Origin: Mobula hypostoma
Taxonomy: Eukaryota
Direction of reading: 5' to 3'
NCBI RefSeq assembly: GCF_963921235.1
Contig: NC_086097.1
Coordinates: 155,560,001 to 155,624,000, forward strand
Length of the DNA stretch: 64,000 nt
Of the stretch, positions 1 through 64,000 are shown one piece after another; position 1 is the first letter of the stretch, and each line of letters starts with the position of its first letter. Under the pieces are notes generated by a model that saw only the letters and a list, made by a program, of their open reading frames with translations, was not told the DNA's origin and searched no databases. Made by a program: the position numbers and the translations under genes.

Positions 1-279
1 CTTTATGTCAAACTTCAAAACCATTATGCATATACAGAGGCTTCCACAACCCATACGGCATGGCAGGCAGAACGGAAATACACCGCTATATACAAAGCCC
101 ACTGGAAATAAAAAGAACGGAAGTAAAACCCCCCATTATCCTAATTAGTATAAACTTACTTTTAATAATGCTCACATTACAACAGATAGGGATATTGCAG
201 CCAGAAGAGATTAATTAGTTAGCATTTAATTTCTAGTTTAAATAATTAAGAGAGGTTGTACAGCACAGTGAGTTTGTGG

Positions 280-865
280 ATGATGCTAGGACTGGTGGAG
301 TTGTGGATACTGTAGAAAACTGGAAAAGAGTACAGCATAATATACATTTGTAGATCAGTTGCAGATATGAGCTGAGAATAATGTCAAGGATAATATCAAG
401 GCAGATGGAGTTTAACCCAGATTAATGTGAGGTGTTGCATCTTCCTAGGGCAAATGCAAGGAGACAGTACACTGTTAAGGGCAAGATCCTTAACAGTATT
501 GCTGAGCAGAGAGATTTTGGAATCCAAGTTCATAGCTTGTTGAAAGTGGCTAAACAGTTCAGTAAGATGGTTAAGAAGGCTTATGGGATGCCTGCTTCGA
601 AATTATTCGAAACACTGAGTTCAAATGTCAGGAGGTTATGTTGTAACTTTATAAAGCCCTGGTTAGGCCACTTCAGGAGTATTGCATACAGTTCTGGTCA
701 CCTCACCATAGGAAGGATGATGAGGCTTCAGAGACTCTGCAGAAGAGGTTTTCCACAATGCTGACTGGTTTAGAGGGCATGTGCTATCATGAGAAGCTGG
801 ATAAACTTGGATAGTGTTTTCTGGAGCGCCGGAGGCTGATAGCAGATCTGATAGAGGTTTACTTA
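280..865 (+). mobile_element. Degraded CR1 LINE, C-terminal reverse transcriptase fragment
   Basis: Frameshifted CR1 ORF2 motifs: 'tttgtggatgatgct' (FxDD), 'cagatggagtttaac' (QMEFN), EQRDFGIQVHSLLKV (ORF 432-764), ...LERRRL. Confidence 0.85.
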
Positions 866-869
866 ATTA

Positions 870-1010
870 TTTTAGTATCTTCCCATTTTCTTTCCAGTCC
901 TGATAGACTGTCTAATCATTTTGATAGATGCTGCCTGACCTGCTGAGTTCCTCCAGCATTTTGTGTGTATTGCTCTGATATCCGCATCTATAGAAACTTT
1001 TGTGTTAACA
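870..1010 (+). mobile_element. Penelope pLTR-derived short fragment
   Basis: 'atagatgctgcctgacctgctgagttcctccagcattttgtgtgtattgc' matches the pLTR tail at 31750-31790 and 15580-15670. Confidence 0.7.
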
Positions 1011-1314
1011 TTTCTCAGCCAGTGTTTCGATTTGAACCCATGTTACAGTTGAAGGTGTTAGTGTTGTCTTCCCCCTCACTGTCTCAGGTTTCAGCCCCAT
1101 GTGGAACATGCCCTTCCAGTTCAACATGTCTGTGCCCAAGACGTCACCCCTTTAAAACTAGGAGCAGAGGGAAGAGTGGGTGGTGGGGATGAATGGGTAG
1201 AATACCTGTTCTGCAAGACCCAGACCATCCCACAGAGGTTCACTGAGACCCACCTTTTGAGGTCATTGGAATGGTTCATTTGTTCTGTCACATCCTCTAC
1301 TCTCCCCGACCCAG

Positions 1315-1880
1315 GGAAGCTTGCTTTTAAAGCACAAGAGTACAACAGCAAAGATGTGATGCTGAGATCTTGTAAGGTATTTCTCAGACTATGCTTGGAG
1401 TATTGCGAGCAGTTTCGTGTACCCCTCCCCGTCCAAGAAAAATGTGCTGGCATTGGAGAGTGTCCAGACAAAGTTCATGAGAAAATTCCACAAGTTAAAT
1501 GGTTAACATATGAGGAACGTTTAAAGGCTCTGGGCCTGTACTTGCTGGAGTTTAGAAGAATGAGAAAAAAACCTTTTGAAATCTATTAAATATTGAAAGG
1601 ACTAGATGGAGTGGTTGTGGAAAGGGTATTTCCTAAAGTTGGATAGTCTAGCACTAGAGGAACAGAGCTGAGGAGGAATTTTGTCAGCCAAAGGGTGGTG
1701 CATCTGTGGAATTCATTGCTTTGGACAGCTGGGGAATCCAAATTATTAGGGTTATTTAAAGCAGAGTTTGGTAAGTTCTTGATTAATAACTGTTTCAAAT
1801 GTTACAGGGAAAAGTCAGGAGAATGGGATTGAGAGAGATAATAAATCTGCCATGATGGAAGAGCAGAGGTTACATGATAG
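1315..1880 (+). mobile_element. Degraded CR1 LINE 3' end
   Basis: YNSKDVMLR..LEYCEQF..TYEERLKALGLYLLEFRRMR (ORF 1101-1589), followed by 'agggtggtgcatctgtggaattcattgc' and a CR1-type 3' UTR. Confidence 0.85.
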
Positions 1881-2759
1881 GACAAATAGATATGACATCA
1901 ATACATGGTTCTGACAAGGTGTCAAAGTGAAGATGGACTGTGACACCATAAACCCTGCCACCAAGGCCACAAGGTTATTCTTGCTCTGGTGTAAGTGAGA
2001 TGACCAGTCTGCTGGCCCTGAGTGATGTGTCCTAACTCCTTCCCAACAACACATGTTACTCTGGTACTGCCCAGGTTCCCTTTCTGGGTCCTGCTAACCC
2101 TGATCCCACAGACCAGCAAACAACAGGTCTTCCTCACCCCCTGCCTCCCACTCCAACTGTTTCAGCAGCATCCCAAGTCCTCTACAAGGACCAGGGGAAC
2201 TGTCCCAGTGTCCCACATTTCACCATGGAAAAGAACATGGGAACTTCCACATCTAGCCAGGGGTTGGAGGGTGGGGCCTCCACTCTTGGCCAGGGAGGAG
2301 AGGACAGAAAGCCAATTCTGGCTGCAGAGGAAGTGTGGGGCCACCACACCTGGCTGTGAAGGATATGGGATCATCATATCTGTACAGGGAGGACAGGGCC
2401 CACTACATCCGGGTGGAGAAGAGAGGATGTGCACTCTATATCTTGCTGAGGGATTATTCACAAATCTGGCTGTGGAGAAGAGGGTGGAGCCTCCATATCT
2501 GTCTCTGATGACTGTGGCATCCCCTCAGTTTTGATCAACGCTATCACCTCCAGCTAGGCGACACGGGACTGCTCTCCTGAAACCCACATTACACATATTT
2601 CTCCTGGTGAGGGCAGCACCTGCGTACCTATGAAAACTCCACACAGCTGCGTGATGCTTGTAATGGTGGAGCAGCTGGCACAGGTCCGAGTCCGTGCCTT
2701 GTTGAATGACATTTGTCTTTTCTCCCACTGATAGAACCTGCAATTAATCTTTTCGGCAT

Positions 2760-4085
2760 CCTACAAATTAATCTTTAGGGAATCCGAGGTCGCTTTGCAC
2801 CTCAGACTTTTCAGTTTTATCCCAGTTTAGAAAAATAGTCTGTGATTATATTCCTTCTATCAAAGTGGTTCAACATACAATTCTTGTCACTGTATTCCAT
2901 TTGCCACTTCCTTGCTCATCCTCTTAATCCGTCCAAGTTCTTCTTCAACTTCCTAAGCACTACTTGCAACCCCCCACCTATCATATGGTCCACAAACTTG
3001 GCCACAAAGCCATCAATTCCATAATTGACTTACAACATAAAAAGAAGTGGTCCCTACACTGCAGAACAACACTAATCAACAGCAGCCAATTGGAAAAGGC
3101 TCCCTTTGTTCCCACACTTTTCCTCCTGCCTATCAGCCAATGCTCTCTCAATGCTACTGTAGTATCTTTCCTGCAATACCATGGGCACTTATCTTGTTAA
3201 GCAACTTCATGTGCAGCACCTTTTCAAAGGCCTTCCAACATCCACCATTTCTCCTTTGTTTTTCCTGCTTGTTATTTCCTCTGGGAATTCTAACACATTT
3301 GTCAGGCAAGAATTTCCCTTCAGGAAATCATGCTGACTTTGGTCTATTGTATTATGTACTTCCAAGTACCCTAAAACCACATCCTTAATAATTGATTCTA
3401 CCATCTTCCCAACCACTGAGGTTAGGCTACCTGACATGTAATTTTCTTTTTTCAGTCTCCCTCCCTTCTTGATGACATTTGTAAGTTTACAGTCCCCAGG
3501 AACCATTCCTGAATCTAGTGATTTTTGAATAATCATTACTAATGCCTCCACAATCTCCTTAGCTACCTCTTTCGGGATCCTGGGGTTTAGTCCATTTCGT
3601 CCAGGTGATTTATCTGCCTTCAAACCTTTCAGTTTTCCAAGCACCATCTTCCTTGTAATAGCAACTACATTCGCTTCTGCCCTCTGACACTCTCGAACTA
3701 CTGGCATACTGCTTGTGTTTTCCGTTATGAAGACTAATGCAAAAAACTTATTCAGTTCATCCGACACTTCTGTATTCTCCCCCCCCCCAGCTATTACCAC
3801 TTCTCCAGCATCATCTTCCAGTGGTGTAATATGTGCTCTTGCCTCTTTTTACTCTTTATATGTCCGAAAAAATGTTGAATATTCTCTTTGATATTGTTGG
3901 CCAGCTTACTTTCATATTTTATCTTTTCCCTCCTTATTGCATTTTTAGTTGCCTTCAGTTTGCTTTTAAAAGTTTCCCAGTTCTCTAACCTCCCACAAAT
4001 TTTTTCTCTTTTTTTCACCCTCTCTTTTGCTTTTCGGTTGACTTTAACTTCCCGTCAGCCATGGTTGAGATGTCTTACCTTTAGA
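2760..4085 (-). mobile_element. Degraded CR1 LINE ORF2 (EN-RT linker and RT N-terminus)
   Basis: ORF 3207-3800: LKADKSPG..LKKENY..SLTSVVGKMVESIIK..SQHDFLKGNSCLTNVLEF; ORF 3794-4018 is the linker region. Confidence 0.9.
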
Positions 4086-4086
4086 G

Positions 4087-4665
4087 TAACCATATAACAA
4101 TTACAGCATGGAAACAGGCCATCTCAGCCCTTCTAGTCCGTGCCGAACTCCTACCCTGTCCTAGTCCCACCGACCTGCACTCAGCCCATAACCCTCCATT
4201 CCTTTCCTGTCCATATATCTATCCAATTTAACTTTAAATGACAACATAGAACCTGCCTCAACCACTTCTGCTGGAAGCTCATTCCACACAGCTACCACTC
4301 TCTGAGTAAAGAAGTTCCCCCTCATGTTACCTCTAAACTTTTGTCCTCTATTCTTCAACCCATGTCCTCTTGTTTGAATCTTCCCCACTCTCAATGGAAA
4401 AAGTCTAACCACGTCAACTCTATCCATCCCCCTCATAATTTTAAACGCCTCTATCAAGTCCTCCCTTAACCTTCTACGCTCCAAAGAATAAAGACCTAAC
4501 TTGTTCAACCTTTCTCTGTAACTTAGGAGATGAAACCCAGGCAACATTTTAGTAAACCTCCTCTGTATTCTCTCAATTTCATTGACATCTTTCCTATAAT
4601 TCGGTGACCAGAACTGTACACAATACTCCAGATTTGGCCTTACCAATGCCTTATACAAATTCAAC
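4087..4665 (-). mobile_element. Young 5'-truncated CR1 LINE (ORF2 C-terminus and 3' tail) inserted in an older CR1
   Basis: ORF 4161-4691: LYKALVRPNLEYCVQFWSP..GNFFTQRVVAVWNELP..GYG; near-identical to 39352-39940; tail reads 'aaccatataac' on +. Confidence 0.93.
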
Positions 4666-4849
4666 TTATTTTTTACACTTATTCTTTGCAATGTACCTAT
4701 CCTGTGCCTTTCGAATTGCTCCCAGAAACTCTGTCTAACATCATCCCTGCTAGTGTAGTTTCCAGTTAAATTTGGCCAGCTCCTCTTTCATGCCTCTGTA
4801 ATTGTCTTTACTCTATTGCAATGCTGAGCCATCAGTCTTTTGCTTCTCC

Positions 4850-5750
4850 CTCTCACAATATTGAGACTGCACACAATATTCCAAGTGTGATCTCATGAAT
4901 GCCTTATAGAGTCTCAACATCACATCCCTGCTCTTATATTCTATACCTCTAGATATGAATGCCAACATTGCATTCGCCTTCTTCACCACCAACTCAATCT
5001 GGCGGTTACCCTTTAGGGTATCGTCCACAAGGACTCCCAAGTCCCTTTGCATCTCTCCATTTTGAATTCTCTCCCCATCTAAATAATAGTCTGCCTGTTT
5101 ATTTCTTCCACCAAAGTGCATGACCATGCACTTTCCAACATTGTATTTCATTTGCCATTTCTTTGACCTTTCTCCTAAACTATCTAAGTCTCTCTGTAGG
5201 CTCTCTGTTTCTTCAACACCACCCACATCGACAAATTAAACCTCAAATCCATTAATCCCATAGTCCAAATCATTGACATACATCCTAAAAACCAGCGGTC
5301 CCAACACCGACCCCTGTGGAGCTCCACTGGTAACCAGCAGCCAGCCGGAATAGGATCCCTTTATTCCTACTCTCTGTTTTCCGCCAATCAGCCAATGCTC
5401 CACCCATGCTAGTAACTTCCCTGTAATTCCATGAGCTCTTATCTTGCTAAGCAGCCTCATGTGTGGCACCTTGTCAAAGGCCTTCTGAAAATCCAAGTAC
5501 ACCACATCAACTACATCTCCTTTGTCTACCCTGCTTGGAATTTCTTCAAAAAATGCAGTAGGTTAGTCAGGCTGGATTTTCCTTCCAGAAAACCATGCTG
5601 GCTTTGGTCTATCTTGTCATATGTCTCCAGGGTACTCCATAATCTCATCCCTAACAATCGATTCCAACAACTGCTCAACCACTGATGTCAAGCTAACAGG
5701 TCTATAGTTTCCTTTCTGCTGCGTCCCTCCCTTCTTAAATAGCAGAGTAA
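4850..5750 (-). mobile_element. CR1 LINE RT core fragment
   Basis: [53 protein letters not shown] in ORFs 4813-5814. Confidence 0.92.
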
Positions 5751-6274
5751 CAGAGTAAGTATTCTCGTAAATATCCTTTGCACTTTCTCCAAAGCTTCCA
5801 CATCCTTCCCACAATGAGGTGACCAGACCTGAACACAGTATTCCAAGTGTGTTCCAGCCAGATGTATTAAGTGTTCATCCTGTGCTCTGTGAAAGTCTCA
5901 CCACCAGGGCCTTAAATATAACAGAACAGACTGCTGAAGTTTTGATTACACTGTGGGAATACAATCGTGGGAACACAACAGTTCGTTGAATACAGGAGTG
6001 GGACTCATGAAGAATGGTGAAAAGTGATGATTGGTTCTGCTTTGGTAGTTTGTGCTAGTGCTGAGGTACTTGTTCACTTACTGCAGCATTTCACGTCAGT
6101 GGAATGGGTATAGAAGTAGAGTGATTGGGAAGTTAAGGGTAGTTCTGGGACTGATTGTGAACGACACTGCCGATCAGGCAGTGTGGGATGTGTTCTGCAG
6201 TAAACGGGGCTCTTACACACCTAGATAAGTGTTCTAATGCTTCCTATTCTGTCCTGATGTTTGCTATTCTAACT

Positions 6275-6740
6275 GAAGTTTCAAGATTGTTAAATGTCAT
6301 TTCCAGTACACAAGTGTAAAGAAGAACAAAATTATGGTTACTTCGGATCTGATGCAGCACAAAAAAACACAGAAAGATAAGGAACACAATAAATATTGAT
6401 ACATAAGATAACTTGCATGCAGAGATAGATTGTATGCCCATCACATGATGCTTGGCACCAGAGTGTTTGTACATAAGGTGACTCTGCCAAGAAATGATAA
6501 AGTAGTGTTGGTGGTTGGTGTAGAGGTGTGGGGTAATGGGTGGAGGTGCTGATCACCCTTTCTGCTTGCGGAAAGTCACTGTTTTTGAATCTGGTAGTGC
6601 TAACATGGCTGCTATGTAGCCTCCTCCCTGATAGGAGAGGGGGAAACAGTCTATGAGCGGGGGGGGGTGTGTTCCTTCATATGTTACTGGCCCTTTTCCA
6701 GCACCTTTCTGAATATATGTCCTTGAAGGCCATGATGTAT
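6275..6740 (-). mobile_element. Rex1/Babar-like LINE 3' fragment
   Basis: Reverse-complement homology to the 3' region of the element at 53300-53560 plus 55180-55350 ('ttgaaatcttgaa'-type tail, 'gtgctgcatcagatcc'). Confidence 0.6.
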
Positions 6741-7084
6741 TGGGCAGTTTTGACAGTTTTGAAGTCCCATTTCTTTCAGCCTTTCCTCATAAAACACGCA
6801 TCCTAATCTGGGCAGCATCCTAGTAAATCTCTGCACCCTATCTGTATATCTTCATCTATTTTATGTGATACTTGTAGAACACAGAATCTCCCCCACCCCC
6901 CAGGGTGACCAATGCAGAGTGCCAGAGATCCTGGTCCAATCGTGACCACAGGTGCTGTTTGTGAAGGACTTGGATCTCAGGGATGAAGCGTTCACTCTGT
7001 TACTGTCCGCAAAGATGCTGCCTGATCCCCTGAGTATTTCTGGCATTTCCTGTTTTTATCTCAGGTTTCCAGCTTCTGCATTTT

Positions 7085-7435
7085 AATAAATCCCACCCCT
7101 CTTCCTCTATTCCTCACTCTGACCTTTTACTTCTTCTCACCTGCTTATTTCTTCCCCCTGGATCCAAGCATGCTTCCTCCCTTCCTCCTCTGGTCCACTC
7201 TCCTTTCCTATTGATGCTTTCTTCTCCAGCCCCTGACCTTTCCCAAACACCTGGCTTTACTTATCACCTTCCTGCTAGTCTTCTTCCCCTCCCTCCACCT
7301 TTTTATTTTGGCATCTTCTCCCTTCATTCTCAGTCCTGAAGAACAGCCTTGGGCCGAAATGTCAACTGTTTATTCATTTCCGCAGATGCTACCTGAATTG
7401 CTGAGTTCCTCCAGCAACTTGTGTGTGTTGCTTTG
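7085..7435 (+). mobile_element. Penelope pLTR-derived element with degenerate hammerhead motif
   Basis: Pyrimidine-rich body, then 'cagtcctgaagaacagccttgggccgaaatgtcaactg' and the pLTR tail; homologous to 42850-43225. Confidence 0.75.
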
Positions 7436-8419
7436 TATTTTTGATAACTTTTTCACGAACCACCACATTCTGTATTGCTACAAGTAATCCTTCTGTTTCT
7501 GGGAAGAGGTCACCAACTCTTGTTGTTTTTTTTTGTGCAGGGAGGGAGATTTGGGGGCTGATGTGCCTGATGCGTTTTGTTCATTTTTTTTTGTGTGGGA
7601 TAAGGGATTTGGGAGTTGATGTGCCTGTTGGGTTTTTGTTTGTTTTTTTTTGTGGGGAGGTGGGATTTTGAAGGTTATGATCATCCTGTCTTTATTTTCT
7701 TTCTTGATTTCACAGCCACCCAGAAAATTGAAGAATTTCAGAATTGTATACTTTGATAATAAATGAACCTTTGAATTCTGAACCAGACATTCAACATTTC
7801 CTTGTCAATATTGAGTCTGCTCAGATCATGGGGGATGTCTTCTATGGAGAGTCATGCTCTTCCATTGACTAACTTTTTCTTGCGTAATGATTATTTTTTC
7901 ATTTTTCTGGGTTGTGCTTTCATTTAAGTTTAATGGTGTGAAGAACATGAATGAGCATTCAATTAAACAAGAGGCCACAAAATTTAGAAAATATTAAAAT
8001 TTGGAACCACTTAAAATTCTTTCGAACACATTAGGATCAATAGAACCTAAGTTATCACTTTATTAAGATAATTGAACTTTTAAGGAATGATAAGCCAGGC
8101 CAATATTTTTTTCTTTATTCATTGAAAGCAATTAGAAACATCGTCTCTGTGCTGGAGGTGGAATTCTGTGTCAGCTCCCCCCTATAAATAGTGGGCAACT
8201 ATCCCAAGTTCACACTCACTCATTAAACTCAATATCAAGTTCAATGTTGGAACACAGCCTGAGGATCAGTGGTAAATCTCAGTCAACAACTTTGAGATTT
8301 CCACCTTCAGGTACACTTGTATAGAATTATCAGAATGCTGCCTCTTTTACAAAGCAATGACAACGAATGCCAACATGCATGTTAGAGGTAAAAGTCCAGG
8401 AATGCTCTGTGGCAGAGTG

Positions 8420-8745
8420 CTAATACCACTATTCAGAGGGCCCTGAATAGTATCTAAAGTGGTATACTTATTAATGAGAGGAATGGCCACATAAGTACTT
8501 TGCACTGGCTGTGCTTTTCCCCTCCTTCTCCTGACAGACACACGGTTACCTGCCTCCTGCAACCTAGCAGTGACTACCTCCCTGTCGCTCTTATCTATCA
8601 CCTCCTCATTCTCCCGTATGAGCTGGAGGTTGTTGAGGGGCCGCTCCAGTTCTTTAATCTGTTCTCTGAGGAGCTGCAGCTCAGTGCACCTGGTGCTGAT
8701 GTGGTGACTGGGGAGGCCAGATGTCTCCCCGGCTGCGTTTATATC
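8420..8745 (-). mobile_element. CR1 ORF1 fragment (zinc finger/leucine zipper region)
   Basis: ORF 8347-8793: TRCTELQLLREQIKELERPLNNLQLIRENEEVIDKSDREVVT..IPLINKYTTLDT resembles CR1 ORF1. Confidence 0.75.
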
Positions 8746-9945
8746 TGACGGAATAAATGTCACAGTTAGGCAGATATTCTGTATGTTACTCAAGTTCAGG
8801 AAAAGAACTCCTACACCTCTTCATCACTCTCTGCATGTGCTACTTTGCAGGTTTTACTGTGAATAATTCCTGTGTGGTGTTCCATAATGGCAGTCATCTC
8901 CTGTTGGTTAACATATGCTTTGAGCTGAAGAAGAATGTTAAGTATATGCAGAGCTAACAGTATGAATTTGGACACCATCAGGAGTAAAATGCACAATTTT
9001 CTGAAGTCACGCCAGACAGGATGACTACATGCCAACTGGATTATTTGATATGAAATGTATCCAACAATTAATCCTGGTGCCCTGTGCCAGGAAAGTGAAA
9101 AACTAGATTGCATGCCTGATATTTAATAGTGATCTGAGGATAAAAATCAATTATTACACAGTGATACAGATCTGATTTCACATGCAAAAAATGATTTGAT
9201 GCATTATTACCTTTGAACAGATGGTTTGACATTAAGTGCTAGTCAGTGCTTTTGGAGGAGAATTAGAGTGGAATGGAGGACAACAGAAACAATATGTGAT
9301 AAATGGAAGACCAAATGCTACATTTATTCTCTTTCATAATAATTAGGAGCAAGAGTGGACATTTAAGCACCTCAAGAATGCTCTACCTTTATCAAGTTCA
9401 AGTTGACTTTTTCCTCTTTGCCTTTTCCTGCACTATATTCATATCCCTTGATTTAATTAATATCCAAGATCTGTCAGACTCTGAGCGGATTCTTTGACTG
9501 AGCCTCTATAGTTCTCTGGGATTGAGAATTCTAAAGATTCATCACCCTTTGACTGAAGATATTTCTCTTCGTCTTGGCTCTAAATGGCATATCCATTATT
9601 CTGAAACTGTGAGACCAAGTAAGAATCCTTCCTGCATCCACCCTGTCATGTAGCGTAAGAAGCTTTTTTGTTTCAGTGAGATAGAACATAGAACAGTACA
9701 GCACTGAACCGATATCTGTGCTGACCATGATGCCAAGTTAAACAATCTATCTGCACATGGCCTCTGTTGCCTGTATGTTCATGTGTCTATCTAAATCCCT
9801 CTGAAGTCCTAATGTGGGAGTCACAGTGCAACGTTGACAATTCCTTTCCCACCAACATCCTGTTCAACCTGACAAGTTCCTCCAGTAGATTGCCTGTTGT
9901 TCCAGATTGTAGCATCTTGTGTCTCTCTTCCCTAATTATTGTCCT

Positions 9946-10452
9946 CTGGTGGGGGAACATGTTGCGTCCTTTTCAAGGCGGTTAGTCCACCTTTGGTCCC
10001 CACCTGGCACTCAGCTCTCACCTGTGCGACAGCAGCCACACCCCGGGCAACGGCTTCGACAAGCCAGCTAAACCAGGTGAGGGTAGCCGTCGGGTCTCAA
10101 ACCCTCAGTGAGATAGGGAGTTGTCTAGCCCAGCATGTGAAGACAGATTTCCGGCGGATTGAGCGGACGAGACCAATGGAAGGTCCAATGGTCAAGAAGG
10201 CGGTCTCTGTAAGCGTCGTGGAACGTGTAGAGCAGGAGAAGACACAGAAGACGCCCTGGTCATCCACTGTGCCTCGTCCCATCTCCAGCCGTCTCAACTC
10301 TGTCTTGCCACTGGATCCAGATGGGAATTAGGAAGAGAGAGTGAGGCTGACGCTATGCAACTCTCCCTCACTTAAATCCAAATCAATCACTTGTCTCAGC
10401 ACCATCATAATGGTGTCAAGGTCTTCATCGACATTAACGATGGACGAACCAC
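9946..10452 (+). mobile_element. Non-autonomous retroposon (SINE-like, no tRNA head; possibly RTE-derived), longer copy
   Basis: 8-bp direct repeat ATTGTCCT at 9938-9945 and 10453-10460; second homologous copy at 35440-35803. Confidence 0.8.
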
Positions 10453-13400
10453 ATTGTCCTGTTACCTATTATCTATCATTAGCTAATTAACAGCCTCAAA
10501 CCTTCATGTCAGAGAAGCCTTCTGGAATTGTGAGGCAGAAATCCTCCTGGCTATGCCACTGTGACTCCCATAGTAGGAGGCCATTCACCTCATCAGGTCG
10601 ATGCTGGATATCAGAGGAGTTCCATTGATTCCAATCCCCACTTATCATCTTGTAATTTATTCTTTCTCACAGGAACTAAATGTATTTCACATAAAGTCCT
10701 TCTCTTGAATGTGTACATCACTTTTCCATATATTCATAAAAAACAACTGAACAAGTAGGAAATGTATCAATGAATCTTTAAAAATAGAGTATTACTTGCT
10801 GATTTGATTTGACCAAATGACATTTGGCATCTTTTTGAACTTAGGAGTTGCCTAATCCTTTTAAATATAAACTGAATGAAAAATAGTCCTATTCCATGGA
10901 ATAATGTTTGAAATAATCAATATGTGGAGTGTTTCTTTACCACCAATCAAGTTCATCAATCTAATCCCAGATCAAAAACAATGGTGAAAGAAGTGGAGAT
11001 TACTCATTTTAAAGTGAAAGTGATTGCATTATTTATGTGTTCGGTTCCGATAAGAAAGAAAAAGGATTTTTTAAAATTTATGGTCATTTTTGATATTACT
11101 ACTTTCAAATTATTTGAGGTTTTCATGCAGAGAGGGGTATTCATTCACTCATTCACAATTTGATAAAGTGTAATTCTCCTGAATACATGATTACCTTTAT
11201 CTACTGCTGGGCTACAGACAGCTCTACTCTGCACTGCATGCAATAACAAACAAACTTAAAGCACAAAAAGCACCTTAATAATCTCCAGTTCCTATGTAGA
11301 TGCAATTTCCACTGTATTGTATAGTGCTTCATCTTCAGTATGGCTGGCTGTTTTATTGAACAGGTATAGTATTTCACTCCAAAACATGTTAAGCATCTGT
11401 AGTAGAATGAAGTAAGTACTACTAAAGCTTGTAAGAGGCAAGGGTTTTAGTGGTAAGTTAAATCTTATAAAGAGCGAATAGATTGAGATCACAAACAATT
11501 GAACAGATCTCTTTTACTATTTTAATGCTTCACATCATAATTAAGATGTAAAGCAACCTTGATTTAACACCATCAAAAATTAAAGGACTGAATGATTAAT
11601 TCATAGCAATAAAAAGCACAGAAAGAGGCTCTTCTGCCCAGCTCATTCATGCCAACACAGCTGTGTATCCGCACTAATCTCACTTCCCTTTGCTTGACCC
11701 TTATCCCTTTAAGAATTTTCTAATAGAGTGATAGGTGAACTTCTGATCCTATCTACGTTCCCATAGTATCAGTTCATGAGTCATTAGTAAGTGGTCTGTC
11801 AGGTTCTCTGTTTCATGCCACTCTCAGTCAGAGATTCAGCTTTTATTTAAACAATGGTATCCTGACTCATGCCAGATCCATTTTGTCCATCATCCCTGTG
11901 TCACTGATTTTTGTTAGCCTTCATTCATTAGTGTTTTGATTTAGTTCTTTTGATTACATTAGTTCTTTTGATTTCTGTAATCTCCTCCATCCCTGGAAAC
12001 CACGTAATCTGTATTTCATCATTTCCAGCCTTCACTTTCTTCAGCCAATTGATTCCTAAACCGAGAGATTCATCATTTAAGCTCTCCTCTCTACTCTTGT
12101 TTTATGATTAGGCTGCTTCTTTGTCAAATTCTGAATTCCTCCTAGAATATTAAAGATGCACCAGGGAAGAAGGTTATCCTGCCCACACAATGCAAAGGTT
12201 ATCTTTCAGTTTCACTTCACCGTCCTTACCCCAGGATTCTGAAAATTTATTTCTTTTGAGGATTTATCTAACTAACCAGAGGAGGCCTTTATTGAATCAC
12301 CTTCTTCCACTCTTTCAGGCAGAGAATTCCAGATCACATGCAGCAAAACCCTAATCACTACAGTTTAGCAACACTACAACCACTTTGAACTAAAATGGGC
12401 TTGGTTAACTTTTTGTTCTAATTCTTTTTTTCTTGTTATAATTGTATATAATTTTTGTCTACAATTTTTCTTGTAACTGCTGCTTGTATAATGGTATGTG
12501 CCTGCTCCAAGTAAGATTTTCATTGCACCTATGCATACATACACATACGACATTATGCTCAGCTTTGACTTTGCTGCATAAATATAATCTCTTCATCCCA
12601 GTGCAGGCTACTTTGCTAACGACCTTAAATCTAAATTGTTTGGATCACCAATTTCTGTGACTGGGCAACACCCTCCCAGGCTCACTCCTGCTAACTAATT
12701 GCAATAAATAATAATTAATTTTCTTTACTGCCTCATCAGATGAACCTCCAGAAAAGATAACCTGCTTTCTGACCTTAGCTTCAACACTGGACTGATTAGT
12801 GTATTAGTGTAAGGACTGATTAGTGTATTACTGATAAAAGGTGCAAAATTGACAACACTTTTGACAAATGCATTGTCAAATTATGCACTAACGTCCTTTT
12901 GGCTCAGTGAAGCAAAGTATTTTCTATCACCAATATACATTGTGATGTTTTCTCTTTAAGCAGCGAATAAATATTGTGTTATGTGTGAATGTTGAAGGGA
13001 ACTCTTTATTAGTTGGACTTAATTAACAAAAGAATAAAATAAATCAAATCAACAAGTGTTCAAAGTCAAGTTTTTAGAACTGTCAAAAGGTCATGTTGAC
13101 ATTTTTTTCCAATGCAATGAACCTCTAACGCAATTCTTGTACTTGAATTTTGAGCCTGACACTTTCTTTTATGGTTTAACATTTTGGAAATGATTAAACC
13201 AAGAACAGTTAAAGAACCTGCATTGCTTTTACAACTTTATGTAGTCCAAAATTACTCTACAGCCAATAAAATATATTAACAGCTGAATCAGAATCTTAAT
13301 GTAGAAGTCTTGCCACTGCATTGAGTCAACAACAAGTAACCAGATGATCTGCTTTAGTGGTGTTCATTATGGAATAAATATTAGAAGATGCATTGTTCTT

Positions 13401-13964
13401 TTACCATAGATCCCCGCATTTAACACTTCATTCATAGTGCTCGCATCCCTAGCAGTACTGTTTTGAAGTTTTAGATTAAGTTTTTGCTTATACCCCCAAA
13501 GTGTGACATAAAATAGAAAACCATGGTTTTCAGAATAATTTTGCAGAACTTCTTTCTTTTTTTAAAAAAAAACAGATTGATGACTATAAAATAAGTTAAA
13601 TAAGCTAACCTTTTTTTTGTTACCTTCAGGGCTGTTTGAGGAATTCACAGACCAGACTGATGTTACAAATATTTTGGGGAATTACACATCCATCAATTTA
13701 TTGATAACAATATTTTTAATAAATACAATAAAATAATTTTAATAAAAGTGATACCTTTTCCAAAAACTAAATTTCTTATTAATATTTGTTGTATAAATAG
13801 CCTTATTGAGGCAGGGCACTGTGCGGATGTATAGAAGAAAACAATTATTTCCTAGAGATATTGCTGTAAAAACAGGATTCTTGGTTAATAGTGTGATAGT
13901 ATTAAAATGAATAATTGCAGATATACCAAGGTTTTATATTTCCATTATAAATTCCGTAAATAAG

Positions 13965-14250
13965 CGTGCCATCGTAGTGTAACAGGCTACCATGGCGATA
14001 TTAAAGTTTGGTACGTTCTAGAGTTCAGAGTTCAATTCCAGTGCCATCTGTGAGTGAGTTTTTACGTTCTCCCTGTGACTGCGTGGGTTTCCTCTAGGTG
14101 CTCCAGTTTCTTTCCACAGTCCAAGGAGGTACCAGTTAGATCATTGTAAGTTGTCCTGTGATTAGATTAATGTTAAATAGGTGGTTTGCTAGGTGATGCA
14201 GCTCATTGGGCCAGAAGGAACTATTCTGCGCTATGTCTCAAAAGGAATAA
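13965..14250 (+). mobile_element. tRNA-derived SINE with V-SINE-like central domain
   Basis: B-box-like 'gagttcaattcc' then 'ttctccctgtgactgcgtgggtttcctctaggtgctccagtttc...ccacagtcc'. Confidence 0.75.
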
Positions 14251-14574
14251 ATTAATTAATAAGTTATACAGTTGCTGAGAATATAATTTTGCTATCAGTT
14301 TCACTTGATAGATATATGGCACTGACCTGCTTTCAACCATGAACAGCAGAGCAGTGCTACAGTAAAATCATTGCATATGCCACATACCAGAATATCTTCA
14401 TTGTATTTACAGCAAAGCATTAAAAAAAATTCCTTTGAATATTAAAGCAAAAAGTAACAAATTGTTCTATGACTTCTTGAAGATTGGGCAATGAATTCAC
14501 AGAGAATACTTGATCGAATACTGAAGACCGGAATCACATGTTGACTGGTTCTTAGCAGGTCTGAAATAAGCATG

Positions 14575-15264
14575 TGTAAGGGGTTTCTTCTTTTATGTTA
14601 CTGCGTAGGCTAATTAAAATGGCTTCCTTGTTATGTTAACTGCTGAGAAAGTTCTCTCGCTAGCAGCTTGTTTGGGTTATAGAGCAAGTTGTATTCAGTT
14701 GCTAACCAATTGGGATAGATGTTATTCTTTCTTGTGTTTCTGTAAGCTATTGTATACGTGGGTTTTTAGGGAGAAGGCGCGATGGGGAGAGAGACAGTGG
14801 ATGCGATGCTGTGAGCTGGCCAATTTAGCAGACCCTAAGCCAGAGTCCAAGGTCCAGTGTCTTCGGCAAGGTGAGGAGATGAAGAAAGACTCATGTGGAG
14901 CGTCTGGTCGACAACCGTGGTTGGCTCCAGTCGGCGGGTCGAGGTGGTCGGAGGGGATTGAATGGTGGAAAGCTTACCCTGTTACTAAAGCTCCAACTGT
15001 TTGTGCACAAAGAGGTTGAACTTTGATAAGGTTGGTGCCTTTTACTTTCCTTTTATATTTTGTCTCTATTTGTTACATAGTTCCAGTAATATCTATAAAT
15101 TGTAATCATTTAATCGTATATGGTGTATTGTTTATTATTTGGTGGGGTGGGGTACATCACACAGCATCCACACAAACTTAATTACCCAGTTTGGCGGGGC
15201 TGAAGGCTGCTTCCCCTAGACGAAAGCGAGTTGAACAAGCCTGAGGATTACCAACGTGGCTACA
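14575..15264 (+). mobile_element. Solo LTR (690 bp)
   Basis: TGTA...TACA termini; 4-bp TSD CATG at 14571-14574 and 15265-15268; no internal coding domain. Strand is tentative. Confidence 0.85.
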
Positions 15265-15357
15265 CATGTTTAACTTTTCAAAAGTAAGTTAAATCAATCT
15301 TGTCCAGTCAAAATCCCTACACTTGTCATGTATGAATGGAACAGATTTTCAATGACT

Positions 15358-15672
15358 TTCTTTCCCCCCCCCACTTTTCCTTCTCCCTGGGCATCCTGTC
15401 CCATGATCCTCTCATATCCCTTTTGCCAATCACCTGTCCAGCTCTTAGCTCCATCCCTCCCCCTCCTGTCTTCTCCTATCGTTTTGGATCTCCCCCTCCC
15501 ACTTTTAAATCTCTTACTAGCTCTTTCTTCAGTTAGTCCTGGCGAAGGGTCCCGGCCTGAAACGTCAACCGTACCTCTTCCTAGAGATGCTGCCTGACCT
15601 GTTGCGTTCACCAGCAACTTTGATGTGTGTTGCTTGAATTTCCAGCATCTGCAGAATTCCTTGTGTTTGCAT
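15358..15672 (+). mobile_element. Penelope pLTR fragment (hammerhead core mutated to CTGGCGA)
   Basis: Highly similar to 31520-31792 and to the reverse complement of 29748-30060. Confidence 0.9.
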
Positions 15673-15738
15673 TAAAATATTTACTTCACTTGTAAACATT
15701 GATCCTAGCAAAGAAGGCTACTTTTCAATGAGAGGAAA

Positions 15739-15812
15739 ATGAAACGCTCCTATCCTAGTGGTGCTGAAAAACAGAAAATATTAGACAACAAAACAAAACA
15801 TCTAAATAGTCT
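15739..15812 (+). mobile_element. Putative hAT transposase N-terminal remnant
   Basis: 'atgaaacgctcctatcctagtggtgctgaaaaacagaaa' reads MKRSYPSGAEKQK, a start typical of hAT-like transposases; pairs with the hAT C-terminus at 20770-21014. Confidence 0.55.
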
Positions 15813-17157
15813 ACTGGAGGGAACGTCACGTGATGACGTGGGATTGAGATGTGTAAATCCAGCTCTCCCGTAAAAAATCAGCAAAGTAGTGTTTAAACAA
15901 AGCAAAGTTAATAAATACTTTCAGAAAACTACTTATAAACTTCGCAAGACTACTTTATGATATGCCTCGTAAACCGTAACAGAAGTCTGTTGTTGCGAAA
16001 TCGCCGCGAGATGGGAAGGAAAAAGGGCCTACTGCAGTGATGGAACCTTGGATTCAGTTTGGATCTCCTTCGGAGGAGACACATTTTATCTCTGGCGTAG
16101 AAGAACAGGGAACAATGGCAGCGGTAGCGGTCTCTAGGAAGAAGATGCCGGAAATGTGCATGCGCAAAGAAGTACGCATGTGCAAATCGACACAACTCAA
16201 ACTACAAGAACTGACGGCCACTGCAAGTGAAAGTGACTCAGAGTCAGAATTGGATTCCGCAGAGAACACAGATGAAGAAGAGGAGGAAGAACTGGAAGAG
16301 ACTGGAAGTAAAGGAGGTGACAGAGACATAAGAGAGGCTTTATTGCAAGTAACAATTGAATGAAGAAAATTAAGAACAGAGATTAAAGACATGAAGATGT
16401 ACTATGATAAAGCTATGAAAAGACAGGACAAAATGGATAAGAAACTTCAGAAAATGGAAAGAACAATGGAGCACATTAATGATTCAGTGGAAAAAACAGA
16501 AAATGATATGCTTGTCTGGAACACGGAAAGAAATCGACTCTTGGAGAAAGTGGACGTGTTGGAAAATTTTAGTAGACGAAATAATATTAAAATTGTTGGT
16601 CTTAATGAAGGTATAGAGGGAGATAATCCAATAGAATTTTTTCAAAGATGGATCTCGGAAACTTTGCAAATGAAAGAGGAAGACTGATCAATTGAAATTG
16701 AGCGGGCACATAGAGCTCTAAGACCAAAACCACAAGATGACCAATATCCACGATCAATTTTAATAAAATTCTTAAGATTTCAAGACAAAGAAAGAATTCT
16801 ACAGGCGGCTGCCCAAGCTGCCAAGAATAGAAAAGGGCCATTGATGATAGAAGGGAAGAAAATTTTTTCTACCCTGAGATAAGTTATGAACTTTTGAAGA
16901 GAAGGAAGAAATTTAATCCAGTGAAAAAAGTCCTATGGGATCACAGTTATCAATTTATATTGTGTTATCCTGCAACCTTGAAGATTTTTTTGGCTGGTGG
17001 AGAAAAAAGATTTTTTGACGATTACCGGAAAGCGGAGGAGTTTGTGCGAGATTCTTTGAATATTCACCAGATACAAGAACAAACTCAGGGGAGCGAGATG
17101 GATTGAAGATGAAGACTGGGTCAAGGAATAGACCTGTTGGATTTTTAAAGGCGGATG

Positions 17158-17441
17158 TTGCCCAAGTCTTTTAGTTTAGTTGATTAATTCTGTTTTTCTT
17201 TGGGGATGGGGTTTTTTTTGGTTTTGTTTTTTTTTTCCTTTTCATGATTTTTTTTTCCAGTTTTTTTTGATTTGTATTATCTGTTGTCAGTTCTACATGA
17301 TTGGGAGCTTTGTTAACTTACACTATTTGATTTTACAATTACTTTTCTTAAGTGTAACAATATTTCTCCTACTATTTGTATTATTGCTATGTTTTGTTTC
17401 TATACTTCGAAATTAATAAAAAGATTGAAAAAGAAAGAAAG
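17158..17441 (+). mobile_element. Short retroposed 3'-end fragment inserted in the L1 inter-ORF region
   Basis: T-rich body, AATAAA, (GAAA)n tail; flanked by AAAGGCGGATG (17147-17157) and AAAGGTGGATG (17442-17452). Confidence 0.7.
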
Positions 17442-17859
17442 AAAGGTGGATGAATATATAAATATATTATTAATTATATGAGGGGGAAGAAAGGTTACAA
17501 TTTGAGGAATATTAGCTGGGAATAGTGACATTAATTTTTTTTATATATATATACAATTTTTTTGTTATGGGGGAGCTGGAAGAAATACTGACCAATCGCT
17601 ACGCTATTCATGTGTGCAAGCGTGGCAATAGCCATGACCTGCAAAATGGAGGGGGGTAGTGTTGTGTATCTTCTCATTCACAACATTAGTAGGGGGGTAT
17701 TTTGTTATTTCTCTTTTTGTATCACATCTATCTTTTATTTATTTCTTTTTGCCTGGATGATTGGGAGGGAAACACATAGCAACATGATGAAGTTCAAAGA
17801 GATTCCCCAAGGAACTATGAAAGTTGAGAAGCTAAGTAATGTTTTAGATTGGAGTAACT

Positions 17860-20770
17860 TTGTTAAGAATAATGACCAATTTATTGAATATTTTGAGTTT
17901 TAATGTTAATGGGCTTAATGGACCAGTGAAAAGAAAAAGAATCTTAACGCATATTAAGAAAATGAAGGTAGATTTAACCTTCTTACATGAAACGCATTTA
18001 ACAGAGACAGACCATCAGAAATTAAAGGGAGATTGGTTAGGTAGTGTTGTTGTAGCTTCATTTAATTCAAAAGTGAGGAGAGTAGCAATTTTGATTAATA
18101 AAATGTTACCAATTAGAATACAAAATGTGATAACCGATTCTACGGGGAGATATGTGATTATACGCTGCCAACTTTTTTCTGAATTATGGACTTCCATGAA
18201 TATTTATGCACCAAATGAAAATGATGCAAAATTCATACAAGAAGCTTTTTTGAATTTGGCTGATGCACATGAAAAAATGTTAATAGGAGGAGATTTTAAT
18301 TTTTGTCTAGACCCAGTCTTAGATAGATCAACTAAGGCTGTCACAAAATCGAAGGTAGTAAAACTAACTTTATCATTGATGAAAGATTTAAATTTCATTG
18401 ATATACGGAGAAGAATTAATCCTAAAGAAAGAGACTATTCGTTCTATTCTAATAGACACAAAACTTATTCAAGGATAGATCTTTTCCTATTATCAATGCA
18501 TATTCAACACAGAGTGAAAAATATGGAATATAATGCAAGAATATTGTCAGATCATTCTCCTCTATTAATGACAATAATAATGACTGGTAAGGAAGAAGTG
18601 GCTTATAGATGGAGATTTAATTCAACATTATTAAAACGTCAAGATTTTTGTGATTTTATGAAAAAGCAGATCCAATTTTTTTTTCGATACAAACTCTCAT
18701 TCAGTGGATGATAAATTTAAACTATGGGATGCGATGAAAGCATATTTGAGGGGTCAGATAATAAGTTATATGTCTAAAATTAAGAAAGAATATATGACAG
18801 AACTGGATCAATTGGAAAAAGAGATTACAAAATTAGAAAAAGAATCTCAAAGACATATGACAGAAGAAAAATAAAGACAACTTGTGAATAAGAAGTTACA
18901 ATATAATACACTTCAGTCATACAGAATGGAAAAAGCAATCATAAGAACTAAGCAAAGGTATTATGAGTTAGGTGAGAGAGCACATAAAATTCTTGCTTGG
19001 CAGTTGAAAACAGAACAAGCTTCCAAAACGATAAATGCAATTAGAACAAGTGCAAATAAAATTACCTATAAACCTTTAGAAATTAATGAAACCTTCAAAA
19101 GTTTCTATTTTGAATTATATCAATCAGAATCACAAAATGATGTTAATGAGATAGAAAGGTTCTTATAACCAGAATCATACAGGCCTATTTCTTTGTTGAA
19201 CACGGATTATAAAATAATAGCAAAAATTTTATTGAATAGATTATCTAAATATTTATCAAAATTAATACATATGGATCAAACAGGATTTATTAAAAATAGA
19301 CAATGGGCAGATAATGTAACTTGGCTCCTCAGTATAATTCATTTTGGCACAAAAAGGGGAGGAGATGAGTATAGTAGTAGCCTTGGATGCAGAAAAAGCA
19401 TTTGATAGATTGGAATGGGATTTTTTATTTAAAGTATTAGAAAAATATGGGTTAGGAACATCTTTTATAAACTGTATTAAAACTTTAAATACTAACCCTA
19501 ATGCTAAAGTAGTGACAAATACTCAAATTTCAACACCATTCCAGTTAAAAAGGTCAACTAGCCAAGGTTGTCCATTATCACCTGCTTTATTTGTACTGGC
19601 GATAGAGCCATTAGCAGAACTAATTAGAATTGATGCAGATATTATGGGTTTTAGAGTTAATCAGGAGGAATATAAAATTAATCTTTTTGTTGATGATGTT
19701 TTGATTTACTTAACAAACCCACAGCATTCATTACATAAACTATCTTCTAGATTGGATGAATATGGGAAAGTACCAGGGTACAAAATAAATTGGGATAAAA
19801 GTGAAATTTTACCTCTTACTAAAGGAGACTATAGCCAATGTCGATTAGCAACCGAATTTAGATGGCCGGTAAATGGCATAAACTATCTAGGTATAACACT
19901 TGATAATGATGTAAAGAATTTATATAAATTTAATTATTTACCACTATTGAAAAAAATTCAAGAAGATCTTGACAAATGGATGATATTACCAATAACATTA
20001 GTGGGTACAGTCAATGTTGTAAAAATGAATATATTTCCTAGATTACAGTATTTGTTTCAAACATTACCAATACAATTGCAACAAATTTTTTCAAGAGTTA
20101 AATAAATGTGTGAGAAAATTTCTTTGGAAAGGTAAAATGTCAAGAATATCATTGGAAAAATTGACATGTAAATTTGAGTTAGGAGGGTTACAACTTCCAA
20201 ACTTTAAGAATTATTATAAAGCAAATCAACTTTGATTTATTGCATCTTTTTTGATGATCGAAAACCGGCATGGATTAGAATAGAATTAGATAAGATAGGA
20301 GAAAATATACCTGAAGATTTTGTATATAAATGGGAATCTAAATGGATACGGAAAAAAGAAAGAATCTCCTATATTAAAACAATTGATTGATCTATGGAAT
20401 AAGATAAATGTTGATAATGAAATAAAGAAATCTTTCTAAGCAAGGAGACCTTTGTTCCAAAACAGACTTATTCCTTTTACAATGGATAATCAACTTTTAT
20501 ATAATTGGTACCAAAAAGGGATTAGATCTATAGGAGTCTGTTATGAACGAGGTATATTGATGTCATTTGAACAGCTAAAGAATAAATTTAAAATATCAAA
20601 TAACACTTTATTTTGTTACCTTCAATTAAGGGCTTACTTAAAAGGCAAACTGGGTCAAACAATGTTTTAGTCAAAACCCAATGAAATTGAGATTTTAATT
20701 CAAAAAGGAAAAATTAAAAAATTTATTTCTTGTATGTATAATTTGATTCAAAAACAGACAATTAAACAAA
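17860..20770 (+). pseudogene. L1 ORF2 pseudogene (APE endonuclease and RT)
   Basis: Colinear fragments 17860-18711, 18884-19168, 19193-19405, 19344-20105, 20452-20670; internal deletion near 19167. Confidence 0.9.
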
Positions 20771-21681
20771 GATTCCTAACCTCACCATTGCTCTGAGACC
20801 CTTGCTGACAGTGCCTGTGATTGTAGCGAGTGGAGAGAGAAGTTTTTCAAGGCTAAAGCTCATCATAACGCATCTGAGGACAACCATGTCGCAGAAGCGT
20901 CTGTCAGCTCTTGCTCAGATATCAATTGAGCATGAAATAACAAGATCGCTGGACAAAGATGAGCTCATTAAAGCATTCTCACTACTCAAGCACAGGAGGG
21001 TGGTAAAGTTCTAGTGGTAAGTCTTTTAACACATTTTTAGCAGAAATCAATTTTATAATTAAAATAATAAAATAAACCACGTACTTCACTCAAAATGTGT
21101 ATCGGTGATTAGGCGACGTTTCCACAAATCGTAATTTCTCTCTCCCACTTGCGTTCCCCCTCTCTCTCACTCTCCTCCTGTTTGCTCTCCAGGCCTTACG
21201 TGAGCTGTCTGTGGTGCTGAAAGAGCGCGAGACGCAGTTTGTTGTAAACTTCCAGCAGTTAACTTTCAGACACTGTTCATTGAATAACTAAAGTGTGAAT
21301 TTCCATTAAATATGACATTGCTTTTGTTATTAATTTAATTAGAGGGAAATTGTTTAAGCTGTTCTTATGTCAGCTGATACCCAACACATAGTGCCATTCA
21401 ATGCAGACTAGTTGCTGAAAGGGGCGAGGCTTCTCACTCCAAAGGAAAAAATGTCATTGTTTCAGTTTTTAATTAAGAGAATTGTTTGGATTATGTTGAG
21501 CTGTCTGTCCATAATGCTGAAAGTGCATATAATGCATCAACGTTTAAGTCTGAAATTATACCATTATTGATGCAAATCAACTTGAATATTCACTTTTTTT
21601 CTTTCTTTTTTTTTGGGAAGCCTGGTTAGGGCCCCACATTAACTCTTGAAACAGGCCCCCAGATGCTTAAGGCCGCCTATG
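20770..21681 (+). mobile_element. hAT DNA transposon 3' part (C-terminal dimerisation domain and right end)
   Basis: FPNLTIAL..LTVPVIVASGERSFSRLKLIITHLRTTMSQKRLSALAQISIE; GGCCCC subterminal motifs and end '...ttaaggccgcctatg'. Confidence 0.85.
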
Positions 21682-21986
21682 GCTGTAATACTATTGAATG
21701 GTTGTCTTGCATGAAAAGATGGGACTAAACCTCAAATTCTACCTTGTCGTGGCATTCCACCTTATTGCTTGCCTGCATTGCCCGTTCACTGTAACTGTAA
21801 CAACTTAATTTGCATTCTGTTATTGCTTCTTCCCCATCTTCTTAAGTGATTGAATGATCTGTATGAATGACACATAAAACAAAGTTGTTTACTTTACCTT
21901 GGTAAATGTGACAATAATAAATCAATTTATCATAAAGTGTGAAGATTTTAAAATTGAGATTACACTACCAAAAGACAGAGGAAGAT

Positions 21987-22087
21987 AGAGTCCTGACGAA
22001 GGGTCTCGGCCCGAAACGTTGACTGCACCTCTTCCTGGAGATGCTGCCTGGCCTGCTGCATTCACCAGCAACTTTTATGTATGTTGT
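21987..22087 (+). mobile_element. 101-bp Penelope pLTR-derived insertion beginning at the hammerhead motif
   Basis: 9-bp direct repeat GAGGAAGAT at 21978-21986 and 22088-22096; body matches 31704-31792. Confidence 0.88.
21989..22024 (+). ncRNA. Minimal type I hammerhead ribozyme motif
   Basis: AGTC-CTGACGA-A-GGGT(CTCG)GCCC-GAAA-CG-TT-GACT: stem I AGTC/GACT, CUGANGA and GAAA core, 4-bp stem II, self-complementary ACGT in place of stem III, GUU cleavage triplet. Confidence 0.75.
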
Positions 22088-22110
22088 GAGGAAGATTAAG
22101 TTCTGATATA

Positions 22111-22771
22111 GACTCAGTGTCAACTTTATTAGGTACATTTGTATGTTTTTAGATTATGAGAACACTCAGTCCTCTTTTATTGTCATCTAGAAATGCATAC
22201 ATGCATTAAGAAATGATACAATGTTTCTCTAGAGTGATATCACAGAAAAACAGGACAAACCAAAGACTAACACTGACAGAACCATGTGTTAATGCATATA
22301 TCTAATCAGCCAATCATGTGGCAGCAACTCAATGCACAAAAACATGAAAACATGATCAAGAGATTCAATTGTTGTTCAGATCAAGCATCAGAATGGGGAA
22401 AAATGTGATCCAAGTGACTTTGACTCTTGGTGCCAGACAGGGAAGCTTGAGCATCTCAGTAACTGCTGATCTACTGGGATTTTCATGCACAGTGGTCTCC
22501 AGAGTTTACAGAGAAGGACACGCAAGACAGAAAATTAAAATCCAGTGAGCGGTAGTTGGAGGAGAACAGCGAGACTGGTTCAGGCTGACAGGAAGGTGAC
22601 AGTAACTCAAATACTGACACGTTAAGACAGTGGTGCGCAGAAGAATATCTCAGATTGCACAACACTTTGAACCTTGAAGTGGATGGGCTGCAGCAGCGGG
22701 AGACAATGATAACGCACCCAGTGACCTCTTTATTAGGTACAGGAGGTCCCTAATTAAGTGGCCACTGAGTG
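22111..22771 (+). mobile_element. Internally deleted Tc1/mariner element
   Basis: TIRs 'gactcagtgtcaactttattagg' and 'cctaattaagtggccactgagtg'; TA on the left; N-terminal HTH remnant (..GARQGSLSISVTADLLGFS..VSRVYRE); ~140-bp LINE-tail insertion at ~22146-22285. Confidence 0.85.
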
Positions 22772-22823
22772 CAGACTCTTCAGAATATGTTGTGTTCAGT
22801 GATAAAGGTGTTGTAAAATTGGT

Positions 22824-23090
22824 AGGTGGCATGGTAGCCTAGCAGTTGACATAAAGCTAATACTGCATTTTCCTTGTGACTGCATGGGTTTTCTCAGGAT
22901 GCTCCGGTTTCCTCCCTCATTCCAAAGACACGCTGCTTAGGGTTCGTAAGTTGTGGGCATGCAGTGTTGGTCCCTGAAGCATGGCTACACTTATGGGCTG
23001 CTCCCAGCAGATCCGCACTGTGTTTTTCATTGACCCAAACCATGCATTTCACCATATGTTTTGATGTCTCAATGTACATGTGAGAAATAA
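22824..23090 (+). mobile_element. V-SINE-like element (internally deleted)
   Basis: 'ccttgtgactgcatgggttttctcaggatgctccggtttcctccctcattccaaagac'; homologous to the reverse complement of 44620-45530 and 56705-57042. Confidence 0.75.
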
Positions 23091-23346
23091 AGATTTGGGC
23101 TGCAAGAGGGATTATGTGACAGATGCCAGCTGCAGTAAATTAGTGAAGTGATGCGGTGACTTACACATCAGCAAGGAAAGCTACACCAGTTTTTGTGCTA
23201 TCCATTAATCAGGTTACAACAGATGGCATGTTGAAATAGAGGTGATCAACACCACAGTAGTTTGACCAGAAGAGCATGGATTAAATCTGTGAACATGGAA
23301 AGGTCTGTTTAAATATTGGAGGTCTTTGTATGTTGTACATTTCTAT

Positions 23347-23547
23347 TGAAGGTTAATGTAACTGGTGAAAACCTACATAATTCACAACCACTGACATTGG
23401 GTTGGGGTTCACTTTGAGAGGCTGGTCTGACGTGATGAGGTAATGACGTAAAGGACTTGTACTGTGCTCTTCAGTGTTCAATAAATGAGTTGCTATGGTT
23501 TTTCTTAAACATAAAACACCCCCACCATTTTATGTGTGAAACCTACA
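23347..23547 (+). repeat. Gypsy 5' LTR
   Basis: Direct repeat of 28781-28994; contains AATAAA; followed by PBS. Confidence 0.88.
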
Positions 23548-25184
23548 TTGGTGACTCCAATGCTCTGGGACAAATCCAGAGTTATTGAACATGTTGACCA
23601 ATGCAGTCACTTTGAAAACTGCCAGAGTTTTGGGTGCAAAATACCATCGCTTTGTTTGTACAAGCCGAGGCCCAATTTGAGCAGTGAGAAAACTCCACTG
23701 ACAAAACCAAATATCTCTACGTGGTAGCATCGCTGAGTTATTCCACAGCTGCGAGAGTGGCAAGTTTGTTAGAACATCCATCTGAACATGATAAATACCA
23801 ATCACTGAAAGCTCTCCTTTTATGGAATTTTGGACTATCATAGTCTGAACATGCCAAACAGATGCTCTCCTCACCTAGCTACGCTGTCAAATGCTGTCTC
23901 TCCTGGGAAATCAACATCTTTTTTTTATTTTTAGACAACTTTCATGCATCAAATGCCTGATCAAGTTCACATAACCCTCACTAATGCAACCATGAAGGAC
24001 CACAGGAGGCTTGCTAAAATGGCTGAGAGTCTACACTCAACTAGGCAGCAGTGCATCATTCCTCCTTATTTCAATACCTCAATAAGCCTGGCCAGCAAGG
24101 CCTCAACAAATGGACATCTGCGGCTGCAAAATAGATGATGCTGGACCCGTGATTTTACCACGCTCGCTTTGCTACGAATATTAGGAACTGCCAACTGCCT
24201 TGCAGTTTCGACAGTGCCAGCGCATCGGGATATCAGAGGTCTGTGAACACCATGGTTTCCTACTGCCAGTGTCACCTACTGTTCATTACAGACACCCTTT
24301 CAGGGCGATGCTTCCTGTGAGACACGGGTGCTCAAGTGAATGCACTGCCAGCATCGCCTATTGATGAGAAGGCATAGAGCAATGAAACCTCTTTGGAGGC
24401 CACCAATGGCAGCAGGATCCAGACCTACGGGACAGTGATGCTCTGCTTCAATGGGCAACATTACACATGGGACCTCATCCTAGCTAAAATGGCTAGACCT
24501 CTGCTCAGTGCAGATTTCCTGTGTGCCCAAGGACTGTTAGTCGATTTGAAGAACTGCCGGCTAATGGATGTCAAGGACTTTGGATTGATACCCTGCTCCT
24601 CCAGTAAGATCCCCACAATGACTGTGTCAAACGCATGTGAATTTACTCGACTACTGCGTGATTTCCCAAACTTCACCAAGCCCACATTCTCCACTACAGT
24701 CACAAATCATGGGGTTAAGCATCATATTTCTACATCTGGCCTGTTGGTCCATATCCCCTCACATAGACAAGACCAAGAAAAGCAGGCAACTGCGAAGGTG
24801 GAGTTTCCAATATAGAAATACTTGGCTTTGTTCACCAGTCGAAAAGCCACTGGGCTTCGCTCCTCCATATGGTTCCCAGGTCCGATGGTGGTTGCCACCC
24901 ATGTGGCGATTACTAACACCTTAATGAGACCACTAACCCCAATTACTACTCAGTTCCACACATCCAGGACTTTCAGGCATGTTTAGATGGGAAGTTAATT
25001 TTTTCCAACATTGATCTATTTAGGTGCTACCATCAGGTGCCTGTGTGCTTGGACAATTCACAAAATGGCAGAGATAACCTCGTTTGGCCTCTGAGTTTCT
25101 GCGCATGTCGTTTGGGCTGAAAAATGCAGCACACACTTTCCACAGCTGATAGACTTAATAAAAAAAGACTTAGATTTTCTTTTT

Positions 25185-25530
25185 CAAGGGTTCCAAAGGT
25201 ATATATTTCAGACAAGTGTATACAATATACATCCTGAAATACTTTTTCCTTTGCAACCATTCATGAAAACAGAGGAGTGCCCCAAAAAATGAATCACAGT
25301 TAAATGTTAGAACCCCAAAGAACCCCCCGCTCCCCCTCCCACGCACAAACAGCAAAGCAACAATCCCCCACCAGCAAAAAAAAGCATCAGCGCCCCCTCC
25401 CACCAAACACTCAAGTGTGCAGCAAAGCATCAATAAAGACACAGACTTGCAGTACCCCCAAAAATACTCGTTCACCCAGTATTTGACATACCACATCCTC
25501 TCTCTCCCTAATAAGAGAAAAAGAGATGTT
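25185..25530 (-). mobile_element. LINE 3'-UTR/SINE-like fragment inserted in the Gypsy RT
   Basis: Interrupts pol; reverse complement resembles 7500-7780 (G/T-rich body, 'cctttg(g)aacc' tail). Confidence 0.55.
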
Positions 25531-25531
25531 C

Positions 25532-27971
25532 ACCTTCACAAGCCTTCCAGGGTCTGCTGCAGTGAAGTATCCCCACAGCATGATGCAGCCAGCACATTGT
25601 TCACAGTAGGGATGGTGTGTTTTTGATGGTATACAGTGTTTGGCTTACTCCAAACATAGTGTTTACTCTGATGGCCTAACAGCTCAATTTTGGTTTAACT
25701 GGATCGTAGTATATTCTTCCAGCTGAATTCAGAGTCTCCCATATGCCTTCTGGCAAACTCTAACCAAGATTTCATGTGAGTTTTTTTCCCCCCCAACAGT
25801 TGTTTTCTCTTTGCCACTCTTCCACAAAGCTGCAACTGATGAAGCAACCGGGCAACGGTTGTTGTACGTACAGTCTCTCCTATCTCAGCCAATGAAGCTT
25901 GTAACTCCACCAGAGCTGTCATAGGTCTTTTGGTGACCTCGCTCACTAATCCCCTTCTTGCACGGTCACTCAATTTTTGAGGACAGCCTGCTCTAGGCAG
26001 AATTACAGCTGTGCCATATTCTTCCCATTTCTTGATGATTGGCTTAACTGCATTCCAAGGGATATTCAGTGACTTGGAAACTTTCTTGTATCCATCTCCT
26101 GACTTGTGCTTTTCAATAACCTTTTTGTGGAGTTGCTTCAAGTGTTCTTTTGTCTTCATGCTATGTTTTTTGCCAGGATACTGACTCACCAGCAATTCGG
26201 GCTTCTTCTTCTTCTTCTTTTTTGTTTTATGGCGGCTGGCAACCTGTTTTCAGTGCATTACCGCCACCTGCTAGACTTCTTGTGTTCCAACCAAATATGT
26301 CCTGGAGTTCTCTACTTTAGACTATCTAGTTCAACCTGCATTTCTCTATTAGCATCACCCTGTAGTTGCAATTCCTCGTGAATGCTTAATGCACTCATTA
26401 GATAATGCCACAAACTGCTATTCTTCCCTAATTTTCGCAAGTTTTTGTGTAGTTGCATTACCTCAATTACATTGATTTCATCTACATCACCTATAAGACT
26501 AAAATCGTCTTGTTAAAGAATAGTAATTATTGCATGTTATACTTTTAAAATTGCTGTTTTTCCAAGTCTATCTGCTTTTCCAGGTTTTCCTTTTCTTGGA
26601 TCCTGCACCCTGTAGTTGTTTGCTGAGACCTCAGAGTTCTTCTTCATTTGCTTCCATGTTTTCATTTTATAATCTGAATGTAGACAATTCTCTTTGCAAC
26701 AAATTCCTTTTCCTTTTGTATCCTTGTAATAATTTCCTCCATTTTCCAATCTCTTTCCAACTCACTGTTGTTCTTGTCGGGTACTTCTATTTGTTGTTGG
26801 AGTTCTGCACATTTACCCTGGGCTTCAATCATAAAATCTGAGGATTTTCCTTAAGTTCTAAAACATTTCTTAAATTCTTGACTATTTGCAATAAATATTC
26901 TGCCATTAAGATTCCATCTCCCCTGCCTGTGAACTGTTGGATCCTCCATTCAGCGTTTCTTTGACTTCTTCCCACCTAATCCCTTTAATACCAAGATACT
27001 TTTAGGCAGACTTAACGATAATTTTAATTATCTCAGTTCTTCTGCTTGTTTGCGCCAAACAATTAATTGCATCTACCATAAAAAGCACAAAATCCTTTCT
27101 ACTCATTAATAGTGTATCCTTATTTTTCATATTACAGCTCTCACAATTCACCTGTTTATTATTCCCTGTATTTATTTGCTTGACAGCCTTTTTTTCATCA
27201 ACTTCTTTCACTGCCTCTGCATAACTGATTCCTTGAGTTACTTTTACATATGGTATCTCAGCCGCCTTCTTACTATAAATGCACCCTTGATAAGCTGCGC
27301 TGTGTTCCTCACCACAATTGCAGCATTTCAGCCTAGCGCCTGCCTCACAGTTCCCATATTCAGGTTCTCTAGTGCATCTTCCACATCTTTGTTTCCCTCT
27401 GCAGACCGCCGCAATGTGCCCGAAGTTATGACATTTATAGCATCTTAAAGGCGGTGGTATATATATTCTAACCGCATAACACATATACCCTAAATAAACG
27501 TTACTTGATATCCTCTCTCTCCACCATTTTCCAGTCACCATAGCAGTTCCAACTAACACCACCATCAGCCTCCCTGAGAGGAGAGGAGCCTTTCGGCAGG
27601 ATTAGCAATGATTAGGATTAGATACACGTGTATTTGTACTACAATCAATTGAAACACCTTGACTGCACACAGGTGATGTCCATTTAACTAATTATGTGAT
27701 TTCTAAAACCATTTGGCTACACCAGTGATGAGTTTGTGTCTCATATTAAAGGGAGGGGGGTGTGAATACTTACACAATCAGTTATTTTGTGTTTTATACT
27801 TGTAATTAATTTAGATACTTTATAGAGCTCTCTTTTCACTTTGACATGAGAGAGTTTTTCTGTTGATCAGTGTCAAAAACAAAAGCCAAATTAAATCCAC
27901 TGCAATTCAATGTTGTAAAACAACAAAACTTGAAAATTTCCAAGAGGGGTGAGTACATTTTATAGGTACTG
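25532..27971 (-). mobile_element. Tc1 (IR/DR family) partial copy, interrupted at ~26196-27618
   Basis: ORF 25695-26195: MKTKEH..HKSGDGYKKVSKSLNIP..GRVAKRK..LEFARRH; homologous to 54165-55176; TIR ends '...ttataggtactg' followed by TA. Confidence 0.92.
26200..27600 (-). mobile_element. Nimb/I-group LINE derivative: gag-like ORF1 zinc knuckles joined to the 3' end
   Basis: ORF 27002-27565 has three Cys/His knuckles (CYKCHNFGHIAAVC, CGRC..., CCNCGEEHSAAYQGC); minus-strand 3' end 'ggtggcggtaatgcac...ccgccataaaac' followed by a (GAA)n tail at 26203-26220. Confidence 0.75.
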
Positions 27972-28780
27972 TATCAAACGGAAAAATAATGTTGTGGCTG
28001 ATTGCCTTTCAAGGCCAGCCATTGAGGCTGTAAAAATAGGGGTTGACTATGACGGCATGAAACTGACCAAGCTACTGACCCAGAGCTCCAGGCTTACCAA
28101 ACAGCAGTCACAGGCCAAATTGAACAACATTCAATGTCCCAGTCCATCTGTTGCCACCTTATTGCCTGTAAAGGCTTTCTGAAGCTCCTGCCAAAATTTT
28201 CCAACAAAGACTCAGACACAAGAGACAAACACACCCAAATCCCCCAGCGTGCCCAGGAACTGGCATCTAAGCTAATCCAACAGCTTTATGGACTGCCAGG
28301 TGATTTTATTCCTGACACCATGACCACCTATTCGGACTCTTAACAACGTTCCACCCTCCTAAGCAAATTCAATTCCTTTTCACCTGTTCCTACCTCCCTT
28401 CATGGTGTACAGCACGCTTGGGTTCCTGTTGACTAACATTCTGCCTTGTTTGTTTTCATCTGCCATGATGCACAGCAACAGCCTCTTAAGCCCCCCTGTG
28501 ATGGCCCGTTCTGTGATTTGGAATGGAGACAAAAGACTTTTATCATTGATAAACAAGATAAACCTGAATGTGTTTAAACTGGCCACCAAGATTTGGAGGA
28601 TTCTGCTACCATGCCACTACCATCATGGTATGACTAGGAGTGTGTCAACACACCTCTGGATGAGCCAGCTGCACCTGCTGTTCCTCCACCCATGAAACAG
28701 AGCACCTGAGCCAGGTGGCTTGTTCCAGCTCCAGCCAGGCTCACAATACGGGTTTTGCTGAATTCTGTGGAGGTGAGGCC

Positions 28781-28994
28781 TGTGAAGGGAAATGTACTTG
28801 GAGGAAATGTAAAGAATTCACAACGATTGATATTGGGTTGGCATTCACATTAAGAGACTGGTCTGACATGATGGGATAATGACATAAAAGATCTATCATG
28901 TTTTTAGTTCAGTTTTTGGTGTTCAATAAATGAGTGTTCAATGATTTTTCTTAAACATAAAATGCCTCCGTTGTTTTATTTGTGAAAACCTACA
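28781..28994 (+). repeat. Gypsy 3' LTR
   Basis: TG...CA termini, preceded by a purine-rich tract and followed by TSD CTAT. Confidence 0.9.
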
Positions 28995-29848
28995 CTATGT
29001 CTATGAAAGATAAAATGCAAAATGTAAATGGAGAAACAAGAGAAAATTTTCAAATGCTGGAAATCCAAGCAACACACACAAAATACTGGAAGAGCTCAGC
29101 AGGCCAGGCAGCATCTATGGGAAAGAGCTCAGTCGATGTTTCAGGCTGAGGCCCTTCAGCAGCAATGTAAATGGAGGCTTGCTTTGCTTTTGCTGCTTCT
29201 TTATCTGTCCATTAAGATTTGGTTTAACTGCCTCGTTACTGAGATCTATTTCTTTCTGTAATGCCTTCCAGTTGTTGCTGTATTTATTAACATTTTCATG
29301 TTTTCTACCATCATTCTCATCAGTTCCATAACTCCAGTTATTGTCCTTTAATATGACTGCACACTTGTAGACTTACCCTAATTTTCCTTCCATCCATCTT
29401 CCCTTGTGTGAATAACATTAATTAACAACCAGCATGTTATTGGAACATATGAAGTAACTGAGAACCTGGAAGAGACCTTCAAAAGCAGACAAGGCAAATG
29501 TAACGTGGCCTCTGTTGTAGTGAGGACTCAGCCCCAAGCTGCTGTGTGGCCTGCTTGCAGCTGCCCAGAGAGAGGCGTCAGAGTTGAATGCTCCAGTGGA
29601 GTGCTGGAGGTGGTGTGGCATGACGTAAATACTGTTATCAGTGCTGCCCCCACTGTTTGTTCAGCAGAAGTCAAGTTGTGTTGTGTTTGACTGCAACTGC
29701 TGCAACATTCACGGACTCTGGGACTTGGACTACGAATATTTTTTGGGCGCAAACATGAGGAAATCTGCAGATGCTGGAATTTCAAGCAACACACATAAAA
29801 ATTGTTGGTGAACGCAGCAGGCCAGGCAGCATCTCTAGGAAAAGGTAC

Positions 29849-29884
29849 AGTGGACATTTCGGGCCGAGACCCTTCGTCAGGACT
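29849..29884 (-). ncRNA. Hammerhead motif in the inverted pLTR (decayed 3' half)
   Basis: Minus strand reads AGTC-CTGACGA-A-GGGTCTCGGCCC-GAAA-TG-TC-CACT. Confidence 0.65.
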
Positions 29885-30163
29885 AACTGAAAGAAGAGCT
29901 AGTAAGAGATTTGAAAGTGGGAGGGGAGGAGGAGATCGAAAATGATAGGAGAAGACAGGAGGGGGAGGGATTGAGCCAGGAGCTGGAAAGTTGATTGGCG
30001 AAAGGGATATGAGTGGATCATGGGACAGGAGGCCTAGGAAGAAAGAAAAGGGGGAGGGGGGGAAAAACCAGAGGATGGGCAAGGGGTATAGTGAGGGGGA
30101 CAGAGGGAGAAAAAGGAGAGAGAGAAAAAGAATGTGTGTATATAAATAAATAACAGATAGGGT

Positions 30164-31405
30164 ACTCTGCTCCGTCTAGCGGAATTAGTCCTTACTCTTA
30201 ATAATTTCTCCTTTGGCTCCTCCCATTTCCTCCAAACTAAAGGTGTAGCTATGGGCACCCGTATGGGTCCTAGCTATGCCTGCCTTTTTGTTGGCTTTGT
30301 GGAACAATCTACGTTCCACCCCTATTCTGGTATCTGTCCCCCACTTTTCCTTCGCTACATCGACGATTGCATTGGCGCTGCTTCCTGCACGCATGCTGAG
30401 CTCATTGACTTCATTAACTTTGTCTCCAACTTTCACCCTGCCCTCAAGTTTACCTGGTCCATTTCTGACACCTCCCTCCCCCTTTTAGATCTTTCTGTCT
30501 CTGTCTCTGGAGACAGCTTATCTACTGATGTCTACTATAAGCCTACTGACTCTCACAGCTATCTGGACTATTCCTCTTCTCACCCTGTCTCTTGCAAAAA
30601 TGCCATTCCCTTCTCGCAATTCCTCCGTCTCCACTGCATCTGCTCTCAGGATGAAGCATTTCATTCCAGGATGAAGGAGATGTCCTCCTTTTTTAAAGAA
30701 AGGGGCCTTTCCTCCACCATTAATTCTGTTCTCAAACACATCTCCCCCATTTCACGCACATCTGCTCTCACTCCATCCTCCCACCACCCCACTAGGAATA
30801 GGGTTCCCCTTGTCCTCACCTACCACCCCACCAGCCTCCAGGTCCAACATATAATTCTCCGTAACTTCCGCCACCTCCAACGGGATCCCACCACTGAGCA
30901 CATTTCCCCTCCCCCCCACCGCTTTCCGCAGGGATCGCTCTCTACGCGACTCCCTTGTCCATTCATCCTCCCCATCCCTCCCCATCGATCTCCCTCCTGG
31001 CACTTATCCTTGTAAACGGAACAAGTGCTACACATGCCCTTACACTTCCTCTCTCACTACCATTCAGGGCCCCAGACAGTCCTTCCAGGTGAGGCGACAC
31101 TTCACCTGTGAGTCGGCTGGGGTGATATACTGCATCCGGTGCTCCCGATGCGACCTTCTATATATTGGCGAGACCCGACGCAGACTGGGAGATCGTTTCG
31201 CTGAACACCTACGCTCTGTCCACCAGAGAAAGCAGGATCTCCCGGCGGCCACACATTTTAATTTCATGTCCCATTCCCATTCTGACATGTCTATCCACGG
31301 CCTCCTCTACTGTAAAGATGAAGCTACACTCAGGTTGGAGGAACACCTTACATTTCGTCTGGGTAGCCTCCAACCTGATGGCATGAACACTGGCTTCTCA
31401 AACTT
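30164..31405 (+). pseudogene. Penelope RT and GIY-YIG endonuclease coding remnant (frameshifted)
   Basis: ORFs 30251-31015 and 31089-31793 carry the RT palm/thumb and GIY-YIG motifs; frameshift around the C-run near 30910. Confidence 0.9.
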
Positions 31406-31703
31406 CCCACCTCCCCCTCGTACCCCATCCGTTATTTATTTATATACACACACATTCTTTTTCTCTCCCTCCTTTTTCTCCCTCTGTCCCCCTCACTATA
31501 CCCCTTTGCCATCCTCTGGGCTTTCTCCCTCTCCCCCTTTTCTTTCTCCCTATGCCTGCTTTCCCATGATCCTCTCATATCCCCTTTGCCAATCACCTGT
31601 CCAGCTCTTGACTCCATCCCTCCCCATCCTGTCTTCTCCTATCATTTTGGATCTCCCCCTCCCTCTCTCACTTTCAAATCTCTTACTAGCTCTTCTTTCA
31701 GTT

Positions 31704-31739
31704 AGTCCTGACGAAGGATCTCGGCCCGAAACGTCGACT
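31704..31739 (+). ncRNA. Minimal hammerhead ribozyme motif in the Penelope pLTR
   Basis: AGTC-CTGACGA(31708-31714)-A-GGATCTCGGCCC-GAAA(31728-31731)-CG-TC-GACT; GUC triplet; one stem II mismatch. Confidence 0.75.
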
Positions 31740-32263
31740 GTACCTCTTCCTAGAGATGCTGCCTGGCCTGCTGCATTCACGAACAACTTTTAAATATATT
31801 TTGGGTGAGTGCTTCACAGCTATATTATGTGCACTTGCTATCTTATATGTGCTATATGTGCCTTGTGTTGTGTGCGACTGTTGATACTGTGTTTTGCACC
31901 TTGGCCTTAGAGTAACACTGTTTCATTTGGCTGCATTAGTATTCATGTCTGGCTGAATGGCTATTACACCTGAACTTGAACTTGAACTCAAACAATACCC
32001 AAAGTCAGGATAGAACTGCGTTACGGGATCTGCGTGACAGCAGTATTAACTGCTGCCCCACTGTGCTGTTTCTTTCAGATTTTACAACAGAAACGGGAGA
32101 TCATTATGGCTCTATGACTCAAGGATATGCAATATCAATCTGTCTCTGGAATATGTGCTTCCATAGGAGACATTAAAGAGCTTTAAAATCCAGGTGGACA
32201 GGAAGAATGAGCAGTATAAGGAGATGCACATAAAATATACTTACTTTGAAAAAGGATCTAGAG

Positions 32264-32880
32264 CTTTCCCTTAACAATGAGGAGGAGGAACCTATCGCCA
32301 CCGCCTGTCTTCCATATAATTCTATGGTTTCTGGAACAATCGCTAGGATCCTGAAGAACTACCAGATTAATACTATCCACAAACCTGTAAGGAAGCTTAT
32401 GCAGATCAAATATGACTTGGGACTCAGGACAGCTGTGAACGCAGAGCAGCGTACATTGGCCAGACAGGATGCACAATGGAAACCCGCATCAAGGAGCAGA
32501 GGACCTGTATCCATTTGGGTTATCCAGAGAAATCAGCGGTAGAAGAACATTGCATTCACAATGGCCAAAACTACTGAGCCATGCCAATGGCTTTTTGGAT
32601 CACCTGGTGAAGTAAAACTAGGGAAAAAGAATTTTAATAAAGACAAAGGTCTTGATCTAAGTAAGGATTAGAATTCAATTGTAAGCAAGGTAGGAGAGCG
32701 GAAACCTGATTGGATGAGGACTAATTAATCAGAGAGGACAGACGACGGGGGTATATAGAGCACCGGACTAGACACGCCTAGGCATTATCCCTGATGAAGA
32801 TGGCAGAGTTTGACATCGAAACAATGTTTAAAGTCAATACTTGTACCCAGCTGGAAGCCACAGAAGAGCTTATTCATAAG
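32264..32880 (+). mobile_element. Second Penelope family 3' fragment (GIY-YIG and pLTR with degenerate hammerhead)
   Basis: ACLPY..GTIARILKNYQINTIHKP; 'tacattggccagacaggatgcacaatggaaacccgcatcaaggag' reads YIGQTGCTMETRIKE; CTGATGA at 32791-32797 and GAAA at 32818-32821. Confidence 0.85.
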
Positions 32881-34159
32881 CTTACTTTGTGCAAAAAGGA
32901 AAGAATGAGTTATTCAGAACAGACAGTACTGGTAGCATTGGACAGACAATGCGAAGCTTTGGATGGAGAAACAAAATTAACATTTGAGATTGAGAACACT
33001 TCATAAAAAAGTGCATGCGTGTATCCAACAGAAGGCTTCATAGTTCTGATGGAAGGTCATTGAAGCAAAACATTAAACCTGTTTATCTTTCCATAGGTGC
33101 TCGCTGGCCCAAGCAGATTTTCCATTATTTTCTGTTTCCACCAAGATGTTACATTTTTATTATCTTCAAAATTATAATAATCAAGAATATTTAGTTTGGC
33201 ATGTTGTTTGGTATAGCAAAGGATTCAAGTAACAATAGAATCAAAATAAACATAATAAGATGGAATTTAGGAAGAAGTTAAAGCATAGTTCAGGTTGCAT
33301 TTAAAATTTAAGGAAAGAAGATAAGAAATTTTAAATTTCATGAGGAATTGAGGAACAGAGATGGTGCATAACACATAGCATCACTCTCTGTGAAAGCCAA
33401 GGGAGAATGAAAAACACTTCAAATACTGCTTTTACATCAAATGCAATCCAAGAACATAGGTGTAATTTTTATCCAAAAGAGGGCACTCAGGCTGCATAAC
33501 AGAGGAGGAACCAAGTTAGTGAAGCAATCGTATTTATACCATCTCTGGCAATAAAAAAATGAAAACTCTTCTCATACAGTAAGGCTATCTGTAAGCCCTT
33601 TAAATGCTGCAAGTTAGTTCATAAAATTGAGCAATTAGAGATTGACATTAATACAAAAGTAGTATTAATGTGAAATGGATCTACAGAAGTTAATAATGTC
33701 AAGATCTTTGCATCTTCTTATTCTATTTTATGAAATTAAGATGATGTAGCATAAATTTACAGAAGACTTTCTTGATCAATAAAGCCCTTGAAAATTAACG
33801 TGTGATCTATTATTTTTCAACGCACTTTATTTGCTCTTTGTTTCCACAGCTCCTAATACCTTTGTAGCCAAGCTAACCCCATTCATCAGATCCTTTACAT
33901 TTTGGCCTCCTAATTTTCCAGAATTAGTGAAGAGTTATTCTTCGAAGGTGGGTGTCACTTGCAACGCCTGTGTTTATTCATTATTTTCTATTGGCCCTTG
34001 AAAAACTGCTTTGAATTGTTTCTGTCCCTGCAGTGAAAACTCCCACACACTGCTCATTAACAGGGCTTTTAAAGATGTTGACTCAGACACCATAAGAAAT
34101 AGTGACTGACTGTCAGTAGGCAAATTGTAACAGTCCAGGTTACTGCTCAGACAGGAGTT

Positions 34160-34385
34160 AATTATAACAGTGACAAAACTCTCAAACATTTCATCACAGT
34201 AGATATCAGTGTTACTGGTTGATAGTTGTTGAGACAGCTCATCCTGATCTCCTTAGGTACCTGTGTGATTGATGTCCTTCTGAAGCAGGTGGGAACCTTT
34301 GACTGCAGAAGTGAGAGATTGACGATATCCTTGACCATTCCTGCCAATTGTTTGGCACAGGTTTTTACTACCCTGCCAGGTACAT
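34160..34385 (-). mobile_element. Rex1/Babar-like RT fragment
   Basis: IVNLSLLQSKVPTCFRRTSITQVPK..SCLNNYQPVTLISTVMKC (ORF 34162-34347). Confidence 0.85.
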
Positions 34386-35439
34386 CACTCTTCTCAGAAA
34401 TGGCTCTGGCTAAATACTTCCCTGACTACACATACAAAATTCTGGAGGAATTCAGCAGGTCAGGCAGCGTCTATGGAGAGAATAAACAATCAGTGTTTCA
34501 GCTGAGACTCTTCATTGGGACTCCAGCATTTTGTTTGTGTTGCTCTGGATTTCCAGCATCTGTAGAATCTTTTGTGTTTATGATTTCCATGGCAAATCAT
34601 CTACTGCATGTTAGAGAGATTTTTGGGTTTAGGACCTGTACATTTAGTAATTGACTTTGGCTACCAGTCTTCACACCTGAAATTGTATTGTGGATTTAAT
34701 TTGGCGGGCAACTCTGAACAAAGGGTTCCTGCAAGCTGTGACTCCCAGACCAGACAATGAATTGTCTTTTGATGTTTGGCACAGAAAATATTGAGCCCCA
34801 TGCTGGGCCAGCGAGACCTTTCAATGAAAGCGTCTCCACATGATGCCTGGGGTACCTTGTCTTGTCACATAAAGAAGCTGCTTTGTATCTGATAGAACTT
34901 TTCGCCAGTGACTTCATTCTTGCAAAAAACACTGCATTGTTCCAATTCTGAGAGATGAGATGTCAGTCTGATAGCAGGAGAGAAGAGGTCAGTTCATTCA
35001 TGGAAGAAGTCAGTTTAGTGTGACAGCAGGAGAGGAGGCACCAGTCAGATCACGGTGGAGGAAAGATCAGTCTGATCATAGAAGAAAAGAGGTAAATTAG
35101 ATTGTAAGAGAGAAGAAGTTAATCTAACAATGAAATAGGAAAATTCTGTCCAAGGGCAGGTCAGCCTGACAGCAGGATGTGTGTCAGACAGACAGTGGTG
35201 AAAAGTACCATACAACAACTGGATTTTGGTTTGTGGGAAATATGAAGTCTAAGGTCACGTGTTAAGCCAACTTCATTCTGGCCTGATTCCCTGAAAGTTA
35301 CCAATTTGTACAGTGCATGCAAGTTACATGGTGTAATTTGCTCTTCCAAGAAAATCAATCTATACATTACATTCTATAGTAAATATATGCTGCATGTCAA
35401 AATAGTGGACTGATATTGCATAGATGAGTAATTAGGCCA

Positions 35440-35803
35440 GGTAAGGGTAGCCGATGGGTCTCAAACCCTCGGTGAGATAGGGAGTTGTCTATCCCAGCAT
35501 GTGAAAACAGACCCTGGCGGATTGAGCGGACGTGACCAATGGAAGGTCCAACGGTCAAGAAGGCGGTCTCTGCAAGTGTCGTGGGATGTGTAGAGCAGGA
35601 CAAGACACATAAGACGTCCTGGTCATCCACTGCACCTAATCCCATCTCCAGCCGTCTCGACTCTGTCTTGCCACTGGATCCAGATAGGAATTGGGAAGAG
35701 AGTGAGGCTGACGCTGCACAACTCTCGCTCACTTAAATCCAAATCATGCGTTAGTCTTGACACCATCGAGGTCCTCATCAATGTTGACAATGGACGAACA
35801 GAC
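35440..35803 (+). mobile_element. 5'-truncated copy of the 9946-10452 retroposon
   Basis: Colinear with 10076-10452; 10-bp TSD AATTAGGCCA at 35430-35439 and 35804-35813. Confidence 0.85.
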
Positions 35804-35857
35804 AATTAGGCCATGAGAAGAGATATGAGACATGTTCAACATGATGTGTTGTTCTTA

Positions 35858-36361
35858 TGTAACAGCTTAGGAAAGGCTTCACGGCTAACATAATGGTCTT
35901 TCTGTAGAAGCAGTGTTTAAGTTATGGTGAAAGAGAACAGATCTCGGTCTTTTGTTTGGCGTGAGATGAAGAGAGAGGAGACGAGAGAACCGGTTGTAGG
36001 ATATGACTCGCTGGGGAGATCGTGATTCGACGGAGCCAGGCATCGAGGTCGACTGAGGGTTGGTGAATTGAGCTCCAATTGGTGCACATTTGACAGTTTA
36101 ATTATAATAGGCCCATGTTGTTTTTTCTTTCTTTTCTTTACAAACCCTTCAATTAAGATCCATAAATATAATTCCTTTAATCGCATGCAGTGTGCTGCCT
36201 GTTGTTTCTTGGCACTGAGTTGTAACAGGGTGGCAAATTACCCAGTATCCACACAACCCGGGGTTTGGGGTGGGAGAGCCGTCTCAATCTCACGGGGTTG
36301 GCGGGACCGGAGTGTGTCTTCCCTAGACTTACGCAGTCAAGGAAACCAGTGGGGTTTTACC
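35858..36361 (+). mobile_element. Probable solo LTR related to 14575-15264
   Basis: Starts TGTAAC, ends '...ggggttttac'; shares blocks with the 14.6-kb LTR ('atccacacaa', 'cttccctagac', 'tttaatcg(c/t)at'); TSD imperfect. Confidence 0.65.
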
Positions 36362-36605
36362 TAAAAAAGTTTTGTGTCGGCTTGCTGGAAGTAGATGTAA
36401 ATTGGAAATAAAATTGTGTGAATCTGAGGTGGGAACAATATGCCTTTTCCATTTCCCAGTGTCAAATGGGAATGACAACAGTTCCAAGATCAAAATGCTA
36501 CTTGGCTTCTCTCCAAACTGCTTCTTTTCTTCTCATCTGCCAAAAGATGCATGGATTTAACAAGGGAGGGAACTCAAGCTTAGCTATATTGCCTCACAAA
36601 CCGGT

Positions 36606-36812
36606 TTAGCTGGCTTGTGTTGTAGTGACACCAGCACCAGACTTTCAAGGCGAATGGTCCTGAGTTCGAAACCGGCCACTCCTTGCACACCTTCTATCCG
36701 TACTGAGTTGAGCATAAAGTTAGCAACTTGGCCTTGTCAAAAACAGTCAACTGCTAAGGAAATGGCAAAATTGCCGCCTGATGGGCCGCAAGGTGTGAAA
36801 AGGAACAACAAC
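36606..36812 (+). mobile_element. tRNA-derived SINE with (CAA)n tail
   Basis: tRNA-like head with B-box 'gagttcgaaacc'; 3' end 'ggaacaacaacaa'; possible TSD ACAAACC. Confidence 0.7.
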
Positions 36813-38039
36813 AAACCAGATTACATCAAAAGAGAGAGAAAAGGATAATGGAAGAAAGATAACAGCATGTGACAGAAGAAGTAGGATGGGGCACTTGCAG
36901 TGTAATAAATGCAGATATAAAAATTAATTTTTAAAAATTAATGGTTTTCTTTTACTTATATATGAACACACTAATATATGAATTATGAGCAGAAGCAGAC
37001 TATTTGACTCCTTAAACTACCCCATTACTGAATATGGTCATGGATAATCTCAGTGTAACATCAGCTCTGCATTGCTGTCTACCCCCATGATCGGAGGGGT
37101 CTCTCTCCTGATCGTCAAGGATCTATCTACATCTCGTTAAATATGTGAAAAGACTGCTTCTTTCATCCTTTGAGAAATAGAGTTCTAAAGACCAAAAGCT
37201 TTCTGACTGAATGACCACACCTCTGTCTTAAATGGAAGAAATTTGACCTTTAAGTTGCCGGCAGCATGGCCCTGAACCCTGTGCAGTAGCCAGCTCCTAG
37301 TGAAAGGTGTAATCCACTGTATAGACAATTTAAATGTCAGCCCAGATTGAGGCAAGAACTCGCTCTCCAGAATGTTCACTCTTCTCTCCAGGGTGCTGGA
37401 GCCTTTTGCTGTTCCATTGTTTGTTCAATTTAAACACCGGCTCAGATAGACTGAAAAGACAGCGTGTTGAGATCTGAGGTGAGAGCCGATTTTACTCGTT
37501 CTCCGTGATGGGCACTCCTCTCTCCATGGCACTGGGGCAATGAAGACAGCGCCGGCTGCTGTGCTCCATGCCTGCTAAGTTGATGAACATAACCGAGGCT
37601 TTGGGCCTACTCTGGGCTGCTCTAGGGTTCGGATCTGAAGACTCAATTCGGTTGAGAATGCTGTTAGTCGCTTTAAATGTTTGTATGATTTGTGTTTTCT
37701 TTCCCCTTTCTTTTGCGCATTGGCTGTGATCTTTTATTTTTTTAATGTAATGCTGCTACAAAACAAGAAATTTCACAACATATGTCAGTGATACTAAAAT
37801 TGATTATGAATCTAATTCTGCTAGGTCACCTGAGCCTCTACGGGATATCTGAACATATTGTAAGCATTTTTTCATCAACTTGTACAGTGATAATGTTGGG
37901 CTAGAATCTCACATCTGCATTTGTCTGGGATCCGAGTTTGACAAATTTCTTCAGTGATGAACAGAGGGGAGTATCCTAACTGTCTGCGTGCTGGTCTGAT
38001 ATGGAAACACAGGCCCAGGCACAGAAAAGTTGACTAAAA

Positions 38040-38510
38040 ATTGTGCATACATCCCAGTCTATCACAGGCAAGGCCCTCCTCACAATTGAGTACATTTACA
38101 AGGAGTGCTGTCACAAGAAAGCAACATCCCCACTATCAAGGGTCCCCCACCATCCGGGCCATATTCTCTGTTTGCTATTATCACCGGCCAGGATGTACAG
38201 GAGCTTTAGGTCCGAACACTAGGTTTAGGAACAGTTATTACGTTACAACCATCAGATGTGCATAATTTTACTCACTTCTGAACTGATTCCATGCAAACAG
38301 ACTCACTTTCAAGAACTCTACAATTCATGTTCTCAAAATTCTTTTTATTATTTGTACAATTTGTCTTCTTTTGCACACTGGCTGTTTGTCAGTCTTCATC
38401 TGTGTATATTGTTTGATATTTTTTGTTTACTTTTATTTTTCTGTAAACACCTGCAAGAAAATGGCCCTCAAGGTCGTATATGGTGACATATATAGACTTT
38501 GATAGTACTG
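38040..38510 (+). mobile_element. Rex1/Babar-like LINE 3' fragment
   Basis: 'aggtttaggaacagttatta', 'gtacaggagc'; homologous to the reverse complement of 60500-61050. Confidence 0.7.
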
Positions 38511-38899
38511 TGCATTTTCTTGAATTTGATTTTGAGTCAACTTATTGTTGGCTGAGACTCGCTTCCTGTACCCTTACACCACAGATCGACAAGGAACTGT
38601 GGGGTTGAAAGAAAACGAGGTGTTGGTGGAGTTTCAACACCAGGAATGGGAATCTACATATATGGTGTCCCCAAGGCAGATACTGTGTGGGGTTACATGC
38701 TAATGTAACTCTAACCCGAACTGAAATGTAACTAACTTTAACTCTAGAGTGAACTTTTAATACTGAGCAGAACACTTTCCATTTTACAAGGTTTATTTGC
38801 TGAATTGACAGTTTCTCAGTAACTTGGAAGTTTGACCAACTGAATATGGAGTCAGGACTTCTGTACCTTCAAATAAAATGTTAAAGGGACTGTAATGTC

Positions 38900-39345
38900 T
38901 ACACCAAACTACACAGTGTTAAGTTCGTACAAGTCCATAGATCCTTGAAGGTGGCCACACAGGTAAATATTGTGGTTAGGAAGACATATAAGATACTGTC
39001 CCTCAGGACAATGAATGCAGAAGTAGAAAGGTTATGCTCCAACTTTATAAAACCTTCTTTGACCTCAGCTGGAATACTGAGTACAGTTGTAGTAATCATG
39101 CTATAAGAAGGATGGTATAGCACTGGAGAGAGTACAGGTGATAATGACCAGGATGTTGTTTGAGATGGAGCTGATTAGTTAAGAGGAAGAGTGAGGTAGT
39201 TTCTCACTGGAGGAGTATATGAAAGGGAATAACTGAAGTTATAAAATTACAAGGGTATAGATAGGATAGATAGCAAGAAGCTTGTCCCTATATGAGAAGC
39301 AGATAAAATTGGAGGACACAGATTTAGGGTAAGGTGTAAGAGATT
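38900..39345 (+). mobile_element. Old degraded CR1 3' fragment (resumes at ~40410-40620)
   Basis: Decayed CR1 motifs 'tccttgaaggtggccacacaggta', 'ctggagagagtacag', 'ggatagcaagaagctt'. Confidence 0.65.
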
Positions 39346-39351
39346 TATCCA

Positions 39352-40410
39352 TATATAACCATATAATAATTACAGCACGGAAACAGGCCATCTCGGCCCT
39401 TCTTGTCCGTGCCGAACTCTTACTCTCACCTAGTCCCACCGACCTGCACTCAGCCCATAACCCTCCATTCCTTTCCTGTCCATATATCTATCCAATTTAA
39501 CTTTAAACAACAACATTGAACCTGCCTCAACCACTTCTGCTGGAAGCTCGTTCCACACAGCTACTACTCTCTGACTAAAGAAGTTCCCCCTCATGTTACC
39601 CCTAAACTTTTGCTCTTTAACTCTCAACTCATGTCCTGTCCTCTTGTTTGAATCTCCCCCACTCTCAATGGAAAAAGTCTATCCACATCAACTCTATCAA
39701 TCCCCCTCATAATTTTAAACACCTCTATCGAGTCCCCCCTCAACCTTCTACGCTCCAAAGAATAAAGACCTAACTTGTTCAACCTTTCTCTGTAACTTAG
39801 GAGATGAAACCCAGGCAACATTTTAGTAAATCTCCTCTGTACTCTCTCCATTTTATGGACATCTTTCTGATAATTCGGTGACCAGAACTGTACACAATAC
39901 TCTAAATTTGGCCTTACCAATGCCTTATACAATTTCAACATTACATCCCAACTCCTATACTCAATGTTCTGATTAAAAAAGGCCAGCATAGCAAAAGCAT
40001 CCTTCACCACCCTATCCACATGAGATTCCACCTTCAGGGAACTATGCACCATTATTCCTAGATCCCTCTGCTCTACTGCATTCTTCAATGCCCTACCATT
40101 TACCATGTATGTCCTATTTTGATTAGTCCTACCAAAATGTAGCACCTCACATTTTTCAGCATTAAATTCCATCTGCCATCTTTCAGCCCACTCTTCTAAC
40201 TGGCCTAAATCTCTCTGCAAGCTTTGAAAACCTACTTCATTATCCACAACGCCACCTATCTTAGTATCATCTGCATACTTACTAATCCAATTTACCACCC
40301 CATCATCCAGATTATTAATATATATGACAAACAACATTGGACCCAGTACAGATCCCTGAGGCACACCACAAGTCACCGTCCTCCAATCTGACACACAGTT
40401 ATCCACCACT
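39352..40410 (-). mobile_element. Young 5'-truncated CR1 LINE
   Basis: ORF 39624-40409: GVPQGSVLGPMLF, KYADDTK, LEYCVQFWSP; one frameshift to 39430-39627; tail repeat 'ataaccatataa'. Confidence 0.95.
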
Positions 40411-41389
40411 GTGACAGCATATGAGGCGAATCTTAGCTGTAGGATGGTGAGTGACTGGAAGGCACTAAGAAAATGACTGAAGCTGAGTCACTAACAGCAT
40501 TTAAGAAGTGTCTAGATGTGTATCTGAACCGAGTCTGGAAGAAGAAGGGTGATCACTGGTTAGCACGAGCAATTACAATTGATTTGCATGTTTCCATACT
40601 GTACGAGTCCATGATTCTCTGACTTCAGTCTTGAAAATCTAACATTCAATCATAAGTAAAAGGCTGCAAGGGATCCTGAGGTGTATATATATTATTACAA
40701 TGACTTTCTCATCTCAACAGAAACTGCTGAGGGTGGTATTTAGTGTAGTGGAATCACTAATGGGATCTAGTGTAGATGTATTTTTATGTATGATCTACTG
40801 TCCAATGAGAAGGCAGAAGGACCTGTCTGCATGATGACGGAAACAATGAAGCAGCAGCTGTTGGACGAAGTATCCAGATGGCCCAGAGTTCTTGGCCTAT
40901 ATTGTTTCGTCCTTTGCACAGAGCTATCCTTCATTCCACCACGGTATTCCACGGCTGAGATATTATGAATTGCCATCTGTACACATGTTACTGAGTTTGA
41001 TTCTACATAGTCTATTCGTTTCTAATTACTCTTTATCTCAGAGACAGGGCTGTCCTTTATATAGCTGGACTAAGGAAGACCATGAAAGGAAAGGAGAAGA
41101 ACCAGATGATGTGGTATAATTCACATGATTAGAAGAGGCTGCTACCACATATTTTCAGGAGCCATAGAGAGTTTGTGGAAGCACTAGGAGATGGGACCGG
41201 CAAGGTGAAGATTGGCATCAGAGTTTCATATATGTAGATAGTTTTGTGTATGCATATGATACACAAAGTGAAGGTAATTGAGAACATAAGGTACAAGACA
41301 AACATACAGTTGAATTACAAATGTTTCCTGTGACACAGCCAAAACTGAACCAATGATAAGACAAATGAGATTCAGAAAGACAAGTCTAT

Positions 41390-43810
41390 TGAAATTCCTT
41401 TAGAAAATAACAGGCAGGATAGACGAAGGAGAGTCAGTAGATATTGTCTTCTTGGATTTTCAGAAGGCCCTTGACAAGGTGCTGCACATGAGGCTGCTAA
41501 ACAAGATAAGATAAGAGCTCATGGTATTACAAGAAAGATACTAGCATGGATAGAAGATTGGCTGACTGGCAGGAGGTAAAAAAATGGGAATAAATAGGGC
41601 TTTTTCTGATCGGCTGCCTGTGCCTAGCAGCGTTCCACAGTGGGACTGCTTCTTTTCACGTTACATGTCAAAGAATTGGATGATAGAATTGTGGCCAAGT
41701 TTGGAGGCGATACAAAGGTAGGTTGAGAGGTAGGCAGAGTTGAGGAACATAGAAGAGAGAACATGGGAGTCTACAGTAGAATAAAGGCCCTTTGGCCCAG
41801 ATGTTGTGCCAACCATGTAACCTACTCTAGAAACTGCCTATACACTCCCTACCATATAGACTTCTATTTTTCTAAGCTCCATGTCCCTATCTAAGGGTCT
41901 CTTAAAAGATCCTTTTGTATCTGCCTCTACCACTGTCACTGGCAGTGCATTCTATGCACCCACAACTCTCTGTGTGTAAAACTCACCTCTGAAGTAGGGA
42001 AATGCAGAAGGACTTGGACAGATTGTGGGAATGGACCAAGAAATAGTAGATGGAATACAGTGTAGGAAAGTGTATGATCATGCACTTTGTTAAAAGGAAT
42101 AAAGACAGGGACATTTCCTCAATGGGCAGCAAATGCAGAAATCAGGGGTGCAAGGGGACTTGGGATTCTTAGTGTAGGATTCCCTAAAGGTTAACATGCA
42201 GACTGAATCCATAGTAAGGGAGGCAAGTGCAATGTTAGCATTCATTTTGAGAGGGCCAGATTATAAAAGAAACCATGTAGTGCTGAGATTTTTAAGGCAT
42301 TGATAATAGCACACTTGAAATATTGTGAGTAGTTTTGAGCTGCTTATCAAAGACCAATCAGTTCCCCTCCACCACCACTCTCCTCTGTCTAGTGGAACTT
42401 GTCCTCACTCTTAATAATTTCTCCTTTGTCTCCTCCTATATCCTTCAAACAGAAGGTGTAGCCATGGGTACTTGCATGCGACACCTGCCCCTGCACCTCC
42501 TACGCCACTACCCAAACAGTCCTTGCAGGTGAGGTGACACTTCACCTGTGAGTCTTTTGGGGTCATATACTGTGTCTAGTACTCCTAGTGTGGCCTCCTG
42601 TATATCAGTGAGACCCGACGTAGATTGGGAGACTACTTCGCTGAGTACTTACACTCTGTCTGCCAGAAGAAGTGGGACCTTCCTATGGCCACCTATTTTA
42701 ATTCCACTTCCTATTCCCATTCCAATATGTCAATCCATGGCCTCTACTGTCATGATGAGGCACACTCAGGTTGAAAGAACAACATCGCCCGGGTAGCCTC
42801 CAACCTGATGGCTTGAACATCGATTTCTTGAACTTCCAGTATTGCACCGCCACCCCTCCTTCACCATTCCCCATCCCCTTTCCCTCTCTCACCTTATCTG
42901 CTTGCCTGCCCGTCAGCTTTCTCTGGTGCTTTTCCCCCACTTTGCTTTCTTCCATGGCCTGATGTCCTCTCCTATTAGGTTCCCCCTTCTCCAGCCCTGT
43001 ATATCTTTTATCAATCAACTTCCCAGCTCTTTACTTCATCCCTCCCCCACCCTCCTGGTTTCACATATCACCTCGTGTTTCTCTCTCCCCTCTCCCACCT
43101 TTTAAATACTCATCATCTTTTTTTTCTCCATTCCTGCCAAAGGGTTTTGAACCAGAGTGTTGACTGCACTTTTTTCCATAAATATTGCCTGGCCTTCTGA
43201 GCTTCTCCAGCATTTTGTATGTATTTCTAAGAAAGGAAGTTCTGGGATTTGAAAGGGTCAAAGAAGGTTCATGAGAATGATTCTGGGAATGAAACGGTTG
43301 ATGGAATTCATTGTCATAGGTGTCTGTAAAGGCCAGGGCATAAGGTGCATTTAAAGTGAAGGCTGATAGATTATTGACTAGTCAGAGTGTGAAAGGTTAC
43401 AGGAAGAAGGCAGGAGAATGGAGTTGAGAGGGAAAATGAATTAGACATGATGAAATGGTGGAGCAGACTCGATTGGCTGAATGGCCTAATTCAGTTCTTA
43501 TTTCTTACAGTCTTATGGTCTAATACAAGAACAGCCCTTTTGAAAAGAGATGAGTTGAATTTCTTTAGCCGGAGGGTGGCAAATCTCTTGTATTCATTGC
43601 CATAGACAGCTATGTAGGTCAAGTCATTGGGTATATTTAAAGCGGTGGTTGATAGGTTGTTAATTAGAAAGGGTGTTGAAGGTTATGGGAGCATGCAGAA
43701 GTATGGGGTTGTCGGCTATAATAAATCAGACATAATGGAATGGCGGGGCACAGCTGTTGAGCCAAATGGCTGATTTCTACTCCCATGTCTTATGTTTTTA
43801 TGGTCTTATG
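41390..43810 (+). mobile_element. Old CR1 RT/3' fragments interrupted by a minus-strand CR1 tail (~41750-41990) and a Penelope copy
   Basis: 'ttggattttcagaaggcccttgacaaggtg' (LDFQKAxDKV), 'gccaagtttggaggcgatacaaag', two CR1 3' UTRs at ~43300-43520 and ~43540-43810. Confidence 0.8.
42350..43225 (+). mobile_element. Older, internally deleted Penelope copy
   Basis: LVELVLTLNNFSF..GVAMGT joined directly to the GIY-YIG region homologous to 31075-31405, then a pLTR. Confidence 0.88.
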
Positions 43811-44619
43811 AGTGGATGACACAACTTTCAGGAAAGTTGATACAGCAGAAATGAGGACATGTAGGTAGGATACTTCAAAGATGACTAATGCTCCTTTGCT
43901 TTTGAGGAAATCTCCTAGGCAAAGTGACCAAAAGATAGAGTTGTATTTTTGGAATTTTATATACAATTATTTATCGTATTGTATCACTTTTTATGTGCAA
44001 ATAGTAATGAGTCTGAATAGCTTAATTTGTTTTTCTGAAAAGAAAGCAGTGTTAGAATACAAATACCCTTAAGAAATGAATATATTAAATGCCATGATTT
44101 TGATACATTCTTATGCAGAATAATCCCTGCAAACATAACTGATTTATTGCTAAAGAAAGGAAAATTGGAGAACTAGAGGCTAATTATTTCAGATCTGTTA
44201 TTGAAGAAATTTTAGAAGCCATCATTAAAGACATAGCAGGCAATAAGAAAATAGATTACAGTTTTCAAGCAACATCAGTGTGGTTTGTGGAAGGGAGATC
44301 ACATCTTGATCAATTTTGAATCAGTATCAGAATCAAGTTTATCATCATAGACAACTGTCATGACACTTGTTGTTTTGTGTAAGTAGTACAGTGAAACATA
44401 AACAATTCCCGTATAAAAATAAAGAGTGCAAAGGAGGAATAGCGAGGTGGTGTTTGTGGGTTCACAGACCATTCAGAAATCTGATGACAGAGGAGAAAAG
44501 GTTGTTCTTAAAATGTTGCATGTGGATCTTCAAGTTCTTGTGCATCCTCCCAGATAATAGTAATGATAAGCGGGCATGTCCCGGATGGTGAGGGTCCTTA
44601 TGTATATATCTACCTCTCT

Positions 44620-45530
44620 ATCTACCTATTTATTTATTTGTCACGTGTATATTGAAACATTGAAATATACAGTGAAATGTGTCACTTTGCATTCAACAAC
44701 AAATACAGTCCAAGGATATGCTGGGGCAGCCTGCAAGTGTCGTCACACTTCCAGTGCTAATATAACATGCCTACAACTCACTAACCCTAACCATGCTAAT
44801 ATAACATGCCTACAACTCACTAACCCTAACCATGCTAATATAACATGCCTACAACTCACTAACCCTAACCATGCTAATATAACATGCCTACAACTCACTA
44901 ACCCTAACCATGCTAATATAACATGCCTACAACTCACTAACCCTAACCATGCTAATATAACATGCCTACAACTCACTAACCCTAACCATGCTAATATAAC
45001 ATGCCTACAACTCACTAACCCTAACCATGCTAATATAACATGCCTACAACTCACTAACCCTAACCATGCTAATATAACATGCCTACAACTCACTAACCCT
45101 AACCATGCTAATATAACATGCCTACAACTCACTAACCCTAACCATGCTAATATAACATGCCTACAACTCACTAACCCTAACCATGCTAATATAACATGCC
45201 TACAACTCACTAACCCTAACCATGCTAATATAACATGCCTACAACTCACTAACCCTAACCATGCTAATATAACATGCCTACAACTCACTAACCCTAACCA
45301 TGCTAATATAACATGCCTACAACTCACTAACCCTAACCATGCTAATATAACATGCCTACAACTCACTAACCCTAACCATTTGTGTTTGGAAGGTGGGAGG
45401 AAACCCACAAAGTCACAGGGGCGGGGGGAAGTACAAACACCTTACTGCAGACAGCAGTGGGAATTAAACCCTGATTGATGAGCACCGGCACTGTAAAGCA
45501 ATGTGCTAACTGCAATGCCGCCTATGCTAT
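44620..45530 (-). mobile_element. V-SINE-like element carrying an internal minisatellite expansion
   Basis: Flanks of the array align with uninterrupted copies at 56705-57042 and, in reverse, 22824-23090. Confidence 0.8.
44755..45378. repeat. Perfect minisatellite, 16 x 39 bp (TGCTAATATAACATGCCTACAACTCACTAACCCTAACCA)
   Basis: 624 bp = 16 x 39; no unit variation seen; ANITCLQLTNPNH repeats in the ORF track. Confidence 0.97.
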
Positions 45531-46399
45531 TACAGCCCTTAATGACGAATGCTGCTTTCTTGAGGTGCTGCGCTTTAAAGTGCCCTCAATGGTGCAGAAA
45601 TTTGTACCCATTATGGAGCTTGCTTGTCTACAACTCTCTGCAGCCTCTTTTGATCCTGTGGATCATGGTCTCCTTGAAATTATTGGAGTTCTTTAAAGCA
45701 GTAACATGAATTATGGGAAACCAGTGGATGTATAAGATTTCTAGAAAGCATTTAATTAGTTGTCAAACAGGACACAGTGTAACGAGTAGTGTGCCACAGG
45801 GTACTGACATCACAACTTTATATAATTTGTACAAATAATTTGGATGGTTGCAAAATATAAGGGGACTTCAGGAGGCCTCAAAGTTTAATATAGATATGTC
45901 AAATGAGTGAACAGAAATTTGGCAAATGGAGTAGAACCATAGAGTTATGTCGAAACAAAACAGGCCTTTTAATCCGTCTTGTCTCTGGTAACCATCAAGT
46001 ACCATTTACAGTAAGCCAATTAAAAGCACAGTTTAATATTATTGAGGAACATATGAATTTGTCCATTTTGGACAAAAAACACTGTCTCAAGGGTGAGAGA
46101 GTGCAGAGGTCAAGGATGCATAGGAAATGGATGTCATAGGGGCTGTTCCACAAAGCACTAAAACACAGGCACTGCAAATAATGCAGCTTTCTGAAACAGT
46201 ATGTTATTTCCAGGGAAACTCAATACCAAATTAGGGAGATTAATTTTCAGTTATGGAGGGCATTGGTGATTCTACATTTATAGTACTGGGTACAATACTG
46301 TTTTTCTTATTTAAAAAAGGATATTAGTGCATCGGAAGCTGTTCAGAGAATGTTTATAAAATAGGTATTTTAAAATTTAGAAATACAGCATGGAACAAG

Positions 46400-47510
46400 T
46401 ACTTCATACTTATACTTTATACTTTATTGTCACCAAACAATTGATACTAGAACGTACAATCATCACAGCGATATTTGATTCTGCACTTCCCGCTCCCTGG
46501 ATTACAAATCGATAGGAAATATTAAAAATGTAAATTGTAAATCATAAATAGAAAATAGAAAATGGAAAGTAAGGTGGTGCAAAAAAACCGAGAGGCAGGT
46601 CCGGATATTTGGAGAGTATGGCCCAGATCCGGGTCAGGATCCATTCAGCAGTCTTATCACAGTTGGAAAGAAGCTGTTCCCAAATCTGGCCGTACGAGTC
46701 TTCAAGCTCCTGAATCTTCTCCCGGAGGGAAGAGGGACGAAAAGTGTGTTGGCTGAGTGGGTCGTGTCCTTGATTATCCTGGCAGCACTGCTCCAACAGC
46801 GTGAGGTATAAAGTAAGTCCAAGGACGGAAGATTGGTTTGTGTGATGTGCTGCGCTGTGTTCACGATCTTCTGCAGCTTCTTAGAGTCATAGAGTGATAG
46901 AAAAGTACAGCACAGAATCAGGCCATTTGGCCCATCTAGTCTGTGCCGAACCATTTAAACCGCCTACTCCCATTGACCTGCACTGATACCATGTACCTAT
47001 CCAAACTTCTCTTAAGTGTTAAAATTGAGCTCACATACATTACTTGTGCTGGCAGCTTGTTCCACACTCTCACCACCCTCTGAGTGAAGAAGTTTCCCCC
47101 TCAGGTTTCTCTTAAACATTTCACCTTTCACCTTTAACCCATAACATCTAGTTGTAGTCCCATCCAACCTCTGTGGAAAAAGCCTGTTTGCATTGACCCT
47201 AGGTCACCCTCAGTCCAGGTAATAAAGATTCAAATTAATTTATTAGTTCATCACACGTACAGCAAACCATGCAGTGAAAAGTGTTGTTTGTGTTAACAAT
47301 CGACACCACTGGTCTTGGACAGGACAACTTCCAAACCAGGTTGTGATGCACCCTAGAAGAATGCTTTTTATGGTGCATCTATAAAAATTAGTGAGGGTTT
47401 TAGGGGACAGGCCAAATTTCTTTCGTTTTCTCAGGAATTAAAGGCGCTGGTGGGCCTTCTTTGCAGTGGACTCTGCTTGGTTGGTCCAAGTCAGGTCATT
47501 TGTGATATAT
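46400..47510 (-). mobile_element. Rex1/Babar-like LINE 3' part interrupted by a CR1 tail (~46884-47200) and a SINE piece
   Basis: KKLQKIVNTAQHIT..LPSGRRFRSLKTRTARFGNSFFPTVIRLLN; the upstream part continues at 47310-47510; tail 'actttatactttat'. Confidence 0.8.
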
Positions 47511-48845
47511 AACTAAAATAAAAACACAGAAGTTGATAAACACGCGGAAAATATAAGAGGAACTCATGGGTCAGACAGCATCTATAGAAGGGATATAAAC
47601 AATTAAAGTTTCAGGCTAAGACCCTTCATCATGATTTAGTTAATTGCCTTACGAGGAAAAGTTGATTGGCTCAGTTTGAACTGGCTGACGATTTGACTCC
47701 TGAGAAGCGACTACATTGAAGTATGTAAGACCCTGAAGATTTTGGCAGGGTGGGTGTGGTCTTCCAGATTGAAATTTAAAAGTAATGGTCAATACTTCAA
47801 AATAAGAATATATCCATTTAAATTACAAATGGTCATAACACATTGGTACATTCTTCTTGAAAGATCATGAGGAGCAGAATATCTGAATATTTTTAAGGTA
47901 GAGGTAAATAGATACCTAATTAAGTAGAAGATGTAAGTTATTGTGGGCAGACAGAAATGCAGAGATGAATATGATCAGCCATGATCTTATTAAATGCAAA
48001 GCAGGCTCAAAGGATCAAAGGACCTATTCCTGTTCTGGATTTGTAATTTGCACACTACTGTTCAGCTCAATAAAGTATAGTCTGTCTGTACAGTCACTTT
48101 GCTGAATTGCCTGTGTCTGCAGCCCCACGAAGAAAGCCAGAGGCATCACACTAATTAACTGGTAACTTGATAAATAGGTTTATTATTATTACATATCCTG
48201 AGCTATAGTAAGATCTTTGTTTTGCATGCCATCCATAAACATTATTTCATTACAACAGTGGATTGAAGTAGTATGAGGAAAACAACAATAGCGTGCAGAA
48301 TTAACAGAGAAAGCGAAGTGCAGGCAGGAAAATAAGATGCAAGACCATAATGGGGTAGATTTTGAGGTCAATAGTCCATCTTATTGTACTAAGGACAATT
48401 TCTACCGATGTAAAGTTCTACCTACAATTAAACTCTGATAAACCACTATCCAGTGCTACAGAAATCTTTGACATCTGGCTCATGTTTCTTACACCCCAAG
48501 ATTCACCATATCCCTCAGGATTTTATGTAAATCATTTCTTACGTTTCTGCTCACATCCACCAGTCCCTGCCTTCCCCCAAGATTTACCAAGCCTTGGTTT
48601 CTATATTCCCCCTGACTCACAAGTTTCCAATCTTTCATGAGATATATCGAGTTTCCTGCTCCAGCACTCCCCTGAGACTAATCAGTCTCCACTCTCCTCC
48701 AAATTCCCATGCTTCCACAAATCTCACACAAGGCTCACTGATCCTCATAGTCCCCTCAGAATCACTGGGCAGGCCTTCACTCTCTCAAAGCTCACCAGAG
48801 GCTGTGTTCTCCACAATCTTACCAAATTCAGTGAAGAATTTATTA

Positions 48846-51185
48846 GAAACATAGAAAACCTACAGCACAATACAGGCCCTTTGGCCTACAATGCTAATGC
48901 CGAACATGTGCTTACTTTAGAAATTACCAAGGGTTACCAATAGCCCTCTATTTTACTAAGCTCCATGTACTTATCCAGGAGTCTCTTAAAAGACCCTATC
49001 GTATCCGCCTCCACCACAGTCGCTGGCAGCCCATTCCACACACTCACCACCCTCTGCGTAAAAAACTTACCCCTGTCATCTGCTCTGTTCCTACTTCCAA
49101 GCACCTTAAAACTCTGCCCTCTCGTGTTAGCCACTTCAGCACTGGGAAAAAGCCTCTGACTACCCACATGATTAATGCCTCTCATCATCTTATACACCTC
49201 TATCAGGTCACCTCTCATCCTCCGTCGCTCCAAGTAGAAAAGGTCAAGTTCACTCAACTTATTCTCACAAGGCATGCTCCCCAATCCAAGCAACATCCTT
49301 GTAAATCTCCTCTGCACACTGTCTATGGTTTCCACATCCTTCCTGTGGTGAGGTGACCAGAACTCCAAGTGGTGCCTGACCAGGGTCCTATATAGCTGTA
49401 ACATTACCTCTCAGCTCTTAAACTCAGTCCCACGGTTGATGAAGTCCAATGCACCGTATTACTTCTTAACCATCAGCAAATTTACTAACCCATCCCTCCA
49501 CTTCCTCATCCAGGTCACTTATAAAAATCACGAAGAGTAGGGGTCCCAGAACAGATTCCTGAGGCACACCACTAGTCACCGACCTCCATGCAGAATATGA
49601 TCCATCTACAACCACTCTTTGCCTTCTGTGGGCAAGCCAATTCTGGATCCACAAAGCAAGGTCCCCTTGGATCCTACGCCTCCTTAGTTTCTCAATAAGC
49701 TTTGCATGGGGTACCTTATCAAATGCCTTGCTGAAATCCATATCCACTACATCTACTGCTCTACCTTCATAAATGTGTTTAGTCACATTCTCAAAAAATT
49801 CAATCAGGCTCGTAAGGCATGACCTGCTTTTGACAAAACCATGCTGACTATTCTTAATCATATTATGCCTCTTTAAATCTTCATAAATCCTGCCGCTCAG
49901 GATCTTCTCATCAACTTACCGACAACTGAATTAAGACTCACTGGTCTATAATATCTTGAGCTATCTCTACTCCCTTTCTTGAAAAAGGGAACAACATCTG
50001 TAACCCTCTAATCCTCTGGAACCTCTCCCATCCCCATTGATCATGCAAAGATCATTGCTAGAGGCTCAGCAATCCCCTCCCTCACCCCCCACAGTACCCT
50101 GGGGTACATCTTGTCTGGTCCTGGTGACGTATCCAACTTAATGCTTTACAAAAGCTCCAGCACATCCTCTTTCTTAATGTCTTTGTGCTCAAGCTTTACA
50201 GTATGCTATAGGTCATCCCTATAATTGCCAAGATCCTTTTCCGTTGTGAATACTAAAGCAAAGTATTCTTTAAATATCTCTGCCATCTCCTTCGGTTCTA
50301 TACATACTTTTCCACTGTAACACTTGATTGGTCCTATTCTCTCATGTCTTATCCTCTTGTAGAATGCCCTGGAGATTTCCTTAATCCTGTCCACCAAGAC
50401 CTTCTCATGGTCCCTTCTGGCTCTCCTAATTTCTTTCTTAAGCTCCTTCCTGCTAGCCTTATAGTCTTCTAGATCTCTATCTTCACCTAGTTTTTTGAAC
50501 CTTTTGTAAGCTTTTCTTTTCTTCTTGACTAGATTTACAACAGCCTTTGTTCACCACGGTTCCTACCATCCTTTCCCTGTCTCATTGGAAACTACCTATA
50601 CAGAACGCCACGCAAATATCCTCTGAACCTTTGCCACATTTCTGCCATTCACTTCCCTGAGAACGTCTGTTCCCAATTTGTGCTTTCAAGTTCCTGCCTG
50701 ATAGCTTCATATTTCTCCTCTCTCCAATTAAACACTTGCTTAACTTGTCTGTTCCTATCCCTTGCCAATGTTATGGTAAAGGAGATAGAATTGTTATCAC
50801 TATCTCTAAAATACTCTCTCACTGTGAGACCTGACACCTGACCAGGTTCATTTCCCAATACCAGATCAAGTACAGCCTCTCTTCTTGTAGGCTTATCTAC
50901 ATATTGTGTCAGGAAACTTTCTTGAACACACCTAACAAACTCCACCCCATCTTATCTCCTTGCTCTAAGGAGGTGCCAATCAATATTTGGGAAATTAAAA
51001 TCTCCCACCACGAAACTCTGATATTATTACACCTTTCCAGAATTTGTCTCCCTATCTGTCCTCGATGTCCCAGTTACAATTGGGTGATCTATAAAAAATC
51101 ACCCAGTAGAGTTATTGACCCCCTTCCTGTTCCTAACTTCCACCCACAGAGACTCTGTAGACAACCCCTCCATGACTTCCTCCAT
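48846..51185 (-). mobile_element. CR1 LINE ORF2 with internal deletions (EN end, RT, 3' tail)
   Basis: [64 protein letters not shown]; tail 'tagaaacatagaaa'. Confidence 0.93.
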
Positions 51186-51929
51186 TATAATACTGTTTAA
51201 CATTTTAAAAGAAAATGTGATGGGGATCAAGCAGGAATAGGCCCATGTCTTTTCACCATACAATAAGATCATAACTGGTTACTTACCTCAGCATTTGATT
51301 CCCCTTAACAGAAGAGTAAAAGAAAGCAGAGCAGAAATAGGCTACATGGCCTCACGATCCATTCAACAAAATCACTCATTTATCTTCTACCTCAGACATT
51401 ATTTTGCGGCCTGATCCCCATATCCCTCAATTTCTATAATATCCAGTAATATCTATCTCTCTGCTTTAAACAGCTTTGAGGATGTAGGACTCCAAAGATT
51501 TACCTTATTCTCAGAGTCATACAGTGCAGAAACAGGCCCTTTGGGCCAACGTTCAGGCTAACCATGCTGTCTACTAGAGCTAGTTTCAGTTGCCCGTGTT
51601 TAACCCCCACCCTTCTCAATGTTTTCTATCCATATCTTAGAAATCCAAACATAGAAATATCTTCTCATCCCAGCCCAAACTGACCCATCCCTTTCAATGC
51701 TTAACCACACCAAAAATCTTTCCTCCATCCCTTCTGCTAAGCTCTTCAAGGATTCCACACATTCTTTAATGAAGTTGCCTCTCAGTGCTCTGACTTAACC
51801 TCAGAATTATTATTACACATTATCACAGTCATGTCTGTTCTTGAAATTCCTTTCACAGTAGTGAGTGTTGACTTTTTACAGAAGGGTAGCTCTATGTCCA
51901 ACTATCCTACAACCCACATCCCATGTTCA

Positions 51930-52200
51930 GTACTGATCTCCCATTGCTGTCTGATTGGAGTCTGCATGGTCGCCCAGAATTTACATGGATCTCCCGTGGA
52001 TGCCCAGGTTTTCTCTCACATCCCATAGATGCGCTGGTAGGTAGATCAATTGGCTACTGTAACTTGCTACATGTAGGTGGTAAGAAAATCAGGATGAATT
52101 TGATGGACTTGTGAGAGAGAATAAATTACAAGGAATATGATTGACAGGATTGCTCTCCGAGGCATAAACACAATGTATCTAATGGGTTCCTTCTACATCA
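51930..52200 (+). mobile_element. Degraded V-SINE-like element
   Basis: 'ggagtctgcatggtc..gtggatgcccaggttttctctcacatccc..ggtagatcaattggctactgtaac'. Confidence 0.55.
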
Positions 52201-52979
52201 TGAAGCATATAGAAATATGAGATGACATGAAACTTAGGAGAGTTGTAAATCTACTTTGACAACCCTGGCCAAACATGCAATTTCTATCACCAAGAAATGT
52301 CATGGACAGTAGGAATGTGGGGATGCCACCACCTGCAGTTTCCTGTAGTGTATATAATGACAGTCTATATTGGTAGTTTGGCTGAGAGGACCAAATGTGA
52401 GTTTGGTCTTCAGCCAAAACTAGAATGCGACAAGTGATGAGAATGCAAAGAAGCATCAGGTGATCGAGAAATGCTAAGTGATTGGGCAATGACAAGGCAA
52501 GTTGATTATATTGTGAAAAGAAAATCCGGTTATCCAATTTCTGACAAATCTCATGCATGTCTTTAATGTCTGAAAATCTAATCAAAGAGTGTATTGCAAA
52601 ACAAAGACAATTCAAAGTCCCTAAGGTCATGTTGGGTTGTCACAGCAGGTATGGATTTACCAAATACAGAGAAGCCAGTCTATGGCAAAACAGAGAGAAA
52701 CTAATAATTACATAGCTGAAAGGTTTGGAAGAGACCAGAATGGGAGAGGGACTTCATAATTTCAAAATGGAAAAAGGAAAGCAACAATGTCCAGTGTTTG
52801 TGGAGAGTAAGAGCTGGAATCAGTATAGGTAACGTGAATGATGAATAGCCTTAAAAAGTAATCAAAGCAATGATTATTGTAAATCATTTTATGATATATA
52901 ATAATATACTGATTATAATATGTACCTATATTCACTTAATAATCAGAAATAGTTATCGACTTCAGGAGAGCTCAAACTA

Positions 52980-55350
52980 CTCACACTCCCCTCTACATTG
53001 GCAGTACAGCAGTGGAAACTGCGAGTAGTTTTAAAATCCTGGGAGTGCACACCTCACACAAATTCTCATAGTCCAAGAGCACATCTTACACAGTCAAGAA
53101 AGCTCACCAATGCCTCTACTTTCTGAGGAGGCTGAAGAGAGCTGGTCTGTGCATATCCATACTCACGTCACTTTACTGATGTGCAGTAGAGAGGATCCTA
53201 ACAAGCCGCATCACTTCTTTTTATAGAAACTACACTGTGATGGACAGCAAGTCTCTACAACCGGTAATCAAAACTGTTTAGTGCATCACTGCCACGAGCC
53301 TACCTGCCATGAAGGACACACATGCTCAAAGATGCTGGAAAAGGGACAGTAATATCATGAAGGATCTCAACCTCCCTCCTCATGGACTGTTTGAACCACT
53401 TACATCATGGAGGAGGCTACTTGGCATCCATGCCAAGACCATCAGAATTAAAGACAATTGCTTTCCCCAAGCAGCAAGGCTGATTAACACCTCCACCCAC
53501 TAACTTCACCACTACCTTATTATTTCATATCAGGCACTTTATGGACATGAAATCAATCTAAGTATAGTGCCTATAAAAAGTATTCACCTCCTTGGAAGTT
53601 TTCATCTTAAACTGTTTTACAACATTGAATCACATTGAATATACTTTGGCTTTTTTTGACACTGATGAACAATTTCATGTCAAAATGAAAACAGATGCCT
53701 ACAAAATGATCTAAATTAATTACACATATAAAACATAAAATAATTGATTGCATAAGTATTCACCCCCTTCAAGTCAGTATTTAGTAGATGTACTTTTGGC
53801 AGCAATTACAGCCTTGAGTCTGTGTGAATAGGTTTACATCAGCTTTGCACACCTGGACACTGCAATTTTTTTCCATTTTTCTTTACAAAACGGCTCAAGT
53901 TCTGTTGGATTGCATGGGGATCATGAGTGAACAGCCCTTTTCAAGTCCAGCCACAAGTTCTCAGTTGGATTGAGATCTGGACTCTGAGTTGTACACTTCA
54001 GGACATTAACTTTGTTGTTTTTAAGCCATTCCTGTTTAGCTTTGGCTTTATGCTTGGGGTTATTGGCTTGATGGAAAACAACTCTTCCCTCAAGTCGCAG
54101 TCCTCTTGCAGACGGCATCAGAATTTCCTCCAGGATTTCCCTGCCTTCATTTTACCCTCTACCTTCATAAGCCTTCCAGGGCCTGCTGCAGTGAAGCATC
54201 CCCACAGCATGATGCAGCCACCACCACGCTTCACAGAAGGGATGTGTGTTTTTGATGGTGCACAGTGTTTGGCTTACTCCAAACATAATGTTTATTCTGA
54301 TGGCCTAAAAGCTCAATTTTGGTTTCATCAGACCATAGAACCTTCTTCCAGCTGACTTTAGAGTCTCTCACATGCCTTCTGGCAAACTCTAGCTGAGATT
54401 TGATGTGAGTTTTTTTCAACAGCGGTTTTCTCTTTGCCACTCTCCCATAAAGCTGCGACTGGTGAAGCACCCGGGCAACAATTGTTATATGTATTGTCCC
54501 TCCTATCTCATCCACTGAAGCTTGTAACTCCTCTGGAGTTGTTATAGGTCTCTTGGTGGCCTCCCTCACTAGTCCCCTTCTTGCACGATCACTCAGTTTT
54601 TGAGGACAGACTGCTCTAGGCAGATTTACATTTGTGCCATATTGTTTCCATTACTTGATGATTAACTTAACTGTACTCCAAGGGATTTTCAGTGACTTGG
54701 AAATTTTCTTGTATCCATCTCCTGATGTGTTCTTTTCAAACGACCTTTTCACAAGTTGCTTGGAGTGTTCTTTTCTCTTCGTGGTGTATTTTTGCCAGGA
54801 TACTGACTCACCAGCAGTTGAACCTTCCAGATACAGGTATATTTTTACTACAATCAATTGAAACACTGTGACTGCACACAAGTGATCTCTATTTAAATAA
54901 TTATGCGAATTCTAAAACCAATTGGCTGCACAAGCGATGATTTGGTGTGTCATATTAAAGGGGGATGAATACTTATGCAATCAATTATTTTTTTGTTTTA
55001 TATTTGTAATGAACTTAGATCAGTTTGTAGAGATCTGTTTTCACTTTGACACGAAAGAGTCTTTTTCTGTTGATCAGTGCCAAAAAAAGTCAAATTTGGT
55101 CCACCATGATTCAATGCTGTAAAACAATAAAATGTGAAAACTTCCTGAGGGAGATGAATTCTTTTTAAAGGCACTATATATGAGCTATCTTATGTATTTA
55201 TATTTATTGTGCTTTTTATTATTGTGCATTTTATTATTGTGTTCTTTATGCTTTGCGGGTTTTTTTGTGTTGCATCAAATCCAGAATAACGTTTATTTCG
55301 TTCTCCTTTGCGCTTAGTACAGGAAATGACATTGAACAATCTTGAATTTT
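52980..55350 (+). mobile_element. Rex1/Babar-like LINE 3' part split by the Tc1 insertion
   Basis: 'tttaaaatcctgggagtgcac' (FKxLGVH), 'aagaaagctcaccaatgcctctactttctgaggaggctg' (KKAHQxLYFLRRL), CFPQAARLIN; the 3' UTR resumes after 55178. Confidence 0.8.
53565..55176 (-). mobile_element. Full-length Tc1/mariner transposon with long IR/DR-type TIRs; transposase pseudogene
   Basis: TA on both sides (53563-53564, 55177-55178); termini 'tagtgcctataaaaagtattcac' and 'gaattctttttaaaggcacta'; inner repeats 'aagtattcacccc' (~53755) and 'gggatgaatactt' (~54962); motifs GDGYKKISK, VLWSDETKIEL, FHQANNPKH, QSPDLNPTENLW. Confidence 0.95.
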
Positions 55351-56704
55351 GAATCTACTTGTTGGTTTTATTAATTTATAACATAAATTTACTGTGAACA
55401 ATTTAATACATAGAGGTTATACCAAAATATGAATGTATCAAGAATATGTAATATTATGTATTCACAGTTATAGACCTGTTAATGTTGTAGCACCAATTGA
55501 TGAACTGAAAGTGAGATCTGATGTCTATGAGATCTCTCCAAGGAGGTAATCCTTTGGATTATCAGTGCCTGGAGTGGATACAGAGATACCAACTGCAGTT
55601 ATGAGTTAAGGGAATAATTAAATCAGGAAATTGGATATATCTGCCCTTGGCTGAAATTGAAACAATAAGTGGTTGATTGATTGTATATTTTTATTTATGT
55701 AAATAGTTTGATACTGTTTTGGGTTTTATTGTATTTTCTTGAAAGCAAAGCTTTGTTGTGTAAATTAGTATAAGTATAGTGTAAGAACCGAGTTTAAAAA
55801 ATAGCCTGACTTTTGGTGTATTGTTGTGTCAATCTGTTGCCTTCAAGAAAATATGTTGAAAACTCTATCTACATTATTTGCATTTGAATATGACAAAACA
55901 TGCAACAAAATGGAGATGTTCCCTGTGATTGGTACGTGCCGAGGGGTTGCATATGTAAAATACCCCTGAATTGTAAACTGATGTGGAATATATTAGATGA
56001 TAATAATTCAGATACAGACAACAAAGTCAGGCTTATTTTAATTAGTAAAAAACCGAAGCCAGATAATTGAATTACATTCATTCTATAACCTGTTGGAAGG
56101 TATAAATAAACTCAGAAAAGAACTGGCTAGCTGAACAAAAATCAAATTGTAGCTGCTTCTAATTTGACCTTTACCAAGCTTTAAATATTGAATGGTACAG
56201 TAATTGTCTGGGAAGAAGGATTGTTTCACACCAGAACAAACTTGTGTTGTTCTTGAACAGCCACAGGCCAGGCTTGTGTAAAGGTCATTTTAATATAATT
56301 GATCTATCCATTAGTGAATCTTTATAAATGTCACTAAAGGTTGGGTAGTGCTTCCTGTAGCTTGATCATGCAGTTCAAATTGATTTTGATGGATTGTTTA
56401 TTAATTATTTCAAGATTTCAGACCAAAATCTTCTCTTCAATATTCTTTTTTTGTAATCAGGCCCTTAAATCACCTGCACTTGGGCACGATAGGAAGCATC
56501 AGGACTCTCACACGGGGCATAGAACTTCACAATGTTGTATTGTTTATATTCACAGGCCTAATGTTACAAAGAAAGATGAAAAGTGGCATTTCTGAGGAAG
56601 AAATATCATGAAATATTCCTATCAGAAGAAACTTTTTCTTCTGATATTTTAATCTACATTACGTCCTTCTGAGAAGTAAATGCTTAAAGGTAAATAACTT
56701 ATAA

Positions 56705-57042
56705 AGAGTAGCTTTATTTGTTACATGTACTTCAAAATCTCAAACCATACAGTGAAATATGTCATTTGCCTCAATAACTAACACATTCAGAGGATTGAAA
56801 TGGGGCAAAACCACAAGTGTCGCCCCACTTAAAATGCCAGCATAACATACCCACAACTCACTAACCTAACCTTAATCAACTAGCTTAGGAATGTCAGATG
56901 AAACCTGAGCATTCAGAGGAAACCCATATGGTTCTAGGAATAACATATAAACACCTTACAGACAGCAGTTTGAATTGAACCCTGATTAATGATTGCTAGC
57001 ACTGTAAAGTGTTGCGTTAACCTTTAAACTACTGTGCTGCCC
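56705..57042 (-). mobile_element. V-SINE-like element (one copy of the 39-bp unit)
   Basis: Contains 'gccagcataacatacccacaactcactaacctaacc' once; otherwise colinear with the flanks of the 44.7-kb array. Confidence 0.75.
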
Positions 57043-57127
57043 TGCCCAGTCACTAATACTAACAATTATATTCAGAAAAATCGATTATCAAGCAATATTC
57101 ACTTTTAAATCCAAATTATTTATTTAT

Positions 57128-57147
57128 ACACACACACACACACACAC
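57128..57147. repeat. (AC)n microsatellite
   Basis: About ten AC units seen directly. Confidence 0.9.
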
Positions 57148-57619
57148 GTTAATATGGTAAGCAAAATATGTTTAAAGACAGCCTTTAATTTATTTGATAT
57201 TGAATTTAATTTACATAATCCCACATAATCCCTCATTTTTAGCTATGGAAAGAAACACTGCATGAGGTTAAATCTTGAAATAGCATCCAAGAACAAGTGC
57301 TCAACTTACTGCAGACATTTATAATAACAAAACTATCCTATTGTTTTCTTACATGGTATCTGATCTAAAATTGACTTACCAGGAATCGACTTTGTTATTT
57401 CTTTCTCTTTAAAAAGGAACTTGACTGGCATTGGGAGATTGGATTGGACAGCTGCAGAACTGACTGTGGGATGCTCAAACACTACAAAGTACAATTAACA
57501 GTAGGTACTTTTTGTCAGCATGTAGTTGCTGAGATATTCATCCCATGGGTACCTCAGTGGTGATACAAGTGCCAGCATTTCTTTGTTAATAGCTTCAGGG
57601 CAGGCATATGTATGGAATG

Positions 57620-59726
57620 GAAGCCTGGGTTAAGCTATTATATCACTCGCCTTTAGCGTGCATACAGATGAATTATTCTCGATCTGACTATTTCCCATTA
57701 ACACGTGGCACTCGCGAAGGCTGCCCACTGTCCCCTCTTCTTTTTGCAATTGCAATTGAACCTCTTTCTATTGCACTTAAGTCAACTATGTTATTTCAAG
57801 GCGTTAGGAGAGGGGACATGGAACACCGTGTATCCCTATATACTGATGACCTCTTACTTTATGTTAGCGACCCTGTAGGTAGCGGTCCTGCTATTGTGTC
57901 ATTATTAGGTCAATTTGGAGCCTTCTCTGGCTAGAAACTAAACCTTCAAAAAAGCAAATGCTTTCCCATTAATAACTTAGCCCTGCAGATCCGACAGGAA
58001 TCTTTACCTTTTCCTTTATCTCGAGATGGTTTTGTATACCTTGGAATACACGTTAGTCGCTCTTTTACATCTCTGTTTTAAGCTAATTACAGGCCTCAGG
58101 TTAGCCAAATGAAGGCTTATTTTGAGAGATGGCGCAGTTTACCTCTTACTATATCTGGGAGAATTCAATCAGTGAAAATAACTATACTTCCTAGATTTCT
58201 TTATTTGTTCCAGTGCTTGTCAGTCTTCTTATCCAAGTCATTTTTCAAGTCAGTCGACCAAGCTATAACCTCCTTTATTTGGGAAAATAAGGTCCCAAGG
58301 GTTAATAAGCGCATTCTCCAAAGAGGTCGTGACGTAGGTAGAATGGATCTTCCTAGCTTTATTCATTATTACTGGGCATCGAACATTCAAAAGGTATTAT
58401 TTTGGCTCCACCGGCCAGATATAAACTGGTGCCTGCTTGAGACATGGTCTTGCCACTCCTCATCTCTCTTAGCTTTAGTGTATTCTTCCTTGCCTTTGAA
58501 ATTCTCTCAATTCACATCTAACCTGGTCGTGCTCTCCACCCTCAAAATTTTTCATCAATTTCGCTGCCACTGTAAGTTCACATCAGCTTCAGTTTTGGGT
58601 CCCATTCATAGAAACCATCTATTTCTCCCCCTCTTAACTCGATTCAGTTTTTAGACAATGGGGTCTGAATGGTCTTATGCGCATTAAGGATTTGTACACT
58701 GATAATCTATTTGATAGTTTTGATGACCTGTGCAGTAAATATGGTCTTCCGCATAAACATTTTTTTTAAATACCTGCAGACTCGCCACTCTGTCAAGGAA
58801 AAATTTCCCTCTTTTCCTGATCTACCACCTGCTATGGTGTGGGAAAAACTCACTATTAGCTTTAATGATAAAGGACTGATCTCTGTACTATACTCTCAGC
58901 TGATGTCCTTAGGAGTTCAGGATCTAAACAAAACTAAGACTAGGTGGGAGGATGTCCTTGGTATGGATCTGGCTGAGGAATCTTGGGCAAAAGCATTGAA
59001 TAGGGTTTATTCCTCATCATCATGTGCTAGACTGGGGCTCATACAATTTAAAGTTTTACACAGGGTACATTTAAGTAAAGCCAGGCTTGCTGACATATAT
59101 CCTGGGACAGACACTGGCTGTTACAGGTGTTCCTTCTCTCTGGCTGGTTTAGTGCATGCACTTTGGTCTTGCCCTCAGCTTGATGGTTATTGGGCACTGG
59201 TTTTTAAAACTATCAGTGAGGATTCGGGGGTGATACTGAGACCTTGCTCGCTTATAGCTCTATTTGGTGTGGCAGATGATGTTTTGGGTTTAAATGCAAA
59301 CCATTCAGATATCATTGCATTTACATTGCTTTTGGCCCATAGGAGAATCTTGCTGGTCTGGAAATCTGCCACTCCCCCATCGGCTGCTGCTTGGATAGAG
59401 GACGTAATGTTTTTTCTGAAATTAGAAAAGATTAAATTCACTTTGAGGGGGTCTGTGAAAAAGTTCTATTCGAAGTGATGATCTTTCTTGTCATATTTTG
59501 GGAGTCTTAAGGAATTATCTACTAGTTGAGAGCATTTGATTGTACTTGGGGATTTGCCCCTTTTAATGCGCATATGGTTTACCTGATAGGGTGGTTGATG
59601 CATTGTAAAATGAGTGTATTCTGGATCATCTGACGTGTTGTGGATTTGTGTGGGCCTCCATCTTGAAGGAATGTGGGGGTATGGCTGTGAAATGTCCGTG
59701 CTTGTATTTGTGAAGTGAAAAAAAAG
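57620..59726 (+). mobile_element. 5'-truncated L1-clade LINE (second family)
   Basis: RGTREGCPLSPLLFAIAIEPL, SLYTDDLL, LPRFLYLFQ, C-terminal CYRC..HALWSC; 3' UTR ends in a short A-run. Confidence 0.92.
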
Positions 59727-60499
59727 CAAGTGAAAATGATTTCTTCAATTGCATGACATGGAAGGATAAATTAATCACTCCTGTGCTGTCAACAATTAGC
59801 CACGATAAAAGAGAATGTGTTAGAAAATTAGAGCCTGTGTACTGATCACAAACAAGAGAAAATGTGCAGATGCTGGAAATCCAGAACAACACACACAAAC
59901 TATAGATACTGTCTGTCCTGCTGTGTTCCTCCAGCATTTTGTGTGTGTAAAAATATGCTGTATTTACCAAATAAATGCATAAATCATTACTGTACCTTGA
60001 TAGCTGCAGCAATTTTGATTCTTTTCTCCATGGACATGAAGGGTACAACTGCACTCCCACTTGCGGAATTTGGAAAAAACTGACTAATGACTACAAAAGT
60101 TGCAGATACAACCTCACAAGCACTGACAATGGAATGGCAGCATGCAACTTAAAGACAGATGTGAGTAATGACATTAACCCAGGATAGTGCCTCATTACTA
60201 TGCAAAGCTGTTGTACTTAAAGGGGCAATATTTTTTGTGATGGGGAAGAAGATGTCATTAATTCTTGGGTCCTAATTTATATGCATTTCCTGATGGATAA
60301 AGAAAATGGAAAAGGTTCTCATCTGCGGTTAAATCAGACTAGAATAAGGACAGAGGGGTTGCAAAATAAGATTCAAAAGTGGATTTGGAAGGAGCAGAAT
60401 TCAATAAAGATTGATAAGGAAATTGACAGTAATGGAGAAAATGTATTATGGTTAAAATGGAATGATAATCAGAATTAGGTTTATTTTCACTGAGATGTG

Positions 60500-61710
60500 T
60501 TCAAAGTTCAAAGTAAGTATATTATCAAAGTACACGTATGTCACTATATACAGGACAATCTTGAGATTCATTTTTTTGTGGGCAATCACAGTAAATAGGA
60601 GAAACACAACAGAATCAATGAAAGACTGCACCAAACAGGATGGACAGCAACCAAGGTGAAAAAAATGAATAAACTGTGCAAATACAAAGAGAAAGATTAA
60701 AAAATGAAATAATAATCATAATAATAATAACAATAGCAATAATAAATAACCAGTACATATTGAGAACATGATACGAAGAGTCCTTGAAAGTTTGTGGGAA
60801 TATTTCAGTGATGAGTGAGTGAAATTGAGTGAAGTTATCCCAGTTGGTCAAAAGCCTGATGGTTGAGGGGTAATAATTGTTCCTGAACCTGATGGTGCAG
60901 GTTGTGAGGCTCCTGTACCTTCTCCCTGATGGCAGCAGTGAAAAGAGAGCATAGCCTGGCTGGTGCGTGTCCTTGATGGTGGATGCGGCTTTCCTGCGAC
61001 AGTGCTCCGTATCATATGCTCAATGGTAGGGAGGGCTTTAACCATGGTGGACAGGGCTATATCCACTACTTTTTGTAGGCTTTTCCGTTCAAGGGTACTG
61101 ATGTTTCTATACCAGGCCACGATGCAACCAGTCAATATACTTTCCACCACAATTCTATAGAAGTTTGTCAAAGTTTTAAATGTCATGCTAAATCTTTGCA
61201 AATTCTAAGAAAGTAAAAACACTGCTGTTTCTTTTTTGTAATGGCACTTACATACTGGACCAAGGACAGATCCTCGGAAATGATATCACTGAGGAATTTA
61301 AAACTGATGTCCCTCTTTACCTCTGATCCCCAATGAGGAATGGCTTATAGAAAACATCCGGCCCATCTTCATCTTGGTTTCATCTTCCTGAAGACAATAA
61401 TCATCTTCTAGGTTTTGCTGACATTGAGTGAGAGATTGTTGCGGTGGCCTTACTCAGCCAGATTTTCAATCTCCCTACTATATGCTGATCCACCACCACC
61501 TTTGATTTAGGCTTATGACAGTAATGTCTTTGGCAAACTTTAATGTGGCATTGGAGCTGTGCTTAGCCTCAAATCATAAGTACAAAGCAAGAACAACAGG
61601 AGCTAAGCACACAGCCTTGCGGTGCACCCGTGCTGAGGGAGATTGTGGAGGAAATGTTGCTAATCTGAACTGACTGAGGTTGGCAAGTGAGGAAATAAAG
61701 GATCCATTGG
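60500..61710 (-). mobile_element. Rex1/Babar-like LINE 3' part
   Basis: LTNFYRIVVESILTGCIVAWY..RKSLQKVV; minus-strand [14 protein letters not shown] motif at ~61600; 'tttgaactttgaac' tail. Confidence 0.85.
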
Positions 61711-62145
61711 CACACTTTCAGAAAACACGTTATGTGATTTGTTTTCTGCTTGGCTCCTGCACGGCTCCTGCACTTTCACTGTGATTCTGTGGGCTTCCCT
61801 TGGGTGATTTGGATTCCTCCTGAATGTTGGACATTAAGTTAATTGACTGCTGCAGGTGGTTGCCAGGAGAAATGGAGTGAGAGGAAAGAATTGGGATGCA
61901 AGAGGAAAAATACTGTTAGTCTAGATGGCTGAAGGGCCTGTCTCCCTTTTGTGTTTCTCTACAACTCTCATTACCTGATGTGAAATTTGAAGAAGGATAT
62001 TTAGGTGGCATCTCCATCTGGAGAGCTGGATCATTGCTGGTAATCCACTGTTTTGTAGATGTTGAATTGTTTCTAAAAATGATGGTTGTGGACTATGTTA
62101 ATATATAACGTCTGCTTTAACACTCAGTTTTAAAAAATCTTAGTC

Positions 62146-64000
62146 TAACAATAGACAATAGACAATAGGTGCAGGAGTAGGCCATTCGGCCCTTCGAGCC
62201 ACCACCGCCATTCACTGTGATCATGGCTGATCATCCACAATCAGTATCCAGTTCCTGCCTTATCCCCATAACCTTTGATTCCGCTATCTTTAAGAGCTCT
62301 ATCCATCTCTTTCTTGAAGGCATCCAGAGACTTGGCCTCCACAGCCTTCTGGGGCAGAGCATTCCGTACATCCACCACTCTCTGGGTGAAAAAGTTTTTC
62401 CTCAACTCCATTCTAAATGGCCTACCCCTTATTCTTAAACTGTGGTCTCTGGTTCTGGACTCACCCATCAGCGGGAACATGCTTCCTGCCTCCAGCGTGT
62501 CCAATTCCTTAATAATCTTATATGTTTCAATAAGATCTCCTCTCAGCCTTCTAAATTCCAGAGTATACAAGCCCAGTCGCTCCAATCTTTCAACATATGA
62601 CAGTCCCGCCATCCCGGGAATTAACCTTGTGAACATACGCTGCACGCCTTCAATAGCAAGAATGTCCTTCCTCAAATTTGGAGACCAAATCTGCACACAG
62701 TACTCCAGGTATGGTCTCACCAGGGCCCTGCACAACTGCAGAAGGACCTCTTTGCTCTTATACTCAATTCCCCTTGTTATGAAGGCCATCATGCCATTAG
62801 CTTTCTTCACGGCCTGCTGTACTTGCATGCTTGCTTTCAGAGACTGATGCACAACAACACCTAGATCTTGTTGTACTTCCTTTTTTCCTAACTTGGCTCC
62901 ATTTAGATAATAATCTGCCTTCCAGTTCTTACTACCAAAGTGGGTAACCTCACATTTATTCACATTTATTGCATCTGCCATATATCTGCCCACTCACCCA
63001 GCCTGTCCAAGTCTCCCTGCATTCTCATAACATCCTCCTCACATTTCACACTGCCACCCAGCTTGGTGTCATCAGCAAATTTGCTAATGTTACTTTTAAT
63101 TCCCTCATCTAATTCATTAATATATATTGTAAACAGCTGCGGTCCCAGCACTGATCCCTACGGTATCCCACTGGTCACCGCCTGCCATTCCGAAAGGGAC
63201 CCGTTAATCGCTACTTTTTGTTTTCTGTCTGCCAGCCAATTTTCAATCCATGTCAGTACTCTGCCCCCAATACCATGTGCCCTAATTTTGCCCGCTAATT
63301 TCCTATGTGGGACTTTATCAAAGGCTTTCTGAAAGTCCAGGTACACTACATCCACTGGCTCTCCCTTGTCCATTTTCATAGTTACATCCTCAAAAAATTA
63401 CAGAAGATTAGTCAAGCACGATTTCCCCTTCGTAAATCCATGCTGACTCGGACCGATCCTGTTACTGCTATCCAGATGTGTCGTAATTCCATCTTTTATA
63501 ATTGACTCCAGCATCTTTCCCACCACCGACGTCAGGCTAACCGGTCTATAATTCCCTGTTTTCTCTCTTCCTCCCTTCTTGAAGAGAGGGACAATATTAC
63601 CAACCCTCCAATCCACAGGAACTGATCCTGAGTCTATAGAACATTGATTACCAATGTGTTCACGATTTCTAAAGCCACCTCCTTAAGTACCCTGGGATGC
63701 AGACGATCAGGTCCCCGGGACTTATCAGCCTTCAGACCCAACTGACTATCCAACACCATTTCCTGCCTAATATAAATTTCCTTCAGTTCATCCATTACCC
63801 TAGGTCCTTTGGCCACTATTATATCTGGGAGATTGTTTGTGTCTTCCCTAGTGAAGACAGATCCAAAGTACCTGTTCAACTCATTCTGCCATTTCCTTGT
63901 TCCCCATAATAAATTCACCCGCTTCTGTCTTCAAGGTCCTAATTTTGGTCTTAACTATTTTTTTCCTTTTCACATACCTAAAGAAGCTTTTACTATCCTC
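62146..64000 (-). mobile_element. CR1 LINE ORF2 3' half (runs off the window end)
   Basis: [44 protein letters not shown]; (CAATAGA)n tail at 62149-62168. Confidence 0.95.

What the first reader, a model, noticed from the sequence alone, without database searches (positions are those of the whole stretch)
21978..22096. 101-bp TSD-flanked mobile unit starting at an intact minimal hammerhead ribozyme
Seen: a 101-bp insert between 9-bp direct repeats (GAGGAAGAT) that begins 2 nt before stem I of AGTC-CTGACGA-A-GGGTCTCGGCCC-GAAA-CGTT-GACT and otherwise contains only the pLTR tail. Established: Penelope-like elements carry minimal type I hammerheads with a palindromic stub for stem III, proposed to cleave as dimers. 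Inference: this may be a minimal non-autonomous ribozyme-bearing retroelement mobilised in trans by the Penelope RT/GIY-YIG, rather than a random truncation.
Basis: partly seen in the sequence, partly recalled or inferred. Interest (0 to 1): 0.72.

Follow-up and report, generated by a model that had tools for sequence, protein, structure and literature searches.

The report
Stub of a Penelope-like retrotransposon
This 101-base insert is a shortened copy of the end of a Penelope-like jumping gene that carries the element's known small ribozyme motif as a passenger; it is mostly ordinary, though such stubs may tend to start at the ribozyme's first base.

Summary
In detail: a 101-bp insert (21987-22087) lies between exact 9-bp repeats and carries a minimal hammerhead motif. 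It is the 3' end (pLTR) of an RT/GIY-YIG Penelope-like element (PLE) of a cartilaginous fish. A truncated parent-type copy lies at 30161-31790, 93% identical over the shared stretch. The insert's 3' end matches the family's tail-less end, which fits internal RT priming as published for PAc. Its 5' end lies 34 nt upstream of the predicted cut, so self-cleavage did not make it. The two extra bases are not pLTR sequence, and position 17 is U where three sister copies have C. There is no tandem, no clear Pol III promoter and no separate lineage, so a non-autonomous family is not supported. One lead remains: 6 of 13 window copies begin within about -3 to +9 of stem I (index excluded: p about 0.06 strict, 3e-4 loose). 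Contigs of related genomes show no depth step there, so the peak is unresolved. If real, it may mark the 5' end of the element's RNA. The scan noted this family many times elsewhere in this genome (unchecked notes).

The parts
21978..21986 (+). Left copy of 9-bp target-site duplication
21987..21988 (+). Two extra bases (AG) absent from the parent pLTR, which has TT; untemplated addition, AG stutter, cap copy or exon remnant (not resolved)
21989..22024 (+). Minimal type I hammerhead motif (stem I 4 bp, CUGACGA core, bulged A, stem II 4 bp, GAAA, ACGU palindrome, U17); predicted cut between 22020 and 22021
   Evidence: architecture as in PMC4209133
22025..22087 (+). Rest of the pLTR, ending at the family's tail-less 3' end (last base T where two sister copies have C)
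22088..22096 (+). Right copy of 9-bp target-site duplication
30161..31790 (+). 5'-truncated, frameshifted PLE of the same subfamily (RT C-terminal part, Cys-rich linker, GIY-YIG, pLTR with hammerhead motif at 31704); nearest window relative, 93.1% over the shared stretch
   Evidence: (PF01541, E 4.8e-5)
29746..30165 (-). Inverted pLTR with tail, head-to-head with the ORF-bearing copy; hammerhead motif from 29884; reference for the contig test
15361..15670 (+). Same-subfamily pLTR copy starting about 180 nt upstream of stem I, with tail; core mutated
29034..29163 (-). Second short stub, other subfamily: 130 bp with tail, 13-bp TSD, starts about 4 nt into stem I/core
34428..34522 (-). Third stub, other subfamily: starts at stem I, joined to an inverted tail piece

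Best explanation
The insert is a pLTR-only stub of a very abundant EN+ Penelope-like retrotransposon (Cys-rich linker, so probably Neptune/Nematis type) of a cartilaginous fish, made from the element's own uncut RNA. Steps. (1) Shown: the sequence is the family's pLTR 3' module and is bounded by a TSD. (2) Inferred from PAc biochemistry: the RT/GIY-YIG protein nicked AT-rich DNA and primed reverse transcription inside the RNA at the proximal of two fixed sites, which gives the tail-less 3' end. (3) Inferred: cDNA synthesis ran through the hammerhead, so the template had not been cleaved, and stopped at the first base of stem I; two extra bases were added and the staggered nick left 9 bp duplicated. 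(4) The ribozyme motif is a passenger that has since decayed (C17U). Whether the stop at stem I is incidental truncation or a preferred RNA boundary is open, at about even odds.
For: Parent-type copy with RT and GIY-YIG in the window; protein relatives are shark and ray PLE-type ORFs at 64-74% identity. Insert is 93.1/89.8/86.7% identical to the three long sister copies. Window copies end at two places: near +98 or, with tail, near +135. Contigs of four runs put the main 3' junctions at 29748-29750 (about +136; 170-207 contigs per position in X1, AT-rich flanks), and X18 also shows 29785 (+100). This matches the two RT start sites and the optional 30-40 bp tail of PAc, where uncut RNA is the main substrate and HHR mutants insert normally (PMC11167929). 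5' ends of the 13 window copies range from within the ORF to +45. 8-10 bp TSDs and solo pLTRs are described for PLEs (PMC3846280). Summed contig depth falls smoothly across stem I in the two closest DNA runs (ratios 0.85, 0.82, 0.69, 0.59 in X1), so many copies run on upstream.
Against: 6 of 13 window copies start within about 12 nt at stem I, which plain random truncation predicts poorly. A strand-switch joint at exactly 29884 appears in 3 of 4 runs (one contig each), and 4 of the 30 joint ends shown lie at 29882-29884. The extra AG is unexplained. The mechanism is carried over from a Poseidon-clade element; the 3' ends here lie in GT-rich sequence, whereas PAc primes in an AC-rich stem loop. 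No empty site was seen, and no tree was built for the clade.
Confidence: 0.85

Rival explanations
1. One reading: a minimal non-autonomous element with its own transcript, mobilised in trans by the PLE protein, SINE-like.
For: TSD directly at the unit. Several copies start near stem I. The unit keeps the RT priming region. pLTR sequences suffice for trans mobilisation in Adineta (PMC3846280), and non-autonomous PLE derivatives are described (PMC8557442; bioRxiv 10.64898/2026.07.22.740005).
Against: The other five stem-I-starting copies are only 55-70% identical to the index, which is closer to long copies (87-93%). No second copy with the same ends in the window. No tRNA head and no A box on the unit's strand. 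No 29882-29884 loose end among the 24 rows shown (1095 hidden).
Confidence: 0.08
2. A retrozyme monomer: the unit was cut out by dimeric hammerhead cleavage, circularised and reinserted.
For: Min-HHR with ACGU palindrome. Retrozymes derive from pLTRs and have dispersed monomers. One X11 contig shows a 38-nt tandem repeat of the hammerhead region.
Against: A cleavage-derived unit should begin after H17 or be circularly permuted; this one is colinear with the pLTR, starts 34 nt before the cut and ends at the family's usual 3' end. No tandem here. Min-HHR monomers showed no cleavage (PMC4209133), and 8 of 9 Xenopus dimers tested were inactive.
Confidence: 0.04
3. A longer insertion later lost its upstream part by deletion, or the 9-bp repeat is chance.
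For: The upstream tract is pyrimidine-rich and deletion-prone (skips). Seven bases of the repeat are complementary to an internal stretch at 22031-22037.
Against: Both repeat copies lie within 2 nt of the homology ends; chance rate 0.04-0.08% at 2-3 nt slop.
Confidence: 0.03

Closest known systems
5'-truncated / solo-pLTR insertions of EN+ PLEs with optional tail; PAc internal RT initiation (PMC11167929, parts 1-2 of 4 read; PMC3846280 and PMC8557442, passages)
   Same: pLTR-only insert, TSD of about 9 bp, two fixed 3' ends about 36 nt apart, AT-rich flanks, inverted pLTR on the parent-type copy, insert made from uncut RNA.
   Different: Very short and starts exactly at stem I. I saw no report of a preferred 5' end there in what I read. 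PAc is Poseidon clade; this family has a Cys-rich linker.
Minimal type I hammerheads (min-HHR) of metazoan PLEs (Cervera and de la Pena 2014, PMC4209133, parts 1-2 of 4 read)
   Same: Core boxes, extra nucleotide before stem II, G10.1-C11.1 pair, palindromic stub in place of helix III, mostly single dispersed motifs attributed to truncated PLEs.
   Different: Stem II is 4 bp (7-8 bp in the S. mansoni families). U at position 17. Activity not tested.
Non-LTR retrozymes (PMC7229834, passages; bioRxiv 10.64898/2026.07.22.740005, parts 1-3 of 5)
   Same: Non-coding, pLTR-derived, type I HHR, dispersed monomers, TSD longer than 4 bp.
   Different: No tandem array, ends not at the cleavage site, minimal rather than canonical HHR, no circular RNA evidence.
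D. virilis Penelope pLTR promoter and 5' UTR intron (PMC2377424, passages; PMC4209133)
   Same: There the intron's 3' end maps to the 5' end of helix I. Here long copies have a pyrimidine tract running up to stem I, whose AG could be a splice acceptor and whose A fits YYANWYY.
   Different: No transcript start or splice was shown for this family.

Membership tests
EN+ PLE (insertion derived from) | Homology to the pLTR of an element with RT and C-terminal GIY-YIG | tested here: met
   93.1% to the pLTR at 31704; GIY-YIG PF01541 E 4.8e-5; RT-bearing relatives. The RT fragment itself had no Pfam hit.
EN+ PLE (insertion derived from) | Fixed 3' ends with optional 30-40 bp tail | tested here: met
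   Ends near +98 to +100 and +135 to +137.
EN+ PLE (insertion derived from) | Short TSD | tested here: met
   9 bp exact; empty site not tested.
Neptune/Nematis clade | Zn-finger-like motif between RT and EN; RT phylogeny | tested here: inconclusive
   Cys-rich linker seen in the ORF at 30855; criterion from PMC8557442; no tree built.
min-HHR | CUGANGA, GAAA, stems I and II, palindromic stub, NUH | tested here: met
   NUH is GUU here, GUC in the 31704 copy. No Rfam model matches.
min-HHR | Self-cleavage as dimer or with protein help | not testable with these tools
   Folding alone disfavours the open monomer fold (probability 0.01).
Non-LTR retrozyme | At least two tandem HHR-bearing units | tested here: not met
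   No tandem at the locus.
Non-LTR retrozyme | Unit ends set by cleavage; circular RNA | tested here: not met
   5' end 34 nt upstream of the cut, colinear with the pLTR. Circular RNA itself could not be tested.
SINE-like non-autonomous family | Own lineage of copies with shared ends and shared derived bases | tested here: not met
   Window only: stem-I-starting copies are 55-70% identical to the index. Genome-wide test not possible.
SINE-like non-autonomous family | Internal promoter or tRNA-derived head | tested here: inconclusive
   No tRNA; no A box on the unit's strand, one 1-mismatch B-box-like hit across the junction (consensus motifs recalled). A Pol II start cannot be excluded.

The most novel reading that the evidence does not exclude
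Stem I's first base is a defined RNA boundary: the PLE mRNA start (YYANWYY initiator-like in 6 of 6 long copies, which are homologous and so not independent) or a splice junction after the pyrimidine tract. Because PLE RT primes internally, and a full-length RNA carries the priming sites near its 5' end as well, priming there would copy only the first 100 or 135 nt and run off the RNA end. That would yield a recurrent class of TSD-bounded, ribozyme-only stubs, made anew by each subfamily. Their 5' ends would be a genomic fossil map of the PLE transcript start and evidence that PLEs insert from uncut RNA in vivo.
Probability: 0.35. Interest if true: 0.55.

Novelty: new member of a known kind. 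Interest (0 to 1): 0.28.

Why it matters
As a single copy it adds little: min-HHRs in PLE ends, single dispersed motifs and pLTR-derived non-autonomous sequences are all published. It does show an insert copied straight through the cleavage site, in line with the in vitro finding that PLEs use uncut RNA. If a 5'-end peak at stem I holds genome-wide, it would give a cheap way to map PLE transcript starts or splice junctions. It would also help explain why genomes hold so many solitary min-HHRs, and it would bear on what the PLE ribozyme is for.

Tried and rejected
No whole genome is held, so the breakpoint histogram could not be made. Pattern scans found 0 loci in viral contigs, metagenome contigs and prokaryote genomes. 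Rfam gave no hammerhead hit. No RNA holder was listed for the locus and all 24 runs were contigs; this is no evidence on expression. In one search, 4 of the 24 runs were laid on a 300-bp pLTR copy, not on the index locus. Depth there is no copy number and dips where the reference has private changes; only 24 loose ends were shown, with 1095 hidden; the table of common ends was empty. So it neither shows nor excludes a moderate peak. Depth in the guessed-RNA run X18 halves across stem I (0.55) but also in each next bin (0.51, 0.54, 0.63), and depth is a poor measure, so I do not use it. Contigs of X18 also cross stem I. Two of the four joint ends at 29882-29884 are skips that may come from another subfamily's different upstream sequence; with 2 of 30, p is 0.05. 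Gene-model test of the splice acceptor: one hit (P0121, a Mobula gene model starting inside the pLTR) and no candidate in the other frame, so uninformative. No host gene was found: 100 ORFs were scanned against Pfam and hits were transposon families only. The initiator match is weak: 268 of 2155 A's after pyrimidine-rich 20-mers match by background. Lunse et al. 2017 is not held; I know it only from a review's passage and reference list. The sequence look-up of earlier findings returned nothing.

Full report
Observation. The coordinates are right. An exact 9-bp repeat (21978-21986, 22088-22096) frames 101 nt. Such a repeat around a 101-bp interval occurs at 27, 53 or 633 of 63,650 positions with 2, 3 or 5 nt of slop; these counts include this locus. 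The hammerhead motif runs 21989-22024, with the predicted cut after 22020. The AG before stem I is not pLTR sequence (sister copies have TT). Position 17 is U against C in 3 of 3 sister copies; GUU remains a listed NUH triplet (PMC3138052, 3 passages). The open monomer fold has probability 0.01, the whole insert folds like shuffled sequence (z 0.54), and Rfam has no match.

What it is. The insert is the 3' module of a Penelope-like element. A 5'-truncated, frameshifted copy with RT C-terminal part, Cys-rich linker and GIY-YIG lies at 30161-31790, head-to-head with an inverted pLTR at 29746-30165. That is the arrangement described in PMC8557442 (12 passages). Its closest named protein relatives are from rays and sharks (64-74%), so the host is a cartilaginous fish, probably a ray. 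The index copy is 93.1, 89.8 and 86.7% identical to the three long copies of its subfamily. In one search, 71,091, 48,370, 24,505 and 4,554 contigs from four coded runs lay on a 300-bp pLTR copy, so the family is very abundant. No host gene was detected among 100 ORFs scanned.

The 3' end. Window copies stop near +98 (counting from the first base of stem I) or carry about 36 nt more. The best-supported loose ends lie at 29748-29750 (+135 to +137) with long AT-rich flanks, and X18 also shows 29785 (+100). PMC11167929 (parts 1-2 of 4; supplements searched and file 1 read, with nothing bearing on this) shows that PAc primes reverse transcription at two internal sites that bracket this optional tail. 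It also shows that uncut RNA is the main substrate, that HHR mutants insert normally, and that 5' truncation of the template shortens the product. The index copy ends at the proximal site.

The 5' end. The insert starts 34 nt, and stem I 32 nt, upstream of the cut. Self-cleavage therefore cannot have made this end, and the template was uncut. A profile search found 13 clear copies of the module in the window (seven weaker hits at E above 2 were dropped). Six keep the upstream pyrimidine tract (75-85% pyrimidine in 40 nt), one starts at +45, and six lack the tract (30-53%) and start within about -3 to +9. Three of these six are firm: the index, 29163 (13-bp TSD) and 34522 (inversion junction). 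Three are soft: 47636 (an 8-bp repeat plus 22 unexplained bases), and 33042 and 6962 (old copies whose parental upstream sequence is unknown). Among copies starting between -60 and +50, and leaving out the index, 2 of 4 (strict, p 0.06) or 5 of 7 (loose, p 3e-4) fall in a 12-nt window that was chosen after seeing the data. In favour of a peak: a strand-switch joint at exactly 29884 in 3 of 4 runs, and 4 of 30 displayed joint ends at 29882-29884, two of them possibly artefacts. Against a dominant peak: no depth step at stem I in the two closest DNA runs (0.85 and 0.84, then 0.82, about 0.69, about 0.58), no stem I row among 24 loose ends shown, an empty table of common ends, and only 1 of 4 copies of the index subfamily starting there. 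These contig measures are crude, so the question stays open.

Mechanism. Best reading (0.85): a stub made by the PLE protein from the element's own uncut RNA, with the ribozyme as a passenger. A separate non-autonomous family (0.08) predicts shared ends and shared derived bases; instead the other stem-I-starting copies are only 55-70% identical to the index (the 33042 copy was not in that identity table, so the range covers four of the five), and there is no tRNA head or clear Pol III promoter. A retrozyme origin (0.04) fails on tandem structure and on the position of the ends (PMC7229834, 12 passages; bioRxiv 10.64898/2026.07.22.740005, parts 1-3 of 5).

The lead worth keeping. In all six long copies the first A of stem I sits in a YYANWYY context (recalled initiator consensus; background 12%; copies not independent) at the end of a pyrimidine tract, which also reads as a splice acceptor. 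[quoted passage not shown] If the RNA begins or is spliced at stem I, internal priming near the RNA's 5' end would give 100-nt and 135-nt stubs again and again. This is inference. The gene-model test was uninformative. I give it 0.35.

What is known. Min-HHRs in pLTRs, mostly as single motifs attributed to truncated PLEs, are in PMC4209133. TSDs of 8-10 bp, solo pLTRs and trans mobilisation are in PMC3846280 (12 passages). pLTR-derived non-autonomous retrozymes, with one chondrichthyan sampled, are in the 2026 preprint. A preferred 5' end at stem I did not appear in the listings of searches or in the texts I read; the library lacks most subscription papers, Lunse et al. 2017 was not held (known through PMC6765202, 6 passages), and the preprint's supplements were not seen. 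Earlier notes of this scan describe the same family many times in this genome and in two others. One notes a 63-bp stub starting at the cut site, which would mean 5' ends vary. These notes are unchecked and are not counted as support.

Verdict. Real, correctly located, and a new member of a known kind. Interest 0.28.

Noticed in passing
window 44755-45379: Tandem array of a 39-bp unit, 16 copies, 100% matches, containing telomere-like CCCTAA letters; it accounts for the long ORFs at 44570-45478.
   Followed up: no
window 29034-29163 (-), TSD 29021-29033 and 29164-29176: A second TSD-bounded stub (13-bp TSD, 130 bp, with tail) of another subfamily, starting at the hammerhead core.
   Followed up: yes
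window 34428-34580 and 59849-59948: Small fold-back insertions: an inverted tail piece joined to a forward stub. The first turns at stem I, the second at about +45.
   Followed up: partly
window 42377-43224: PLE copy of another subfamily with a large internal deletion that joins the RT C-terminal region to the GIY-YIG region.
   Followed up: no
window 6962-7430: An old pLTR copy directly followed by a longer pLTR copy, a possible partial tandem.
   Followed up: partly
run X11, laid on window 29845-29882: One contig shows a 38-nt step back covering the hammerhead, a possible minimal tandem ribozyme dimer in a related species.
   Followed up: no
protein P0121 versus window 29747-29884 (-): A Mobula birostris coenzyme A synthase gene model begins with a peptide 85% identical to this pLTR's translation, a possible pLTR-initiated chimeric transcript or an annotation artefact.
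   Followed up: partly
window 21980-21985 and 22031-22037: Part of the target duplication is complementary to an internal stretch of the insert and pairs with it in the fold; chance or target-RNA annealing.
   Followed up: no
window 17848-20105, 39624-40487, 25695-26249, 54234-54911: LINE remnants with AP endonuclease and/or RT domains, and Tc1/Sleeping Beauty-type transposase remnants.
   Followed up: no
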